Shown: one piece after another, positions 1 through 64,000 of the stretch
How the letters are laid out: the number at the start of each line of letters is the position of its first letter
How positions within the stretch are numbered: the first letter of the stretch is position 1
Assembly (NCBI RefSeq): GCF_045037415.1
Contig: NZ_CP173438.1
Length of the DNA stretch: 64,000 bases
Origin: Escherichia coli
GTDB lineage: Bacteria > Pseudomonadota > Gammaproteobacteria > Enterobacterales > Enterobacteriaceae
Direction: 5' to 3' (one strand)
Notes under the pieces: generated by a model
Told to the model about the DNA's origin: nothing
Databases searched by the model: none
Seen by the model: only the letters and a program-made list of their open reading frames with translations
Made by a program: the position numbers and the translations under genes

Positions 1-50
1 ATCTGCCGTTTTTTGGCGCTTTTGCCCTGCTGACTTTTGAGGAAATCCAC

Positions 51-386
51 ATGTCATTACCACACTGCCCAAAATGCAACTCCGAATACACCTACGAAGA
101 TAACGGCATGTACATCTGCCCGGAATGTGCCTACGAATGGAACGACGCAGAACCTGCACAGGAAAGCGACGAGCTGATCGTTAAAGATGCTAACGGCAAT
201 CTGCTGGCTGACGGCGACAGCGTTACCATCATTAAAGATCTGAAAGTGAAAGGTAGCTCTTCGATGCTGAAAATTGGCACCAAAGTAAAAAACATCCGCC
301 TGGTTGAAGGCGACCATAACATCGATTGCAAAATCGACGGTTTTGGTCCGATGAAACTGAAGTCTGAGTTTGTGAAAAAGAACTGA
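51..386 (+). CDS. phnA: PhnA, alkylphosphonate-utilization zinc-ribbon protein (111 aa)
   Basis: Complete ORF, ATG at 51 preceded by GAGG; translation [30 protein letters not shown] with paired CxxC motifs typical of PhnA. Confidence 0.93.
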
Positions 387-400
387 TTGTATTGTGATCG

Positions 401-480
401 GTAGGCCGGATAAGGCGCTCGCGCCGCATCCGGCAACGGTGGCGACTGCCTGATGCGACGCTGACCGCGTCTTATCAGGC
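401..480. repeat. REP (repetitive extragenic palindromic) element
   Basis: GCCGGATAAGGCG...CGCCGCATCCGGC and GCCTGATGCGACGCTG...CGTCTTATCAGGC palindromic units directly after the phnA stop. Confidence 0.8.
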
Positions 481-545
481 TTCCCTCTCATCTGTATAAA
501 TTTCGAACTACACTTAACTGGCTTCTCTTAACTGAGGTCACCATC

Positions 546-989
546 ATGCCGTTAAGTCCCTACCTCTCTTTTGCCGGTAACTGTTCCGACGCGATTGCCT
601 ATTATCAACGTACGTTGGGCGCGGAACTGCTCTATAAAATCAGCTTCGGCGAAATGCCAAAATCAACGCAGGACAGCGCCGAGAACTGCCCTTCCGGAAT
701 GCAATTTCCCGATACCGCCATCGCCCACGCCAATGTGCGCATTGCAGGAAGCGACATCATGATGAGCGATGCTATACCGTCAGGAAAAGCCAGCTACTCC
801 GGCTTTACGCTGGTGCTCGATTCTCAACAGGTGGAAGAAGGAAAACGCTGGTTTGATAACCTTGCCGCCAACGGAAAAATCGAAATGGCCTGGCAGGAAA
901 CGTTCTGGGCGCATGGCTTTGGCAAAGTCACCGATAAATTTGGCGTACCGTGGATGATTAATGTCATCAAACAACAGCCAACGCAATAA
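546..989 (+). CDS. phnB: PhnB, glyoxalase/VOC-family protein (147 aa)
   Basis: Complete ORF with GAGG RBS; translation MPLSPYLSFAGNCSDAIAYYQRTLGAELLYK matches PhnB as recalled. Confidence 0.9.
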   Translation: MPLSPYLSFAGNCSDAIAYYQRTLGAELLYKISFGEMPKSTQDSAENCPSGMQFPDTAIAHANVRIAGSDIMMSDAIPSGKASYSGFTLVLDSQQVEEGKRWFDNLAANGKIEMAWQETFWAHGFGKVTDKFGVPWMINVIKQQPTQ

Positions 990-994
990 CCCGC

Positions 995-1013
995 CGGGAG
1001 GCCCGCCCTCCCG
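995..1013 (+). terminator. GC-rich hairpin downstream of phnB (weak intrinsic terminator candidate)
   Basis: CGGGAGG-cccgc-CCTCCCG inverted repeat right after the phnB stop; no clear T-tract. Confidence 0.35.
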
Positions 1014-1044
1014 CACTGTCATCGAATTCCCGTTAACTCTTCAT

Positions 1045-1085
1045 CTGTTAGTCACTTTTAATTAACCAAATCGTCACAATAATCC
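1045..1085 (+). promoter_or_regulatory. Pho box (PhoB binding repeats) of the phnC promoter
   Basis: CTGTTAG-TCAC-TTTTAAT-TAAC-CAAATCG-TCAC-AATAATC: 7-bp repeats with 4-bp spacers about 40-75 bp upstream of the phnC ATG; recalled as the phn Pho box. Confidence 0.55.
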
Positions 1086-1121
1086 GCCACGATGGAGCCA
1101 CTTTTTTAGGGAGGCTGCATC

Positions 1122-1910
1122 ATGCAAACGATTATCCGTGTCGAGAAGCTCGCCAAAACCTTCAATCAGCATCAGGCGCTGCACGCGGTTGATCTGAACA
1201 TTCATCATGGTGAAATGGTGGCTCTGCTTGGGCCGTCGGGTTCCGGAAAATCCACCCTTTTACGTCACTTAAGCGGTTTGATTACCGGCGATAAATCTGT
1301 CGGTAGCCATATCGAGCTGCTGGGCCGCACAGTCCAGCGCGAAGGCCGCCTGGCCCGCGATATCCGCAAAAGCCGCGCCAACACCGGCTACATCTTTCAA
1401 CAATTCAACCTGGTGAATCGCCTGAGCGTACTGGAGAACGTGCTGATTGGCGCGCTCGGCAGCACGCCATTCTGGCGAACCTGTTTTAGCTACTTCACCC
1501 GCGAGCAGAAACAGCGCGCGTTACAGGCGCTGACCCGCGTTGGCATGGTGCACTTTGCCCATCAACGCGTTTCCACACTCTCCGGCGGCCAGCAACAGCG
1601 TGTGGCGATTGCCCGCGCGCTGATGCAGCAGGCGAAGGTCATTCTCGCTGACGAACCCATCGCCTCGCTGGACCCGGAATCGGCACGCATCGTGATGGAC
1701 ACCCTGCGCGACATCAACCAGAACGACGGCATTACCGTGGTCGTCACGCTGCATCAGGTGGATTACGCCCTGCGCTACTGCGAACGCATCGTCGCCCTGC
1801 GCCAGGGGCACGTCTTCTACGACGGCTGCAGCCAACAGTTTGATAACGAACGTTTTGACCATCTCTACCGCAGCATTAACCGCGTCGAAGAGAACGCGAA
1901 AGCTGCCTGA
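1122..1910 (+). CDS. phnC: PhnC, phosphonate ABC transporter ATP-binding protein (262 aa)
   Basis: Walker [13 protein letters not shown] signature LSGGQQQR, Walker B ILADEP; AGGGAGG RBS. Confidence 0.95.
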
Positions 1911-1934
1911 CATCCCCATCATTGAGGAAAACGA

Positions 1935-2951
1935 ATGAACGCTAAGATAATTGCCTCGCTGGCCTTCACCAGCATGTTCAGCCTCAGCACCCTGTTAAAT
2001 CCGGCATACGCCGAAGAGCAGGAAAAGGCGCTGAATTTCGGCATTATTTCAACGGAATCACAGCAAAACCTGAAACCGCAATGGACGCCGTTCTTACAGG
2101 ATATGGAGAAGAAGCTGGGCGTAAAGGTCAACGCCTTCTTTGCCCCGGACTACGCGGGCATTATCCAGGGGATGCGCTTCAATAAAGTGGATATCGCCTG
2201 GTACGGCAACCTGTCGGCGATGGAAGCGGTGGATCGCGCCAACGGTCAGGTCTTCGCCCAGACGGTCGCGGCGGATGGATCGCCGGGTTACTGGAGCGTG
2301 TTGATCGTCAACAAAGATAGCCCGATCAACAACCTGAACGATCTGCTGGCGAAGCGGAAAGATCTCACCTTCGGCAATGGCGATCCTAACTCTACCTCCG
2401 GCTTCCTCGTCCCCGGTTACTACGTCTTCGCTAAAAACAATATCTCCGCCAGCGACTTTAAGCGCACCGTCAACGCCGGGCATGAAACCAACGCCCTCGC
2501 CGTCGCTAACAAGCAAGTGGATGTCGCCACCAACAACACCGAAAACCTCGACAAGCTGAAAACCTCCGCGCCGGAGAAGCTGAAAGAACTGAAGGTGATC
2601 TGGAAATCACCGCTGATCCCTGGCGATCCGATCGTCTGGCGCAAAAATCTTTCCGAAACCACTAAAGACAAGATCTACGACTTCTTTATGAATTACGGCA
2701 AAACGCCGGAAGAGAAAGCGGTGCTGGAGCGCCTGGGCTGGGCGCCGTTCCGCGCCTCCAGCGACTTGCAACTGGTGCCGATTCGCCAGCTCGCACTGTT
2801 TAAAGAGATGCAAAGCGTGAAGGACAACAAAGGGCTGAACGAACAGGACAAGCTGGCAAAAACCACCGCCATTCAGGCGCAACTGGATGATTTGGACCGC
2901 CTGAACAACGCGTTAAGCGCAATGAGTTCGGTGAGTAAAGCGGTGCAGTAA
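1935..2951 (+). CDS. phnD: PhnD, periplasmic phosphonate-binding protein (338 aa)
   Basis: N-terminal signal peptide [26 protein letters not shown]; follows phnC by 24 bp. Confidence 0.95.
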
Positions 2952-2955
2952 ATCG

Positions 2956-3040
2956 TAGGTCGGATAAGACGCCCGGCGTCGCATCCGACAATGTGCAGAC
3001 GTTGATGCCGGATGCGGTGCAAGCACCTTATCCGGCCTAC
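2956..3040. repeat. REP element pair between phnD and phnE
   Basis: GTAGGTCGGATAAGACGCCCGGCGTCGCATCCGACA and TGCCGGATGCGGTGCAAGCACCTTATCCGGCCTAC palindromes. Confidence 0.8.
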
Positions 3041-3055
3041 AGACCGGAGCCAAAC

Positions 3056-3835
3056 ATGCAAACCATCACCATCGCCCCACCCAAGCGCAGCTGGTTCTCG
3101 CTTCTGAGCTGGGCCGTTGTTATCGCCGTGCTGGTCGTCTCGTGGCAGGGCGCGGAAATGGCCCCGCTTACGCTGATTAAAGATGGCGGCAACATGGCGA
3201 CGTTCGCCGCCGACTTCTTCCCGCCCGATTTCAGCCAGTGGCAGGATTACCTCACCGAAATGGCCGTCACGCTGCAAATCGCCGTCTGGGGCACCGCGCT
3301 GGCGGTGGTTCTCTCCATCCCCTTCGGCCTGATGAGCGCTGAAAACCTGGTACCGTGGTGGGTCTACCAACCTGTACGCCGCCTGATGGACGCCTGCCGC
3401 GCCATTAACGAAATGGTCTTCGCCATGCTGTTCGTGGTCGCCGTCGGCCTCGGCCCGTTCGCTGGCGTGCTGGCGCTGTTTATCCACACCACCGGCGTGC
3501 TCTCCAAGCTGCTTTCCGAAGCGGTGGAAGCGATCGAACCCGGCCCGGTGGAGGGCATTCGCGCCACCGGTGCCAACAAGCTGGAAGAGATCCTTTACGG
3601 CGTACTACCGCAGGTCATGCCGCTGCTGATTTCCTACTCTCTCTATCGCTTCGAATCCAACGTCCGCTCGGCGACCGTCGTCGGTATGGTTGGCGCGGGC
3701 GGGATCGGCGTCACGCTGTGGGAAGCGATTCGCGGTTTCCAGTTCCAGCAAACCTGCGCCCTGATGGTGCTCATCATCGTCACGGTCAGCCTGCTGGATT
3801 TCCTCTCTCAACGGTTGCGTAAGCACTTTATCTGA
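3056..3835 (+). CDS. phnE: PhnE, phosphonate ABC transporter permease, intact reading frame (259 aa)
   Basis: ATG at 3056 with GGAG RBS (the longer six-frame ORF from 2993 starts inside the REP); multi-TM permease translation [19 protein letters not shown]...; uninterrupted, unlike the K-12 pseudogene as recalled. Confidence 0.88.
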
Positions 3836-3855
3836 TAAGCGAGGCATTGATATCT

Positions 3856-4581
3856 ATGCACTTGTCTACACATCCGACCAGCTACCCAACACGCTATCAG
3901 GAGATAGCCGCAAAACTTGAGCAGGAGCTTCGTCAACACTACCGCTGCGGCGACTATCTTCCCGCCGAGCAGCAACTGGCGGCGCGCTTTGAGGTGAACC
4001 GCCACACCCTGCGCCGCGCCATCGACCAACTGGTGGAAAAAGGCTGGGTACAGCGCCGTCAGGGCGTCGGCGTACTGGTGCTGATGCGCCCGTTCGATTA
4101 CCCGCTCAACGCCCAGGCGCGTTTTAGCCAGAACCTGCTGGACCAGGGCAGCCATCCCACCAGCGAAAAATTGCTATCGGTGCTGCGCCCCGCCTCCGGT
4201 CACGTCGCTGACGCGCTGGGGATAACCGAGGGGGAGAACGTCATCCACCTGCGCACCCTGCGTCGGGTCAACGGCGTCGCGCTCTGTTTAATCGACCACT
4301 ACTTTGCGGACCTCACCCTCTGGCCGACGCTGCAACGTTTCGACAGCGGTTCGCTGCACGATTTTCTGCGCGAGCAAACGGGGATTACGCTACGACGCAG
4401 TCAGACGCGGATCAGCGCCCGTCGCGCCCAGGCCAAAGAGTGCCAGCGTCTTGAAATCCCGAATCTGTCGCCGCTGCTGTGCGTGCGCACCCTTAACCAC
4501 CGTGACGGTGAAAGCAGCCCGGCGGAGTACTCCGTCAGCCTGACGCGCGCCGACATGATTGAATTCACTATGGAGCACTGA
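3856..4581 (+). CDS. phnF: PhnF, GntR-family transcriptional regulator of the phn operon (241 aa)
   Basis: ATG at 3856 (track ORF begins at an upstream TTG); MHLSTHPTSYPTRYQEIAAKLEQELRQ... N-terminal HTH. Confidence 0.9.
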   Translation: MHLSTHPTSYPTRYQEIAAKLEQELRQHYRCGDYLPAEQQLAARFEVNRHTLRRAIDQLVEKGWVQRRQGVGVLVLMRPFDYPLNAQARFSQNLLDQGSHPTSEKLLSVLRPASGHVADALGITEGENVIHLRTLRRVNGVALCLIDHYFADLTLWPTLQRFDSGSLHDFLREQTGITLRRSQTRISARRAQAKECQRLEIPNLSPLLCVRTLNHRDGESSPAEYSVSLTRADMIEFTMEH

Positions 4582-5034
4582 ATGCACGCAGATACCGCGA
4601 CCCGCCAGCACTGGATGTCCGTGCTGGCGCACAGCCAACCGGCTGAACTGGCAGCCCGCCTGAACGCGCTGAACATCAACGCCGATTATGAGGTGATCCG
4701 CGCCGCTGAAACTGGCCTGGTGCAGATTCAGGCGCGAATGGGCGGCACCGGCGAACGCTTTTTTGCTGGCGACGCCACGCTCACCCGCGCCGCCGTGCGT
4801 CTGACTGACGGCACGCTCGGCTATAGCTGGGTGCTGGGGCGCGACAAACAGCACGCCGAACGTTGTGCGCTGATTGATGCGCTGATGCAGCAAAACCGCC
4901 ACTTTCAAAACTTATCAGAAACCCTTATCGCCCCGCTGGACGCTGACCGTATGGCACGCATTGCCGCGCGCCAGGCCGAAGTGAACGCCAGCCGGGTCGA
5001 CTTCTTTACGATGGTTCGCGGAGACAACGCATGA
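4582..5034 (+). CDS. phnG: PhnG, C-P lyase core complex subunit (150 aa)
   Basis: Start abuts the phnF stop; length and sequence match PhnG as recalled. Confidence 0.92.
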
Positions 5035-5615
5035 CCCTGGAAACCGCTTTTATGCTTCCCGTGCAGGATGCCCAGCACAGTTTTCGTCGCCTGTTAAAGG
5101 CCATGAGCGAGCCGGGCGTGATTGTCGCCCTGCATCAGCTCAAGCGCGGCTGGCAGCCGCTGAATATCGCCACCACCAGCGTGCTGCTGACGCTGGCCGA
5201 TAACGACACGCCGGTGTGGCTTGCCGCGCCATTGAGCAACGATATCGTCAATCAGAGCCTGCGTTTTCATACCAACGCGTCGCTGGTTAATCAGCCGGAA
5301 CAGGCGACCTTCGCGGTAACAGATGAGGCGATCTCCAGCGAGCAGCTCAACGCCCTTTCCACCGGCACTGCCGTTGCACCAGAAGCGGGCGCAACGCTGA
5401 TTTTACAGGTCACCAGCCTGAGCGGCGGGCGTATGTTGCGCCTCACCGGCGCAGGTATTGCCGAAGAACGGATGATCGCCCCGCAACTGCCAAAGTGCAT
5501 TCTTCATGAACTTACCGAGCGCCCGCACCCGTTCCCGCTCGGCATCGACCTGATCCTGACCTGCGGCGAGCGCCTGCTGGCTATTCCGCGAACCACTCAT
5601 GTGGAGGTGTGCTGA
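5031..5615 (+). CDS. phnH: PhnH, C-P lyase core complex subunit (194 aa)
   Basis: ATGA overlap with phnG; operon context. Confidence 0.92.
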
Positions 5616-6679
5616 TGTACGTTGCCGTGAAAGGGGGCGAAAAGGCGATCGACGCCGCCCACGCCCTGCAAGAGAGCCGACGCCGGGGCGATACTGATTT
5701 GCCTGAACTGAGCGTCGCCCAGATTGAACAGCAGCTTAACCTCGCGGTAGATCGCGTGATGACCGAAGGCGGTATTGCCGACCGCGAGCTGGCCGCGCTG
5801 GCGCTGAAACAGGCCAGCGGCGATAACGTCGAAGCGATTTTTCTGTTGCGCGCCTACCGCACCACGCTGGCGAAGCTGGCGGTCAGTGAGCCGCTCGACA
5901 CCACCGGGATGCGTCTCGAACGGCGTATTTCAGCAATTTATAAAGACATTCCCGGCGGCCAACTGCTTGGCCCCACCTACGACTACACCCATCGCCTGCT
6001 CGATTTCACCCTGCTGGCAAACGGCGAAACGCCAACGCTGACCACCGCTGACAGCGAACAGCAACCGTCGCCACACGTCTTCAGCCTGCTGGCGCGTCAG
6101 GGGCTGGCGAAGTTTGAAGAAGATAGCGGCGCACAACCGGACGACATCACCCGCACGCCGCCGGTTTATCCCTGTTCGCGTTCTTCCCGTCTACAACAAT
6201 TAATGCGCGGTGACGAAGGCTATTTGTTGGCGCTGGCCTACTCCACCCAACGCGGTTACGGGCGCAATCACCCGTTCGCAGGCGAAATTCGCAGTGGCTA
6301 TATCGATATATTTATTGTGCCGGAAGAGCTGGGATTTGCGGTGAACGTCGGCGAATTGTTGATGACCGAGTGTGAAATGGTCAACGGTTTTATCGACCCG
6401 CCGGATGAACCACCGCATTTTACACGCGGCTATGGGCTGGTGTTCGGCATGAGCGAGCGCAAAGCAATGGCGATGGCGCTGGTTGACCGTGCGTTGCAGG
6501 CACCGGAATACGGCGAGCACGCAACAGGTCCGGCACAGGATGAAGAGTTCGTGCTGGCCCATGCCGACAACGTCGAAGCCGCAGGCTTTGTTTCGCATCT
6601 CAAACTCCCGCACTACGTCGATTTCCAGGCCGAACTGGAGCTACTCAAACGTCTGCAACAGGAGCAGAACCATGGCTAA
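5615..6679 (+). CDS. phnI: PhnI, ribosyl-transferring C-P lyase subunit (354 aa)
   Basis: ATG at 5615 giving [13 protein letters not shown]...; track ORF starts at an upstream GTG. Confidence 0.92.
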   Translation: MYVAVKGGEKAIDAAHALQESRRRGDTDLPELSVAQIEQQLNLAVDRVMTEGGIADRELAALALKQASGDNVEAIFLLRAYRTTLAKLAVSEPLDTTGMRLERRISAIYKDIPGGQLLGPTYDYTHRLLDFTLLANGETPTLTTADSEQQPSPHVFSLLARQGLAKFEEDSGAQPDDITRTPPVYPCSRSSRLQQLMRGDEGYLLALAYSTQRGYGRNHPFAGEIRSGYIDIFIVPEELGFAVNVGELLMTECEMVNGFIDPPDEPPHFTRGYGLVFGMSERKAMAMALVDRALQAPEYGEHATGPAQDEEFVLAHADNVEAAGFVSHLKLPHYVDFQAELELLKRLQQEQNHG

Positions 6680-7517
6680 TCTGAGCGGCTACAACTTTGC
6701 TTACCTCGACGAGCAGACCAAACGCATGATCCGCCGCGCTATCTTAAAAGCGGTGGCAATCCCCGGTTATCAGGTGCCGTTTGGCGGACGCGAGATGCCG
6801 ATGCCCTACGGCTGGGGAACCGGCGGCATTCAGCTCACCGCCAGCGTGATTGGCGAAAGCGACGTGTTGAAGGTGATTGACCAGGGCGCAGACGACACCA
6901 CCAACGCCGTGTCGATTCGTAACTTCTTTAAGCGCGTGACCGGGGTGAACACCACCGAGCGCACGGACGATGCGACACTTATCCAGACGCGTCACCGCAT
7001 ACCCGAAACGCCGCTGACCGAAGATCAGATAGTTATCTTCCAGGTGCCGATCCCCGAACCGCTGCGCTTTATTGAGCCGCGTGAGACGGAAACGCGCACC
7101 ATGCACGCGCTGGAGGAGTACGGCGTGATGCAGGTGAAGCTGTATGAAGATATCGCCCGCTTCGGTCATATCGCCACCACCTACGCCTATCCGGTGAAGG
7201 TGAACGGGCGCTACGTGATGGACCCGTCGCCGATCCCGAAATTCGATAACCCGAAAATGGACATGATGCCCGCCCTGCAACTGTTTGGCGCGGGGCGCGA
7301 GAAGCGCATCTATGCCGTGCCACCGTTTACCCGCGTGGAAAGCCTCGATTTCGATGATCATCCGTTCACCGTCCAGCAGTGGGATGAACCATGCGCCATC
7401 TGCGGATCGACCCACAGCTATCTTGATGAAGTGGTGCTGGATGACGCCGGAAACCGCATGTTTGTCTGCTCCGATACCGATTATTGCCGCCAACAGAGCG
7501 AGGCCAAAAGCCAATGA
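6672..7517 (+). CDS. phnJ: PhnJ, C-P bond-cleaving radical SAM-like subunit (281 aa)
   Basis: ATG at 6672 overlapping the phnI stop; MANLSGYNFAYLDEQTKRMIRRAILKAV...; C-terminal CxxCxxC cysteine cluster (CAICGSTHSYLDE...CSDTDYC). Confidence 0.92.
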   Translation: MANLSGYNFAYLDEQTKRMIRRAILKAVAIPGYQVPFGGREMPMPYGWGTGGIQLTASVIGESDVLKVIDQGADDTTNAVSIRNFFKRVTGVNTTERTDDATLIQTRHRIPETPLTEDQIVIFQVPIPEPLRFIEPRETETRTMHALEEYGVMQVKLYEDIARFGHIATTYAYPVKVNGRYVMDPSPIPKFDNPKMDMMPALQLFGAGREKRIYAVPPFTRVESLDFDDHPFTVQQWDEPCAICGSTHSYLDEVVLDDAGNRMFVCSDTDYCRQQSEAKSQ

Positions 7518-8272
7518 ATCAACCGTTACTTTCGGTCAATAACCTGACCCACCTTTATGCCCCGGGCAAAGGCTTCAGCGATGTCTCTTTTGATTTATGG
7601 CCGGGAGAAGTTCTGGGCATTGTTGGGGAGTCCGGTTCCGGGAAGACCACGCTACTGAAATCAATTTCCGCCCGCCTGACACCACAGCAAGGGGAAATTC
7701 GCTACGAGAACCGTTCGCTGTACGCGATGAGCGAGGCCGACCGCCGTCGCCTGCTGCGCACCGAATGGGGTGTGGTGCATCAGCATCCGCTTGACGGCCT
7801 GCGCCGCCAGGTGTCGGCAGGCGGCAATATCGGCGAACGGTTGATGGCAACCGGAGCGCGTCATTACGGCGATATTCGCGCCACCGCGCAGAAATGGCTG
7901 GAAGAGGTGGAGATTCCCGCCAACCGGATCGACGACCTGCCGACCACCTTTTCCGGCGGCATGCAGCAACGTTTGCAGATTGCCCGCAACCTGGTGACGC
8001 ATCCGAAGCTGGTGTTTATGGATGAACCCACTGGCGGGCTGGATGTGTCGGTACAGGCGCGCCTGCTGGACCTGCTCCGCGGTCTGGTGATGGAGCTTAA
8101 CCTGGCGGTAGTGATTGTCACCCACGATTTAGGCGTCGCCCGTCTGCTGGCGGACCGTTTGCTGGTAATGAAGCAAGGGAAAGTGGTGGAGAGTGGGTTA
8201 ACCGACCGCGTGCTCGACGACCCGCACCATCCGTATACCCAGTTGCTGGTGTCATCGGTTTTGCAGAATTGA
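7514..8272 (+). CDS. phnK: PhnK, ABC-ATPase-like C-P lyase accessory protein (252 aa)
   Basis: Walker [10 protein letters not shown]; ATGA overlap with phnJ. Confidence 0.93.
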
Positions 8273-8278
8273 GCTGGT

Positions 8279-8361
<83 letters not shown>

Positions 8362-8382
8362 ACCCGAACCACGAGGCGAAAA

Positions 8383-9063
8383 ATGATTAACGTACAAAAC
8401 GTCAGTAAAACCTTCATCCTGCACCAGCAAAACGGCGTGCGCCTGCCTGTATTACAAGGCGCCTCACTCACCGTCAACGCCGGCGAATGCGTGGTACTCC
8501 ACGGCCATTCCGGCAGTGGAAAATCAACTCTGCTACGCTCGCTGTATGCCAACTATCTACCCGACGAAGGGCAAATCCAGATCAAACACGGTGATGAATG
8601 GGTCGACCTGGTCACCGCGCCAGCGCGCAAAGTGGTGGAGATCCGCAAAACCACTGTCGGCTGGGTAAGCCAGTTTCTGCGCGTCATCCCACGTATTTCG
8701 GCACTGGAAGTGGTGATGCAGCCGCTGCTCGATACCGGCGTACCGCGTGAAGCCTGCGCCGCTAAAGCCGCGCGTCTCCTCACCCGCCTGAACGTGCCTG
8801 AACGCCTGTGGCACCTTGCGCCATCGACCTTCTCCGGTGGCGAACAGCAGCGTGTCAACATCGCCCGTGGCTTTATCGTCGACTACCCCATTCTGCTGCT
8901 CGACGAACCTACCGCCTCGCTGGACGCTAAAAACAGCGCCGCCGTAGTGGAACTGATCCGCGAAGCCAAAGCCCGCGGCGCGGCCATCGTCGGTATCTTC
9001 CATGACGAAACCGTACGCGAGCAAGTCGCCGACCGCCTGCACCCAATGGGAGTCTCTTCATGA
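8383..9063 (+). CDS. phnL: PhnL, ABC-ATPase-like C-P lyase accessory protein (226 aa)
   Basis: ATG at 8383; Walker [10 protein letters not shown]; the longer track ORF from 8269 begins inside the REP. Confidence 0.92.
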
Positions 9064-10196
9064 TTATCAATAACGTCAAACTGGTGCTGGAAAACGAGGT
9101 GGTACACGGTTCTCTGGAGATGCAGGACGGCAAAATCCGCGCCTTTGCCGAAAGCCAGAGTCACCTGTCAGAAGCAATGGACGGCGAAGGCGGCTGGCTG
9201 CTACCGGGGCTGATTGAGCTGCATACCGATAATCTGGATAAATTCTTCACCCCGCGCCCGAAAGTTGACTGGCCTGCCCACTCGGCGATGAGCAGCCACG
9301 ACGCGCTGATGGTGGCGAGCGGCATCACCACCGTGCTGGACGCCGTGGCGATTGGTGATGTACGCGACGGCGGCGATCGGCTGGAGAATCTGGAGAAGAT
9401 GATCAACGCCATCGAAGAGACGCAGAAACGCGGCGTCAACCGTGCCGAGCACCGTCTGCACCTACGCTGCGAACTGCCGCATCACACCACGCTGCCGCTG
9501 TTTGAAAAACTGGTCGAGCGAGAACCCGTGACGCTGGTGTCGCTGATGGATCACTCACCGGGCCAGCGCCAGTTCGCCAACCGCGAAAAATATCGTGAAT
9601 ATTATCAGGGCAAATACTCGCTCACCGATGCGCAGATGCAACAGTACGAAGAGGAGCAACTGGCGCTCGCCGCACGCTGGTCACAGCCGAATCGCGAATC
9701 CATCGCCGCAATGTGCCGCGCGCGACACATTGCGCTCGCCAGCCACGATGACGCCACGCACGCCCACGTAGCCCAATCCCATCAGCTTGGCAGCGTGATC
9801 GCCGAATTTCCTACCACATTCGAAGCGGCAGAAGCCTCGCGCAAGCACGGCATGAACGTACTGATGGGCGCGCCGAATATCGTGCGCGGCGGTTCGCACT
9901 CCGGCAACGTGGCGGCCAGTGAACTGGCGCAGCTTGGCCTGCTGGATATCCTCTCTTCCGACTACTACCCCGCCAGCCTGCTGGATGCGGCGTTTCGCGT
10001 GGCCGATGACCAGAGCAACCGCTTTACGCTACCGCAGGCGGTGAGGCTGGTGACCAAAAACCCGGCCCAGGCACTGAATCTCCAGGATCGCGGGGTGATT
10101 GGCGAGGGCAAACGCGCCGACCTGGTGCTGGCGCATCGCAAGGGCAATCACATTCATATTGACCACGTCTGGCGTCAGGGTAAAAGGGTGTTCTGA
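9060..10196 (+). CDS. phnM: PhnM, amidohydrolase-family ribosyl-triphosphate diphosphohydrolase (378 aa)
   Basis: ATGA overlap with phnL; metal-dependent hydrolase-like motifs (LHTD, HD). Confidence 0.92.
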
Positions 10197-10753
10197 TGAC
10201 GGGAAAACTGATTTGGTTAATGGGTCCGTCCGGCTCCGGGAAAGACAGCCTGCTGGCGGAACTCCGCCAGCGGGAACAAACCCAGCTACTGGTAGCGCAT
10301 CGCTACATCACGCGTGATGCCAGCGCCGGAAGTGAAAATCATATCGCCTTAAGCGAGCGGGAGTTTTTTACCCGCGCGGGGCAAAATCTGTTGGCCTTGA
10401 GCTGGCATGCTAATGGTTTGTATTACGGTGTCGGCATTGAGATCGACCTCTGGCTGCACGCCGGATTCGACGTCGTGGTTAACGGCTCACGCGCCCACCT
10501 GCCGCAGGCGCGGGCACGTTATCAATCGGCACTGCTGCCCATCTGTTTACAGGTTTCGCCGGAGATCCTGCGCCAGCGCCTGGAAAACCGTGGCCGCGAA
10601 AACGCCAGTGAAATTAACGCCCGGCTGGCGCGCGCCGCCCGCTATACTCCTCAGGATTGTCTTACGCTCAATAATGACGGCAGCCTGCGCCAGTCGGTCG
10701 ACAAGCTGCTGACGCTGATTCATCAGAAGGAGAAACACCATGCCTGCTTGTGA
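10196..10753 (+). CDS. phnN: PhnN, ribose 1,5-bisphosphate phosphokinase (185 aa)
   Basis: P-loop GPSGSGKDS; overlaps the phnM stop. Confidence 0.92.
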
Positions 10754-11174
10754 GCTTCGCCCGGCTACGCAGTACGACACCGACGCAGTTTACGCGCTGA
10801 TTTGTGAGCTAAAACAGGCGGAGTTTGACCACCACGCGTTTCGCGTGGGGTTTAACGCCAATCTGCGCGATCCGAACATGCGCTACCATCTGGCGCTGCT
10901 GGATGGCGAAGTTGTCGGCATGATCGGCCTGCATTTGCAGTTTCATCTGCATCATGTCAACTGGATCGGCGAAATTCAGGAGTTGGTGGTGATGCCGCAG
11001 GCGCGCGGCCTGAACGTCGGTAGCAAGTTGCTGGCGTGGGCAGAAGAAGAAGCCCGCCAGGCCGGGGCCGAAATGACCGAGCTTTCGACCAACGTGAAGC
11101 GCCACGACGCGCACCGTTTCTATCTGCGCGAAGGCTACGAGCAGAGCCATTTCCGCTTCACCAAAGCGCTGTAA
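10740..11174 (+). CDS. phnO: PhnO, aminoalkylphosphonate N-acetyltransferase, GNAT family (144 aa)
   Basis: GNAT-like core; overlaps phnN by 14 nt. Confidence 0.9.
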
Positions 11175-11175
11175 C

Positions 11176-11934
11176 ATGAGCCTGATCCTCACGCTCACCG
11201 GCACTGGCGGCGCACAGGGCGTTCCCGCATGGGGCTGTGAGTGCGCGGCCTGCGCCAGAGCGCGGCGCTCACCGCAGTATCGCCGCCAGCCATGCAGCGG
11301 CGTCGTGAAGTTTAACGACGCGATCACCCTGATCGACGCCGGGCTGCACGATCTCGCCGATCGCTGGTCGCCCGGATCGTTCCAGCAGTTTTTGCTGACG
11401 CACTACCATATGGATCACGTGCAGGGGCTGTTTCCGCTGCGCTGGGGCGTGGGCGACACAATCCCGGTCTACGGTCCACCGGATGAGCAGGGCTGCGACG
11501 ATCTGTTTAAACATCCGGGCCTGCTTGATTTCAGCCACACGGTGGAGCCGTTTGTGGTGTTTGATTTGCAGGGGTTGCAGGTCACGCCGCTGCCGCTTAA
11601 CCATTCGAAACTCACTTTCGGCTATTTACTGGAAACGGCGCACAGCCGGGTGGCGTGGCTATCTGACACCGCAGGCCTGCCGGAAAAAACGCTGAAATTT
11701 TTACGCAATAATCAGCCGCAGGTAATGGTGATTGATTGCAGCCACCCGCCGCGCGAGGATGCACCGCGTAATCACTGTGATTTAAATACCGTGCTTGCGC
11801 TGAATCAGGTTATCCGCTCGCCACGGGTGATTCTGACCCATATCAGCCACCAGTTTGATGCGTGGCTGATGGAAAATGCACTGCCGTCGGGGTTTGAGGC
11901 GGGGTTTGATGGGATGGAGATTGAGGTGGAGTGA
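11176..11934 (+). CDS. phnP: PhnP, phosphoribosyl 1,2-cyclic phosphate phosphodiesterase, metallo-beta-lactamase fold (252 aa)
   Basis: HYHMDH metal-binding motif; last gene of the phn operon. Confidence 0.92.
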
Positions 11935-11961
11935 GGGAAAATACCCGCGCCGGCCCCTACC

Positions 11962-12318
11962 TCAACGCCCATACTCATCTTCCATTCTCCGCTCTTCATC
12001 TTCCAGTTGCTGACGCTCCTGATCAAGCTGGCGCTGGCGTTCGTCCAGCTGCCTGCGGCGATCTTCAAACTGGCGGCGGCGGTCATCATATTGTCTGCGC
12101 CGATCGTCGCTCACTTCACGCTGCCAGCCGTCGTCGCGCGAATCTTCATAGTCTCGCCCACGGTCAGGGTTATAAGCGTCGTTAATCGCCTGCTGAATAT
12201 TGCCAATGGTGTCATCGATAATATCGGCCTGGGCCGGAACGGTGAACAGCGTGAACAGCGTGAACAGCGTGAACAGCGTGAACAGCGTGAATAAAAGAAA
12301 TAGCGGAAAGCGTTTCAT
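11962..12318 (-). CDS. yjdP: YjdP-like small secreted charged protein with expanded LFT-repeat signal peptide (118 aa)
   Basis: MKRFPLFLLFTLFTLFTLFTLFTLFTVPAQA signal peptide, then D/R/Q/E-rich low-complexity region; convergent with phnP. Confidence 0.8.
   Translation of the reverse strand: MKRFPLFLLFTLFTLFTLFTLFTLFTVPAQADIIDDTIGNIQQAINDAYNPDRGRDYEDSRDDGWQREVSDDRRRQYDDRRRQFEDRRRQLDERQRQLDQERQQLEDEERRMEDEYGR
12242..12291. repeat. Tandem 9-bp repeat (GTGAACAGC x5 plus partial copy) inside the yjdP signal-peptide coding region
   Basis: Five exact head-to-tail copies read directly from the sequence; each unit encodes LFT on the minus strand. Confidence 0.95.
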
Positions 12319-12386
12319 TAGCCAACCTCAAAAAGAAACTCTATCCACATTAGTCATTACTCATCCATGCAAGTAGTGGATGAATC

Positions 12387-12836
12387 TCAATTTCTCCGCT
12401 GCTCTATTGCCGTAATCGCCTCCACGCGTTGTTGATGACGACCGCCTTCGTACTGTGCGCCCAGCCACGCATCGACAATCATTTTTGCCAGTTCGAGGCC
12501 AACTACTCGTGAACCAAAAGCCAGCACGTTGGTGTCGTTATGCTGCCGCGAAAGTTGCGCGGAATAAGGTTCGCTACAAACGACCGCGCGAATTCCGGCA
12601 AACTTGTTCGCCGCTATCGAAATACCGACGCCAGTGCCACAAATCAAAATCCCGCCATCAGCCTCTCCGCCAGCAACGGCCAGTGCGACTTGACTGGCGT
12701 AATGCGGATAATCAGTACGCTCTGACGACCAGGTTCCTTTATCAATCACTTCAACGCCACGCTCAACTAAATGTGCCACTATTTCATGTTTTAAAATGAA
12801 ACCGACATGATCACAGCCAAATGCAATCTTTTTCAT
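12387..12836 (-). CDS. rpiB: RpiB, ribose-5-phosphate isomerase B / allose-6-phosphate isomerase (149 aa)
   Basis: MKKIAFGCDHVGFILKHEIVAHLVERGVEV... typical RpiB/LacAB fold. Confidence 0.93.
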   Translation of the reverse strand: MKKIAFGCDHVGFILKHEIVAHLVERGVEVIDKGTWSSERTDYPHYASQVALAVAGGEADGGILICGTGVGISIAANKFAGIRAVVCSEPYSAQLSRQHNDTNVLAFGSRVVGLELAKMIVDAWLGAQYEGGRHQQRVEAITAIEQRRN

Positions 12837-13194
12837 TCATCTTCCCCGCTCGCGCAAAACTTCACAATAAAAAAACATTTGTGATTTAAATGAATTAAAA
12901 ACACCCAAAATCGATGAAATCAGCCTTCCCGATCTGTTTTACAGAGTTACATCTGGCAGCGCAATAGCGTTAAAGACACTCACTATCCGGCAACATCTAT
13001 CATCTAATAAACCAGAAAAACAAATAACATCATGTTTTTAAAGTGATTAAATGAAATAAAATTTTAAGCCACTCTCCATTATTCACAATAAAACAAACTT
13101 TATAAATTTTATTTTTTTGTGAAGTTGCCAGCATCTTTTCTGTTCTTGCTGTGGTGATATAGTGGCGTCTTCAATTCAAGGACAAGAGAACGTG

Positions 13195-14085
13195 ATGAGC
13201 CAGTCAGAGTTTGATTCAGCGCTTCCGAACGGTATCGGGTTAGCGCCTTACCTGCGAATGAAGCAGGAAGGAATGACAGAAAACGAAAGCCGCATCGTGG
13301 AGTGGTTACTCAAACCCGGTAACCTGAGTTGTGCACCCGCAATTAAAGATGTCGCAGAAGCTCTGGCGGTATCTGAAGCGATGATCGTTAAGGTATCAAA
13401 GCTGCTGGGGTTTAGCGGCTTTCGTAACTTACGCAGTGCGCTGGAAGATTATTTTTCTCAGTCAGAACAAGTATTGCCGTCCGAGTTGGCTTTTGATGAA
13501 GCGCCGCAGGATGTGGTGAATAAGGTATTTAACATCACTTTACGCACCATTATGGAAGGTCAGTCGATCGTCAACGTTGATGAGATCCACCGTGCCGCCC
13601 GCTTTTTCTATCAGGCCAGACAGCGGGATTTGTACGGTGCCGGAGGATCAAATGCAATCTGTGCTGATGTACAGCACAAGTTTTTACGCATTGGCGTACG
13701 CTGCCAGGCCTATCCGGACGCTCACATCATGATGATGTCTGCTTCGTTGTTACAGGAAGGAGATGTGGTGCTGGTGGTGACCCATTCCGGGCGAACCAGT
13801 GATGTAAAAGCAGCTGTAGAACTGGCAAAAAAGAACGGGGCAAAGATTATTTGTATAACGCATAGCTACCATTCACCGATAGCGAAGCTGGCCGATTATA
13901 TTATTTGCTCACCGGCCCCGGAAACACCGTTATTAGGTCGTAATGCCTCGGCAAGAATATTACAACTAACTTTGCTGGACGCGTTTTTTGTCTCTGTCGC
14001 CCAGCTCAACATTGAACAAGCTAATATTAATATGCAAAAAACCGGCGCAATTGTTGATTTCTTCTCACCAGGCGCGCTGAAATAA
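13195..14085 (+). CDS. rpiR: RpiR/AlsR, HTH plus SIS-domain repressor of rpiB and the als operon (296 aa)
   Basis: ATG at 13195 (track ORF starts at an upstream GTG); divergent from rpiB across a 358-bp AT-rich spacer. Confidence 0.9.
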   Translation: MSQSEFDSALPNGIGLAPYLRMKQEGMTENESRIVEWLLKPGNLSCAPAIKDVAEALAVSEAMIVKVSKLLGFSGFRNLRSALEDYFSQSEQVLPSELAFDEAPQDVVNKVFNITLRTIMEGQSIVNVDEIHRAARFFYQARQRDLYGAGGSNAICADVQHKFLRIGVRCQAYPDAHIMMMSASLLQEGDVVLVVTHSGRTSDVKAAVELAKKNGAKIICITHSYHSPIAKLADYIICSPAPETPLLGRNASARILQLTLLDAFFVSVAQLNIEQANINMQKTGAIVDFFSPGALK

Positions 14086-14143
14086 GAAAAAGGTAATTCC
14101 GCCATCGCGGAGTTACCTATCCCCTTACCGTGAGAACATGATT

Positions 14144-15079
14144 ATGAATAAATATCTGAAATATTTCAGCGGCACACTCGTGGGCTTAATGTTGTCAACC
14201 AGCGCTTTTGCTGCCGCCGAATATGCCGTCGTATTGAAAACACTCTCCAACCCATTTTGGGTAGATATGAAAAAAGGCATTGAAGATGAAGCAAAAACGC
14301 TGGGCGTCAGCGTTGATATTTTTGCCTCTCCTTCAGAAGGCGATTTTCAATCTCAATTGCAGTTATTTGAAGATCTCAGTAATAAAAATTACAAAGGTAT
14401 CGCCTTCGCACCATTATCCTCAGTGAACCTGGTCATGCCTGTCGCCCGCGCATGGAAAAAAGGCATTTATCTGGTCAATCTCGATGAAAAAATCGACATG
14501 GATAATCTGAAAAAAGCAGGCGGTAATGTGGAAGGTTTTGTCACCACCGATAACGTTGCCGTCGGGGCGAAAGGCGCGTCATTCATTATTGACAAGCTGG
14601 GTGCCGAAGGGGGTGAAGTTGCAATTATTGAAGGTAAAGCCGGTAACGCCTCCGGTGAAGCGCGTCGTAATGGTGCCACCGAAACCTTCAAAAAAGCAAG
14701 CCAGATCAAGCTTGTCGCCAGCCAGCCTGCCGACTGGGACCGCATTAAAGCACTGGATGTCGCCACTAACGTGTTGCAACGTAATCCGAATATTAAAGCG
14801 ATCTATTGCGCGAATGACACGATGGCAATGGGTGTTGCTCAGGCTGTCGCAAACGCCGGAAAAACGGGAAAAGTGCTGGTCGTCGGTACAGATGGCATTC
14901 CGGAAGCCCGCAAAATGGTGGAAGCCGGACAAATGACCGCGACGGTTGCCCAGAACCCGGCGGATATCGGCGCTACGGGTCTAAAGCTGATGGTTGACGC
15001 TGAAAAATCCGGCAAGGTTATCCCGCTGGATAAAGCACCGGAATTTAAACTGGTCGATTCAATCCTGGTCACTCAATAA
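14144..15079 (+). CDS. alsB: AlsB, periplasmic D-allose-binding protein (311 aa)
   Basis: ATG at 14144 giving MNKYLKYFSGTLVGLMLSTSAFAAAEYAV signal peptide. Confidence 0.92.
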   Translation: MNKYLKYFSGTLVGLMLSTSAFAAAEYAVVLKTLSNPFWVDMKKGIEDEAKTLGVSVDIFASPSEGDFQSQLQLFEDLSNKNYKGIAFAPLSSVNLVMPVARAWKKGIYLVNLDEKIDMDNLKKAGGNVEGFVTTDNVAVGAKGASFIIDKLGAEGGEVAIIEGKAGNASGEARRNGATETFKKASQIKLVASQPADWDRIKALDVATNVLQRNPNIKAIYCANDTMAMGVAQAVANAGKTGKVLVVGTDGIPEARKMVEAGQMTATVAQNPADIGATGLKLMVDAEKSGKVIPLDKAPEFKLVDSILVTQ

Positions 15080-15087
15080 AACTAAAT

Positions 15088-15173
15088 GATGCCGGATAGT
15101 GATGCTAATGAAGTGTCTTATCCGGCCAACAAAATAACCTGAACGTAGACCTGATAAGTGTAGCCCATCAGGC
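15088..15173. repeat. REP-like palindromic element between alsB and alsA
   Basis: GATGCCGGATAG...TCTTATCCGGCC and GACCTGATAAG...CCCATCAGGC half-sites. Confidence 0.6.
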
Positions 15174-15206
15174 AATAATACGATATTTCGTGCAGAGAGG
15201 TTATTT

Positions 15207-16739
15207 ATGGCCACGCCATATATATCGATGGCGGGGATCGGCAAGTCCTTTGGTCCGGTTCACGCATTAAAGTCGGTTAATTTAACGGTTTATCCTGGTG
15301 AAATACATGCATTACTAGGAGAAAATGGCGCGGGTAAATCCACGCTAATGAAAGTGTTATCCGGAATACATGAGCCAACCAAAGGCACCATTACCATTAA
15401 TAACATTAACTATAACAAACTGGATCATAAATTAGCGGCACAACTCGGTATCGGGATTATTTATCAGGAACTCAGCGTTATTGATGAATTAACCGTACTG
15501 GAAAATTTATATATTGGTCGTCATCTGACGAAAAAAATCTGCGGTGTCAATATTATCGACTGGCGAGAAATGCGTGTCCGCGCCGCAATGATGTTATTAC
15601 GCGTGGGCTTGAAAGTTGATTTAGATGAGAAAGTGGCGAACTTATCTATCAGCCACAAGCAGATGCTGGAAATTGCCAAAACGCTGATGCTCGACGCCAA
15701 AGTCATCATCATGGATGAACCCACCTCCTCACTCACCAATAAAGAGGTGGACTATCTGTTTCTGATCATGAATCAGTTGCGTAAGGAGGGTACGGCTATC
15801 GTCTATATCTCGCATAAATTGGCGGAAATTCGCCGTATTTGCGACCGCTATACGGTGATGAAAGACGGCAGCAGCGTTTGCAGCGGCATGGTGAGCGATG
15901 TGTCAAATGACGATATCGTCCGTCTGATGGTAGGCCGCGAACTGCAAAACCGTTTTAACGCGATGAAGGAGAATGTCAGCAACCTTGCGCACGATACGGT
16001 TTTTGAGGTGCGCAACGTCACCAGCCGTGACAGAAAAAAGGTCCGGGATATCTCATTTAGCGTCTGCCGGGGAGAAATATTAGGCTTTGCCGGACTGGTC
16101 GGTTCCGGACGTACTGAACTGATGAACTGCCTGTTTGGCGTTGATAAACGCGCTGGCGGAGAAATCCGTCTTAATGGCAAAGATATCTCTCCACGTTCTC
16201 CCCTGGATGCCGTGAAAAAAGGGATGGCTTACATCACTGAAAGCCGCCGGGATAACGGCTTTTTCCCCAACTTTTCTATCGCTCAGAACATGGCTATCAG
16301 CCGCAGTCTGAAAGACGGCGGCTATAAAGGCGCGATGGGGTTGTTTCATGAAGTTGACGAGCAACGTACCGCTGAAAATCAACGCGAACTGCTGGCGCTG
16401 AAATGTCATTCGGTAAACCAGAACATCACTGAACTCTCCGGCGGTAACCAGCAGAAAGTCCTGATCTCCAAATGGCTGTGCTGTCGCCCGGAAGTGATCA
16501 TTTTCGATGAACCTACCCGTGGCATCGACGTTGGCGCGAAAGCCGAAATTTACAAAGTGATGCGCCAACTGGCGGACGACGGAAAAGTCATCCTGATGGT
16601 GTCATCTGAACTACCTGAAATTATCACCGTCTGCGACCGCATCGCCGTGTTCTGCGAAGGACGACTGACGCAAATCCTGACGAATCGCGATGACATGAGC
16701 GAAGAGGAGATTATGGCATGGGCTTTACCACAAGAGTAA
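15207..16739 (+). CDS. alsA: AlsA, D-allose ABC transporter ATP-binding protein with duplicated ABC domains (510 aa)
   Basis: Two nucleotide-binding domains (GENGAGKST and a second C-terminal domain). Confidence 0.93.
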   Translation: MATPYISMAGIGKSFGPVHALKSVNLTVYPGEIHALLGENGAGKSTLMKVLSGIHEPTKGTITINNINYNKLDHKLAAQLGIGIIYQELSVIDELTVLENLYIGRHLTKKICGVNIIDWREMRVRAAMMLLRVGLKVDLDEKVANLSISHKQMLEIAKTLMLDAKVIIMDEPTSSLTNKEVDYLFLIMNQLRKEGTAIVYISHKLAEIRRICDRYTVMKDGSSVCSGMVSDVSNDDIVRLMVGRELQNRFNAMKENVSNLAHDTVFEVRNVTSRDRKKVRDISFSVCRGEILGFAGLVGSGRTELMNCLFGVDKRAGGEIRLNGKDISPRSPLDAVKKGMAYITESRRDNGFFPNFSIAQNMAISRSLKDGGYKGAMGLFHEVDEQRTAENQRELLALKCHSVNQNITELSGGNQQKVLISKWLCCRPEVIIFDEPTRGIDVGAKAEIYKVMRQLADDGKVILMVSSELPEIITVCDRIAVFCEGRLTQILTNRDDMSEEEIMAWALPQE

Positions 16740-17698
16740 AAAGCGAAGCGAGCGAGAAGAAACCGTTCAACTTTGCGCTGTTCTGGGATAAATACGGTAC
16801 TTTTTTTATCCTGGCGATCATCGTCGCCATTTTTGGTTCGCTGTCGTCAGAATATTTTCTGACCACCAATAATATTACCCAGATTTTTGTGCAAAGCTCC
16901 GTGACGGTACTGATCGGCATGGGGGAATTCTTCGCTATCCTGGTCGCCGGTATCGACCTTTCGGTTGGCGCGATTCTGGCGCTTTCCGGTATGGTGACCG
17001 CTAAACTGATGTTGGCAGGTATTGATCCGTTTCTCGCGGCGCTAATTGGCGGTGTACTGGTTGGCGGCGCACTGGGGGCGATCAACGGCTGCCTGGTCAA
17101 CTGGACGGGACTACACCCGTTCATTATCACCCTTGGCACCAACGCTATTTTCCGTGGGATCACGCTGGTGATCTCCGATGCCAACTCGGTATACGGCTTC
17201 TCATTTGACTTCGTGAACTTCTTTGCCGCCAGCGTAATTGGGATACCTGTCCCCGTTATCTTCTCGCTAATTGTCGCGCTCATCCTTTGGTTTCTGACAA
17301 CGCGTATGCGGCTCGGGCGCAACATCTACGCACTGGGCGGCAACAAAAACTCGGCGTTCTATTCCGGGATTGACGTGAAATTCCACATCCTGGTGGTGTT
17401 TATCATCTCCGGTGTTTGTGCAGGTCTGGCAGGCGTCGTCTCAACTGCACGACTCGGTGCCGCAGAACCGCTTGCCGGTATGGGTTTTGAAACCTATGCC
17501 ATTGCCAGCGCCATCATTGGCGGCACCAGTTTCTTCGGCGGCAAGGGGCGCATTTTCTCTGTGGTGATTGGCGGGTTGATCATCGGCACCATCAACAACG
17601 GTCTGAATATTTTGCAGGTACAAACCTATTACCAACTGGTGGTGATGGGCGGATTAATTATCGCGGCTGTCGCCCTTGACCGTCTTATCAGTAAGTAA
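16718..17698 (+). CDS. alsC: AlsC, D-allose ABC transporter permease (326 aa)
   Basis: Multi-TM sugar permease; overlaps the alsA stop. Confidence 0.93.
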   Translation: MGFTTRVKSEASEKKPFNFALFWDKYGTFFILAIIVAIFGSLSSEYFLTTNNITQIFVQSSVTVLIGMGEFFAILVAGIDLSVGAILALSGMVTAKLMLAGIDPFLAALIGGVLVGGALGAINGCLVNWTGLHPFIITLGTNAIFRGITLVISDANSVYGFSFDFVNFFAASVIGIPVPVIFSLIVALILWFLTTRMRLGRNIYALGGNKNSAFYSGIDVKFHILVVFIISGVCAGLAGVVSTARLGAAEPLAGMGFETYAIASAIIGGTSFFGGKGRIFSVVIGGLIIGTINNGLNILQVQTYYQLVVMGGLIIAAVALDRLISK

Positions 17699-17708
17699 GG
17701 AATTGAAC

Positions 17709-19317
<1,609 letters not shown>

Positions 19318-19589
19318 GTAAAGCGTTGGCACAGTAGCGCAATGTCCCGCTGTGCCAACGACAGGTACAATATATATAATAATTACATAAAACAGCCCAT
19401 ATTATTCCCAGCAATGATAGTTCTACTGTAATTTTCCCTCTTCAGCACAAATGCCTAATAAAATGGCTCGTTCCGCTCACACTTCCACTTATTAAAGTCG
19501 CAAATTCCCAATTATGATAACGCCAGCTTTAAATGACGTATTTTGCATGGATTACATATTTACGACATAAATGATAAATGGAGATTTAT

Positions 19590-21575
19590 ATGAATAACTC
19601 TCGGTTATTCCGTTTGAGCAGGATTGTTATTGCGTTCACTGCCGCCAGCGGCATGATGATAAATACCGCTTACGCAACAGATGAGGCGAAAGCCGCCACT
19701 CAATATACCCAACAGGTTAATCAGAATTACGCCAAATCATTACCGTTTAGCGATCGCCAGGATTTTGACGATGCTCAGCGTGGATTTATCGCTCCGCTGC
19801 TGGATGAAGGTATTCTGCGTGATGCGAACGGTAAAATTTACTACCGCGCGAATGATTACAAATTTGATATTAATGCCGCTGCGCCGGAAACCGTAAACCC
19901 CAGCCTGTGGCGTCAGTCGCAGATCAACGGCATTTCAGGCCTGTTCAAAGTCACCGATAAAATGTATCAGGTGCGCGGCCAGGATATCTCTAACATTACG
20001 TTCGTTGAGGGCGAGAAAGGCATTATTGTTATTGACCCACTGGTGACGCCACCTGCCGCAAAAGCCGCACTTGACCTTTACTTCCAGCATCGTCCGCAAA
20101 AACCGATTGTTGCCGTTATCTACACTCACAGCCACGCCGACCACTACGGCGGCGTGAAAGGTATTATCTCTGAAGCCGATGTTAAATCCGGCAAAGTTCA
20201 GGTGATTGCTCCAGCTGGCTTTATGGACGAAGCCATCAGCGAAAACGTGCTGGCGGGTAACATCATGAGCCGCCGTGCGCTCTACTCTTACGGTCTGTTA
20301 CTGCCGCACAACGCGCAAGGCAACGTGGGCAACGGCCTCGGCGTGACGCTGGCAACGGGCGACCCGAGCATTATTGCACCGACTAAAACTATCGTCAGAA
20401 CTGGCGAGAAGATGATTATCGACGGCCTGGAGTTTGACTTCCTGATGACCCCAGGTAGCGAAGCGCCAGCGGAAATGCACTTCTATATTCCGGCCCTGAA
20501 AGCCCTGTGTACCGCCGAGAATGCCACGCATACCCTGCACAACTTCTACACCCTGCGCGGCGCGAAAACCCGCGACACCAGCAAGTGGACCGAGTATCTG
20601 AACGAAACATTGGATATGTGGGGTAACGACGCGGAAGTACTGTTTATGCCGCACACCTGGCCGGTCTGGGGCAATAAGCATATCAATGATTATATTGGTA
20701 AATATCGCGATACTATCAAGTACATTCACGACCAGACCCTGCACCTGGCGAACCAGGGCTACACCATGAATGAAATCGGCGACATGATTAAGCTGCCGCC
20801 TGCGCTTGCCAATAACTGGGCCAGCCGCGGCTATTACGGTTCTGTCAGCCACAACGCCCGCGCGGTATATAACTTCTATCTTGGCTATTACGACGGTAAC
20901 CCGGCTAACCTGCATCCGTATGGTCAGGTGGAGATGGGTAAACGTTACGTGCAGGCGCTGGGCGGTTCTGCCCGCGTCATCAACCTGGCGCAAGAAGCGA
21001 ACAAGCAAGGTGATTATCGCTGGTCGGCAGAACTGCTGAAACAGGTGATTGCCGCCAACCCGGGTGACCAGGTCGCGAAGAATCTGCAAGCGAATAACTT
21101 TGAACAGCTGGGCTATCAGGCCGAGTCCGCCACATGGCGCGGTTTCTACCTGACCGGCGCGAAAGAGCTGCGCGAAGGGGTGCATAAGTTCAGCCACGGC
21201 ACCACCGGTTCCCCGGACACCATTCGTGGGATGTCGGTCGAAATGCTGTTCGACTTTATGTCCGTTCGCCTCGATAGCGCGAAAGCCGCGGGTAAAAATA
21301 TCAGCCTGAACTTCAATATGAACAACGGCGATAACCTCAACCTGACGCTGAACGATAGCGTGCTTAACTACCGTAAAACACTGCAACCGCAAGCTGACGC
21401 CTCTTTCTACATCAGCCGTGAAGATCTGCACGCCGTGCTGACCGGACAGGCAAAAATGGCTGATCTGGTGAAAGCGAAGAAAGCCAAAATTATTGGCAAT
21501 GGTGCGAAACTGGAAGAAATTATCGCCTGTCTGGATAATTTCGATTTGTGGGTGAATATCGTAACCCCAAATTAA
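19590..21575 (+). CDS. yjcS: YjcS, alkyl/aryl sulfatase with metallo-beta-lactamase domain (661 aa)
   Basis: ATG at 19590 after GGAG; signal peptide; [10 protein letters not shown] metal-binding motif. Confidence 0.9.
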
Positions 21576-21783
21576 TATCACTCGCTTTTGGGGGCGTAAA
21601 CGCTCCCGAAAGTATTTATATTAAAAATATATACAGAAAATTAATACATAATATATATAAGTTATGAATGCGGTGGCTGAATAAAGCTATTTTTATTCAT
21701 CGAGAAAATAGCCATACTGACGCCTTCAATGGATATTGATATTCACTACAGATATTGTTCGCAGCAGACAGGATGTATTTAAT

Positions 21784-22059
21784 ATGCCAACAGTTCTCTC
21801 TCGCATAGCGATGCAACTCAAAAAAATAGCCTGGATAATTCCCGTCTTCATGGTTTCGGGATGCTCATTATCTCCGGCAATCCCGGTGATCGGCGCTTAT
21901 TATCCCGGCTGGTTTTTCTGCGCCATTGCCAGCCTTATTTTGACGCTCATCACGAGGCGAATTATTCAGCGGACAAATATCAATCTGGCATTTGTCGGAA
22001 TTATTTATACCGCCCTTTTTGCTCTCTACGCCATGCTGTTCTGGCTGGCATTTTTCTAA
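21784..22059 (+). CDS. ytcA: YtcA, small membrane lipoprotein preceding mdtN (91 aa)
   Basis: MPTVLSRIAMQLKKIAWIIPVFMVSGCSLS lipobox-type signal; 18 bp upstream of mdtN. Confidence 0.8.
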   Translation: MPTVLSRIAMQLKKIAWIIPVFMVSGCSLSPAIPVIGAYYPGWFFCAIASLILTLITRRIIQRTNINLAFVGIIYTALFALYAMLFWLAFF

Positions 22060-22077
22060 TCAATTTGAGACGCGCTC

Positions 22078-23109
22078 ATGGAAAGTACGCCGAAAAAAGC
22101 TCCTCGCAGTAAATTCCCTGCTCTGTTAGTGGTTGCGTTGGCGCTGGTTGCCCTTGTTTTCGTTATCTGGCGCGTAGACAGTGCGCCATCAACTAATGAC
22201 GCTTACGCGTCAGCAGATACCATTGATGTGGTGCCGGAAGTCAGCGGTCGCATTGTAGAACTGGCGGTCAGCGACAACCAGGCGGTGAAACAGGGCGATT
22301 TGCTGTTCCGCATTGACCCGCGCCCGTACGAAGCCAATCTGGCGAAAGCTGAAGCCTCCCTCGCGGCGCTGGATAAGCAAATTATGCTCACCCAGCGTAG
22401 CGTTGACGCGCAACAGTTTGGTGCCGACTCGGTTAATGCCACGGTAGAAAAAGCCCGTGCCGCCGCGAAACAAGCCAGCGATACGTTACGCCGTACCGAA
22501 CCGCTACTGCGAGAAGGTTTTGTTTCTGCGGAAGAGGTTGACCGTGCAAGAACCGCCCAGCGTGCGGCAGAAGCGGACCTTAATGCCGTATTGTTGCAGG
22601 CGCAGTCAGCCGCCAGTGCCGTCAGCGGCGTCGATGCGCTGGTCGCCCAACGTGCGGCGGTCGAAGCGGATATTGCCCTGACCAAACTGCATCTGGAAAT
22701 GGCGACCGTTCGCGCGCCGTTTGATGGCCGGGTCATTTCCCTCAAAACCTCCGTCGGGCAATTTGCTTCTGCCATGCGCCCTATTTTCACCCTAATCGAC
22801 ACTCGTCACTGGTACGTGATCGCCAATTTCCGCGAAACTGATCTGAAAAATATTCGCTCAGGTACACCCGCAACGATTCGCCTGATGAGCGACAGCGGCA
22901 AAACCTTCGAGGGTAAAGTGGATTCGATTGGCTACGGCGTGCTACCGGATGACGGCGGCCTGGTGCTGGGCGGCCTGCCGAAAGTGTCGCGTTCTATTAA
23001 CTGGGTCCGCGTTGCCCAGCGTTTTCCGGTCAAAATCATGGTTGATAAACCTGACCCGGAAATGTTCCGCATCGGCGCTTCGGCAGTCGCTAATCTTGAG
23101 CCGCAATAA
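22078..23109 (+). CDS. mdtN: MdtN, HlyD-family membrane fusion protein (343 aa)
   Basis: N-terminal TM anchor, coiled-coil middle, operon with mdtO and mdtP. Confidence 0.92.
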   Translation: MESTPKKAPRSKFPALLVVALALVALVFVIWRVDSAPSTNDAYASADTIDVVPEVSGRIVELAVSDNQAVKQGDLLFRIDPRPYEANLAKAEASLAALDKQIMLTQRSVDAQQFGADSVNATVEKARAAAKQASDTLRRTEPLLREGFVSAEEVDRARTAQRAAEADLNAVLLQAQSAASAVSGVDALVAQRAAVEADIALTKLHLEMATVRAPFDGRVISLKTSVGQFASAMRPIFTLIDTRHWYVIANFRETDLKNIRSGTPATIRLMSDSGKTFEGKVDSIGYGVLPDDGGLVLGGLPKVSRSINWVRVAQRFPVKIMVDKPDPEMFRIGASAVANLEPQ

Positions 23110-25160
23110 TGAGCGCGCTCAACTCCCTGCCATTACCGGTGGTCAGGCTGCTGGCGTTCTTTCATGAAGAGTTAAGCGAGCGGCGGCCAGGTCGTGTGCC
23201 GCAGACCGTGCAACTCTGGGTAGGCTGCCTACTGGTGATTCTGATCTCGATGACTTTTGAGATCCCTTTTGTGGCGTTATCGCTGGCAGTGCTGTTTTAC
23301 GGTATTCAGTCGAACGCGTTTTACACCAAATTTGTGGCGATCTTGTTTGTGGTTGCCACGGTGCTGGAGATCGGCAGCCTGTTTTTGATCTACAAATGGT
23401 CATACGGCGAACCGTTGATCCGATTGATCATCGCCGGGCCGATCCTGATGGGCTGCATGTTTTTGATGCGCACCCATCGGCTGGGGCTGGTCTTTTTCGC
23501 CGTCGCCATTGTCGCTATTTACGGGCAAACCTTCCCCGCCATGCTCGACTATCCGGAAGTGGTCGTGCGCTTAACCCTGTGGTGTATCGTTGTCGGCCTC
23601 TACCCGACGTTATTGATGACGTTAATCGGCGTGCTGTGGTTTCCCAGCCGCGCTATCACGCAGATGCATCAGGCGCTTAATGATCGGCTTGATGATGCCA
23701 TTAGCCACCTGACGGACAGCCTCGCACCGCTACCCGAAACGCGGATTGAAAGAGAGGCGCTGGCGCTGCAAAAACTCAATGTCTTTTGCCTCGCGGACGA
23801 TGCCAACTGGCGAACTCAGAGCGCATGGTGGCAAAGCTGCGTGGCAACGGTAACCTACATTTACTCGACGCTGAATCGCTACGATCCCACCTCTTTTGCT
23901 GATTCTCAGGCAATTATTGAATTCCGACAAAAATTAGCCTCAGAAATCAACAAACTGCAGCATGCCATTGCCGAAGGTCAGTGCTGGCAAAGCGACTGGC
24001 GGATCACTGAAAGTGAAGCGATGGCGGCACGGGAATGTAACCTGGAGAATATCTGCCAGACATTGTTGCAACTGGGTCAGATGGACCCGAATACGCCGCC
24101 AACGCCCGCCACCAAACCGCCATCAATAGTCGCCGACGCTTTTACCAATCCAGACTATATGCGCTACGCGGTAAAAACGCTGCTCGCCTGTTTGATCTGT
24201 TACACCTTCTACAGCGGCGTGGACTGGGAAGGCATTCACACCTGTATGCTGACCTGCGTGATCGTCGCTAATCCAAATGTCGGTTCGTCGTACCAGAAGA
24301 TGGTGCTGCGTTTTGGCGGGGCCTTTTGCGGCGCGATTCTGGCGCTGTTATTCACGCTACTGGTCATGCCCTGGCTGGACAATATTGTCGAATTGCTGTT
24401 TGTGCTGGCACCGATTTTCCTGTTGGGCGCATGGATTGCCACCAGCTCTGAACGCTCTTCTTATATCGGCACACAGATGGTGGTCACCTTCGCGCTCGCC
24501 ACGCTCGAAAACGTTTTTGGCCCGGTGTACGACCTGGTGGAAATTCGCGATCGCGCTCTGGGTATCATCATTGGTACCGTGGTGTCGGCGGTGATTTACA
24601 CCTTTGTCTGGCCTGAAAGCGAAGCGCGCACGCTGCCGCAAAAACTGGCTGGCGCGCTGGGTATGTTGAGTAAAGTAATGCGGATCCCACGCCAGCAGGA
24701 AGTCACGGCTCTGCGCACTTATCTGCAAATTCGCATAGGTCTGCATGCGGCGTTTAATGCCTGTGAAGAGATGTGCCAACGCGTGGTGCTGGAGCGTCAA
24801 CTGGACAGCGAAGAACGCGCCTTACTGATTGAACGTTCGCAAACGGTTATTCGTCAGGGCCGCGATATTCTTCACGCCTGGGATGCCACCTGGAACTCGG
24901 CGCAGGCGCTGGATAACGCACTACAGCCGGACAGAGCAGGTCAGTTTGCCGACGCACTGGAGAAATACGCCGCTGGTCTGGCAACCGCACTCAGCCGTTC
25001 TCCTCAAATAACGCTTGAAGAAACACCCGCCTCGCAGGCCATCCTGCCCACCTTATTAAAACAGGAGCAACACGTCTGCCAGCTTTTCGCCCGCTTGCCA
25101 GACTGGACAGCCCCGGCATTAACGCCCGCCAAGGAACAGGCACAAGGAGCCACACAATGA
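23109..25160 (+). CDS. mdtO: MdtO, FUSC-family inner-membrane efflux component (683 aa)
   Basis: Multi-TM; ATGA overlap with mdtN. Confidence 0.92.
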   Translation: MSALNSLPLPVVRLLAFFHEELSERRPGRVPQTVQLWVGCLLVILISMTFEIPFVALSLAVLFYGIQSNAFYTKFVAILFVVATVLEIGSLFLIYKWSYGEPLIRLIIAGPILMGCMFLMRTHRLGLVFFAVAIVAIYGQTFPAMLDYPEVVVRLTLWCIVVGLYPTLLMTLIGVLWFPSRAITQMHQALNDRLDDAISHLTDSLAPLPETRIEREALALQKLNVFCLADDANWRTQSAWWQSCVATVTYIYSTLNRYDPTSFADSQAIIEFRQKLASEINKLQHAIAEGQCWQSDWRITESEAMAARECNLENICQTLLQLGQMDPNTPPTPATKPPSIVADAFTNPDYMRYAVKTLLACLICYTFYSGVDWEGIHTCMLTCVIVANPNVGSSYQKMVLRFGGAFCGAILALLFTLLVMPWLDNIVELLFVLAPIFLLGAWIATSSERSSYIGTQMVVTFALATLENVFGPVYDLVEIRDRALGIIIGTVVSAVIYTFVWPESEARTLPQKLAGALGMLSKVMRIPRQQEVTALRTYLQIRIGLHAAFNACEEMCQRVVLERQLDSEERALLIERSQTVIRQGRDILHAWDATWNSAQALDNALQPDRAGQFADALEKYAAGLATALSRSPQITLEETPASQAILPTLLKQEQHVCQLFARLPDWTAPALTPAKEQAQGATQ

Positions 25161-26623
25161 TCAATCGTCAACTTTCACGTCTGCTGTTGTGCAGCATTCT
25201 CGGCAGCACGACGCTGATTTCCGGCTGTGCCCTGGTACGTAAGGATTCTGCGCCTCATCAACAGCTCAAACCGGAACAAATCAAACTGGCCGATGATATT
25301 CATCTTGCCAGCTCCGGCTGGCCGCAGGCGCAGTGGTGGAAACAACTCAATGACCCGCAGCTGGATGCGCTGATCCAACGGACTCTAAATGGTTCACACA
25401 CCCTCGCCGAAGCGAAACTGCGGGAAGAAAAAGCGCAGTCCCAGGCCGATTTGTTAGATGCCGGTTCACAATTACAGGTCGCAGCGTTAGGGATGCTCAA
25501 CCGCCAACGCGTCTCGGCGAACGGCTTTTTAAGCCCTTATGCGATGGATGCGCCAGCACTGGGTATGGACGGGCCGTACTATACGGAAGCCACAGTCGGT
25601 TTGTTTGCCGGACTGGATCTCGATTTGTGGGGTGTGCATCGCTCAGCGGTTGCTGCCGCCATTAGCGCGCATAATGCCGCGCTGGCAGAAACCGCAGCAG
25701 TAGAGCTATCGCTGACCACGGGCGTAGCGCAGCTTTATTACAGTATGCAGGCCAGCTATCAGATGCTCGATCTGTTAGAACAAACTCGCGATGTGATTGA
25801 TTACGCGGTGAAAGCGCACCAGAGTAAAGTGGCGCACGGTCTGGAAGCGCAAGTGCCTTTCCACGGCGCGCGGGCACAGATTCTGGCGGTCGATAAACAA
25901 ATTGCTGCCGTCAAAGGGCAAATCACCGAAACGCGAGAATCTCTGCGTGCATTGATTGGCGCGGGAGCCAGCGATATGCCGGAGATCAAACCGGTGGCAT
26001 TACCGCAAGTCCAGACCGGTATTCCGGCGACACTCTCTTATGAGTTGCTCGCCAGACGCCCGGATCTGCAAGCCATGCGCTGGTATGTTCAGGCGTCATT
26101 AGATCAGGTGGATTCCGCGCGGGCGCTGTTCTATCCGAGCTTTGATATCAAAGCGTTTTTCGGCCTGGATTCTATCCACCTGGATACCTTATTCAAAAAA
26201 ACCAGTCGCCAGTTCAACTTTATCCCAGGTCTGAAATTGCCGCTGTTTGACGGTGGACGGTTGAATGCCAATCTCGAAGGCACTCGCGCCGCCAGCAACA
26301 TGATGATTGAACGTTACAACCAGTCAGTACTGAACGCGGTGCGTGACGTTGCCGTCAACGGCACACGTCTGCAAACGCTCAACGACGAGCGAGAGATGCA
26401 GGCTGAACGCGTAGAAGCAACGCGCTTCACCCAGCGCGCAGCCGAGGCCGCCTACCAACGCGGCTTAACCAGCCGCTTACAGGCCACCGAAGCCCGGTTG
26501 CCAGTGCTTGCCGAAGAGATGTCATTACTGATGCTGGACAGCCGCCGGGTGATCCAAAGCATTCAGTTGATGAAATCGCTGGGCGGCGGGTATCAGGCGG
26601 CTCCCGTCGTCGAGAAAAAATAA
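25157..26623 (+). CDS. mdtP: MdtP, outer-membrane efflux lipoprotein, TolC/NodT family (488 aa)
   Basis: Lipobox LISGCA; overlaps the mdtO stop. Confidence 0.92.
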   Translation: MINRQLSRLLLCSILGSTTLISGCALVRKDSAPHQQLKPEQIKLADDIHLASSGWPQAQWWKQLNDPQLDALIQRTLNGSHTLAEAKLREEKAQSQADLLDAGSQLQVAALGMLNRQRVSANGFLSPYAMDAPALGMDGPYYTEATVGLFAGLDLDLWGVHRSAVAAAISAHNAALAETAAVELSLTTGVAQLYYSMQASYQMLDLLEQTRDVIDYAVKAHQSKVAHGLEAQVPFHGARAQILAVDKQIAAVKGQITETRESLRALIGAGASDMPEIKPVALPQVQTGIPATLSYELLARRPDLQAMRWYVQASLDQVDSARALFYPSFDIKAFFGLDSIHLDTLFKKTSRQFNFIPGLKLPLFDGGRLNANLEGTRAASNMMIERYNQSVLNAVRDVAVNGTRLQTLNDEREMQAERVEATRFTQRAAEAAYQRGLTSRLQATEARLPVLAEEMSLLMLDSRRVIQSIQLMKSLGGGYQAAPVVEKK

Positions 26624-26630
26624 AATGTCT

Positions 26631-26665
26631 ACCGCGTGATGGCTGTCACGCGGTATTTCGTTTCG
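26631..26665 (+). terminator. Intrinsic terminator after mdtP
   Basis: ACCGCGTGA-tggctg-TCACGCGGT hairpin followed by a T-rich tract. Confidence 0.7.
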
Positions 26666-26712
26666 TCACGTCAAAACTGACGACAGCCTGTTTTTCGTCA
26701 GAGTTTTGAATA
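26655..26712 (+). promoter_or_regulatory. Candidate FhlA upstream activating sequence of fdhF
   Basis: TCGTCA...TGACGA inverted repeats (TTTCGTCACGTCAAAACTGACGACA and a second TTCGTCAGAGTTTTGAA) roughly 60-100 bp upstream of the sigma-54 promoter. Confidence 0.45.
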
Positions 26713-26752
26713 AATAGTGCCCGTAATATCAGGGAATGACCCCAAATAAAAT

Positions 26753-26769
26753 GTGGCATAAAAGATGCA
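26753..26769 (+). promoter_or_regulatory. Sigma-54 (-24/-12) promoter of fdhF
   Basis: TGGCATAAAAGATGCA: GG and GC dinucleotides at the correct -24/-12 spacing, about 55 bp upstream of the fdhF ATG. Confidence 0.7.
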
Positions 26770-26820
26770 TACTGTAGTCGAGAGCGCGTATGCGTGATTT
26801 GATTAACTGGAGCGAGACCG

Positions 26821-28968
26821 ATGAAAAAAGTCGTCACGGTTTGCCCCTATTGCGCATCAGGTTGCAAAATCAACCTGGTCGTCGATAACGGCAAAATCGT
26901 CCGGGCGGAGGCAGCGCAGGGGAAAACCAACCAGGGTACCCTGTGTCTGAAGGGTTATTATGGCTGGGACTTCATTAACGATACCCAGATCCTGACCCCG
27001 CGCCTGAAAACCCCCATGATCCGTCGCCAGCGTGGCGGCAAACTCGAACCTGTTTCCTGGGATGAGGCACTGAATTACGTTGCCGAGCGCCTGAGCGCCA
27101 TCAAAGAGAAGTACGGTCCGGATGCCATCCAGACGACCGGCTCCTCGCGCGGTACGGGTAACGAAACCAACTATGTAATGCAAAAATTTGCGCGCGCCGT
27201 TATTGGTACCAATAACGTTGACTGCTGCGCTCGTGTCTGACACGGCCCATCGGTTGCAGGTCTGCACCAATCGGTCGGTAATGGCGCAATGAGCAATGCT
27301 ATTAACGAAATTGATAATACCGATTTAGTGTTCGTTTTCGGGTATAACCCGGCGGATTCCCACCCAATCGTGGCGAATCACGTAATTAACGCTAAACGTA
27401 ACGGGGCGAAAATTATCGTCTGCGATCCGCGCAAAATTGAAACCGCGCGCATTGCTGACATGCACATTGCACTGAAAAACGGCTCGAACATCGCGCTGTT
27501 GAATGCGATGGGCCATGTCATTATTGAAGAAAATCTGTACGACAAAGCGTTCGTCGCTTCCCGTACAGAAGGCTTTGAAGAGTATCGTAAAATCGTTGAA
27601 GGCTACACGCCGGAGTCGGTTGAAGATATCACCGGCGTCAGCGCCAGTGAGATTCGTCAGGCGGCGCGGATGTATGCCCAGGCAGAAAGCGCCGCCATCC
27701 TGTGGGGCATGGGGGTAACCCAGTTCTATCAGGGCGTGGAAACCGTGCGTTCTCTGACCAGCCTCGCGATGCTGACCGGTAACCTCGGTAAGCCACATGC
27801 GGGTGTAAACCCGGTTCGTGGTCAGAACAACGTGCAGGGTGCCTGCGATATGGGCGCGCTGCCGGATACGTATCCGGGCTATCAGTACGTGAAAGATCCG
27901 GCTAACCGCGAGAAATTTGCCAAAGCCTGGGGCGTAGAGAGCCTGCCAGCGCATACCGGTTATCGTATCAGCGAGCTGCCGCACCGCGTGGCGCATGGTG
28001 AAGTGAGAGCGGCGTACATTATGGGCGAAGATCCGCTGCAAACTGACGCGGAACTGTCGGCAGTACGTAAAGCCTTTGAAGATCTGGAACTGGTTATCGT
28101 TCAGGACATCTTTATGACCAAAACCGCGTCGGCGGCGGATGTCATTTTACCGTCAACGTCGTGGGGCGAGCATGAAGGCGTGTTTACTGCGGCTGACCGT
28201 GGCTTCCAGCGTTTCTTCAAGGCGGTTGAGCCGAAGTGGGATCTGAAAACGGACTGGCAAATCATCAGTGAAATTGCCACTCGTATGGGTTATCCGATGC
28301 ACTACAACAACACCCAGGAGATCTGGGATGAGTTGCGTCATCTGTGCCCGGATTTCTACGGTGCGACTTACGAGAAAATGGGCGAACTGGGCTTCATTCA
28401 GTGGCCTTGCCGCGATACTTCAGATGCCGATCAGGGGACTTCTTATCTGTTTAAAGAGAAGTTTGATACCCCGAACGGTCTGGCGCAGTTCTTCACCTGC
28501 GACTGGGTAGCGCCAATCGACAAACTCACCGACGAATACCCGATGGTACTGTCAACGGTGCGTGAAGTTGGTCACTACTCTTGCCGTTCGATGACCGGTA
28601 ACTGTGCGGCACTGGCGGCGCTGGCTGATGAACCTGGCTACGCACAAATCAATACCGAAGACGCCAAACGTCTGGGTATTGAAGATGAGGCATTGGTTTG
28701 GGTGCACTCGCGTAAAGGCAAAATTATCACCCGTGCGCAGGTCAGCGATCGTCCGAACAAAGGGGCGATTTACATGACCTACCAGTGGTGGATTGGTGCC
28801 TGTAACGAGCTGGTGACCGAAAACTTAAGCCCGATTACGAAAACGCCGGAATACAAATACTGCGCCGTGCGCGTCGAGCCGATCGCCGATCAGCGCGCCG
28901 CCGAGCAGTACGTGATTGACGAGTACAACAAGTTGAAAACTCGCCTGCGCGAAGCGGCACTGGCGTAA
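26821..28968 (+). CDS. fdhF: FdhF, formate dehydrogenase H, selenocysteine at codon 140 (715 aa)
   Basis: Two in-frame six-frame ORFs (26821-27240 and 27289-28968) separated only by TGA at 27238-27240; N-terminal Fe-S cysteines (CPYCASGC) and molybdopterin oxidoreductase body. Confidence 0.95.
27241..27285 (+). other. SECIS stem-loop directing selenocysteine insertion at the fdhF UGA
   Basis: CACGGCCCATCGGTTGCAGGTCTGCACCAATCGGTCGGTAATGGC immediately 3' of the in-frame TGA; matches the fdhF SECIS as recalled. Confidence 0.85.
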
Positions 28969-29021
28969 TACCGCTTAAACTCACGTTAAAAGCGGTGATA
29001 TTACCCAACGCCTTTGTATCA

Positions 29022-29057
29022 ATCCGGAAACGACTCTCTGTTTCCGGATTTTTTTAT
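29022..29057 (+). terminator. Intrinsic terminator after fdhF
   Basis: ATCCGGAAAC-gactctct-GTTTCCGGAT hairpin followed by TTTTTTTAT. Confidence 0.85.
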
Positions 29058-29342
29058 ACATACCTGCGCAGTCAAACCAGCCTATCCTGGTTATTAGCGA
29101 CGTCTTCTCGGTTGTTCTTCTATTCCAGTCACGATTGCAAATGAGAATTATCTTTACTCAATTCTCATCGCGGCCTAACGTAATAATACTTTACATTTGA
29201 TGAACCAAATTTCGGTAAGGTGAGAAATCATCGACCGTTTAACTCGTTCTATTAACGGGATATTTTGGCGCGATTAATGCAACAAAACCCCGTCTGATAG
29301 AATATTAATAACCTCAAAGTAATTTCAGGGATTGGGAAGCAT

Positions 29343-30911
29343 ATGATTAAAAAACTATTACCTTTACTGGTTTTAAGCACAATTTCCGCCACAACCGTTG
29401 CCGCTACACCGCCTAATACGTTGGTTGTAGCCCAGGGGCTGGATGATATTGTGAGCCTGGACCCGGCAGAAGCTAATGAACTCTCAAGTATTCAGACTGT
29501 ACCAAGTCTGTATCAACGCGTAGTGCAACCGGACCGTAATGATCCGACGAAAATTACTCCGATTCTGGCGGAAAGTTGGCAGGCTGACCCCGCAGCCAAA
29601 ACGCTAACCATAAAACTGAAAAGCGATGCGAAATTTGCCTCTGGTAATCCGGTACGCCCGGAAGATGTGATTTACTCTTATGTCCGGGCTGTCACACTGA
29701 ATAAATCCGGTGCGTTTATTCTCAATGTGCTGGGATGGCAGCCGGAAAATATCGCCAGCCAGTTGAAGAAAATCGATGACCATACCGTCCAGGTGCAATG
29801 GAGTGCCGACGTCAGCCCGGCTCTGGCACTGAATATTCTCTCCACACCAATCGCCTCAATTGTTGACGAGAAGCTGGTTGCGCCAAACGCCAAAAATAAC
29901 GACTTTGGTAATGAATGGCTGAAGATGCATTCCGCTGGCAGCGGCGCGTTTAAAATGCGTACTTACCAACCGCATCAGGCCATCGTGATGGAAGCCAACG
30001 CCAGCTCACCAACCGGCGCCCCGAAACTGAAAAGCGTCATCATCAAAAATGTTCCCGATCCGGCAACACGTCGCCTGCTGATCCAACAAGGTGATGCTGA
30101 TATGGCTCGTGATCTGGGAGCCGATCAAATCGATGCATTACAGGGTAAACCTGGCGTAAAAGTGATGAGCATTGCCTCCGCCGAACAGAACTACCTGGCC
30201 TTCAATACCGGTAACAAGGATAACCCGCTGATGAGTAATCCTGCGTTCTGGGAGGCCGCTCGCTGGTTGGTCGATTACGACGGCATCACCAAAAATCTCT
30301 TAAAAGGACAATATTTTACCCATCAGAGTTTCCTGCCCGTGGGCTTTCCTGGAGCACTGGAAGAAACACCGTTTACCTTTAATCCAGCCAAAGCAAAAGA
30401 GATCCTCGCTAAAGCCGGAATCAAAGACCCGCACTTCACGCTTGATGTCGAAAATAAACCGCCATTTATTACCATCGCGCAGTCAATTCAGGCCAGCTTT
30501 GCTCAGGGCGGTGTAAAAGTTGATTTGCTGCCAGCCGCAGGGAGTCAGGTCTACTCTCGCGTTCGCGCCCACCAGCATCAGGGGGCCATTCGTATGTGGT
30601 TGCCTGATTATTTTGACGCACATTCCAACGCCAGCTCTTTCGCCTATAACGATGGCAAATCCAGCACCGTTGCCGGGTTAAACGGCTGGAAAATCCCGGA
30701 ACTGAACAAAGAAACGCTGGCGGCCATCGCTGAACCTGATAGCACTAAACGTCTTGATTTGTATAAGAAAATGCAACAAGAACTACAACGTAGTTCCCCG
30801 TATGTCTTTATTGATCAAGGCAAAACGCAAATTGTCATGCGTGATAATGTGCAGGGGTATCAACAAGGGTTGAATGCCGATATGGTCTGGTTTGATCAGG
30901 TAACCAAATAA
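29343..30911 (+). CDS. ABC transporter periplasmic substrate-binding protein, SBP family 5 (Opp/Dpp/Nik type), 522 aa
   Basis: ATG at 29343 after GGGAAG; signal peptide MIKKLLPLLVLSTISATTVAA; size typical of NikA/DppA-type binding proteins. Confidence 0.85.
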   Translation: MIKKLLPLLVLSTISATTVAATPPNTLVVAQGLDDIVSLDPAEANELSSIQTVPSLYQRVVQPDRNDPTKITPILAESWQADPAAKTLTIKLKSDAKFASGNPVRPEDVIYSYVRAVTLNKSGAFILNVLGWQPENIASQLKKIDDHTVQVQWSADVSPALALNILSTPIASIVDEKLVAPNAKNNDFGNEWLKMHSAGSGAFKMRTYQPHQAIVMEANASSPTGAPKLKSVIIKNVPDPATRRLLIQQGDADMARDLGADQIDALQGKPGVKVMSIASAEQNYLAFNTGNKDNPLMSNPAFWEAARWLVDYDGITKNLLKGQYFTHQSFLPVGFPGALEETPFTFNPAKAKEILAKAGIKDPHFTLDVENKPPFITIAQSIQASFAQGGVKVDLLPAAGSQVYSRVRAHQHQGAIRMWLPDYFDAHSNASSFAYNDGKSSTVAGLNGWKIPELNKETLAAIAEPDSTKRLDLYKKMQQELQRSSPYVFIDQGKTQIVMRDNVQGYQQGLNADMVWFDQVTK

Positions 30912-31010
30912 CCCTGTATGCAACTCGCGTCCAGCCATGTTACCGGGCGCGGTACCAGGGCTGGCCTGTATTGCAGGCCAGCCGCTGATTTATCACTGTA
31001 TGGAAAGATC

Positions 31011-32060
31011 ATGTCTGTCGTTTTTTCCACTCGCGCAAGATGGCGAGGCAAACGCCCTCTGCTCGCGCTGTTGCAAGGGCTGTTTACCGTTGCTCTGACG
31101 CTACTCGGCCTGCTGCTGATTACCTTTGCGCTTTCGGCTCTCTCACCGGTCGATCGCGTACTACAAATCGTTGGCGATCACGCCAGCCAGTCCACCTATG
31201 ATCAGGTACGCCACCAGTTAGGATTGGATCAGCCGTTAGCCGTCCAGTTCTGGCATTACCTGATGAATCTGGCACACGGCGATCTGGGCATCGCCAGCTC
31301 CACCGGGCAACCAGTACTCCAGGACTTGCTATCAGCATTCCCGGCGACCATTGAACTGGCAACGTTGGCGCTTATTGTCGGTGCTGTTGTCGGCGTCATT
31401 GCGGGTGTACTTTGCGCCCGTTATGTCGGTTCTCCGCTGGATTTCACCGTGCGAACATTAACTCTACTGGGAAATTCCGTCCCTGTTTTTTGGCTTGGTC
31501 TGCTGATGCTGGCGCTGTTCTACGCCAGACTGCAATGGAGTGCCGGGCCGGGCAGGCTGGATGATATTTATCAATTCACCATAGAACCCCGCAGCGGATT
31601 TGCGCTGATTGATACGTGGCTTTCTGGCGATCGCGAGGCATTTACCAATGCAATCAACCATTTGATACTTCCGGTTTTATTACTGGCGTACTTCTCGCTC
31701 GCCAGTATTACGCGCCTGACTCGTTCCGCCTGTCTTGGCGAAATGAATAAAGAATATATTCTGCTGGCGCGCGCCAAAGGGGCCAGCGAGATGACAATTT
31801 TGCTACGTCATGTTTTACCCAACATTCGCGGCACCTTGCTCACCGTTATCGCCCTCGCCTATACATCAATGCTGGAAGGCGCGGTACTGACAGAAACCGT
31901 CTTTTCATGGCCAGGTATTGGGCGCTACCTCACTACAGCGCTCTTCGCGGGTGATACCACAGCAATCATGGGAGGAACGCTGCTGATTGGCGTCTGCTTT
32001 GTGTTGATAAATAACTTAACCGACCTGCTGGTCCGGCTGACCGATCCGAGGTTACGCTGA
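31011..32060 (+). CDS. ABC transporter permease (DppB/NikB-like), about 349 aa
   Basis: Multi-TM; start at the in-frame ATG at 31011 after a hairpin (30976-30988); the six-frame ORF extends upstream to 30918, so the start is uncertain. Confidence 0.75.
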   Translation: MSVVFSTRARWRGKRPLLALLQGLFTVALTLLGLLLITFALSALSPVDRVLQIVGDHASQSTYDQVRHQLGLDQPLAVQFWHYLMNLAHGDLGIASSTGQPVLQDLLSAFPATIELATLALIVGAVVGVIAGVLCARYVGSPLDFTVRTLTLLGNSVPVFWLGLLMLALFYARLQWSAGPGRLDDIYQFTIEPRSGFALIDTWLSGDREAFTNAINHLILPVLLLAYFSLASITRLTRSACLGEMNKEYILLARAKGASEMTILLRHVLPNIRGTLLTVIALAYTSMLEGAVLTETVFSWPGIGRYLTTALFAGDTTAIMGGTLLIGVCFVLINNLTDLLVRLTDPRLR

Positions 32061-32893
32061 TGCCGATGTTTCTCTTTTTACGCCGTTTACGCCATTCACC
32101 CGCCGCGTTTTGCGGGTTGATAATTATCCTGTTATTGATGCTAATTGCGCTCTTCGCGCCGTGGCTGGCACCTCACGATCCTAACTGGCAGGATGCGGCG
32201 GCGCGATTACAAGCACCGAGTCGTCAGCACTGGCTCGGCACTGACAGTTACGGGCGAGACCTACTTTCACGTTTAATCTACGGCAGCCGCCCGGCACTGG
32301 GGCTGGTGGCATTGGTGACAATCATTACACTCCCGGTCGGTCTGCTGATTGGCATTTTAGCCGGGTACTACGGCGGCTGGCTGGAACGCGTGCTGATGCG
32401 TTTTACTGACATAGTAATGTCAATGCCGCGTTTAATTCTGGCTTTTGCTTTTGTTGCCATGCTGGGGCCGGGGCTGGTTAACGGCGCACTGGCCCTTGCA
32501 TTAACCACCTGGCCTGCTTATGCGCGTCAGGCACGGAGTGAGATCCAACGTCTGCGACACAGTGATTATCTTGCCGCCGCAGAAATGATGGGCATCCGCG
32601 GCAGGCGTCTGCTGGCTGGTCATATTTTGCCATTGTGCCTGCCATCTGCCATTGTCCGTCTGGCGCTGGATTTAGCGGGTATCATTCTGGCGGCTGCTGG
32701 TCTGGGTTTTCTTGGGCTTGGTGCTCGCCCGCCAATGGCGGAATGGGGAGCCATGATCGCCGACGGTATGCAGGTCATTTTTGATCAATGGTGGATTGCC
32801 GCCGCTCCCGGCGCAATTATCTTAATTGCCAGTCTGGCCTTTAATCTGCTGGGTGATGGCTTGCGCGATGTTCTGGAGCCTCAACATGACTGA
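32060..32893 (+). CDS. ABC transporter permease (DppC/NikC-like), 277 aa
   Basis: Multi-TM; start overlaps the previous stop. Confidence 0.85.
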   Translation: MPMFLFLRRLRHSPAAFCGLIIILLLMLIALFAPWLAPHDPNWQDAAARLQAPSRQHWLGTDSYGRDLLSRLIYGSRPALGLVALVTIITLPVGLLIGILAGYYGGWLERVLMRFTDIVMSMPRLILAFAFVAMLGPGLVNGALALALTTWPAYARQARSEIQRLRHSDYLAAAEMMGIRGRRLLAGHILPLCLPSAIVRLALDLAGIILAAAGLGFLGLGARPPMAEWGAMIADGMQVIFDQWWIAAAPGAIILIASLAFNLLGDGLRDVLEPQHD

Positions 32894-33722
32894 CTCACGT
32901 CTTAGTATCAACAATCTCTGCGTCGATTATCCGGAGTCCCGGGTCGTCAACAATGTCAGTTTTACATTAGGCAATGAACGTCTGGCGCTGGTCGGTGAGT
33001 CGGGTTCAGGTAAGTCCATGACCGCCCGCGCCCTGATGGGGCTGGTGCGTAAACCGGGTGTAGTAACCGCGGACACACTTAACATTCTGGGGCGTGATGC
33101 ACTCACCCTTAACGCGCGTGGATGGCAACAGTTGCGCGGTAACGATATCGCGATGGTATTGCAAGATCCGCGTTACGCGCTTAATCCAGTAAAGACAGTA
33201 AAAGCGCAACTGGAAGAGGCGCTTACGCTCCATCAACGTCTGAACCGCCGCGAGAAAGAAGAGAAAATAAACACCGCAATTCAGGCTGTCGGCCTCAATA
33301 CGCGAGTACTGCAAAGCTATCCTCGTGAACTTTCTGGCGGCATGGGGCAGCGAGTGATGATTGCAATTGCGCTCATCAACGATCCCCGGGTATTGATTGC
33401 CGATGAGCCAACATCAGCACTAGATGTGCGCCTGCGTAATCAGATTCTGGAACTGCTGGTTACCCAGTGTGAACAACGTCAGATGGCAATGTTGCTGATC
33501 AGTCACGACCTGCCATTAGTTGCCCAATTTTGCCATCGGGTGCTGGTGATGTATCAGGGAAATAAGGTGGATGAAATGCACGCTGCTGCGCTACCTACAG
33601 CAACGCATCCTTACACGCGCACACTGTGGACTTGCCGCCCAAATGCACAAACTTACGGGCAGATGCTGCCGACGCTGGACAGGACGGCAATGACGCCGGA
33701 GAAATACCATGACGATTGTTGA
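32886..33722 (+). CDS. ABC transporter ATP-binding protein (DppD/NikD-like), 278 aa
   Basis: ATG at 32886 overlapping the permease stop; Walker A GESGSGKS, signature LSGGMGQR, Walker B LIADEP. Confidence 0.85.
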   Translation: MTDSRLSINNLCVDYPESRVVNNVSFTLGNERLALVGESGSGKSMTARALMGLVRKPGVVTADTLNILGRDALTLNARGWQQLRGNDIAMVLQDPRYALNPVKTVKAQLEEALTLHQRLNRREKEEKINTAIQAVGLNTRVLQSYPRELSGGMGQRVMIAIALINDPRVLIADEPTSALDVRLRNQILELLVTQCEQRQMAMLLISHDLPLVAQFCHRVLVMYQGNKVDEMHAAALPTATHPYTRTLWTCRPNAQTYGQMLPTLDRTAMTPEKYHDDC

Positions 33723-34413
33723 AATTAATCACTTACAGGTGACTTTTGCTGAGAAAACCGCAGTTTCTGCCGCCAGTTTTTCGGTTAATGCCGGAGAGAC
33801 ATTTAGTTTAATTGGCGAATCAGGCTGCGGAAAATCCACGATTTTGCGCGTAATTGCTGGATTACAGCGCGACTGGCACGGTCAGGTGTCACTGTTTGGG
33901 CACACCATCAAACCAGGAATGCGTTTTCAGGGCGATCTCCGCCGCAATGTGCAAATGGTGTTTCAGGATCCCTATGCCTCGTTGCATCCCAATCATACTC
34001 TGTGGCGAACGCTGGCTGAACCACTCAAAATTCGTGGCGAAAGAGAAATAGAAAAACGCGTCCAGACTGCACTGGAACAGGTTGGCTTGCCTTTCGACGC
34101 CGCTCGTCGCTACCCACACCAGCTTTCCGGTGGTCAACGGCAACGTGTGGTTATTGCTCGCGCCCTGTTGTTACGACCACAACTTCTTCTGCTGGATGAA
34201 CCCACCTCGGCGTTGGATATGTCGGTACAAGCGGAAATCCTTAATTTGTTGAATCAACTTAAGCTGGAACACCAAATGACATATCTGCTGGTCAGTCACG
34301 ATGCCGATGTCATCGCGCATATGTCTGATCGAGCGGCATTGATGTCCGAGGGAAAAATTCAGCGATTTTTTGATCGCGACGCCATGGAAAAGGGGGAACA
34401 TCGGATGGATTAA
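33709..34413 (+). CDS. ABC transporter ATP-binding protein (DppF/NikE-like), 234 aa
   Basis: Walker A GESGCGKST, signature LSGGQRQR, Walker B LLLDEP; overlaps the previous gene. Confidence 0.85.
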   Translation: MTIVEINHLQVTFAEKTAVSAASFSVNAGETFSLIGESGCGKSTILRVIAGLQRDWHGQVSLFGHTIKPGMRFQGDLRRNVQMVFQDPYASLHPNHTLWRTLAEPLKIRGEREIEKRVQTALEQVGLPFDAARRYPHQLSGGQRQRVVIARALLLRPQLLLLDEPTSALDMSVQAEILNLLNQLKLEHQMTYLLVSHDADVIAHMSDRAALMSEGKIQRFFDRDAMEKGEHRMD

Positions 34414-34523
34414 AAAACCTGACATTGCATTAATTCATTCTGCTTTCAGGTCTTTTTACAGTTGTTTTTTTGTCCACCCGAACACTTTATACTGTCTCTC
34501 CCCTACCAAACTTCATTATCAAA

Positions 34524-35213
34524 ATGAAAAAAATTATCACTTTGATGTTGTTTTTGACATTCTTTGCCCACGCGAACGACTCCGAGCCTGGCAGCCAGTA
34601 TTTAAAGGCAGCAGAGGCCGGAAACCGACGCGCACAATATTTTCTTGCCGACAGCTGGTTTAGCTCCGGCGATTTGAGCAAAGCCGAATATTGGGCACAG
34701 AAAGCCGCCGACAGCGGTGATGCCGATGCCTGCGCGCTGTTGGCGCAGATCAAAATCACCAATCCGGTCAGTCTGGACTATCCACAAGCAAAAGTGCTTG
34801 CCGAGAAAGCAGCGCAAGCGGGCAGTAAAGAAGGTGAAGTAACGCTGGCGCATATTCTGGTAAATACGCAAGCGGGTAAACCGGATTATCCAAAGGCGAT
34901 TTCGCTGTTAGAAAACGCCTCGGAAGATCTGGAGAACGACTCTGCCGTCGATGCCCAAATGCTGCTTGGTTTGATTTACGCCAACGGCGTGGGCATTAAG
35001 GCCGACGATGACAAAGCAACCTGGTATTTCAAACGTAGCTCTGCGATTTCCCGAACCGGTTATTCCGAATACTGGGCGGGAATGATGTTCTTAAACGGTG
35101 AAGAGGGTTTTATCGAGAAGAATAAACAAAAGGCGCTGCACTGGTTGAATCTGAGCTGTATGGAAGGATTTGATACCGGTTGTGAAGAGTTTGAAAAATT
35201 AACTAACGGTTAA
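34524..35213 (+). CDS. yjcO: YjcO, Sel1-repeat secreted protein (229 aa)
   Basis: ATG at 34524 giving MKKIITLMLFLTFFAHA signal peptide and Sel1/TPR-like repeats. Confidence 0.88.
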   Translation: MKKIITLMLFLTFFAHANDSEPGSQYLKAAEAGNRRAQYFLADSWFSSGDLSKAEYWAQKAADSGDADACALLAQIKITNPVSLDYPQAKVLAEKAAQAGSKEGEVTLAHILVNTQAGKPDYPKAISLLENASEDLENDSAVDAQMLLGLIYANGVGIKADDDKATWYFKRSSAISRTGYSEYWAGMMFLNGEEGFIEKNKQKALHWLNLSCMEGFDTGCEEFEKLTNG

Positions 35214-35215
35214 GG

Positions 35216-35660
35216 TAGGCGCAGCAAACGTCGCATCAGGCATTGATGTCGGATGCGGCGTAAACGCCTTATCCGACCTACAAAAATCACGCCAAATCAG
35301 GCTATTGCGCTGTCTGACGTAGGCCTGATAAGACACGTCAGCATCGCATCAGACATTGATGCCGGATGCGGCGTAAACGCCTTATCCGACCTACAAAAAT
35401 CACGCCAAATCAGGCTATTGCGCTGTCTGGCGTAGGCCTGATAAGACGCGGCAAGCGTCGCATCAGGCGTTGATGTCGGATGCGGCGTAAACGCCTTATC
35501 CGACCTACAAAAATCACGCCAAATCAGGCTATTGCGCTGTCTGGCGTAGGCCTGATAAGACGCGTTAAGCGTCGCATCAGGCGTTGATGTCGGATGCGGC
35601 GTAAACGCCTTATCCGACCTACAAAAATCACGCTACATCAGGCTATTACTCAGTCAGGCA
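35216..35660. repeat. BIME/REP cluster: four tandem copies of a 114-124 bp composite REP unit
   Basis: GGATGCGGCGTAAACGCCTTATCCGACCTAC recurs at 35240, 35364, 35478 and 35592, each followed by GTAGGCCTGATAAGAC...GCGTCGCATCAG. Confidence 0.9.
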
Positions 35661-35701
35661 TCCACACATTGCCGGGTGGATATCCCCCCGGCAATCTTCA
35701 A

Positions 35702-37015
35702 TTACTGATCTGCTGTTTTATCAAATTTGCCCAACATTTCACGCTCGTAGGCCAGCGCTTTTTTACGGTCAAATTTGTGTTCCCACTTGGCAATCACCAG
35801 CACCGCCAGCGCATTACCCACCACGTTCAGCGCAGTACGCGCCATATCGAGGATACGGTCAACACCGGCAATAAACGCCAGACCTTCCAGCGGAATACCT
35901 ACGCTACCCAGCGTTGCCAGCAGCACCACAAACGACACGCCCGGCACGCCAGCAATCCCTTTCGAGGTCACCATCAGCGTCAGCACCAGAATGATTTCCT
36001 GCCAGATGGACAGGTCAATGCCATACAGCTGAGCGATGAAAATAGCGGCAATACTTTGATACAGCGTCGAACCATCAAGGTTAAAAGAGTAACCGGTCGG
36101 CACCACGAAACTGGTGATCGACGCCGGTGCACCGTAGGCTTCCATCTTCTCAATAATTCGCGGCAGCACGCTTTCAGAACTGGCAGTAGAGTACGCCAGA
36201 ATCAGCTCATCTTTCAGAATACGAATCAGGATCCAGACACTTAACCCGCACAGGCGCGCCACAATTCCCAGTACGACCAGCGCGAAGAACAGAATGGCGA
36301 AATGCACCAGCAGCACCAGTTTCGCCAGTGGCCACAGAGAAGAGAAACCAAAGTTAGCCACCGTCACCGCAATCAGCGCAAACACACCCACCGGCGCATA
36401 ACGCATCACCATGTGAGTCACTTTAAACATGGTTTCAGAGATGGAGCGGAAAACGGTCACCAGCGGTTCACGATGCGTCGCGGGCAGGGATGAAAGCCCC
36501 AGACCAAACAGCACCGAGAAGAAGATGATCGGCAGCATTTCGCCTTTCGCCATCGACGCCACGATGTTCGTCGGCACCAGCGACAAAATCGTGCCCATAA
36601 TGCCGTGGGAACTGCTTTGTACCGCTTCCGTAGTGCTCTGATATTTCGAGATATCGACGGTCGCCAGCTGCGACATATCCACCCCGGCACCGGGCTGGAA
36701 GACGTTCGCCAGAGTGATCCCCAAAATGATGGCGACGGTGGTGATCACCTCGAAGTAGATAATGGTTTTCGCACCAATACGCCCGAGCTGTTTGGCATCA
36801 CCAACACCCGCGATACCCACCACCAGCGTGGAGATCACAATCGGCACAACAATCATTTTGATCAGATGGATGAAGATATCACCCGCCGGAGAGAGCAAAT
36901 TGACGACCAGCCAGTCGCGGCTGTCGCTATGGTAGTGCAGGTAGCTTCCCAGGAGAATGCCCAGCACCATAGCAAACAGAATCTGCCAGGCCAGGCTGAA
37001 TTTTATATTTTTCAT
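35702..37015 (-). CDS. gltP: GltP, glutamate/aspartate:proton symporter (437 aa)
   Basis: DAACS-family translation MKNIKFSLAWQILFAMVLGILLG... Confidence 0.93.
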   Translation of the reverse strand: MKNIKFSLAWQILFAMVLGILLGSYLHYHSDSRDWLVVNLLSPAGDIFIHLIKMIVVPIVISTLVVGIAGVGDAKQLGRIGAKTIIYFEVITTVAIILGITLANVFQPGAGVDMSQLATVDISKYQSTTEAVQSSSHGIMGTILSLVPTNIVASMAKGEMLPIIFFSVLFGLGLSSLPATHREPLVTVFRSISETMFKVTHMVMRYAPVGVFALIAVTVANFGFSSLWPLAKLVLLVHFAILFFALVVLGIVARLCGLSVWILIRILKDELILAYSTASSESVLPRIIEKMEAYGAPASITSFVVPTGYSFNLDGSTLYQSIAAIFIAQLYGIDLSIWQEIILVLTLMVTSKGIAGVPGVSFVVLLATLGSVGIPLEGLAFIAGVDRILDMARTALNVVGNALAVLVIAKWEHKFDRKKALAYEREMLGKFDKTADQ

Positions 37016-37357
37016 CAGAATAACTTCCTCAATGGAGCGCCGTTCCCCGTTCAGAAACGCGAGAACGTGACATACTGCCAGGGCATGAATTGTGTTGCGT
37101 TGGTTTGTAGATTTTTTTAACGCTTATGATCAGTATCATTTGCGCGGTATGTTGCGCAACCCTTTAACAACAGAGCTTTTCGCTGCATTAATGCATAATA
37201 ACGCGAGTTTATGGCAGGATTAATGAATAACCATTTGTTATAGAAGGATTTTTATTTGTTTAATCTGCAATAATACTGATTAGTGATTATTTTTGATTAT
37301 ATGTTCATTCGATTATTTTTTATGCAGCTCAATAACATAATCTTCATCACCAGATGA

Positions 37358-37954
37358 TTAATCTGATCTCCGCTGCAACAATTTCGCCATATTAATCGAC
37401 TCGACCAGCTGTGTCCGGTTGATCCGGGGTGAGTTGAGATCCATCACTTTTTGCCATAGTTCGATGGCTTGCGCGTAATTCGCCTGCATAAACGCATCGG
37501 AAGCCAGCAGCATCAGAGCGGTGATTTCGTTAGAGTCCAGCGCGAGGGCTTTGTCGATCATTGCGCGAGCCTGGACGGTCATATGTTGGCTGGCCTGGTA
37601 ATACAGCACCGTCGCCAGCGCCGCATACAGTTCAGCGTTCTCACCACGTAGTTGCAACGCCTGACGGTACGCCAGCAGCGAATTGCTGTAATCGTTTTGC
37701 CACAGATAATACTCGCCCAGTAACGCCCACTGTTCGCTGTTTTGTGGATTAGCACGGATTTTATCCTGCAATGCCTGAAGCTGCGCTTCCGGGGTTTGCT
37801 GGCTGGCAAACTGATGCAGCGGATCGCGCTGACGCTGATACTCCGCACGTACCGCCTGCCATTTTGGACTTAACAGATAACTGCCGACACAGAGAAATAC
37901 CATCAAAATCGTGAGTGTTGTCAGCATTTTCACCGGTATTTGGGGCTGTTTCAT
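37358..37954 (-). CDS. nrfG: NrfG, TPR-repeat heme-lyase accessory protein (198 aa)
   Basis: Start at [13 protein letters not shown] (the six-frame ORF extends 22 codons further upstream); TPR repeats. Confidence 0.88.
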
Positions 37955-38334
37955 CGCTTCGCCCTCACTCGCCAGAGGATCAGTGCCATCAGCAGTAACA
38001 ACACTACTGGCAGCGCCCACAACACCAGAGTCTGACCCGTTAACGGTGGGTTATAGCGAACAAAATCTCCGTAGCGTTCGGTCATCCAGCCAATGATTTC
38101 GACTTCACTTTTCCCCTCTTCCACCATGGTGTAAACCTGATGGCGCATACTGACTGCCACCGGCGCATTGGATTCCAGTAAGTTCTGATTCTGGCACTGC
38201 GGACAACGTAACTGGCTGGCAATATTTAACGCCTGTTCCTGTTGTTGCGGATTAGCGAATTGCCAGGTGTCTACAACCTGAGCGCGCGCAAAACAGGTAA
38301 ATAACAGCAGTAGCGTGAGAAGCCCTTTATTCAT
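37951..38334 (-). CDS. nrfF: NrfF, CcmH-like cytochrome c maturation protein (127 aa)
   Basis: Signal peptide plus CPQC thiol-redox motif (LRCPQCQNQ). Confidence 0.92.
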
Positions 38335-39985
38335 CGCGCTTCCTTCCCCGCCATCCGCTTAACAATGCGCCCGCAATCATCAACAATCCTCCCCCCCAGA
38401 TCCAGCGCACACCGCTTTGTACATACAAACGAAATGCGTAACGATCCGCTCCGGTTTTCTCTCCCATGACCGCATACCAGTCATGGATGCCGTTCCAGCG
38501 AATCGAGGGTTCCATCATTTGCTGACGGCGTGCTTCGTAAAAACGCCGCTCCGGCGTTAATTCACCAATGCGTTGCTGATGGTCAAACAGTGCCACTATC
38601 GCTTTTTCGCTGGTGTAATTGCCTTTGGCTTGCAGATCGAGGCGCTCAAAACGGAAGGTGTATCCTGCCAGCGTCACCTGCTGACCCGGCTGTAAATTCA
38701 GGCTGATCTCCTGACGGCTGACGCTGGAAACCACGATCCCCGCGGCAAATAACAGCACGCCCGCATGCGCCAGCAGCGTCGGAAGCCGCGCGCGTTTGCC
38801 AGAGACAAACGTCGCCAGCACAATCACCACCAGCATCAACAGAGCAAACGGTAACGTCGCGCGGTTAAAATACGGCGCGCCAACGGAGAGGCGTCCCCAG
38901 CCCAGCAGGCCGTAAATCATCGGATAAAGCGTTCCCACCAGCACGATCAGTAGCACTGCGCAAAACAGCAACAGCGTAGCGAGGATTAACATTTCCCGCG
39001 ATAACCCCGAAAAACGCACCGCCGGGCCACCGTCCCGCGCTCGCCAGCCATACAGAGCCAGAGACGCAAGGCTAATCAGTACAAACAGGCCGAACAACGG
39101 CACGGCGCGGACGTTATCCAGCGCGAACGCATGAACCGAAACCAGAATGCCAGAACGGACAATCAACGTGCCCAGCAGCGACAGCATCAGAGTAACTATC
39201 GTCAGCAACAGCGACCAGTGGCGGAAAATCCCCCGCTGGCGTGTCAGGGATAAACTGTGCAGCAGCGCTGTGGCAGAAAGCCAGGGTAGTAAAGAGGCGT
39301 TTTCCACCGGATCCCAGAACCACCAGCCGCCCCAGCCCAGTTCGCAATAGGCCCACCAGGAACCGAGGATGATCCCCGCTGTTAATGCGCTCCAGCCAGG
39401 TAGTGCCCAACGCCAGCAAATTCGGGCGCAGGTACCATCAAACTCGCCGCGCAGTAAACTCGCCAGCGCCACGCTCGCCGCCACCATCAAACCGCCGTAG
39501 CCGAGATAAAGCAGCGGTGGATGAAAGATAAGACCGGGATGTTGCAGCATCGGATTGAGATCGCGGCCTTCGATTGCTGGTGGAAATATCCGCACGAAGG
39601 GATCGGACCACAGCACCACAAACAGTAGCAGTGCGGCGAGCATGAGAGATAAAACGGCTAGCGTCAGCGGAAATAGCGGATCGGTTTGCTGCCGGTAATG
39701 CCAGGCAAACAGCGCGCTCCAGGCGGAAAGCAGCAGCACCCAAAGCAACAGCGAACCTTCATGACCGCCCCACACCGCCGCCAGTTTGAGTTCCCACGAC
39801 AGCAGGCTATAGCTATGTTGGGCGACATAAATAACCGAGAAATCGCTGATGAGAAAACAATACGTCAGTACGCCAAAGGCGAGCAGCAGGAGCGCGAACT
39901 GCGCCAGAATGCCGATGCAAGTGAGTCGCATCATGGCAGGCCAGCGCAACCGCACTCCCGCGAAGGCCGTCAACGGGATCAACAC
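38327..39985 (-). CDS. nrfE: NrfE, CcmF-like heme lyase (about 552 aa)
   Basis: CcmF-type polytopic protein; no ATG start is available, so initiation is at GTG (39985) or TTG (40009); boundary uncertain by 8 codons. Confidence 0.85.
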   Translation of the reverse strand: MLIPLTAFAGVRLRWPAMMRLTCIGILAQFALLLLAFGVLTYCFLISDFSVIYVAQHSYSLLSWELKLAAVWGGHEGSLLLWVLLLSAWSALFAWHYRQQTDPLFPLTLAVLSLMLAALLLFVVLWSDPFVRIFPPAIEGRDLNPMLQHPGLIFHPPLLYLGYGGLMVAASVALASLLRGEFDGTCARICWRWALPGWSALTAGIILGSWWAYCELGWGGWWFWDPVENASLLPWLSATALLHSLSLTRQRGIFRHWSLLLTIVTLMLSLLGTLIVRSGILVSVHAFALDNVRAVPLFGLFVLISLASLALYGWRARDGGPAVRFSGLSREMLILATLLLFCAVLLIVLVGTLYPMIYGLLGWGRLSVGAPYFNRATLPFALLMLVVIVLATFVSGKRARLPTLLAHAGVLLFAAGIVVSSVSRQEISLNLQPGQQVTLAGYTFRFERLDLQAKGNYTSEKAIVALFDHQQRIGELTPERRFYEARRQQMMEPSIRWNGIHDWYAVMGEKTGADRYAFRLYVQSGVRWIWGGGLLMIAGALLSGWRGRKRDE

Positions 39986-40064
39986 GTTGACCCCGAGACT
40001 TAACAACAACGCCAGAAAACCGACTTCAGGAAGGAATACGTCCAGAAACCACCTCTGTTCTGGC

Positions 40065-41021
40065 TTACGCCACCGTTAACTGCCCGGCGTAGAGAATGAA
40101 AAAGCGCAGCATCAACACGCCGACCAGGCTGGCCCCACATGCCGCCAGCACGGCAGGAATGCCGGAACTGCGATTGACCCACGGTTTGAGCAACATTGGC
40201 ACAATCAGCCCCAGCCCGGCGACACCAAGCCAGAACCACCACGTCCAGAAACCGCCGCCCAATGCCGCCACCAGCGCACGCACTTTACCGTCATCGCCCA
40301 GCGCCAGACCGACAAAAAACGCCACCAGCAGGAAGATTTCACCCCATACCACGGGGATTTCCATACGGTGTACAAAGTGCGCTTCCGTGGAATGCGGGTT
40401 ACTGCGTTGGCGTATCGCCATGGCGATCAGCGCCACCGCCGCACCGGACGAGATGCCGGAGAAGAGGAACAGCACCGGCAGGATCGGGTTATTGAGGAAC
40501 GGATACGATTTCAGCGCCGACAGCAGAAAGCCGGTATAAGCCCCCAACAACACCGCCAGCACCAGCATCAATGTTTCCAGTCCGCGATGAACGGGCGTCA
40601 GCAGGCTCAAGACCTTTTGCACGATCCCCAGCTTCGGCAACCAGCGTTGTTGCAGGGCAAGCAAATCATGTTCAAAGATTTTCGCCAGCCACAGCACCAG
40701 CACCACCATGTAAAGCTGAAACAGCATCACCCCCATCGACATCACCGAGGTAAAACTGTAGTGGAACATCAGCTTCCAGAAGGTCCACGGTCTTGTCAGG
40801 TGGAAGACGAGGATCAACAGACCGAGGATCACCGCGCCAGGCCCGACAATCAGCGTGGTGCGCAGCAACGTACTGTCTGCACCGCCTGCCTGCGGGTAGA
40901 AGCGACGTAACAGCACGGCCAGTGTCACCAGACCGGCAGAAATACCAATCAAAAACAGGTAGATGGCAATCGGCCAGTCCCACACCAGCGATTCAAAATG
41001 AAATGCGGAAGTCTGCGTCAT
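40065..41021 (-). CDS. nrfD: NrfD, membrane quinol-oxidising subunit (318 aa)
   Basis: Multi-TM NrfD/PsrC family. Confidence 0.92.
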   Translation of the reverse strand: MTQTSAFHFESLVWDWPIAIYLFLIGISAGLVTLAVLLRRFYPQAGGADSTLLRTTLIVGPGAVILGLLILVFHLTRPWTFWKLMFHYSFTSVMSMGVMLFQLYMVVLVLWLAKIFEHDLLALQQRWLPKLGIVQKVLSLLTPVHRGLETLMLVLAVLLGAYTGFLLSALKSYPFLNNPILPVLFLFSGISSGAAVALIAMAIRQRSNPHSTEAHFVHRMEIPVVWGEIFLLVAFFVGLALGDDGKVRALVAALGGGFWTWWFWLGVAGLGLIVPMLLKPWVNRSSGIPAVLAACGASLVGVLMLRFFILYAGQLTVA

Positions 41022-41690
41022 TGGCTCACCTCCCCGTATTTAAACGGTACGCGGTACAGCTTCGGTTTGGTGCCCAGCGCCAGCTTGTAGCGGTAAGTGG
41101 GCTTCTGGCGCAGCAGTTGCGAAATCTCACTGTTGGGATCGTCCAGATTGCCAAACGTCAGCGCCTTCGTCGGGCAAGCTTCAACGCACGCGGGCAGCTT
41201 ACCGGCCTGCAAATGGGTCTTACGGCAGAAATCGCATTTGTCCGCCGTCTTCGTGACCGGATGGATAAAGCGCACGCGGTACGGACAGGCGGCGATGCAG
41301 TACTGACAACCGACGCAGAGATCCGGATTAACATCGACAATCCCACTGGCAGCGTCGCGAAAAGACGCACCGGTCGGGCAGACGTCAACGCACGGCGCAT
41401 GATCGCAGTGCTGGCAAGACTTACGGAAGAAGCGATATTTCACATCAGGAAATTCGCCCTGCGGCTCGCTACGAATAATCGTCAGGCGCGAGACGCCTTC
41501 CGGCACCTTGTTCACTTTCCGACAAGCATCCATACAGGCGGTACAGCCGATGCATAACGACTCGTCATGCACCATGCCGTAACGCACCCCATTGATATTC
41601 AACGTTTTCGCCACCACGCGCCCTGCGGTGCCGCTGACGGCGGCCAGCACACCGACGCCGGTGAGAAACTGGCGACGAGAACCAGGTCAT
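41018..41690 (-). CDS. nrfC: NrfC, 4Fe-4S ferredoxin-type subunit with Tat signal; apparent +1 frameshift at codon 4 in this sequence
   Basis: Four CxxCxxCxxxCP clusters; the body frame encodes [20 protein letters not shown] but the ATG (41690-41688) is in a different frame; the span is 673 nt rather than a multiple of 3. Confidence 0.8.
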
Positions 41691-42253
41691 GGCTGCTCCT
41701 TAAGCAACGGAACAGACGCCGGGTTAAAGTTCGGATTGGTGCGCTGATCGCTGTGGCAATCGACGCAAATCTTAATCCGTCCTTTGTCACTTAACGTCTG
41801 CATCGTATCTTGCTGTGGATGCAGGGAATGGCAGCTGGCGCACGCCACTTTGGTTACGTGGACATCGTGCGGCCAGAATGCTTTTTGCAACTGTTCCGGC
41901 AGATGGCAGGACATACAGACGCTGTTCTGCTCTCCAACCTTGTACATCGGCTCGTTAAAGCGCATCACATCTTTCACCCCTTCGCGGTGTTGCGGTGATG
42001 GCTGGCCGTGACAGTTGGTGCAGGTGACCGGCAGTTTGTTATTCGGGTTGATAACGGAAGCATGTTTGCCATGCATACCTTCGGTATCTGGCTTATGACA
42101 GTCCAGACAGGCGGCATCCGGGTTACGCTGCTGGGTAACTTCGTAGCGATCACCAGATGCCTGCGCCGCAGGGGTAGCGGTAATTCCGTTCAGGCTCCAC
42201 AACAGGCCCGACGCCAGCACCCCGGCAGTTAATAACGAACGTAATACGCTCAT
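41687..42253 (-). CDS. nrfB: NrfB, pentaheme c-type cytochrome (188 aa)
   Basis: Five CxxCH motifs (CLDCH, CTNCH, CMSCH, CASCH, CVDCH); start at MSVLRS. Confidence 0.93.
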
Positions 42254-42297
42254 ATTCACTCCATTGTGTTTTCCGCCCCTTGCGAGGCGGAACGGGG

Positions 42298-43740
<1,443 letters not shown>

Positions 43741-43860
43741 TCATCCGAATTGAGCCATTGTTGCAATGGCGGTTTTTATTGTTTTTCACGACAGTAACCG
43801 CACCTACACTGTCATGACATTGCTCGCCCCTATGTGTAACAAATAACCACACTATGAATG

Positions 43861-43874
43861 TTGTCTTTAATCAA
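43861..43874 (-). promoter_or_regulatory. Candidate FNR half-matching site of the nrfA promoter, within the divergent nrf-acs control region
   Basis: Minus-strand TTGATTAAAGACAA against the TTGAT-N4-ATCAA consensus, about 130 bp upstream of the nrfA ATG. Confidence 0.4.
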
Positions 43875-44125
43875 TTGTAAGTGCATGTAAAATACCACTT
43901 TAGAGTTAGTCGGTATCTTCCTCTTTTTCAACAACATGCATAACTGCATGTTCCTCAAAGAATTAATCAACTTTTGTTGCTGACCTTCAAAAATTACCCT
44001 GCCGTTTATTTGCACAATTCTACTTTTGCGTGATCTGTCGCCCAAATACTAAACAAAACTGCCAATACCCCTACATTTAACGCTTATGCCACATATTATT
44101 AACATCCTACAAGGAGAACAAAAGC

Positions 44126-46084
44126 ATGAGTCAAATTCACAAACACACCATTCCTGCCAACATCGCAGACCGTTGCCTGATAAACCCTCAGCAGTACGAG
44201 GCGATGTATCAACAATCTATTGACGCACCAGATACCTTCTGGGGCGAACAGGGAAAAATTCTCGACTGGATCACACCGTACCAGAAGGTGAAAAACACCT
44301 CCTTTGCCCCCGGTAATGTGTCCATTAAATGGTACGAGGACGGCACGCTGAATCTGGCGGCAAACTGCCTTGACCGCCATCTGCAAGAAAACGGCGATCG
44401 TACCGCCATCATCTGGGAAGGCGACGACGCCAGCCAGAGCAAACATATTAGCTATAAAGAGCTGCACCGCGACGTCTGCCGCTTCGCCAATACCCTGCTC
44501 GAACTGGGCATTAAAAAAGGTGACGTAGTTGCGATTTATATGCCGATGGTACCGGAAGCCGCGGTCGCGATGCTGGCCTGCGCCCGCATTGGCGCGGTAC
44601 ATTCGGTGATTTTCGGCGGCTTCTCGCCGGAAGCCGTTGCCGGACGCATTATCGACTCCAGTTCACGACTGGTGATCACTTCCGACGAAGGTGTGCGTGC
44701 CGGGCGTAGTATTCCGCTGAAGAAAAACGTTGATGACGCGCTGAAAAACCCGAACGTCACCAGCGTAGAGCATGTGGTGGTACTGAAGCGTACTGGCGGA
44801 AAAATTGACTGGCAGGAAGGGCGCGACCTGTGGTGGCACGACCTGGTTGAGCAAGCCAGCGATCAGCACCAGGCGGAAGAGATGAACGCCGAAGATCCGC
44901 TGTTTATTCTCTATACCTCCGGTTCTACCGGTAAGCCAAAAGGCGTGCTGCACACTACCGGCGGTTATCTGGTGTACGCGGCGCTGACCTTTAAATATGT
45001 CTTTGATTATCATCCGGGCGACATCTACTGGTGCACCGCCGATGTGGGCTGGGTTACCGGACACAGTTATTTGCTGTATGGCCCGCTGGCCTGCGGCGCG
45101 ACCACGCTGATGTTTGAAGGCGTACCGAACTGGCCGACGCCTGCCCGTATGGCGCAGGTGGTGGACAAGCATCAGGTCAATATTCTCTATACCGCGCCCA
45201 CGGCGATTCGCGCGCTGATGGCGGAAGGCGATAAAGCGATCGAAGGCACCGACCGTTCGTCGCTGCGCATTCTCGGTTCCGTGGGCGAGCCAATTAACCC
45301 GGAAGCGTGGGAGTGGTACTGGAAGAAGATCGGCAACGAGAAATGCCCGGTGGTCGACACCTGGTGGCAGACCGAAACTGGCGGTTTCATGATCACACCA
45401 CTGCCTGGCGCTACCGAGCTGAAAGCCGGTTCGGCAACACGTCCGTTCTTCGGCGTGCAACCGGCGCTGGTCGATAACGAAGGTAACCCGCTGAAGGGGG
45501 CCACCGAAGGCAGTCTGGTGATCACCGACTCCTGGCCGGGTCAGGCGCGTACGCTGTTTGGCGATCACGAACGTTTTGAGCAGACCTACTTCTCCACCTT
45601 CAAAAATATGTATTTCAGCGGCGACGGCGCGCGTCGTGATGAAGATGGCTATTACTGGATCACCGGGCGCGTGGACGACGTGCTGAACGTCTCCGGTCAC
45701 CGCCTGGGGACGGCAGAGATTGAGTCGGCGCTGGTGGCGCATCCGAAAATTGCCGAAGCCGCTGTGGTCGGTATTCCGCACAATATTAAAGGTCAGGCGA
45801 TCTACGCCTACGTCACGCTTAATCACGGGGAGGAACCGTCACCAGAACTGTACGCAGAAGTCCGCAACTGGGTGCGTAAAGAGATTGGCCCGCTGGCGAC
45901 GCCAGACGTGCTGCACTGGACCGACTCCCTGCCTAAAACCCGCTCCGGCAAAATTATGCGCCGTATTCTGCGCAAAATTGCGGCGGGCGATACCAGCAAC
46001 CTGGGCGATACCTCGACGCTTGCCGATCCTGGCGTAGTCGAGAAGCTGCTTGAAGAGAAGCAGGCCATCGCGATGCCATCGTAA
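44126..46084 (+). CDS. acs: Acs, acetyl-CoA synthetase (652 aa)
   Basis: AMP-forming ligase motifs ([11 protein letters not shown]); divergent from nrfA. Confidence 0.96.
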
Positions 46085-46093
46085 CCCACAATT

Positions 46094-46207
46094 GTCGGAT
46101 GCGCTCCGACCTACATCTGGCAACGGCTGTAGGTCGGATAAGATGCGCCAGCATCGCATCCGACAACAAGCGCCGGATGCGGCGTGAATGCCTTATCCGG
46201 CCTACAT
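46094..46207. repeat. REP element cluster after acs
   Basis: GTCGGATGCGCTCCGACCTAC, GTAGGTCGGATAAGATGCGCCAGCATCGCATCCGAC and GCCGGATGCGGCGTGAATGCCTTATCCGGCCTAC. Confidence 0.85.
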
Positions 46208-46293
46208 TCGGCAAGGGTTACCCAAGCGTTAACCTTCTCCCATAAGGGAGCGGGAATTAAAACAATCCCTACATTACCTCTGGAGAATCTGTG

Positions 46294-48254
<1,961 letters not shown>

Positions 48255-48263
48255 TCTCTCCCC

Positions 48264-48293
48264 TTCCCCGGTCGCTTGATCGGGGAATTTCTT
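48264..48293. terminator. Hairpin between convergent actP and the lrgB-like gene
   Basis: TTCCCCG-gtcgcttgat-CGGGGAA inverted repeat in a 38-bp convergent spacer. Confidence 0.5.
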
Positions 48294-48982
48294 CAGAACA
48301 TCATCCTGGCCACCAGCGGCGAAACCAATACCATCAATACACCTGAAAGCATCATGACCAGGCTTGCAACTACGCCTTCTTGTTGACCCAGTTCATACGA
48401 CCGCGCAGTCCCGGCACCATGAGATGCCGCGCCGAATCCAGCACCTTTCGCCATCCCTTCGCGAATAGAGAGACGTAAAAACAACACGTCGCCAATCGCC
48501 ATGCCAAACACACCGGTGACCACCACAAACAGCGCCACCAGATCAGGCTGTCCGCCGAGCGACTGGCTCGCTGCCAAAGCAAATGGCGTAGTGACCGAAC
48601 GCACCGCCAGGCTACGCTGGATCTCATCTGGCAGGGTAAACAATCGCGCCAGCCACACTGAGCTGGTCACTGCCACCACCGTTGCCGTCAGTACGCCTGC
48701 CGTCAACGACATCCAGTGACGCTTAATGATCGCCCGATTGTCATACACTGGTACCGCAAAGGCGATGGTGGCCGGACCTAATAGCCATAGTAACCAGTGC
48801 GCTTCGCCAATATAGTTTTGCCAGGAAATATTGCCAAAAACCAGCAGCATAACCAGTAGCGTAGGCGTCAGCACCAGAGGCATCAATGGCAATTTACGAA
48901 AGCGGCGATAAAGGCGTTTGTTAAGAAAATAGATAACTAGCGTAATTGCCAGACAGAGCATACTTAGCTGAAAATTAGCCAC
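48293..48982 (-). CDS. LrgB/CidB-family membrane protein (229 aa)
   Basis: Polytopic; LrgB-type translation MANFQLSMLCLAITLVIYFLNKRLYRRFRKLPLMPLVL...; overlaps the upstream lrgA-like gene by 8 nt. Confidence 0.8.
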   Translation of the reverse strand: MANFQLSMLCLAITLVIYFLNKRLYRRFRKLPLMPLVLTPTLLVMLLVFGNISWQNYIGEAHWLLWLLGPATIAFAVPVYDNRAIIKRHWMSLTAGVLTATVVAVTSSVWLARLFTLPDEIQRSLAVRSVTTPFALAASQSLGGQPDLVALFVVVTGVFGMAIGDVLFLRLSIREGMAKGAGFGAASHGAGTARSYELGQQEGVVASLVMMLSGVLMVLVSPLVARMMF

Positions 48983-49385
48983 GGTTTAACCTGCGCATTT
49001 CATAGCGATAGACTTTTTCCACTACCCAGGCAGTCGTGCCCAGCACCATCACCGTACTCAGCGCGATCACAGCAAAAATACGCCAGCCATCCACCAGTAA
49101 TAGTTGTGCATAGTTCACCACAGCCACCACGGCAGGGACAAAAAACAGCAACATTTCGGCCAATAGCCAACGCGCCCCGGCTCGAACCCATTGCAGAGGA
49201 AGAATGCGACAAACAATCAGCGCCAGCATCAGGATCATCCCCACCAGGTTGGCAGGCAGCGGCAAATGCAGCCAGGAGACGAGATACTGCGCAAAAATAA
49301 ATAAACCTGCATACAGCACAACCTGAAAAAATACCTGGATAGATTGCACTACGGCAGGGGTAATGCGGCGAAGCGCCACGGGCAT
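48975..49385 (-). CDS. LrgA/CidA-family holin-like small membrane protein (136 aa)
   Basis: About four TM helices, LrgA-like; distinct from K-12 YohJ as recalled. Confidence 0.75.
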   Translation of the reverse strand: MPVALRRITPAVVQSIQVFFQVVLYAGLFIFAQYLVSWLHLPLPANLVGMILMLALIVCRILPLQWVRAGARWLLAEMLLFFVPAVVAVVNYAQLLLVDGWRIFAVIALSTVMVLGTTAWVVEKVYRYEMRRLNRG

Positions 49386-49446
49386 GAGAGGATATCCTGA
49401 AAATAAAACAGAATGGTAAGTATAGAGAGCGCTCGCCCCTGACTGA

Positions 49447-49463
49447 AATGAATTAAAATCATT
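49447..49463. promoter_or_regulatory. Candidate LysR-type dyad in the divergent lrgA-like/LysR promoter
   Basis: AATGA-ATTAAAA-TCATT inverted repeat in the 103-bp divergent spacer. Confidence 0.35.
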
Positions 49464-49488
49464 GCAGGTATAGTCAAAGGGAATAGTT

Positions 49489-50373
49489 ATGGATATCAGA
49501 ACGCTGCGTTATTTTGTCGAAGTCGTGCGCCAGCAAAGCTTCACCCGCGCAGCGGAGAAGTTGTTTGTCACCCAACCAACTATCAGCAAGATGCTGAAGA
49601 ATCTCGAAGATGAGCTGAACTGTATATTGTTGATCCGCGATGGTCGTCGGCTGCTTCTCACTGATACTGGTCGCGTCGTATTTGAGCGCGGGCTGGCTTT
49701 ACTGGCTGAGTTTCGGCAACTGGAAGCTGAGCTTAGCGATATCAATCAGCTTAAAACCGGCGTTTTGCGGCTGGGAATCCCGCCGATGGTTGGGATGTTG
49801 ATGGCCGGGCCGATTGGCCTTTTTCGCCAGCGTTACCCCGGCGTAGAATTGAAAATTTCGGAGTTTGGTGGTCTGACGGTACAACAAGCGGTGATGAACG
49901 GTGAACTGGATATGGCACTGACAGCCCTGCCAGTAGAAGAAAGCGGCCTGACAACGTTATCGCTGTTTAGTCATCCACTATGTGTACTGACGCCACATTC
50001 AGGTAAATGGCTTGAATGTGATGCCGTCTCACCGGAGACATTGGCGGAACATCCTCTACTTATCTATAACGAAGATTTTGCCTTAAGTAAGCAATTGATG
50101 AAGTTATTCGATGAACATGGCGTTAAGCCGAGAATTGCAGTTCGCAGCGGGCAATGGGATTTTCTCGCCGCGATGGTTCAGGCCGGTGTCGGAATAGCCA
50201 TATTGCCGGAACCCATTTGCCAGCGATTAGATAAAAACACCTTAAAATGGCTACCGCTGGAAAGCGAACTAAGCTGGAAATTAGGAATGATTTGGCGTGA
50301 GGGCGTTTACCTTTCCCACTCTGCCCACGCGTGGCTGAGCTGTTGTGAAGGATACTGGTTAACGCCAGAGTAA
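49489..50373 (+). CDS. LysR-family transcriptional regulator (294 aa)
   Basis: N-terminal HTH (RAAEKLFVTQPTISKMLKNLEDEL) and LysR substrate-binding domain; divergent from the lrgA/B-like pair. Confidence 0.88.
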   Translation: MDIRTLRYFVEVVRQQSFTRAAEKLFVTQPTISKMLKNLEDELNCILLIRDGRRLLLTDTGRVVFERGLALLAEFRQLEAELSDINQLKTGVLRLGIPPMVGMLMAGPIGLFRQRYPGVELKISEFGGLTVQQAVMNGELDMALTALPVEESGLTTLSLFSHPLCVLTPHSGKWLECDAVSPETLAEHPLLIYNEDFALSKQLMKLFDEHGVKPRIAVRSGQWDFLAAMVQAGVGIAILPEPICQRLDKNTLKWLPLESELSWKLGMIWREGVYLSHSAHAWLSCCEGYWLTPE

Positions 50374-50378
50374 GTCGG

Positions 50379-50400
50379 GTTGGCGGGCTCGCCCGCCAAC
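50379..50400. terminator. Bidirectional hairpin between the LysR gene and yjcE
   Basis: GTTGGCGGGC-tc-GCCCGCCAAC perfect 10-bp stem in a 35-bp convergent spacer. Confidence 0.75.
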
Positions 50401-50408
50401 CATGCAGA

Positions 50409-52058
50409 TTACTGATTTTCCTCAATCAGCAACGCTTCAAGCAAATCGAGATCGTGCAGTAATTTTTGCAGCGTTTCGTTACTGATCTCCCGCGTGGCGC
50501 GCAGGTGGTACAGTTCAGCACGTTCAGAACGCAATGCCGCCAGACGGAAGCGACGCTCCAGGTTCTCTTCCAGGATTGAACTTTCTACATCATTACGTCC
50601 ATCGGCGCGACGACGCAGGTTACCAATGACGCGAGAACTAACCTCTGTGAGCAGCTGGTTATCGATATTCTCTTCGGTATCCGCCGCCAAACGCTCCTCC
50701 ATTTTCTGGATCGCCACAATCGCCACTTCTGCCGTTGCCGCTCGTGCAATACGTTCCTCTTTCAATTGTTGCGAATGGTCCGCGACTTCTATGTGTTGTA
50801 GCAGAATAGGCAACATCACCACGCCGACAAACAACGAGAAGAGAATGACGCCAGCCGCCAGGAACACCAACTCATAGCGCGCAGGGAAGACGTTACCATC
50901 CGGCAAGAGAAGCGGGATAGAGAGCACACCGGCCAGAGTGATCGCCCCACGCACCCCGGCGAAAGACGCGATCAGGATTTCTCGTGTAGTCCACGAACCA
51001 AACTCCATCGGCTTCTTCTTCAGGAAGCGGTTGCTGAACTTTTTCATCGTCCACAGCCAGCCGAAACGGACCAGCATCAGCGCCGCATATATCAGAATAA
51101 TATCGGTAAACAGCATCCAGATTTCGACGTTAGGATCGATTTCTGCCGCCATCAGCGACGTCTCCAGAATCCCCGGCAACTGCAGACCTAACAGCAGGAA
51201 CACCATGCCGTTAAAGACAAATTCCAGCATCGCCCAGGTGCTGTTTGCGCGCAGGCGCATTGCCAGCGGCGCACGGCGCATCACACCGGAGCGGGTGATG
51301 GTCATCCCGGCGGCAACCGCAGCGAGGATGCCGGAAACGCCAATATGTTCCGCAATCAGATAAGAAGCGAATGGCAGCAAGAACAGCAGAACGATCTGCG
51401 TCGCGGGTTCATCACCGCCCCAGCGGCTGAGGAATCGCAGCGAGCGACCATACAGCCAGCTCACCACAAAACCGGCGAGAATACCGCCTATTGCCACTTT
51501 CATAAATTCGACCGTCGCACCGCCGACGGTGAAGATCATTGTCCCCATCGCCACTGCCACGGCAAACTTCAACGACACCAGGCCGGAGGCGTCATTCATC
51601 AACGCTTCGCCCTGCAAAATGCCCATGATTTTTTTCGGGATGCGCCCCTCGCCAACAATCCCGGAGAGCGCTACAGCATCGGTCGGAGAAAGCACCGCAG
51701 CCAGCGCAAAGGCGGGGATCAGCGGAATGCCCGGCACCACCCAGTAAATAAGGAAGCCAATGCCGACCACGGTGACCACCACCAGCGCCAGCGCGAGGCC
51801 GAAAATCTCTCGCCCATGTTCGAGAAATTCACGGGTCGGCGTTTTCCAACCATCAGCGAACAGCAACGGCGGGATAAACAAGACTAAAAAGAGTTCAGGA
51901 TCAAACTCCACATGCAAACCAAACGTCGGCCACGCCAGTAGCGCACCGATGGCGATTTGCATAAGCGGAAGCGGGATCTGAAAGGGCATGACACGAGTGA
52001 CCACCCCGGACAGCGAGACCACGAGGGTCATTATCAGTATGGTGAAGAAGATTTCCAT
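50409..52058 (-). CDS. yjcE: YjcE, Na+/H+ exchanger, CPA1 family (549 aa)
   Basis: Polytopic translation MEIFFTILIMTLVVSLSGVVTRVMPFQIPL... Confidence 0.92.
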   Translation of the reverse strand: MEIFFTILIMTLVVSLSGVVTRVMPFQIPLPLMQIAIGALLAWPTFGLHVEFDPELFLVLFIPPLLFADGWKTPTREFLEHGREIFGLALALVVVTVVGIGFLIYWVVPGIPLIPAFALAAVLSPTDAVALSGIVGEGRIPKKIMGILQGEALMNDASGLVSLKFAVAVAMGTMIFTVGGATVEFMKVAIGGILAGFVVSWLYGRSLRFLSRWGGDEPATQIVLLFLLPFASYLIAEHIGVSGILAAVAAGMTITRSGVMRRAPLAMRLRANSTWAMLEFVFNGMVFLLLGLQLPGILETSLMAAEIDPNVEIWMLFTDIILIYAALMLVRFGWLWTMKKFSNRFLKKKPMEFGSWTTREILIASFAGVRGAITLAGVLSIPLLLPDGNVFPARYELVFLAAGVILFSLFVGVVMLPILLQHIEVADHSQQLKEERIARAATAEVAIVAIQKMEERLAADTEENIDNQLLTEVSSRVIGNLRRRADGRNDVESSILEENLERRFRLAALRSERAELYHLRATREISNETLQKLLHDLDLLEALLIEENQ

Positions 52059-52208
52059 GCGTTCCCTGTTTGCGATGTTTTTTATGATCTGAGAAAGGCG
52101 TTATGCCTGAATTCTCATTTTTTCAGAATATCGCAAAAGCTCACACAATGTGCGGAGAAAATAAAAACGGGCAGCCATTGCCACCCGTTTTCAGAATCCT
52201 ATGTAAGA

Positions 52209-53558
52209 TTAGATAGCCCAGCCACCCGCATAGAAGGTCACCAGCGCCACGGCAATAACGACCGTACCGATGTTCAACTTGCGCCATTCGCCGGAAACCA
52301 GACGACCAATCACCAGAGTCGCGAAGCCAATCATGATGCCTGTTACGATGTTACAGGTCAGCACGATGAATACCGCCGTAACCAGACCCGCCATCGCATC
52401 AACAAAATCAGCAAAGTCGATTTTCGCCACGTTGCTCAGCATCAGCAGGCCAACGTACATCAGCGCCGGAGCCGTTGCGTACCCCGGAACGAGGTAAGAG
52501 AGCGGAGAGAGGAACAGAATCAGCAGGAACAGCACGCCAACGGTGATAGCCGTCAAACCGGTTTTACCGCCCGCCGCCGTACCCGCCGCAGACTCGATGT
52601 ATACCGCTGCCGGAGCTGCACCCACCAGGCCAGAAAAAACGCTGCTCATGGAGTCGGTGGTCAGTGCTTTCCCGCCGTCGATGATCTGCCCATCTTTATC
52701 CAGCAGGTTCGCCTGACCGGCGACGGCACGGATAGTTCCGGTGGCATCAAATACTGCCGTCATCACCAGTGCCAGAACACTTGGCAGGACTACAGGATTC
52801 AGCGCGCCCATAATGTCCAGGCTGCCTATCAGTGAATTGCCGTTTTCATCGCTCAATGAAGGCATGGCGAAAACGCCGGAGAAATGGACGTTAGGATCGA
52901 AGATCAAACCGACAATTGAGATACCGATAATGGTCAGCAGAATGCCGCCAGGGACTTTCAGTTTTTCCAGGCCGATAATCACTGCCAGCCCCACCAACGA
53001 CATCATCACCGGAAAGGTCGTAAAATCCCCCAGCGCGACGGGCAGACCATCAAGCGGGTTTTTAATCACCAGACCGACACCATTAGCGGCAATGAGCAGC
53101 AGGAACAGACCGATACCAATCCCCGTGCCGTGCGCCACACCGTGCGGCAAGTTGCGCAAAATCCAGCTACGGATACCCGTGGCAGAAATTACCGTAAACA
53201 GCACACCCATCAGGAACACGGCACCCAGCGCGACAGGTACGCTAATATGTTGCCCCAGCACCAGACTGAATGCGGTAAACGCCGTCAGAGAGATGGCGCA
53301 ACCAATCGCCAACGGCAGATTAGCCCACAGACCCATCACGATAGAACCGAGTCCGGCAACCAGACAGGTTGCAACGAAAACTGCCGCAGGCGGGAAGCCC
53401 GCTTTACCCAACATGCCTGGAACGACGATAACCGAGTAGACCATCGCCAGAAACGTTGTTAACCCGGCAACCACTTCCTGACGGACAGTGCTTCCACGTT
53501 GTGAAATTTTAAACCAGGCGTCGAGTGAACCGCCGGTACGCGCTGATGGCGTAGACAT
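52209..53558 (-). CDS. ghxP: GhxP (YjcD), guanine/hypoxanthine permease, NCS2 family (449 aa)
   Basis: NCS2/AzgA-like translation [41 protein letters not shown]... Confidence 0.92.
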
Positions 53559-54080
53559 AAGAAAACATCCCCTGAGAGTTTAATTTTCGTCAAGATGCGT
53601 GGCGGACAATCCCCTGCCAGCGAAACGTTATCTTCCTGCTCCAGGTTTGCGACAATTTGCTGCGTCGCAAAAAAAGCAAACGTTTAGCTCCGCGCATACA
53701 AAACGGGTGGTAAAAAAAGCAAACGATTATCCGGCGATCATAGCGGCTTTTTCAACCGAAGTTTGCTGCTTTTTTCTCTTTTATTGTCTTGACGATGAAA
53801 AACCAGGCAATTGATGCGCAAACGTTATCGTCGATGCGCAAGATTGCAGCGTTATCGAGCCGTATACCGTTCAGGATTGCGATAAAAAATCGTCTGAGAT
53901 GACAAAAATATTGCGGCTAAAAAGTGTACTTTTACACTGGCGAAGAAACGCCGGTAACATACAATTAAAGCATCAACACCAACCGGAACCTCCACCACGT
54001 GCTCGAATGAGGTGTGTTGACGTCGGGGGAAACCCTCCTGTGTACCAGCGGGATAGAGAGAAAGACAAAGACCGGAAAAC

Positions 54081-54111
54081 AAACTAAAGCGCCCTTGTGG
54101 CGCTTTAGTTT
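54081..54111. terminator. Hairpin at the 3' end of soxR
   Basis: AAACTAAAGCGCC-cttgt-GGCGCTTTAGTTT 13-bp stem overlapping the soxR stop codon. Confidence 0.6.
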
Positions 54112-54569
54112 TGTTCATCTTCCAGTAAGCGTGCGCCGGTACCTTCTTCTCCTAAGCGGTCGCCCGGGTTACGCAACGGGCAATCACTGCGCGAAAGGCA
54201 GCCACAACCAATACATCCATCCAGTTCGTCACGCAGCGCCACTAAGGTATGAATGCGCCGATCCAACTCTTCTCGCCATTGGGACGAAAGCTGTTTCCAC
54301 TCTTTCGCACTTAACGTATGCCCTTCTGGCAACACGCCAAACGCTTCACGAATGGTTGCGAGCGGAATGCCAATACGCTGAGCAATTTTGATAATTGCGA
54401 CATATCGCAACACATCACGTTTATATCGCCGCTGATTGCCGCTATTACGGATACTGGTAATCAACCCTTTGCTTTCATAGAAATGCAGCGCCGATACCGC
54501 CACACCGCTGCGTTTCGCCACTTCGCCGGGTGTTAGCAGCGCTTTAATGCGGGGTAATTTCTTTTCCAT
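54105..54569 (-). CDS. soxR: SoxR, MerR-family redox-sensing [2Fe-2S] transcriptional activator (154 aa)
   Basis: C-terminal [12 protein letters not shown] cluster motif; N-terminal MerR HTH. Confidence 0.96.
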
Positions 54570-54580
54570 AAATCGCTTTA

Positions 54581-54598
54581 CCTCAAGTTAACTTGAGG
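54581..54598. promoter_or_regulatory. SoxR operator (18-bp perfect palindrome) in the soxS promoter
   Basis: CCTCAAGTTAACTTGAGG in the soxR-soxS divergent spacer. Confidence 0.9.
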
Positions 54599-54654
54599 AA
54601 TTATACTCCCCAACAGATGAATTAACGAACTGAACACTGAAAAGAGGCAGATTT

Positions 54655-54978
54655 ATGTCCCATCAGAAAATTATTCAGGATCTTATCGCATGGATTGACG
54701 AGCATATTGACCAGCCGCTTAACATTGATGTCGTCGCAAAAAAATCTGGCTATTCAAAGTGGTACTTGCAACGGATGTTCCGCACGGTGACGCATCAGAC
54801 GCTTGGCGATTACATTCGCCAGCGCCGTCTGTTACTGGCCGCCGTTGAGTTGCGCACCACCGAGCGTCCGATTTTTGATATCGCAATGGACCTGGGTTAT
54901 GTCTCTCAGCAGACCTTCTCCCGCGTTTTCCGTCGGCAGTTTGATCGCACTCCCAGCGATTATCGCCACCGCCTGTAG
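54655..54978 (+). CDS. soxS: SoxS, AraC-family superoxide-response activator (107 aa)
   Basis: Translation MSHQKIIQDLIAWIDEHIDQPLNIDVVAKKSGYSKWYLQRMF... Confidence 0.96.
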   Translation: MSHQKIIQDLIAWIDEHIDQPLNIDVVAKKSGYSKWYLQRMFRTVTHQTLGDYIRQRRLLLAAVELRTTERPIFDIAMDLGYVSQQTFSRVFRRQFDRTPSDYRHRL

Positions 54979-54980
54979 TT

Positions 54981-56567
54981 TTATTGCCCGCGCGTTAATT
55001 CCCGCGCGGGTAATTGCTCCATCCATTGCATAAACACCTGCGGCGGCATCGCCTTCGCGAAGAACCATCCCTGGCAATAGCGCACGCCGCGTTTGCGCAG
55101 CCAGTTAACCTGCGCCTCAGTTTCGACACCTTCAGCAATCGTTTTTAACCCCAGGCTGTGCGCCAGCTCGATGATGTGTTCCGCAATCAAATGACTGGTT
55201 TTGTGGGTGGTCAGCGTCTCAACAAACGATTTATCGATTTTCAAAATATCGACATTCAATGATTTAAGGTTATGCAAGTTAGAGTAGCCAATACCAAAAT
55301 CATCAATTGCCACTTCGTAACCGGCCTTGCGGAAAGCCAGAATAATCGGCGTCATTTTGTCGACATCAAGAAATGCATGTTCAGTCACTTCAAATTTAAT
55401 TTGCTGCGGGCGCACCGCATGTTGCTCTGTTTTCTGATTGGTTCGCGCTATCAACCGTGAGGTATGAAAATCGGAGGCTGACAGGTTAATAGAAACATAG
55501 CGATCGGCATGTGTTGCCAGATACGCGCCCAAATCGCGGAAGACATTATCAATAACATAATCAGTTACCTGTTCGATCATCCCCTCCTTTTCTGCCAGCG
55601 GAATAAACTCTGCCGGATTCATTACTTGCCCCTGCTCACCGGGCCAACGTAACAACGCTTCAGCGCCGATACATTTTTCTGTTTTGATATCGATTATTGG
55701 CTGGTAATAAAGGAAAAGTTGATGTTTTTCGAGGGCGCGTTGCAATTTGCGTTTGGGAGACAAATAGTTTTGTCGAATACGTAGCCAGAGTAATAGCAGA
55801 ACAAGACTCCCCAAAATACCGGCGGGCAACGCAAAAATAAGATGATTATAAAAATGGGTTATAAGACGTTGATATGAAGTCGCAACAATGGCCGCAATTG
55901 GGCGTTTTGTCGAATAAACTGTCGCATATAAATAGCCATTTCGTTGTACGGTTAAATCATTCAAACGAATCAGCGGAGAAAACGTTGCTGCCGAGGCCTC
56001 GTTGCTTAACGAGAAAAAGGTTTTCGTCACCGTATCATACACACCCCATTGCAATGTCGGATCATCAGACATCACTTCACTCCAGAAGAGAGGGTTAATG
56101 ACCGCTACATAATTCCCCCGCTGCATATAGGTCATTTTATAGCCTGAGAAAAAAGGCGTATCACGGTAATAATAGATAGAAACGTTAGGTTCACGCTTAT
56201 AATCGGCCGGTGCAATCGTATAGCCATTTACAGACGCTATCAGCGATGAGCATAAAAAATGGTTATCACGAGCATAAATCAATTCATTAATATAAAGATA
56301 GCCACGAATAATATTCAACATTCGCTTTTGATGGGCTGGAGTGCAAACTTGCCCCTGATAGCGTTCAGCTGCATCGCTCACTAAATCTGCCTGACGAATG
56401 ACCAGCTCAGATTTATCCAACGCCAGCTGAGCAAAAGTTCGGAGCTGATTATTCACTTCTGATTTTGCCCAAAAGAAGGCAATCCATAGCGACAGAATGA
56501 TGGGAAAGAGAACTAAAAAGATAATGCCCGGAAACGCCAGTAATTGGTGTCGTGCACGATGACTCAT
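54981..56567 (-). CDS. pdeC: PdeC (YjcC), membrane c-di-GMP phosphodiesterase with CSS-motif periplasmic and EAL domains (528 aa)
   Basis: Start at MSHRARHQ; EAL-domain signatures in the C-terminal half ([14 protein letters not shown]). Confidence 0.9.
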
Positions 56568-56996
56568 TGCTATCAATTCCCTGCCTGTTTATACCCGGTT
56601 ATTGCAAGGTGAAACCCTGGCTACCGACGTCTTTAGATAAATCTTACGGTATAAATAGCACTTTTGCCTGATATAAAATTGAGAACCTTTTTAATCGTCA
56701 CCAGGATGACGATAATTCATTGATCTTAAAAATTAATCACCTTCAGGAATGCAGAGGCGGCGGGAAGATATACCCTTAATGCCGCTGAAAAAACACATAA
56801 TCTGTACGGCAATAAAAGTCACGGCCTAATCTGGCTAACAAACAACCAATTGTGATATAGTTCACAAAATTCATGAAACAAACAGAGTGTTTCATTTTTG
56901 TGTTCTGCAAGCCCCGCGATAGCCAGAGTGTATCACGCCTCCCGTGAACAACGCCGCGCTGTCCAGGGCATCAGCTCTTTTTCGAGGAATTGTTTG

Positions 56997-57278
56997 ATGG
57001 CTACCCTCACCACTGGCGTGGTTCTTCTTCGCTGGCAACTTCTTAGTGCCGTAATGATGTTTCTGGCCAGCACGCTCAACATCCGTTTTCGTCGGGCTGA
57101 TTATGTCGGGCTTGCAGTGATCAGCAGCGGTTTGGGCGTAGTTTCCGCCTGCTGGTTCGCAATGGGGTTGCTTGGCATCACAATGGCGGATATCACCGCC
57201 ATCTGGCACAACATCGAGTCGGTGATGATAGAAGAGATGAATCAGACACCGCCACAATGGCCAATGATTTTGACTTGA
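56997..57278 (+). CDS. yjcB: YjcB, small inner-membrane protein (93 aa)
   Basis: ATG at 56997 giving MATLTTGVVLLRWQLL...; the six-frame ORF extends 33 codons upstream. Confidence 0.8.
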   Translation: MATLTTGVVLLRWQLLSAVMMFLASTLNIRFRRADYVGLAVISSGLGVVSACWFAMGLLGITMADITAIWHNIESVMIEEMNQTPPQWPMILT

Positions 57279-57284
57279 TATGTA

Positions 57285-57314
57285 GAAGCCTCCATAACGG
57301 AGGCTTCTTTTTTA
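57285..57314 (+). terminator. Intrinsic terminator after yjcB
   Basis: GAAGCCTCC-ataac-GGAGGCTTC followed by TTTTTTAT. Confidence 0.85.
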
Positions 57315-57376
57315 TGGCTGGCAGATGCTTTAATCATCCACCTTAAAACAATATACCCTATTGTTTTAAAGACAAA

Positions 57377-57913
57377 TCAGAACGGAATATCGTCATCAAA
57401 GTCCATCGGCGGCTCGTTAGACGGCGCTGCCGGAGCGGACTGCTGCGGGCGAGACTGCGCGCCGCCGCTGAACTGATTGCCACCCTGCGGCTGCTGAGGC
57501 TGACCCCAACCGCCCTGCGGCTGACCACCACCGATATTGCCACCTGCAGGAGCGCCACCACCCTGACGACCACCCAGCATCTGCATGGTGCCGCCAACGT
57601 TCACCACGACTTCTGTGGTATAGCGATCCTGACCGGATTGATCGGTCCATTTGCGGGTACGCAGCTGACCTTCGATATAAACCTGAGAACCTTTACGCAG
57701 ATATTCGCTGGCTACTTCTGCCAGTTTGCCGAACAGCACAACGCGGTGCCATTCAGTCTGCTCTTTCATCTCGCCGGTGGCTTTATCACGCCAGGATTCG
57801 GAAGTAGCCAGCGTAATGTTGGCAACTGCGCCACCATTTGGCATGTAGCGTACTTCCGGGTCCTGACCCAGATTACCAACGAGAATAACCTTGTTTACGC
57901 CTCTGCTGGCCAT
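57377..57913 (-). CDS. ssb: Ssb, single-stranded DNA-binding protein (178 aa)
   Basis: OB-fold N-terminus, Gly/Gln-rich linker and the C-terminal DFDDDIPF tail. Confidence 0.97.
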
Positions 57914-58064
57914 GTTCGTGTCTCCTGAAAAAAAATCGTTCTGAATAAGTGTAAACGCGCGATTGTACCATTACCAATAGCGCTTTTACTATGTTGTGAC
58001 CTCGGTTCCGGGAAACAAACCTGGCCAGACATTGTTACACAACACTCCGGGTAATGCATTCCAA

Positions 58065-58084
58065 TACTGTATATTCATTCAGGT
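58065..58084. promoter_or_regulatory. LexA (SOS) box shared by the divergent uvrA and ssb promoters
   Basis: TACTGTATATTCATTCAGGT fits CTGT-N8-ACAG. Confidence 0.85.
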
Positions 58085-58167
58085 TAATTTGTGTCATAAT
58101 TAACCGTTTGTGATCGCCGGTAGCACCATGCCACCGGGCAAAAAAGCGTTTAATCCGGGAAAGGTGA

Positions 58168-60990
58168 ATGGATAAGATCGAAGTTCGGGGCGCCCGCACC
58201 CATAATCTCAAAAACATCAACCTCGTTATCCCCCGCGACAAGCTCATTGTCGTGACCGGGCTTTCGGGTTCTGGCAAATCCTCGCTCGCTTTCGACACCT
58301 TATATGCCGAAGGGCAGCGCCGTTACGTTGAATCCCTTTCCGCCTACGCGCGGCAGTTTCTGTCACTGATGGAGAAGCCGGACGTCGACCATATTGAGGG
58401 GCTTTCTCCTGCCATCTCAATTGAGCAGAAATCGACGTCTCATAACCCGCGCTCTACGGTGGGGACAATCACCGAAATCCACGACTATTTGCGTCTGCTG
58501 TACGCTCGCGTTGGTGAGCCGCGCTGCCCGGACCACGATGTACCGCTGGCGGCGCAAACCGTCAGTCAGATGGTGGATAACGTGTTGTCCCAGCCGGACG
58601 GCAAGCGTCTGATGCTGCTCGCGCCAATCATTAAAGAGCGCAAAGGCGAACACACCAAAACGCTGGAGAACCTGGCAAGCCAGGGTTACATCCGTGCTCG
58701 TATTGATGGCGAAGTCTGCGATCTTTCCGATCCGCCGAAACTGGAACTGCAAAAGAAACATACCATTGAAGTGGTGGTTGATCGCTTCAAAGTGCGTGAC
58801 GATCTTACCCAACGTCTTGCCGAGTCGTTTGAAACCGCGCTGGAGCTTTCCGGTGGTACCGCGGTAGTGGCGGATATGGACGACCCGAAAGCGGAAGAGC
58901 TGCTGTTCTCCGCCAACTTTGCCTGCCCGATTTGCGGTTACAGTATGCGCGAGCTGGAACCTCGCCTGTTTTCATTTAACAACCCGGCGGGAGCCTGCCC
59001 GACCTGTGACGGACTTGGCGTACAGCAATATTTCGATCCTGACCGCGTGATCCAGAATCCGGAATTATCGCTGGCTGGCGGTGCGATCCGTGGCTGGGAT
59101 CGCCGCAACTTCTATTATTTCCAGATGCTGAAATCGCTGGCAGATCACTATAAGTTCGACGTCGAAGCGCCGTGGGGCAGCCTGAGCGCGAACGTGCATA
59201 AAGTGGTGTTGTACGGTTCTGGCAAAGAAAATATTGAATTCAAATACATGAACGATCGTGGCGATACCTCCATTCGTCGTCATCCGTTCGAAGGCGTGCT
59301 GCACAATATGGAGCGCCGTTATAAAGAGACGGAATCCAGCGCGGTACGTGAAGAATTAGCCAAGTTTATCAGCAATCGTCCGTGCGCCAGCTGCGAAGGA
59401 ACCCGTCTGCGTCGGGAAGCACGCCACGTGTATGTCGAGAATACGCCGCTGCCCGCCATCTCCGACATGAGCATCGGTCATGCGATGGAATTCTTCAACA
59501 ATCTCAAACTCGCAGGTCAGCGGGCGAAGATTGCAGAAAAAATCCTTAAAGAGATCGGCGATCGTCTGAAATTCCTCGTTAACGTCGGCCTGAATTACCT
59601 GACACTTTCCCGCTCAGCAGAGACACTTTCCGGCGGTGAAGCCCAGCGTATTCGTCTGGCGAGCCAGATTGGTGCAGGCCTGGTTGGCGTGATGTACGTG
59701 CTGGATGAGCCGTCTATCGGCCTGCACCAGCGCGATAACGAGCGCCTGCTGGGTACGCTTATCCATCTGCGCGATCTCGGTAATACCGTGATTGTGGTGG
59801 AGCACGACGAAGACGCGATTCGCGCCGCTGATCATGTGATCGATATCGGTCCGGGTGCGGGTGTTCACGGCGGTGAAGTCGTCGCGGAAGGTCCGCTGGA
59901 AGCAATAATGGCGGTGCCTGAGTCGTTGACCGGGCAGTACATGAGCGGTAAACGCAAGATTGAGGTGCCGAAGAAACGCGTTCCGGCAAATCCGGAAAAA
60001 GTGCTGAAACTGACGGGCGCACGCGGCAACAACCTGAAAGACGTGACGCTGACGCTGCCGGTGGGTCTGTTTACCTGCATTACCGGAGTTTCAGGTTCCG
60101 GTAAATCAACGCTGATTAACGACACACTGTTCCCAATTGCCCAACGCCAGTTGAATGGTGCGACCATCGCCGAACCAGCACCGTATCGCGATATTCAGGG
60201 GCTGGAGCATTTCGATAAAGTGATCGATATCGACCAAAGCCCAATTGGTCGTACTCCGCGTTCTAACCCGGCGACCTATACCGGCGTGTTTACGCCTGTG
60301 CGCGAACTGTTTGCGGGCGTACCGGAATCCCGTGCGCGTGGTTATACGCCAGGACGTTTCAGCTTTAACGTTCGCGGCGGACGCTGCGAAGCCTGTCAGG
60401 GCGACGGCGTGATCAAAGTGGAGATGCACTTCCTGCCGGACATTTACGTACCGTGCGACCAGTGCAAAGGCAAACGCTATAACCGTGAAACGCTGGAGAT
60501 TAAGTACAAAGGCAAAACCATCCACGAAGTGCTGGATATGACCATCGAAGAGGCGCGTGAGTTCTTTGATGCGGTGCCAGCTCTGGCACGTAAGCTGCAA
60601 ACATTGATGGACGTTGGTCTGACGTATATTCGTCTGGGTCAGTCCGCAACCACACTTTCTGGTGGTGAAGCCCAGCGCGTGAAGCTGGCGCGTGAGCTGT
60701 CAAAACGCGGCACCGGGCAGACGCTGTATATTCTCGACGAGCCGACCACCGGTCTGCACTTCGCCGATATTCAGCAACTGCTCGACGTACTGCATAAACT
60801 GCGCGATCAGGGCAATACCATTGTGGTAATTGAGCACAATCTCGACGTGATCAAAACCGCTGACTGGATTGTCGACCTGGGACCAGAAGGCGGCAGTGGG
60901 GGCGGCGAAATCCTCGTCTCCGGTACGCCAGAAACCGTCGCAGAGTGCGAAGCTTCGCATACGGCGCGCTTCCTCAAGCCGATGCTGTAA
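58168..60990 (+). CDS. uvrA: UvrA, excinuclease ABC subunit A (940 aa)
   Basis: Two ABC ATPase modules (GLSGSGKSS and GVSGSGKST) with zinc-finger CxxC inserts. Confidence 0.97.
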
Positions 60991-60995
60991 TCGTT

Positions 60996-61024
60996 AAGGC
61001 CGCTTTCTGAGCGGCCTTCTTCTT
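60996..61024. terminator. Bidirectional terminator between uvrA and yjbR
   Basis: AAGGCCGCT-ttctga-GCGGCCTT followed by a T-rich tract. Confidence 0.75.
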
Positions 61025-61381
61025 TCAGAGTTGCACCAGCAATTTACGTTTTTCTTCCGGCAGCAAATTCACCGCCTGCTGATAAGACGCATCCACCAGA
61101 TAATAGATTTGCGAATCCGGCAGCGATCCGTCGAGATACACGGTGCTCCAGTGTGCTTTGTTCAGATGGCGGCTTGGACGCACATCGCTGTGCTGCTGAC
61201 GTAGCAGCTCCGCCAGCTCCGGGCTGGTTTTCAGCGAAACAGCTGGGCGATTTTCTACTTCTTTCACCATCGCAAACAGCACATCTTCCACTTTGATCTG
61301 CGTCGCTTTCCAGTCGTTATGCACGCTCTGTTCTGCGCCTGGTTTTGCCATGCAATATTGTAGCAACTCCAAAATGGTCAT
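61025..61381 (-). CDS. yjbR: YjbR, MmcQ/YjbR-family protein (118 aa)
   Basis: Translation MTILELLQYCMAKPGAEQSVHNDWKATQIKVEDVLFAMV... Confidence 0.88.
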   Translation of the reverse strand: MTILELLQYCMAKPGAEQSVHNDWKATQIKVEDVLFAMVKEVENRPAVSLKTSPELAELLRQQHSDVRPSRHLNKAHWSTVYLDGSLPDSQIYYLVDASYQQAVNLLPEEKRKLLVQL

Positions 61382-61384
61382 TTT

Positions 61385-61801
61385 TTACTCCCCTTGAAGT
61401 GTCGCGATGATGCGACGCGATCCGCCGTGGATGCGATGTTCCCCCAGCCAGATGCCTTGCCAGGTGCCGGTCTGAATACGCCCTTTATGCACCGGCAATA
61501 CAAGCGATGTTCCCAGCATTGAGGATTTGATATGAGAAGGCATATCGTCTGCTCCCTCATAGTCATGCTCATAATTTCCGTTGTCGGGAACGGCGCGGAG
61601 GAAAAAACGCTCCATGTCGTGGCGTACGGTGGGATCGCAGTTCTCATTAAGTGTCAGAGAGGCGGAGGTATGTTGCAGCAACAGATGCAGTAAACCGATG
61701 TTAACGCGCGGCATATCAGCCAGCTGATTCAGAATTTCATCCGTTACCAGATGAAACCCACGAGATTTGGCGCTAAGCGTGAGCGTCTTTTGATACCACA
61801 T
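61385..61801 (-). CDS. yjbQ: YjbQ, UPF0047-family protein (138 aa)
   Basis: Translation [27 protein letters not shown]... Confidence 0.88.
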
Positions 61802-61869
61802 GTGCTGCTCCTTGATAAAACTCTCTTAATCAGTTTGCAGCAAGACAGCGAAAGGATAAAGGTGTGATT

Positions 61870-61906
61870 AAAAAAACAGCATTCGGGAGAGTATTACGCT
61901 CTCCCG
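61870..61906 (-). terminator. Intrinsic terminator after aphA
   Basis: Minus-strand CGGGAGAGCGTAATACTCTCCCG hairpin followed by a T-run (plus-strand AAAAAAA at 61870-61876). Confidence 0.8.
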
Positions 61907-61911
61907 CTCTG

Positions 61912-62721
<810 letters not shown>

Positions 62722-62901
62722 TTATCTGCGGATTTGTCACATAAAAAGAGCATGATCACATTTGGAATACCTGTGCGATAAACCACACATTGCCACGGTT
62801 ATTCTGCTTACACATTCACACAATGGCACTCTTTTGGTTCTCGCAAACATTGTTCAGGGAATATACTGATGATAAATATAAATGCATTCAATGGATGATG
62901 A

Positions 62902-64000
62902 ATGAAAATATCGTGGAATTATATATTTAAGAACAAATGGCGATTTCACATTACAAGCATTTCACTTTTTCTTATCATGCTCGCGGTTTCAATCGCTTTT
63001 TTGCACTTGCGTTTTAATACCTTGTCCGGTACCGATAAAATGCGGCTTGAAATGTATAAGTCCACATTATATTCCACCATCGAGCAATTTTATGTTTTAC
63101 CCTATATGCTCTCAACAGACCATATCATCCGTCAGGCGGTAATTACGCCTGACGATATGACGTCCAGCGAACTCAATCAACGAATTGCACATTTCAATAC
63201 TCAACTCAAAACCGCAGCAATATTTATTCTGGATACCCAAGGTAAGGCCATCGCTTCTAGTAACTGGCAGGACCCCGGCAGCTATGTAGGGCAAAATTAT
63301 AGCTATCGCCCCTATTATAAACACGCCATGTCTGGCTTAAATGGACGCTTTTACGGTATTGGTAGCACTACGAATACACCGGGATTCTTCCTCTCTACAA
63401 GTATAAAAGATAAAGGAAAAATTGTCGGTGTTGTAGTAGTAAAAATAAGTCTTAATGAAATTGAAAAAGCATGGGCCGAAGGTCCTGAAAATATTATCGT
63501 GAATGATGAACATGGGATTATATTTTTAAGTTCAAAATCGCCATGGCGAATGCGAACACTGCAACCGTTACCTGTTCAGGCAAAACAAAAACTACAATCT
63601 ACCCGCCAATATAGTCTCGACAATCTTTTACCGGCGGATTATTATCCCTGTTATACCGTGAGCAATTTTACTTTCCTGAAAGATAAAAAAGAACAACTCT
63701 GTTTATTCCCGCAATATTATACGCAACAAATAGCCATTCCAGAATTTAACTGGAAAATGACAATTATGGTCCCCTTAGATAACCTGTACTGGTCATGGGC
63801 TATTTCGTTAGTCATTACACTAATTATTTACCTGCTGTTTTTGTTATTTATTAAATACTGGAGAATGCGATCTCATGCACAACAATTATTAACACTGGCG
63901 AATGAAACATTAGAAAAACAGGTTAAAGAGCGTACATCTGCCCTGGAATTGATCAATCAAAAATTAATACAGGAGATAAAAGAGCGCAGTCAGGCTGAAC
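62902..64000 (+). CDS. Sensor histidine kinase with periplasmic Cache-type domain, 5'-complete but truncated by the window end (at least 366 codons)
   Basis: ATG at 62902 followed by 366 stop-free codons in AT-rich DNA; TM helix, periplasmic region with YRPYYKHAMSG, second TM helix (WAISLVITLIIYLLFLLFI), then coiled-coil leading into ...IQEIKERSQAE. Confidence 0.7.
   Translation, partial: MKISWNYIFKNKWRFHITSISLFLIMLAVSIAFLHLRFNTLSGTDKMRLEMYKSTLYSTIEQFYVLPYMLSTDHIIRQAVITPDDMTSSELNQRIAHFNTQLKTAAIFILDTQGKAIASSNWQDPGSYVGQNYSYRPYYKHAMSGLNGRFYGIGSTTNTPGFFLSTSIKDKGKIVGVVVVKISLNEIEKAWAEGPENIIVNDEHGIIFLSSKSPWRMRTLQPLPVQAKQKLQSTRQYSLDNLLPADYYPCYTVSNFTFLKDKKEQLCLFPQYYTQQIAIPEFNWKMTIMVPLDNLYWSWAISLVITLIIYLLFLLFIKYWRMRSHAQQLLTLANETLEKQVKERTSALELINQKLIQEIKERSQAE

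Follow-up and report, generated by a model that had tools for sequence, protein, structure and literature searches.

Does the short inverted repeat in the spacer between an lrgA-like gene and a divergently transcribed LysR-type regulator gene of Escherichia coli serve as the operator of that regulator, and does it govern one of the two genes or both? The window analyzed here is a stretch of 64,000 nucleotides of E. coli chromosome, of which positions 48200–50500 are 100% identical to several complete E. coli genomes. RefSeq gives the gene order of the identical E. coli DNA as actP, LrgB family, CidA/LrgA family, LysR family regulator, yjcE and ghxP, and the open reading frame calls for the lrgB-like, lrgA-like and LysR genes match both this annotation and Pfam. 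The spacer and the genes on either side of it are as follows.

48293..48982, minus strand: gene for an LrgB-family membrane protein, 229 aa (open reading frame; Pfam PF04172, E=2e-69; RefSeq), second gene of the presumed target operon
48975..49385, minus strand: gene for a CidA/LrgA-family membrane protein, 136 aa (open reading frame; Pfam PF03788, E=6e-26; RefSeq), first gene of the presumed target operon
49386..49488, no strand: divergent promoter/operator spacer, 103 bp, 38% G+C, from the lrgA-like ATG (49385, minus strand) to the LysR ATG (49489)
49489..50373, plus strand: gene for a LysR-type transcriptional regulator, 294 aa, CidR-like (Pfam HTH_1 and LysR_substrate)

The lrgA-like and lrgB-like genes overlap by 8 nt, and orthologs of the lrgA-like protein align from residue 1. 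Both membrane proteins exceed the Pfam gathering scores (90.7 bits for PF03788, cut-off 28; 233.6 bits for PF04172, cut-off 25), and the LrgB-like protein does not reach the equivalog cut-offs of the CidB/LrgB and YohK models. With 54 and 140 bits against YohJ- and YohK-type models, far below the cut-offs, the pair is a paralog pair distinct from YohJK. For the regulator, the best NCBIfam model was CidR (NF047520) at 286 bits, followed by CynR at 157 bits; the CidR cut-off is 415 bits, so we call the protein CidR-like and not a CidR equivalog. LrgA/LrgB proteins are widespread and their roles are debated, with holin/antiholin function on one side and transport of pyruvate, acetate or 3-hydroxypropionate on the other. 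A literature search for this E. coli lrgAB-LysR module returned nothing specific on its function or regulation.

A sequence-only reading of this DNA had pointed to the inverted repeat AATGA-ATTAAAA-TCATT at 49447-49463 of the 103-bp spacer, and both the sequence and the coordinates proved exact. We refer to this element as box 1.

49447..49463, no strand: box 1, a dyad with parts AATGA (49447-49451), ATTAAAA (49452-49458) and TCATT (49459-49463); conserved core AAATGAATTAAA[A/C]TCAT (49446-49462), center 49455, 34 bp before the LysR ATG

Taken alone, the dyad is no more than chance would provide. Of dinucleotide shuffles of the spacer, 55% held a perfect 5-bp inverted repeat whose gap was 0–15 nt and 6% one whose gap was exactly 7 nt, and a 5-N7-5 repeat is present in 13% of 103-bp tiles across the window. 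The dyad was missing from the output of the generic repeat finder, its arms being shorter than the seed length; the five inverted pairs that were reported (I1-I5) are long-range, imperfect and not conserved. The dyad does have the geometry of a LysR-type box: TGAATTAAAATCA (49449-49461) reads T-N11-A with arms ATGA and TCAT, and boxes of this family are described as T-N11-A dyads, of which the regulatory site is found near -65 and the activation sites overlap the -35 element (PMC11495319).

What sets this repeat apart is its conservation. We aligned 71 distinct orthologous spacers and computed the entropy of each column; 15 of the 17 positions of 49446-49462 were invariant, position 49458 was either A or C, and a single sequence differed at 49460. 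Mean entropy over this core was 0.06 bit, compared with 0.76 bit for the whole spacer, 1.41 bit for positions 49429-49440, and 1.06 bit for third codon positions of the first 100 LysR codons. In the LysR gene, only 3 of 100 third codon positions showed no variation, no invariant run in 300 coding nucleotides exceeded 5, and none of 20000 position shuffles gave a 17-nt window as conserved as 49446-49462. No other stretch of the spacer is as constrained across Enterobacteriaceae as box 1, which is also more constrained than the adjoining protein-coding DNA and under very strong purifying selection. The earlier proposal of 5-bp arms held in part: conservation covers the inner ATGA-N7-TCAT but leaves out the outermost, fifth arm pair, as 49463 is C in 44 and T in 27 of the 71 spacers. 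To the left of this conserved dyad stands an invariant AAA. Four conserved blocks emerged from the 71 spacers, among freely varying surroundings.

49419-49428: AGTATAG-n-GA
49445-49462: (G)AAATGAATTAAA[A/C]TCAT
49470-49474: ATAGT, invariant or nearly so
49480-49485: GG-A-ATA, with GG (49480-49481) and ATA (49483-49485) invariant or nearly so

The breadth of this conservation comes from a genome scan that used one genome per species and returned 80 loci with a regulator at 80–100% identity, which together with the RefSeq copy (L001) make 81; the genera include Citrobacter, Enterobacter, Salmonella arizonae, Kluyvera, Kosakonia, Lelliottia, Leclercia, Trabulsiella, Pluralibacter, Phytobacter and Yokenella. 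A divergent lrgA-lrgB pair is kept in 76 of the 81 loci, the spacer measures 100–105 bp in all but two of these 76, and box 1 starts 43 nt before the LysR ATG in every box-carrying scan locus except two with tandem insertions. In 51 of the 81 loci the module occupies the interval from actP to yjcE, and in nearly all it adjoins at least one of these two genes; the sharing of this junction indicates that the module is old at that position. Within the species, the full lrgB-lrgA-LysR module (at least 80% of 48293-50373 covered) was found in 1035 of 5426 complete E. coli genomes. K-12 MG1655 has no module and carries the pentapeptide-repeat gene yjcF between yjcE and actP (L096, K-12 4281783-4283075). 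The module thus looks ancestral in Enterobacteriaceae and replaced in some E. coli lineages.

Three minor observations were made on the public assemblies. In strain SK1144, an IS3-family IS1397 transposase gene lies between acs and yjcH, ~3.3 kb from the spacer (L001 588-1936). On a contig of an "Oscillospiraceae" metagenome-assembled genome (L002), all three module proteins are encoded and are 100% identical to those of the E. coli window; a contig labeled "Chryseobacterium sp. 18061" (L038) encodes an 86%-identical regulator. Both records bear non-enterobacterial labels although their DNA at this locus is enterobacterial, and they are most likely binning or labeling errors.

Beyond these close orthologs, we searched cluster representatives for relatives of the regulator down to ~30% identity and took the genomic context for twelve of them, leaving out L092 (P0136), which is too short to show the partner gene. 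The loci below are listed with their identity to the E. coli regulator.

L082, 70%, partner lrgAB: box 1 AATGAATTAAAATTATT
L083, 46%, partner lrgAB: box 1 AATGAATTATAATTATT
L086, 48%, partner lrgAB: box 1 AATGAATTCTTTCCATA
L091, 41%, partner lrgAB: box 1 AATGAATTAAAATTATG
L098, 41%, partner lrgAB: box 1 diverged (AGCGAATTGTTCGACTT)
L088, 45%, partner of the acetyl-CoA hydrolase/transferase family (PF02550/PF13336): box 1 AATGACTTAAAATCATG
L090, 42%, partner of the acetyl-CoA hydrolase/transferase family: box 1 AACGACTTAAAATCATG
L094, 36% (385 bits on the CidR model), partner GntP permease: box 1 AATGAATTATAACTATA
L099, 39%, partner dCache chemoreceptor (methyl-accepting): box 1 AATGAGAAATAGTTATT

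The box form AATGA[A/C]TT...AT is shared among relatives of 36–70% identity, and its AAATGA side faces the partner gene in every one of these tabulated loci. The T and A of T-N11-A are kept in 8 of 10 diverse loci, with L090 and L098 having C for T, and the recognition-helix region VTQPTISKM (FT.AA..L.VTQP.ISKM) is conserved in all box-carrying relatives. Among the CidR-like loci, no clear box was seen in L093 (Firmicute-type, lrgAB partner) or L095 (Nramp partner). The box-carrying relatives at 36–45% identity that have no lrgAB partner are L088, L089, L090, L094 and L099, with CoA-transferase-type, GntP or chemoreceptor partners. Because the box stays with the regulator family as the partner gene changes, it is tied to the regulator rather than to the target, and it is best read as the regulator's own operator.

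In E. coli and in most of these loci, box 1 has a companion on the side of the regulator gene.

49469..49485, no strand: box 2, TATAG-TCAAAGG-GAATA, center 49477, 22 bp from box 1 and in the same register

When ten diverse loci were anchored on box 1 and scored for 5-N7-5 dyads at each offset, the mean score was highest at +22 (3.4/5) and at 0 (3.3/5), against a background of 1.32 +/- 0.38. The box 2 forms include CATTC-N7-GAATA in L091 and L098, TATTC-N7-GAATT in L099, TATGC-N7-GCATG in L083, and TATGC-N7-GAATA in L082; ATTC-N7-GAAT occurs among them, and the E. coli box 2 is only 3/5 symmetric. In the GC-rich relative L098, box 1 is barely recognizable and box 2 is intact. Box 2 of E. coli overlaps the LysR Shine-Dalgarno sequence (AGGA, 49479-49482) and an alternative -10 element (TATAGT, 49469-49474), and its position over the regulator's ribosome-binding site accounts for part of its conservation; in L083, however, box 2 is ~40 nt away from the start codon and is thus more than a ribosome-binding site.

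To read these positions as an operator, they have to be set against the promoters. A scan of 49250-49650 on both strands for consensus sigma-70 promoters (threshold at least 9/12 matches) and terminators found none, so that every promoter position given here is deduced from conserved hexamers; the empty scan fits weak, factor-dependent promoters.

49420..49425, minus strand: predicted lrgA -10, TATACT (AGTATAG, 49419-49425, invariant or nearly so in the 71 spacers)
49442..49448, minus strand: putative weak lrgA -35, either TTCAGT with a 16-bp spacer (3/6) or TTTCAG with a 17-bp spacer (2/6), overlapping the left edge of box 1
49395..49398, minus strand: likely lrgA Shine-Dalgarno AGGA, a putative ribosome-binding site inside the palindrome AGGATATCCT (49389-49398)
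49454..49459, plus strand: candidate LysR -10, TAAAAT, read from the sequence of the box 1 spacer

The lrgA transcript would start near 49413, ~7 nt past the -10 element, and have a leader of ~28 nt. A -10 element nearer to the lrgA ATG (around 49400-49405) was rejected, as transcription would then begin downstream of the ribosome-binding site. Counted from the predicted start, the centers of box 1 and box 2 would lie at ~-42 and ~-64, respectively, in the lrgA promoter. Given its good, invariant -10 and poor -35, this promoter should need an activator. In the distant loci, a -10-like element on the partner strand (TATACT, TATAAT, TAAAAT or a weaker variant) lies 20–22 nt beyond box 1. On the regulator side, relatives read TATAAT, TAAAAT, TAAACT or TATAAC at the candidate LysR -10, and no conserved -35 for the LysR gene was found in the spacer alignments. 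The two LysR -10 candidates are TAAAAT in box 1 and TATAGT in box 2, and a bound protein would cover both.

We therefore consider it likely, with a good deal of confidence, that the dyad is box 1 of a predicted two-box operator for the adjacent CidR-like LysR-type regulator. The suggestion that the LysR protein autoregulates or activates the lrgA/B-like pair through the dyad finds support in silico from the geometry of the box, its conservation, its co-occurrence with the regulator, and its fixed spacing to a -10-like element. We infer that the regulator would bind at the two boxes and would activate rather than repress lrgA. In the mechanism that we propose, a regulator tetramer would bind box 2 (~-64) and box 1 (~-42) of the lrgA-lrgB promoter, and a small-molecule inducer would probably stabilize or reposition the binding at ~-42, from where the regulator could recruit RNA polymerase and turn on the genes of the LrgA/LrgB-type transporter. 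Since both boxes cover the predicted -10/start region of the regulator's divergent promoter, the same binding would be expected to repress the regulator's own synthesis. Autorepression in LysR-type systems acts via a shared divergent promoter (PMC11495319).

The rival that we take most seriously is a residual one, in which the boxes only autorepress the LysR gene, lrgA-lrgB are independent of it and the real targets are elsewhere; we regard it as unlikely. It draws on the position of box 1, only 34 bp from the regulator ATG, and on three of the five loci that carry the regulator without a detectable lrgAB in the upstream DNA covered, namely L009, L074 (with only ~330 bp of upstream DNA available) and L077, in which box 1 is intact. 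The remaining two, L075 and L078, have lost lrgAB and have a decayed box 1 (at least two changes), which argues the other way, as do the fixed distance of 20–22 nt from box 1 to the target-side -10-like element across distant taxa and the combination of an invariant TATACT with a poor -35, the signature of an activator-dependent promoter. The homolog YwbI, moreover, activates a divergent cidAB-like operon (PMC4462622). Two loci, L031 (Escherichia sp. ESNIH1) and L032 (a metagenome-assembled genome of Enterobacteriaceae), have one or two extra tandem copies of the 16-bp TCTTCCGGAATAnTTn between box 2 and the LysR start codon (about 2945-2990 in L031 and about 2960-2990 in L032), giving spacers of 119 or 135 bp (duplications of 32 bp in L031 and 16 bp in L032). 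These insertions shift the regulator gene and so alter its distance from the box, with the spacing of box 1 to both box 2 and lrgA unchanged, a pattern that again speaks against autorepression as the only role. As anecdotes, the insertions and the lrgAB-less loci fit a site that serves both autoregulation and the control of lrgA.

Less probable still are two readings that take the conserved block away from the regulator, each of which we consider very unlikely. One assigns it to another global protein such as a member of the CRP/FNR family, ArcA or IHF: the DNA is AT-rich, and AAATGA...TCATT resembles the CRP/FNR half-sites AAATGTGA-N6-TCACATTT. The consensus for these proteins is TGTGA-N6-TCACA or TTGAT-N4-ATCAA, however, and here GA and TC are 7 nt apart instead of 6 and the half-sites match at 3/5; on account of this spacing and half-site mismatch the CRP, FNR and IHF readings were rejected. 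With a host-specific global regulator, the box would also not be expected beside relatives of the regulator in unrelated genomes, partly Firmicute-like and GC-rich, in which the partners differ. The partner box at +22 bp fits a LysR-type tetramer. The other holds that the block is conserved only as overlapping core elements of the two divergent promoters, to which the TAAAAT hexamer inside box 1 and the overlap of the lrgA -35 position with its left edge lend some credit. A contiguous stretch of 17 nearly invariant positions is nevertheless longer than sigma-70 hexamers require, agreement of the putative -35 with the consensus is only 2-3/6, and the dyad retains its T-N11-A geometry and is found again beside the regulator in distant taxa. 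That the dyad arose by chance in AT-rich DNA and has no function would be in line with the abundance of short repeats (6% and 55% of shuffles, 13% of tiles), but near-invariance in 71 spacers in which neighboring and synonymous sites are saturated, matched by 0 of 20000 shuffles, refutes it, and we give it practically no weight.

Set beside the classic systems of the family (BenM/CatM, CbnR and OxyR; PMC11495319), this predicted operator shares the divergence of the regulator gene from its target, the 4-bp arms around a 7-bp center (ATGA-N7-TCAT here, ATAC-N7-GTAT in BenM), a pair of boxes separated by about two helical turns, which would lie at ~-64 and ~-42 of the target promoter, and the overlap of the boxes with the regulator's own putative promoter, from which autorepression is expected. 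It differs in that the distal site, near -65, is the strong, symmetric and best conserved one in those systems, whereas in Enterobacteriaceae the best conserved and most symmetric is box 1, the predicted proximal one, and in that no third site (AS1) was identified in this spacer. Overall, the arrangement is a textbook LysR-type divergent promoter, ordinary for the family and no surprise to a specialist.

Closer comparisons can be drawn with CidR and its homologs. CidR activates cidABC in Staphylococcus aureus under excess glucose and acetic acid, and the Bacillus subtilis homolog YwbI is needed for acetate induction of the adjacent, divergent ywbHG, a cidAB-like operon (PMC4462622). The likeness to CidR of S. 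aureus and B. anthracis and to YwbI, with their cidABC, cidAB and ywbHG operons, lies in CidR being the best curated model for this regulator and in a CidA/LrgA plus CidB/LrgB pair being the presumed target; the regulator gene adjoins its presumed target operon as in ywbI/ywbHG, and the Firmicute-type CidR-like L094 has the closely related box AATGAATTATAACTATA. Unlike those systems, this one belongs to a Gram-negative host and lacks a cidC or alsSD partner. The S. aureus CidR site was reportedly described by Sadykov et al. in 2019 as TAGTA-A/T-TACAAA, which bears no obvious resemblance to ATGA-N7-TCAT. The pair YohJ/YohK of the same species belongs to the same families (PF03788 and PF04172) and, like the pair here, is probably concerned with small-carboxylate transport; one report implicates it in 3-hydroxypropionate tolerance under YieP control (PMC7642389). 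The pair studied here differs in being accessory and in being paired with a LysR-type regulator rather than YieP. LrgAB-type pairs have also been reported as pyruvate importers in S. mutans and B. subtilis.

The sequence-only reading had further regarded the spacer as a handle for finding the inducing ligand, and in this the analysis helps indirectly, through the CidR/YwbI-like ancestry, the carboxylate-gene partners and the linkage to acs-yjcH-actP. The partners of L088, L089, L090, L094 and L099 hint that the regulator subfamily senses a small carboxylate. By analogy, our guess is that a short-chain carboxylate, acetate or pyruvate for instance, would be the most plausible inducer, in view of the persistent linkage to acs-yjcH-actP, the CoA-transferase-like, GntP and dCache partners, and the precedent of CidR/YwbI. 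A broader proposal, which we put forward tentatively and consider rather doubtful as a whole, is that a two-box operator AATGAATTAAAATCAT-N6-yATnC-N7-GmAT defines a carboxylate-sensing CidR-like LysR subfamily spanning Proteobacteria and Firmicutes, and that the enterobacterial LrgA/LrgB is an unrecognized inducible carboxylate transporter of the acetate switch, present in about one fifth of E. coli strains. If this were true, the conserved box would offer a direct route to a biosensor and to the ligand. A matching AATGAATTA...-N-ATTC-N7-GAAT in the S. aureus cidR-cidA or B. subtilis ywbI-ywbH spacers would link the operator to CidR promoters that have been studied. The conserved predicted operator, with its putatively activator-dependent promoter, could in any case supply a reporter for inducer screens and a motif for regulon searches.

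Elsewhere in the window, a 15-mer search allowing up to 3 mismatches gave weak matches only. The left half of box 1, AAATGAATTAAAA, occurs in the rpiB-alsR spacer as an exact copy at 12888-12900 and with one mismatch at 13049-13061, 161 bp apart; with box 1 included, the window has 3 matches where 0.15 would be expected, a number that 0 of 100 shuffles reached. Both rpiB-alsR copies are also present, with one mismatch each, in K-12, which is without the LysR module (L097 4126-4138 and 4287-4299), so we did not count them as part of a regulon and they are probably unrelated to this regulator. Perhaps they are AlsR/RpiR operators or simply AT-rich promoter DNA.

Two palindromes within the spacer itself deserve mention. 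In E. coli, the stretch from the lrgA -10 to box 1 contains the 8-bp perfect palindrome GAGCGCTC (49427-49434), all of which, apart from 49427-49428, belongs to the most variable section of the spacer; it is not conserved in other genera and is for that reason probably fortuitous. The 10-bp perfect palindrome AGGATATCCT (49389-49398) abuts the lrgA start codon, and orthologs (L005-L081) have different but still palindromic sequences at this position, such as AGGAATTCCT, AGGACATGTCCT and CTCA-N3-4-TGAG. Palindromes with arms of at least 4 bp stand beside the lrgA start in 42 of the 71 spacers, compared with ~12 expected from shuffles, and the GGA..TCC type is enriched; the element could be a small leader hairpin or the site of another protein.

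Follow-up and report, generated by a model that had tools for sequence, protein, structure and literature searches.

The gene ghxP (yjcD) lies on the minus strand at positions 52209-53558 of a 64-kb Escherichia coli window (the whole stretch of DNA analyzed here), as indicated by the list of open reading frames (ORFs) and the RefSeq annotation of an identical locus. Upstream of it are soxR (54105-54569, minus strand; ORF list, named per RefSeq annotation) and soxS (54655-54978, plus strand; ORF list). The soxR-ghxP spacer extends from 53559 to 54104 and measures 546 bp, the size given in a preliminary description of this DNA; it is present in 5420 of 5426 complete E. coli genomes, with a median of one copy per genome. 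Sequences of motifs, boxes and leader are given on the ghxP (minus) strand unless stated otherwise.

On its plus strand, the spacer harbors the small RNA sraL/ryjA, which had been considered impossible to delimit from sequence alone and which Rfam family RF01408 places at 53972-54112 by a full-length match (153.3 bits, E = 2e-36, gathering score 39). It is convergent with soxR and does not overlap the motif cluster described below; the K-12 annotation lists ryjA at 4277926-4278066. A promoter-like site for the small RNA, TTTACA-18 bp-TAACAT, is found at 53931-53960 (plus strand), and its terminator hairpin (54081-54111) overlaps the final codons of soxR; this single palindrome may terminate both transcripts.

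Four similar elements and a related inverted copy were identified between ghxP and sraL/ryjA: element 1, GCGAAACGTTATC (53620-53632); element 2, GCAAACGTTTAGC (53676-53688); element 3, GCAAACGATTATC (53719-53731); element 4, GCGCAAACGTTATCGT (53816-53831); and the inverted copy GTTTGCTGC (53761-53769). A direct sequence check bore out the coordinates of all five as originally described, as well as the A7 tracts ahead of two motifs, which are elements 2 and 3. The whole set had been proposed to represent PurR-type operators. A PurR log-odds matrix was built from 27 of the 28 ChIP-chip motifs in Table 1 of Cho 2011 (PMC3159470), leaving out the yjcD site, and used to rank ~128,000 positions on both strands of the window. 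Element 2 ranked first (19.4 bits) and element 4 second (18.55 bits), far above background, followed by element 3 at rank 9 (10.56 bits) and element 1 at rank 22 (7.24 bits). Among 356,699 background positions flanking 80 related loci, 28 reached at least 10 bits, two at least 12 bits and none 16 bits; three matches of at least 10 bits in the spacer thus compare with ~0.05 expected. Elements 4, 3 and 2 are hereafter termed box A (ACGATAACGTTTGCGC, 53816-53831), box B (GGATAATCGTTTGCTT, 53717-53732) and box C (AGCTAAACGTTTGCTT, 53674-53689), all on the minus strand. Boxes A and C fall within the range of the training sites (12.1-25.4 bits) and have the central CpG. Box B is borderline, scoring 10.56 bits in E. 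coli and reaching 13.9 bits in other species, near the 10.1 bits of the second site of purR, and element 1 lies outside that range.

The comparison of 80 loci, each from a different Enterobacteriaceae species, revealed strong conservation of the three boxes. Box A was found in 80/80 species (13.5-19.3 bits), box B in 79/80 (10.4-13.9 bits) and box C in 80/80 (12.1-21.6 bits), always in one shared orientation. The distance between boxes A and B is 99 bp in 80/80 loci with both boxes, and the 83 nt separating them comprise 77 distinct sequences with 63% mean pairwise identity and at least 172 substitutions, with no indel. By comparison, boxes B and C lie 42-156 bp apart, with 16 different values, and box C is located 113-190 bp from the ATG. 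The rigid 99-bp spacing hints, at the level of sequence, at a geometric requirement; with 10.5 bp per turn it amounts to 9.4 turns, so that the two boxes are not obviously in phase. The divergent bacterium ESL0689 keeps A and B 99 bp apart and has no box C, while Erwinia typographi keeps B and C and has no box A. As either C or A may be absent, the boxes behave as modules, of which only A and B are spatially locked.

Several further observations were made on these loci. Klebsiella, Raoultella, Kluyvera and others (13 loci) contain 35-110 extra bases between B and C and have much longer leaders. The closest homologue in Serratia fonticola is located behind an amidohydrolase gene and has no boxes; it is probably not an orthologue. 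A 2.9-kb contig labelled 'MAG: Bacillota bacterium' encodes a ghxP protein 100% identical to the query and carries the same three boxes, and is probably mis-binned or contaminating.

Next to box A, the octamer TTGCGCAT (53834-53841, minus strand) recurs 20 bp farther downstream, within the box. Its column block is >95% conserved in 79 sequences and scores below 9 bits, so it is no full PurR box; judged by its sequence, it looks like a half-site. On the plus strand, direct repeats occur at 53813-53857, with GATGCGCAA at 53813 and 53833, and CGTTATCG at 53823 and 53850. Their arrangement suggests a duplication of box A with an 8-bp filler, the second copy being unconserved outside Escherichia.

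Box B overlies part of the core promoter of ghxP, namely its -10 hexamer, together with the start site. In the promoter scan, the ghxP strand shows a single sigma-70-like site, made up of the -35 hexamer TTGAAA (53750-53755; 10 of 12 matches over the promoter) and the -10 hexamer GATAAT (53726-53731; also evident from the alignment). The -35 block GTTGAAAA is near-invariant (at least 95% across 79 aligned sequences), and the TTGAAA-GATAAT spacer measures 18 bp in 80/80 sequences carrying box B. Every column of the CGTTTGC that follows the -10 hexamer within box B is likewise at least 95% conserved, an invariance that would be demanded by the strong PurR half-site rather than by the promoter. 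The E. coli score of box B (10.6 bits) lies below the weakest training site (12.1 bits), and its conservation is partly due to the -10 hexamer; judging from the second site of purR (10.1 bits), a site of ~10 bits can plausibly work. The inverted copy, GCAGCAAAC on the minus strand (53761-53769), belongs to a conserved A-rich block that lies close ahead of the -35 hexamer, the position of an UP element. It is conserved as AAAGC.GCAAA in the alignment and yields no PurR matrix match of at least 9 bits, its sequence resembling a single half-site only.

The start of ghxP transcription could be mapped from published SMRT-Cappable-seq data (Yan 2018, PMC6131387, Supplementary Data 1), which report full-length transcripts at NC_000913.3 4278317-4279876 containing b4064 only, with 86 start-site reads on the M9 sheet and 52 on the second sheet. 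Position 4278317 is a T four bases after GATAAT and, via the K-12 locus, corresponds to 53721, or to 53720 if the table is 0-based, placing the start at 53720-53721 (minus strand) with an uncertainty of 1-2 nt. This agrees with the invariant TTGAAA-18 bp-GATAAT promoter and, with the K-12 ghxP ATG at 4278479, defines a leader of ~162 nt. The supplements of Kim 2012 and Adams 2021 had no ghxP start-site entry. Relative to this start, box A lies at about -110 to -95 (center ~-103), box B at about -11 to +5, box C at about +33 to +48 and element 1 at about +90 to +103. The motifs had all been assigned to a long ghxP leader; only elements 1 and 2 are in fact transcribed, element 3 covering the -10 region and start, and element 4 being located ~100 bp upstream of the promoter. 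The start itself falls within box B and not downstream of all motifs. A second promoter beside box A was considered and rejected, as the scan gave no match and no conserved -10-like hexamer was seen in the aligned sequences. UTP-sensitive reiterative transcription of the codBA, upp or pyrBI type was also dismissed: the T7 run starting at ~+4 in E. coli is gone in most genera.

PurR control of ghxP is already known, and there are earlier reports or predictions for each of box A, box C and element 1, so that the PurR idea of the preliminary description is preceded by Cho 2011 and Elmas 2015. Element 4, which had been singled out for its resemblance to the PurR operator, is base-for-base the ChIP-chip motif 'ryjA/yjcD' of Cho 2011 (ACGATAACGTTTGCGC, 4,276,230-4,276,245; PMC3159470). 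The corresponding PurR-bound region (4,275,855-4,276,485) was enriched 2.08 with adenine and not called without adenine (PMC3159470). It equals approximately 53576-54206 of the window and spans all motifs, so region-level occupancy cannot separate the boxes. The same box A site was found again in the supplement of Sastry 2019, where ghxP is placed in the PurR-1 i-modulon. Purine repression of ghxP through PurR, suspected from the outset, is likewise borne out by the literature (Kozmin 2013, Rodionova 2021), in which the gene is repressed by adenine or HAP. In Elmas 2015, 33 genes of whose predicted regulon have binding sites in common with RegPrecise, box C is listed as a PurR site at -130 (Additional file 3) and element 1 is proposed as a new, extra PurR site at -76 (AAGATAACGTTTCGCT, score 7.6). 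When the exact box sequences were sought in the searched literature texts, only box A was matched (Cho 2011), and box B was not found there.

Element 1 differs from the boxes in what is conserved. It corresponds to GATAACGTTTCGCT on the minus strand (53619-53632). In 66 of 72 leaders it matches the complement of AGYTAAACGT, the left half of box C, at 9-10 of the 10 positions. An alignment of 48 leaders from different genera and species (A1), starting 15 nt ahead of box C and ending at the ATG, was examined for RNA structure. RNAalifold finds two helices, an outer helix P1 and a hairpin P3, and, together with pair counts on the 48 leaders, delineates a domain P1-P4 at 53595-53697 (minus strand). 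P1 is formed by 53697-53690 with 53602-53595 (GUAUGCGCGG pairing with CCACGCAU) and shows double changes in 5/7 pairs (e.g., AU 32, CG 8, UA 4). P3 (53669-53664 with 53653-53648) shows them in 6/6 pairs. P2 (53689-53680 with 53628-53619) joins the left half of box C to element 1 as its 3' strand; it is 91.5% paired and contains one covarying pair (15/90: UA 21, CG 17, UG 7, other 3) among columns that are mostly invariant. P4 (53613-53610 with 53606-53603; GUGGA/UCCAC) displays single-sided changes only, and P2 and P4 rest mainly on conservation.

The four-helix model as a whole leaves 93.5% of the cells paired, compared with 33-48% once the partners are shifted by 1-3 columns. Double changes are present in 12 of 27 pairs, and 0/500 shuffles reach the observed values. 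The leader thus displays compensatory changes beyond controls, as expected of a conserved structured cis-acting leader RNA. A covariance model built from it (R1) has one match in the 64-kb window, at 53560-53701 (138 bits), and matches six held-out loci (73-105 bits), with 20-60-nt insertions within the P2 internal loop. The E. coli leader alone folds no better than shuffled sequence (z = -0.24), and the structure is visible only by comparison across species. A cmscan of 53300-54400 against Rfam 15 (E <= 1) returned only sraL, with no leader family and no purine riboswitch (RF00167), and the literature searched contains no paper tying yjcD/ghxP to a leader structure. RNA pairing with element 2 accounts better for element 1 than a role as a PurR box. 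The core AAACGTTT is its own reverse complement, and the strand that pairs with box C consequently resembles a further copy of the motif, which would be the fourth 'repeat'.

Around this domain, some additional features deserve mention. The T run after box C (53669-53675) counts seven residues here and six in K-12; it is the sole indel among six spacer differences from K-12 and sits in the P2-P3 linker. The Shine-Dalgarno sequence AGGGGA (53568-53573, minus strand; alignment A1) lies inside a nearly invariant 19-nt block ahead of the ATG (53556-53558), UCUCAGGGGAUGUUUUCU (53560-53578), and an inner sequence, ACAGGGAGAUG (53631-53645), is found in most genera; both presumably resemble CsrA-type GGA sites. 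The P3 loop (53654-53663) reads CCCCU in most genera and is complementary to the AGGGG of the Shine-Dalgarno sequence; in E. coli (this strain and K-12) it reads CAGCAA, whereas CCCC persists in E. albertii and in a divergent E. coli. An anti-Shine-Dalgarno function of this loop is plausible in most genera and was rejected here, as E. coli has CAGC. Likewise rejected were a terminator or attenuator on the ghxP strand, since the sole terminator-like site in 53450-54200 is the plus-strand one of sraL/soxR and the U run after box C lies ahead of hairpin P3 instead of behind it, and a leader peptide, since the 35-codon ORF at 53590-53697 is frameshifted in K-12 (T6/T7) and the Enterobacter sequence has no ATG (GTAAGCG).

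Taken together, we consider it rather probable that the ghxP control region combines three PurR operators with a folded leader in which element 1 is the second strand of P2. Control would be exerted in two layers, DNA operators and leader RNA; the boxes that PurR would occupy, the division of labor among them and the role of the RNA domain are all read here from sequence. In each operator a weak half would precede the strong half CGTTTGC, all three sharing one orientation. PurR loaded with hypoxanthine or guanine would occupy all three boxes, of which A and C are strong and B is weak. At box B it would keep RNA polymerase off the -10/+1 region, and at box C it would form a roadblock to polymerases that have escaped, as reported for purB and purR, where PurR blocks elongation (Cho 2011, PMC3159470). 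Box A, 99 bp from B, might help to fill the weak box B or act in a fixed promoter geometry, a role suggested by the spacing. PurR is a dimer and is not known to tetramerize, so looping between A and B would be without precedent for PurR. The ~162-nt leader would fold as P1-P4, with the RNA copy of box C's left half pairing with element 1 to form P2. As a guess, the RNA might control translation or mRNA stability; we lean to this because the domain ends ~35 nt ahead of the nearly invariant Shine-Dalgarno block.

A more far-reaching version, in which the leader domain (about +25 to +127) is an undescribed Enterobacteriaceae regulatory RNA responding to a ligand, protein or small RNA and A and B form a phased PurR pair, is put forward only tentatively, and we think it unlikely as a whole. 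If true, it would add a second layer of purine-linked control, with the DNA of box C being read twice, as operator and as helix strand, and the 99-bp A-B pair would imply cooperation or looping of PurR dimers, undescribed for PurR.

Boxes B and C could instead be kept for other reasons, B as the -10 region and C as a strand of P2, with an incidental or vestigial likeness to PurR sites, leaving box A as the sole working operator. Box B does overlap GATAAT, the RNA model pairs the left half of box C, whose conservation may serve this pairing rather than PurR, and Cho 2011 and Sastry 2019 each list box A alone; MEME/FIMO as run in Cho 2011, however, gives one motif per region. It is moreover the strong half, the most PurR-specific part, that is near-invariant as CGTTTGC after the -10 hexamer, where a promoter needs no fixed sequence, and GTTTGCTT of box C is unpaired in the RNA model yet nearly invariant. 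Box C also outscores box A, with no site of at least 16 bits in the 357 kb of background, and Erwinia retains B and C without A. We regard a single working operator at box A as doubtful.

Conversely, all four elements could be PurR operators, element 1 being a low-affinity site near the start codon. Its rank (22 of ~128,000 window positions at 7.2 bits), the site predicted in Elmas 2015 and the Citrobacter versions of the element, which reach 9.8-9.9 bits, are compatible with this. Across 72 leaders, however, the element 1 segment never reaches 10 bits with the PurR matrix, its best score being at most 9.9 bits, with a median of -3.5 bits, and the element is without the strong half TTGC on either strand. 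What is conserved instead is complementarity to the left half of box C, maintained through a switch from C-G to U-A with G-U intermediates. A fourth operator is hence improbable in our judgment. Of the original proposal that every motif is PurR-type, elements 2, 3 and 4 stand and element 1 does not. The four-copy architecture, flagged as unusual at the time, survives as a real multi-site layout of three boxes, element 1 being no conserved box.

It is very improbable that the repeats are sites of another regulator of the LacI family or beyond (Cra, CytR or an unknown one) instead of PurR. The conserved half-site TTGCGCAT beside box A is left unaccounted for by PurR boxes and would fit such a regulator. 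In contrast, the fit to the PurR matrix is that of validated sites, and the Cra consensus TGAAWCGWTTCA, which had been named as an alternative, had no match with up to three mismatches in 53559-54104, its window-wide matches being below chance. PurR also occupies the region in vivo (Cho 2011). That the repeats are chance matches or functionless remains of local duplication, as the recurrence of the short repeats GATGCGCAA and CGTTATCG near box A might suggest, deserves next to no credence and is refuted by conservation, the three boxes keeping sequence and orientation across 80 species while their flanks diverge and outnumbering by far the matches of at least 10 bits expected in the spacer.

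PurR control of ghxP is in itself ordinary and of textbook level; what goes beyond prior knowledge is the rigid three-operator layout and the conserved structured leader, the latter not described in the literature searched. New conserved leader structures are rare in E. coli, and the ghxP leader is a testable candidate for post-transcriptional control of purine salvage. Element 1 further illustrates how motif scans may be led astray by an operator core that is palindromic: published as an 'extra PurR site', it is more likely an RNA pairing partner.

With the purine riboswitch of Firmicutes (RF00167), the ghxP leader shares a conserved multi-helix junction ahead of a purine base transporter. 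Unlike the riboswitch, it is built of a P1 surrounding a long P2, which contains an inner hairpin, and of P4, and it has no Rfam match at E <= 1; no ligand, terminator or Shine-Dalgarno-sequestering helix was identified, and one helix strand doubles as a DNA operator. A second parallel is the gal repressosome, in which GalR binds O_E and O_I, ~113 bp apart, and forms a loop with HU. Both systems have a dimer of the LacI/GalR family and two operators ~100 bp apart flanking a promoter, and spacing matters in gal. The gal loop depends on HU, whereas looping at ghxP is suggested by the fixed spacing only.

Within the PurR regulon, the operators of purF, purL and purMN resemble the ghxP boxes as 16-bp imperfect palindromes with a central CpG and hypoxanthine or guanine as co-repressors. 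Those over the core promoter resemble box B, and 44% of PurR motifs lie between -35 and -10 (Cho 2011, PMC3159470). These promoters are described with one operator, whereas at ghxP the promoter-proximal site is the weakest of three.

The closest counterpart is purR itself, which in K-12 has a 22.7-bit box in its leader and a 10.1-bit box 88 bp downstream in the coding region. We take these to be its two autoregulatory operators; purR autoregulation reportedly involves two PurR operators downstream of the promoter, and the binding of PurR to them is reported to be non-cooperative. As at ghxP, a strong and a weak box act on one promoter, 88 bp apart vs 99 bp for A and B (18.6 and 10.6 bits), and downstream boxes serve as roadblocks (Cho 2011 text). 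The two layouts differ in that both purR sites lie downstream of the start, whereas the three ghxP boxes are placed upstream, over -10/+1 and in the leader. In K-12 xanP, a 19.1-bit box at -68 is followed 98 bp downstream, within the gene, by one of 11.9 bits, and adeP has 20.2- and 12.5-bit boxes 32 bp apart. The pairs at purR (88 bp), xanP (98 bp) and ghxP (99 bp) suggest a general and overlooked feature of PurR action, weak auxiliary sites at a set distance, and a strong-plus-weak PurR pair ~90-100 bp apart may be a recurring layout.

Follow-up and report, generated by a model that had tools for sequence, protein, structure and literature searches.

At the 3' end of soxS, a gene induced by superoxide, the Escherichia coli chromosome holds a convergent junction where the stop codons of soxS and pdeC nearly touch and a GC-rich hairpin lies inside the last codons of pdeC. 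To which of the two transcripts does this hairpin belong, how does that transcript end, and does the arrangement tie the superoxide response to c-di-GMP turnover? These questions were addressed in a 64,000-nt stretch of E. coli contig NZ_CP173438.1 (hereafter the window), with feature coordinates collected in Table 1.

The 2-bp distance between the stop codons, first given in a preliminary description of this DNA, was found alike in the sequence, the ORF list, and the RefSeq annotation. The gene names used there agreed with the RefSeq annotation of strain 4/1-1 (NZ_CP023844), which is 100% identical to the window over positions 54600-55300 and carries soxS and pdeC with the same 2-bp gap. This chromosomal segment was matched in 5425 of 5426 complete E. 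coli genomes, with the same soxS/pdeC layout. The RefSeq neighbours in the window are soxR (-), soxS (+), pdeC (-), yjcB, and ssb. In K-12 MG1655, pdeC occupies 4275471-4277057 (+) and soxS 4277060-4277383 (-), likewise 2 bp apart (RefSeq). Coordinates were converted as K-12 position = 4332038 - window position, and within the 121 nt that surround the junction three positions distinguish K-12 from the window: the soxS stop codon (TAA for TAG), one base of the hairpin loop, and one base deeper in pdeC. PdeC comprises a CSS-motif domain (aa 39-243) and an EAL domain (aa 273-505; Pfam). By alignment, its 23-residue tail varies between genera, with changes among R, S, H, C, and G, and is 5 aa longer in S. 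diarizonae; it appears to tolerate change.

Convergent genes meet at seven junctions in the window, separated by 2, 27, 34, 35, 38, 98, and 488 bp. That of soxS/pdeC is the tightest, and it is not exceptional in kind. Because the junctions of about 30 bp hold one GC-rich hairpin apiece, the soxS element is of the same kind as the hairpins of its neighbours; its sole peculiarity is that the pdeC reading frame passes over it. As a separate observation, the yjbR/uvrA and lrgB/actP junctions of the window resemble canonical or bidirectional terminators.

Table 1. Features of the soxS/pdeC junction, in window coordinates.
Feature	Position	Strand	Basis
soxS CDS, 107 aa	54655..54978	+	stop TAG 54976-54978; ORF list, RefSeq of 4/1-1 and K-12
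soxS/pdeC spacer 'tt', 2 bp between stops	54979..54980	.	sequence read
soxS 3' UTR, 43-44 nt, almost wholly in pdeC frame	54979..55021	+	TRS terminus, coordinate conversion
pdeC CDS, 528 aa, CSS-motif + EAL	54981..56567	-	stop TAA 54981-54983; ORF list, RefSeq, Pfam
Extended 12-bp stem, soxS-sense RNA	54983..55014	+	folds of both strands
PdeC C-terminal tail, aa 506-528, beyond EAL	54984..55052	-	Pfam domain end, translation, tail alignment
Core hairpin, 8-bp G+C stem, 8-nt loop	54987..55010	+	sequence, fold, covariation
C-rich, G-poor tract, candidate Rho loading region	55022..55200	+	soxS-sense, antisense to pdeC; C/G statistics

The core hairpin consists of CCCGCGCG (54987-54994), the loop ttaattcc (54995-55002), and CGCGCGGG (55003-55010), and in stem halves, loop, and coordinates it is exactly as first described, inside the last pdeC codons. 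The stem encodes PdeC residues 519-526 (PARELTRG by translation), which are followed by Q and the stop. In soxS-sense RNA the stem extends to 54983-54994 paired with 55003-55014 by the addition of A-U, U-A, U-A, and a single G·U pair; in pdeC-sense RNA an A·C mismatch weakens this extended stem (fold z = -1.9). The core stem begins 8 nt past the soxS stop and the extended stem 4 nt past it. A 61-nt soxS-sense segment folded at -23.7 kcal/mol (z = -3.95), a stability reached by 0 of 200 shuffles, and the soxS hairpin at -22.0 kcal/mol exceeded the best of 19 control windows inside pdeC (-16.5 kcal/mol). The window has 10 places with a perfect GC-rich hairpin of 8 bp or more, compared with 2.4 ± 1.4 in shuffled sequences, and the soxS hairpin is present at one place per genome in 5425 E. 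coli genomes.

A scan of 53700-55300 against Rfam at a permissive threshold gave no family at the hairpin; the only match was sraL, beside soxR. We also considered REP elements, which like the soxS hairpin are GC-rich palindromes, able to block exonucleases at mRNA 3' ends. The soxS hairpin differs from them in being single copy, in lacking the REP consensus, and in lying within coding sequence. Identity with a REP or BIME repeat was rejected on the absent consensus and on copy number, and the idea was dropped because the hairpin is single copy.

A published map of transcript ends places the end of the soxS mRNA directly behind this structure. The TRS data set (Nat Commun 2023, PMC10687069, Supplementary Data 4; MG1655, LB) lists a 'Primary' soxS 3' terminus at K-12 position 4277017 (-), with a 44-nt 3' UTR; this position, which comes from a single dataset at low coverage in LB, corresponds to window position 55021, which follows the extended stem by 7 nt and the core stem by 11 nt. 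The soxS 3' end thus lies 41 nt into the pdeC coding sequence, and the RNA ends in ...CGCGCGGGUAAUUGCUCCA. No additional termini are given in the TRS supplements within K-12 4276800-4277499. The Term-seq tables of Adams 2021 contain no 3' end at the junction, the one local entry lying at the start codon of soxS, and the SMRT-Cappable-seq supplements have no entries for soxS, soxR, or pdeC. A pdeC 3' end is listed in none of the TRS, Adams 2021 Term-seq, and SMRT-Cappable-seq tables.

The preliminary description had further proposed that transcripts of the two genes overlap or end within each other's coding sequence, which they would not do if soxS transcripts ended before position 54981. With the soxS end mapped by TRS at 55021, and with RNA-seq coverage of the pair overlapping in ExcludonFinder (NAR 2025, PMC12288877), this proposal is upheld. 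ExcludonFinder names pdeC-soxS among 165 convergent excludons of E. coli MG1655, each seen in half or more of 58 RNA-seq sets from that strain. The pair resembles other members of that list in being convergent genes with the overlapping transcripts that define them; when understood as a regulatory unit, an excludon calls for expression of its two genes to be mutually exclusive and for processing by RNase III, and the listing of pdeC-soxS is by coverage thresholds. The soxS and pdeC mRNAs do overlap, in an arrangement that is ordinary and already catalogued for this pair.

If the hairpin belonged to pdeC, it should follow that gene, and its distribution was therefore compared in soxS loci fetched from 80 Enterobacteriaceae species, 70 of which have pdeC downstream. 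In 64 of these 70 loci the stops lie between a 16-nt overlap and a 15-bp gap. The gap is +2 in two other pdeC-bearing Escherichia loci and in 16 Citrobacter loci; the stops overlap by 13 nt in S. diarizonae and by 16 nt in Klebsiella, Raoultella, and Trabulsiella, and in Enterobacter the spacing ranges from a 4-nt overlap to +6. By these comparisons the tight junction is old, and the exact position of its stops drifts. The GCCCGC...GCGGGC hairpin was found only in Escherichia, Salmonella, Citrobacter, and Intestinirhabdus within the 80-species survey. Many other genera that keep pdeC have a different structure no more than about 60 nt from the soxS stop, more stable than 19 control windows.

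Three lineages carry the hairpin in the absence of pdeC. Escherichia sp. MOD1-EC7003 has lost pdeC by a deletion equivalent to window positions ~55047-56756, which leaves a 66-nt remnant of the gene, and S. enterica arizonae lacks pdeC by a deletion of ~1.65 kb relative to S. diarizonae. In both the hairpin is kept intact directly after soxS, with the deletion breakpoints 36 nt and ~50 nt past it, respectively. Intestinirhabdus alba shows no pdeC homology at the locus; its hairpin, of 10 bp, shares the core and runs into UUUU. At Pseudocitrobacter and Kluyvera loci without pdeC, other GC-rich hairpins stand 3' of soxS, that of Pseudocitrobacter being a REP-like GCCGGATG...CATCCGGC element directly 3' of the gene.

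Covariation was assessed in an ungapped alignment of 24 sequences, 22 of them distinct; these sequences are phylogenetically related, and the statistics for covariation and for strand bias overstate their independence. Stem cells were paired in 90.9% of cases, compared with 32-56% when the partners were slid, and changes on both sides occurred at three stem pairs. The covariation score of 0.304 was reached by none of 500 shuffles (0.167 ± 0.021). Outside the stem, none of 35 four-fold degenerate pdeC columns was invariant among 15 genomes (mean top-base frequency 0.60), and within the stem the third-codon positions, at alignment columns 21 and 39, were unchanged in each of the 22 sequences. 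Depending on the sequence, R, S, H, C, or G is encoded by columns 21-23, with the paired bases retained throughout. With synonymous sites in the stem invariant and the encoded amino acids variable, selection has acted on the nucleotides and not on the PdeC protein.

The same alignment indicates the strand on which the structure is used. Stem cells included 23 G·U pairs and 1 A·C in the soxS sense, an excess that could derive partly from pdeC codon usage, and in 20 of the 22 sequences soxS-sense RNA folded more stably than pdeC-sense RNA (means -19.7 and -14.3 kcal/mol, respectively). By the G·U excess and the greater soxS-sense stability, the structure is maintained in the soxS transcript, and neither in the pdeC mRNA nor as a symmetric DNA or bidirectional element. 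The preliminary description had treated the hairpin solely as part of the 3' coding end of pdeC. By conservation, strand bias, and the lineages without pdeC, the hairpin belongs to the 3' end of the soxS mRNA, and the PdeC tail merely overprints it.

How the soxS mRNA comes to end at this stem-loop is a second matter. We favour, as somewhat the more probable course of events, a 3'-terminal stem-loop behind which polymerase is released by Rho and to which the RNA is then trimmed. The E. coli element has the GC-rich stem-loop near the stop codon that marks a canonical intrinsic terminator, but it has no 7-8 nt U-tract: the tail after the stem, UAAUUGCUCC, holds 3 U in 9 nt. A consensus terminator scan did not call the soxS hairpin. 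RNA polymerase leaving soxS would cross the 2-bp spacer and transcribe the hairpin in the last pdeC codons, and because no U-tract follows the stem, the majority of polymerases probably pass it without stopping. These would run on into C-rich RNA antisense to pdeC, where Rho would release them, perhaps together with head-on conflict with pdeC transcription, and 3'-to-5' exonucleases would trim the RNA back to the protective stem-loop, giving the steady-state end at 55021. The PdeC frame would simply run over the element, its non-domain C-terminal tail overprinted on the stem, and as a result the soxS and pdeC mRNAs would be complementary over at least 41 nt.

This sequence of events is modelled on a described class of transcripts. 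Dar & Sorek 2018 reported, for 462 transcripts, that Rho-dependent 3' ends appear as precise steady-state ends just past stable stem-loops without U-tracts, with C enriched over G downstream and some ends inside downstream coding regions; the ends are made by PNPase and RNase II trimming to the protective structure. The soxS end is alike in lying at a precise position past a GC-rich stem-loop, with no U-tract, no upstream A-tract, and C in excess of G downstream, and in falling within downstream coding sequence; dependence on Rho and trimming by PNPase/RNase II are features of their transcripts, to which soxS is likened by its sequence and its mapped end. The C/G ratio downstream of the stem is 1.45-1.69 over ~170 nt, at the 96th percentile of 170-nt windows across the window, and the enrichment is moderate on 78-nt windows (89th percentile). 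At 4275-4277 kb in K-12 no Rho region is entered in the table of Adams 2021, whose conditions leave soxS barely expressed.

The strongest rival, which we regard as possible though rather unlikely, is a weak, non-canonical intrinsic terminator in which the stem-loop and the following UAAUU/UGCU release some polymerases at ~55021, with no trimming. A GC-rich stem (-22 to -24 kcal/mol) stands 8 nt past the soxS stop, and the mapped end lies at the canonical distance: 7 nt behind the extended stem, it is as compatible with intrinsic termination as with trimming. In the Salmonella orthologues this stem is followed by a U-tract, with 5-6 U among 9 nt, and the tails of Salmonella and Intestinirhabdus (GUUUGUUGU and AGCCUUUUC) are U-richer than that of E. 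coli. Dar & Sorek 2018 themselves note that similar sites may be inefficient intrinsic terminators with Rho as a backup. Against this reading, U content is low in E. coli, the terminal 8 nt of its RNA (UUGCUCCA) would make a stable RNA:DNA hybrid, the consensus scan passed the site over, and Citrobacter tails have 1-4 U. Across these genera it is the stem that is conserved and not the U content.

A very unlikely alternative is that the palindrome serves both genes, as a shared bidirectional terminator or as a site that positions head-on collisions between RNA polymerases, and so defines the 3' ends of soxS and pdeC together. Bidirectional terminators described by SEnd-seq (Liu laboratory; bioRxiv 10.1101/2022.10.23.513370) are similar in having one GC-rich hairpin at a tight convergent junction, and the soxS 3' end lies ~7 nt past the stem as at a terminator. 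The two genes converge at 2 bp with a single palindromic element at the junction, other tight convergent junctions of the window hold one hairpin each, coverage of pdeC-soxS overlaps, and a stem-loop has been reported to be necessary for collisions at defined positions between convergent E. coli genes. A bidirectional terminator, however, should have strands of equal strength, an A-tract paired with a U-tract, and a 3' end for each gene, and none of these was found. The stem is asymmetric, with soxS-sense G·U pairs becoming A·C in the pdeC sense (23 against 1) and the strand difference in folding energy given above. There is no flanking A-tract/U-tract pair, E. coli having no U-tract and the pdeC-sense tail CAAUAAAAC being A-rich, and neither the TRS nor the Term-seq tables list a pdeC 3' end. 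The hairpin lies inside one reading frame, upstream of the pdeC stop and not between the stops, so that a ribosome translating pdeC would unwind the stem, and it remains where pdeC has been lost. Finally, pdeC depends on σS and soxS on superoxide, and frequent simultaneous convergent transcription is not expected. Another reading, in which PdeC coding gave rise to the palindrome incidentally or the inverted repeat arose by chance, without any role at the RNA level, is hardly credible: it does lie wholly within pdeC codons, and GC-rich codons for Pro, Ala, Arg, and Gly can yield palindromes, but this reading was rejected on the three pdeC-less lineages and the frozen synonymous sites, and it also conflicts with a tail outside EAL whose amino acids vary while the paired bases stay fixed, with the compensatory stem changes, with the fold z-score, with a transcript end mapping beside the hairpin, and with the use of C-terminally tagged PdeC in activity and processing assays.

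Given the soxS mRNA stem-loop with Rho release and trimming as the preferred account, there is still the question whether the junction acts as a regulatory node. Cross-talk in cis, including pdeC read-through across soxS into soxR, is in our estimate improbable. If it were true, strong soxS induction would reduce PdeC in cis by driving polymerases, and with them antisense RNA, into pdeC. In the other direction, pdeC transcripts would traverse the whole of soxS in antisense and reach soxR, which shares the strand of pdeC. Such a 'noncontiguous operon', pdeC-(anti-soxS)-soxR, would couple σS and c-di-GMP control to the superoxide sensor. The pdeC-sense RNA past the pdeC stop is G-rich (C/G 0.57, 4th percentile) and a poor Rho substrate, and the terminator scan gave no terminator-like site for pdeC transcripts past that stop; pdeC transcripts could therefore read on into soxR. 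Heavy simultaneous convergent transcription is not obviously expected, since pdeC has been reported to be controlled by σS and soxS responds to superoxide. A literature search for bicyclomycin, RNase III, or paraquat in connection with soxS-pdeC returned nothing specific, its matches concerning promoter activity, plasmid yjcC homologues, and Klebsiella point mutations. In Klebsiella, yjcC mRNA has been reported to go up, not down, with paraquat, in dependence on soxRS. The qRT-PCR behind this result may be non-strand-specific, and soxS read-through could contribute to it.

Much of this junction was on record: K-12 annotations have shown the arrangement for decades, and both the 3' end, as a table entry, and the overlap, as a listed pair, had been published. 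The additions made here are modest, namely that the hairpin belongs to soxS, that it is under selection at the RNA level, and that the PdeC tail is overprinted on it. Beyond good annotation their importance is small; if cross-talk were real, oxidative-stress sensing would be linked in cis to biofilm signalling. For work on either gene the practical meaning is more direct. What constrains the last ~8 codons of pdeC is the stem-loop at the soxS mRNA 3' end, not the function of PdeC, so chromosomal C-terminal tags on pdeC or deletions there would be likely to disturb soxS mRNA 3'-end formation. Edits at the 3' end of soxS would in turn be likely to disturb pdeC, and an 'induction' of pdeC/yjcC by superoxide seen in non-strand-specific assays could include soxS read-through.

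The hairpin that lies inside the last pdeC codons at the convergent soxS-pdeC junction is enclosed by a larger imperfect inverted repeat, with one arm (CGCCACCGCCUG) formed by the final codons of soxS and its partner (CACCUGCGGCGGC) antisense to the codons for PdeC 'MPPQ'. Folds of 121 nt gave z = -4.7 on the plus strand and z = -4.05 on the minus strand. Because the larger repeat extends past the mapped soxS 3' end, it could form in read-through RNA only. Both arms are protein-constrained, and for this reason the repeat may be coincidental.

Positions of features in the window
Feature	Position	Strand
ABC transporter, five genes	~29.3-34.4 kb	
LysR regulator, CidA/LrgA and LrgB genes	~48.3-50.4 kb	
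Hairpin, yjcE/LysR-like junction	50378-50401	
SraL/RyjA	53972-54112	+
SraL/RyjA terminator hairpin	54081-54111	
soxR stop codon	54105-54107	-
pdeC-sense RNA beyond the pdeC stop	54980 to ~54570	-
Term-seq 3' end (K-12 4277382)	~54656	+ (soxS sense)
Larger inverted repeat, arms	54964-54975 with 55036-55050	

At the other end of soxS, the Term-seq data of Adams 2021 include a strong 3' end that falls on base two of the start codon, which implies a short RNA consisting of the soxS 5' leader alone.

On the opposite side of the soxRS pair, the sRNA SraL/RyjA (Rfam RF01408, 153 bits; ryjA in the K-12 annotation) is convergent with soxR and overlaps its stop codon, and the SraL/RyjA terminator hairpin overlaps the last soxR codons. 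This arrangement mirrors the soxS/pdeC junction. The convergent yjcE/LysR-like junction, with a gap of 35 bp, contains a perfect 10-bp hairpin (GGTTGGCGGG/CCCGCCAACC); as at the soxS hairpin, a U-tract is absent on both strands, and this hairpin is a candidate for a further stem-loop-protected 3' end. The LysR, CidA/LrgA and LrgB genes lie between yjcE and actP, and the ABC transporter between yjcO and fdhF; neither set is known from these places in K-12.

Among the soxS loci of 80 Enterobacteriaceae species, pdeC was missing in ten (L003, L006, L007, L035, L044, L066, L071, L076, L078, and L082). Inspection of the region 3' of soxS in these loci (~3325-3700) revealed that at least two of the absences are clean deletions of ~1.65-1.7 kb that place yjcB beside soxS. 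In Pseudocitrobacter a REP-like GCCGGATG...CATCCGGC element follows soxS in place of pdeC. Four loci from Kosakonia and relatives (L050, L053, L056, and L058; ~3325-6100) carry insertions of 449-2814 bp between soxS and pdeC, which start with a conserved sequence (CAACCATCAAAGCAGCG...) and a hairpin of their own.

The pdeC-sense RNA beyond the pdeC stop is antisense to the entire soxS gene and then leads into soxR, a gene that shares its strand with pdeC. This stretch is G-rich (C/G 0.57, 4th percentile), and no terminator-like site was found along it. Given a G-rich, terminator-less RNA that is antisense to soxS and leads into soxR, read-through of the form pdeC-(anti-soxS)-soxR is possible.
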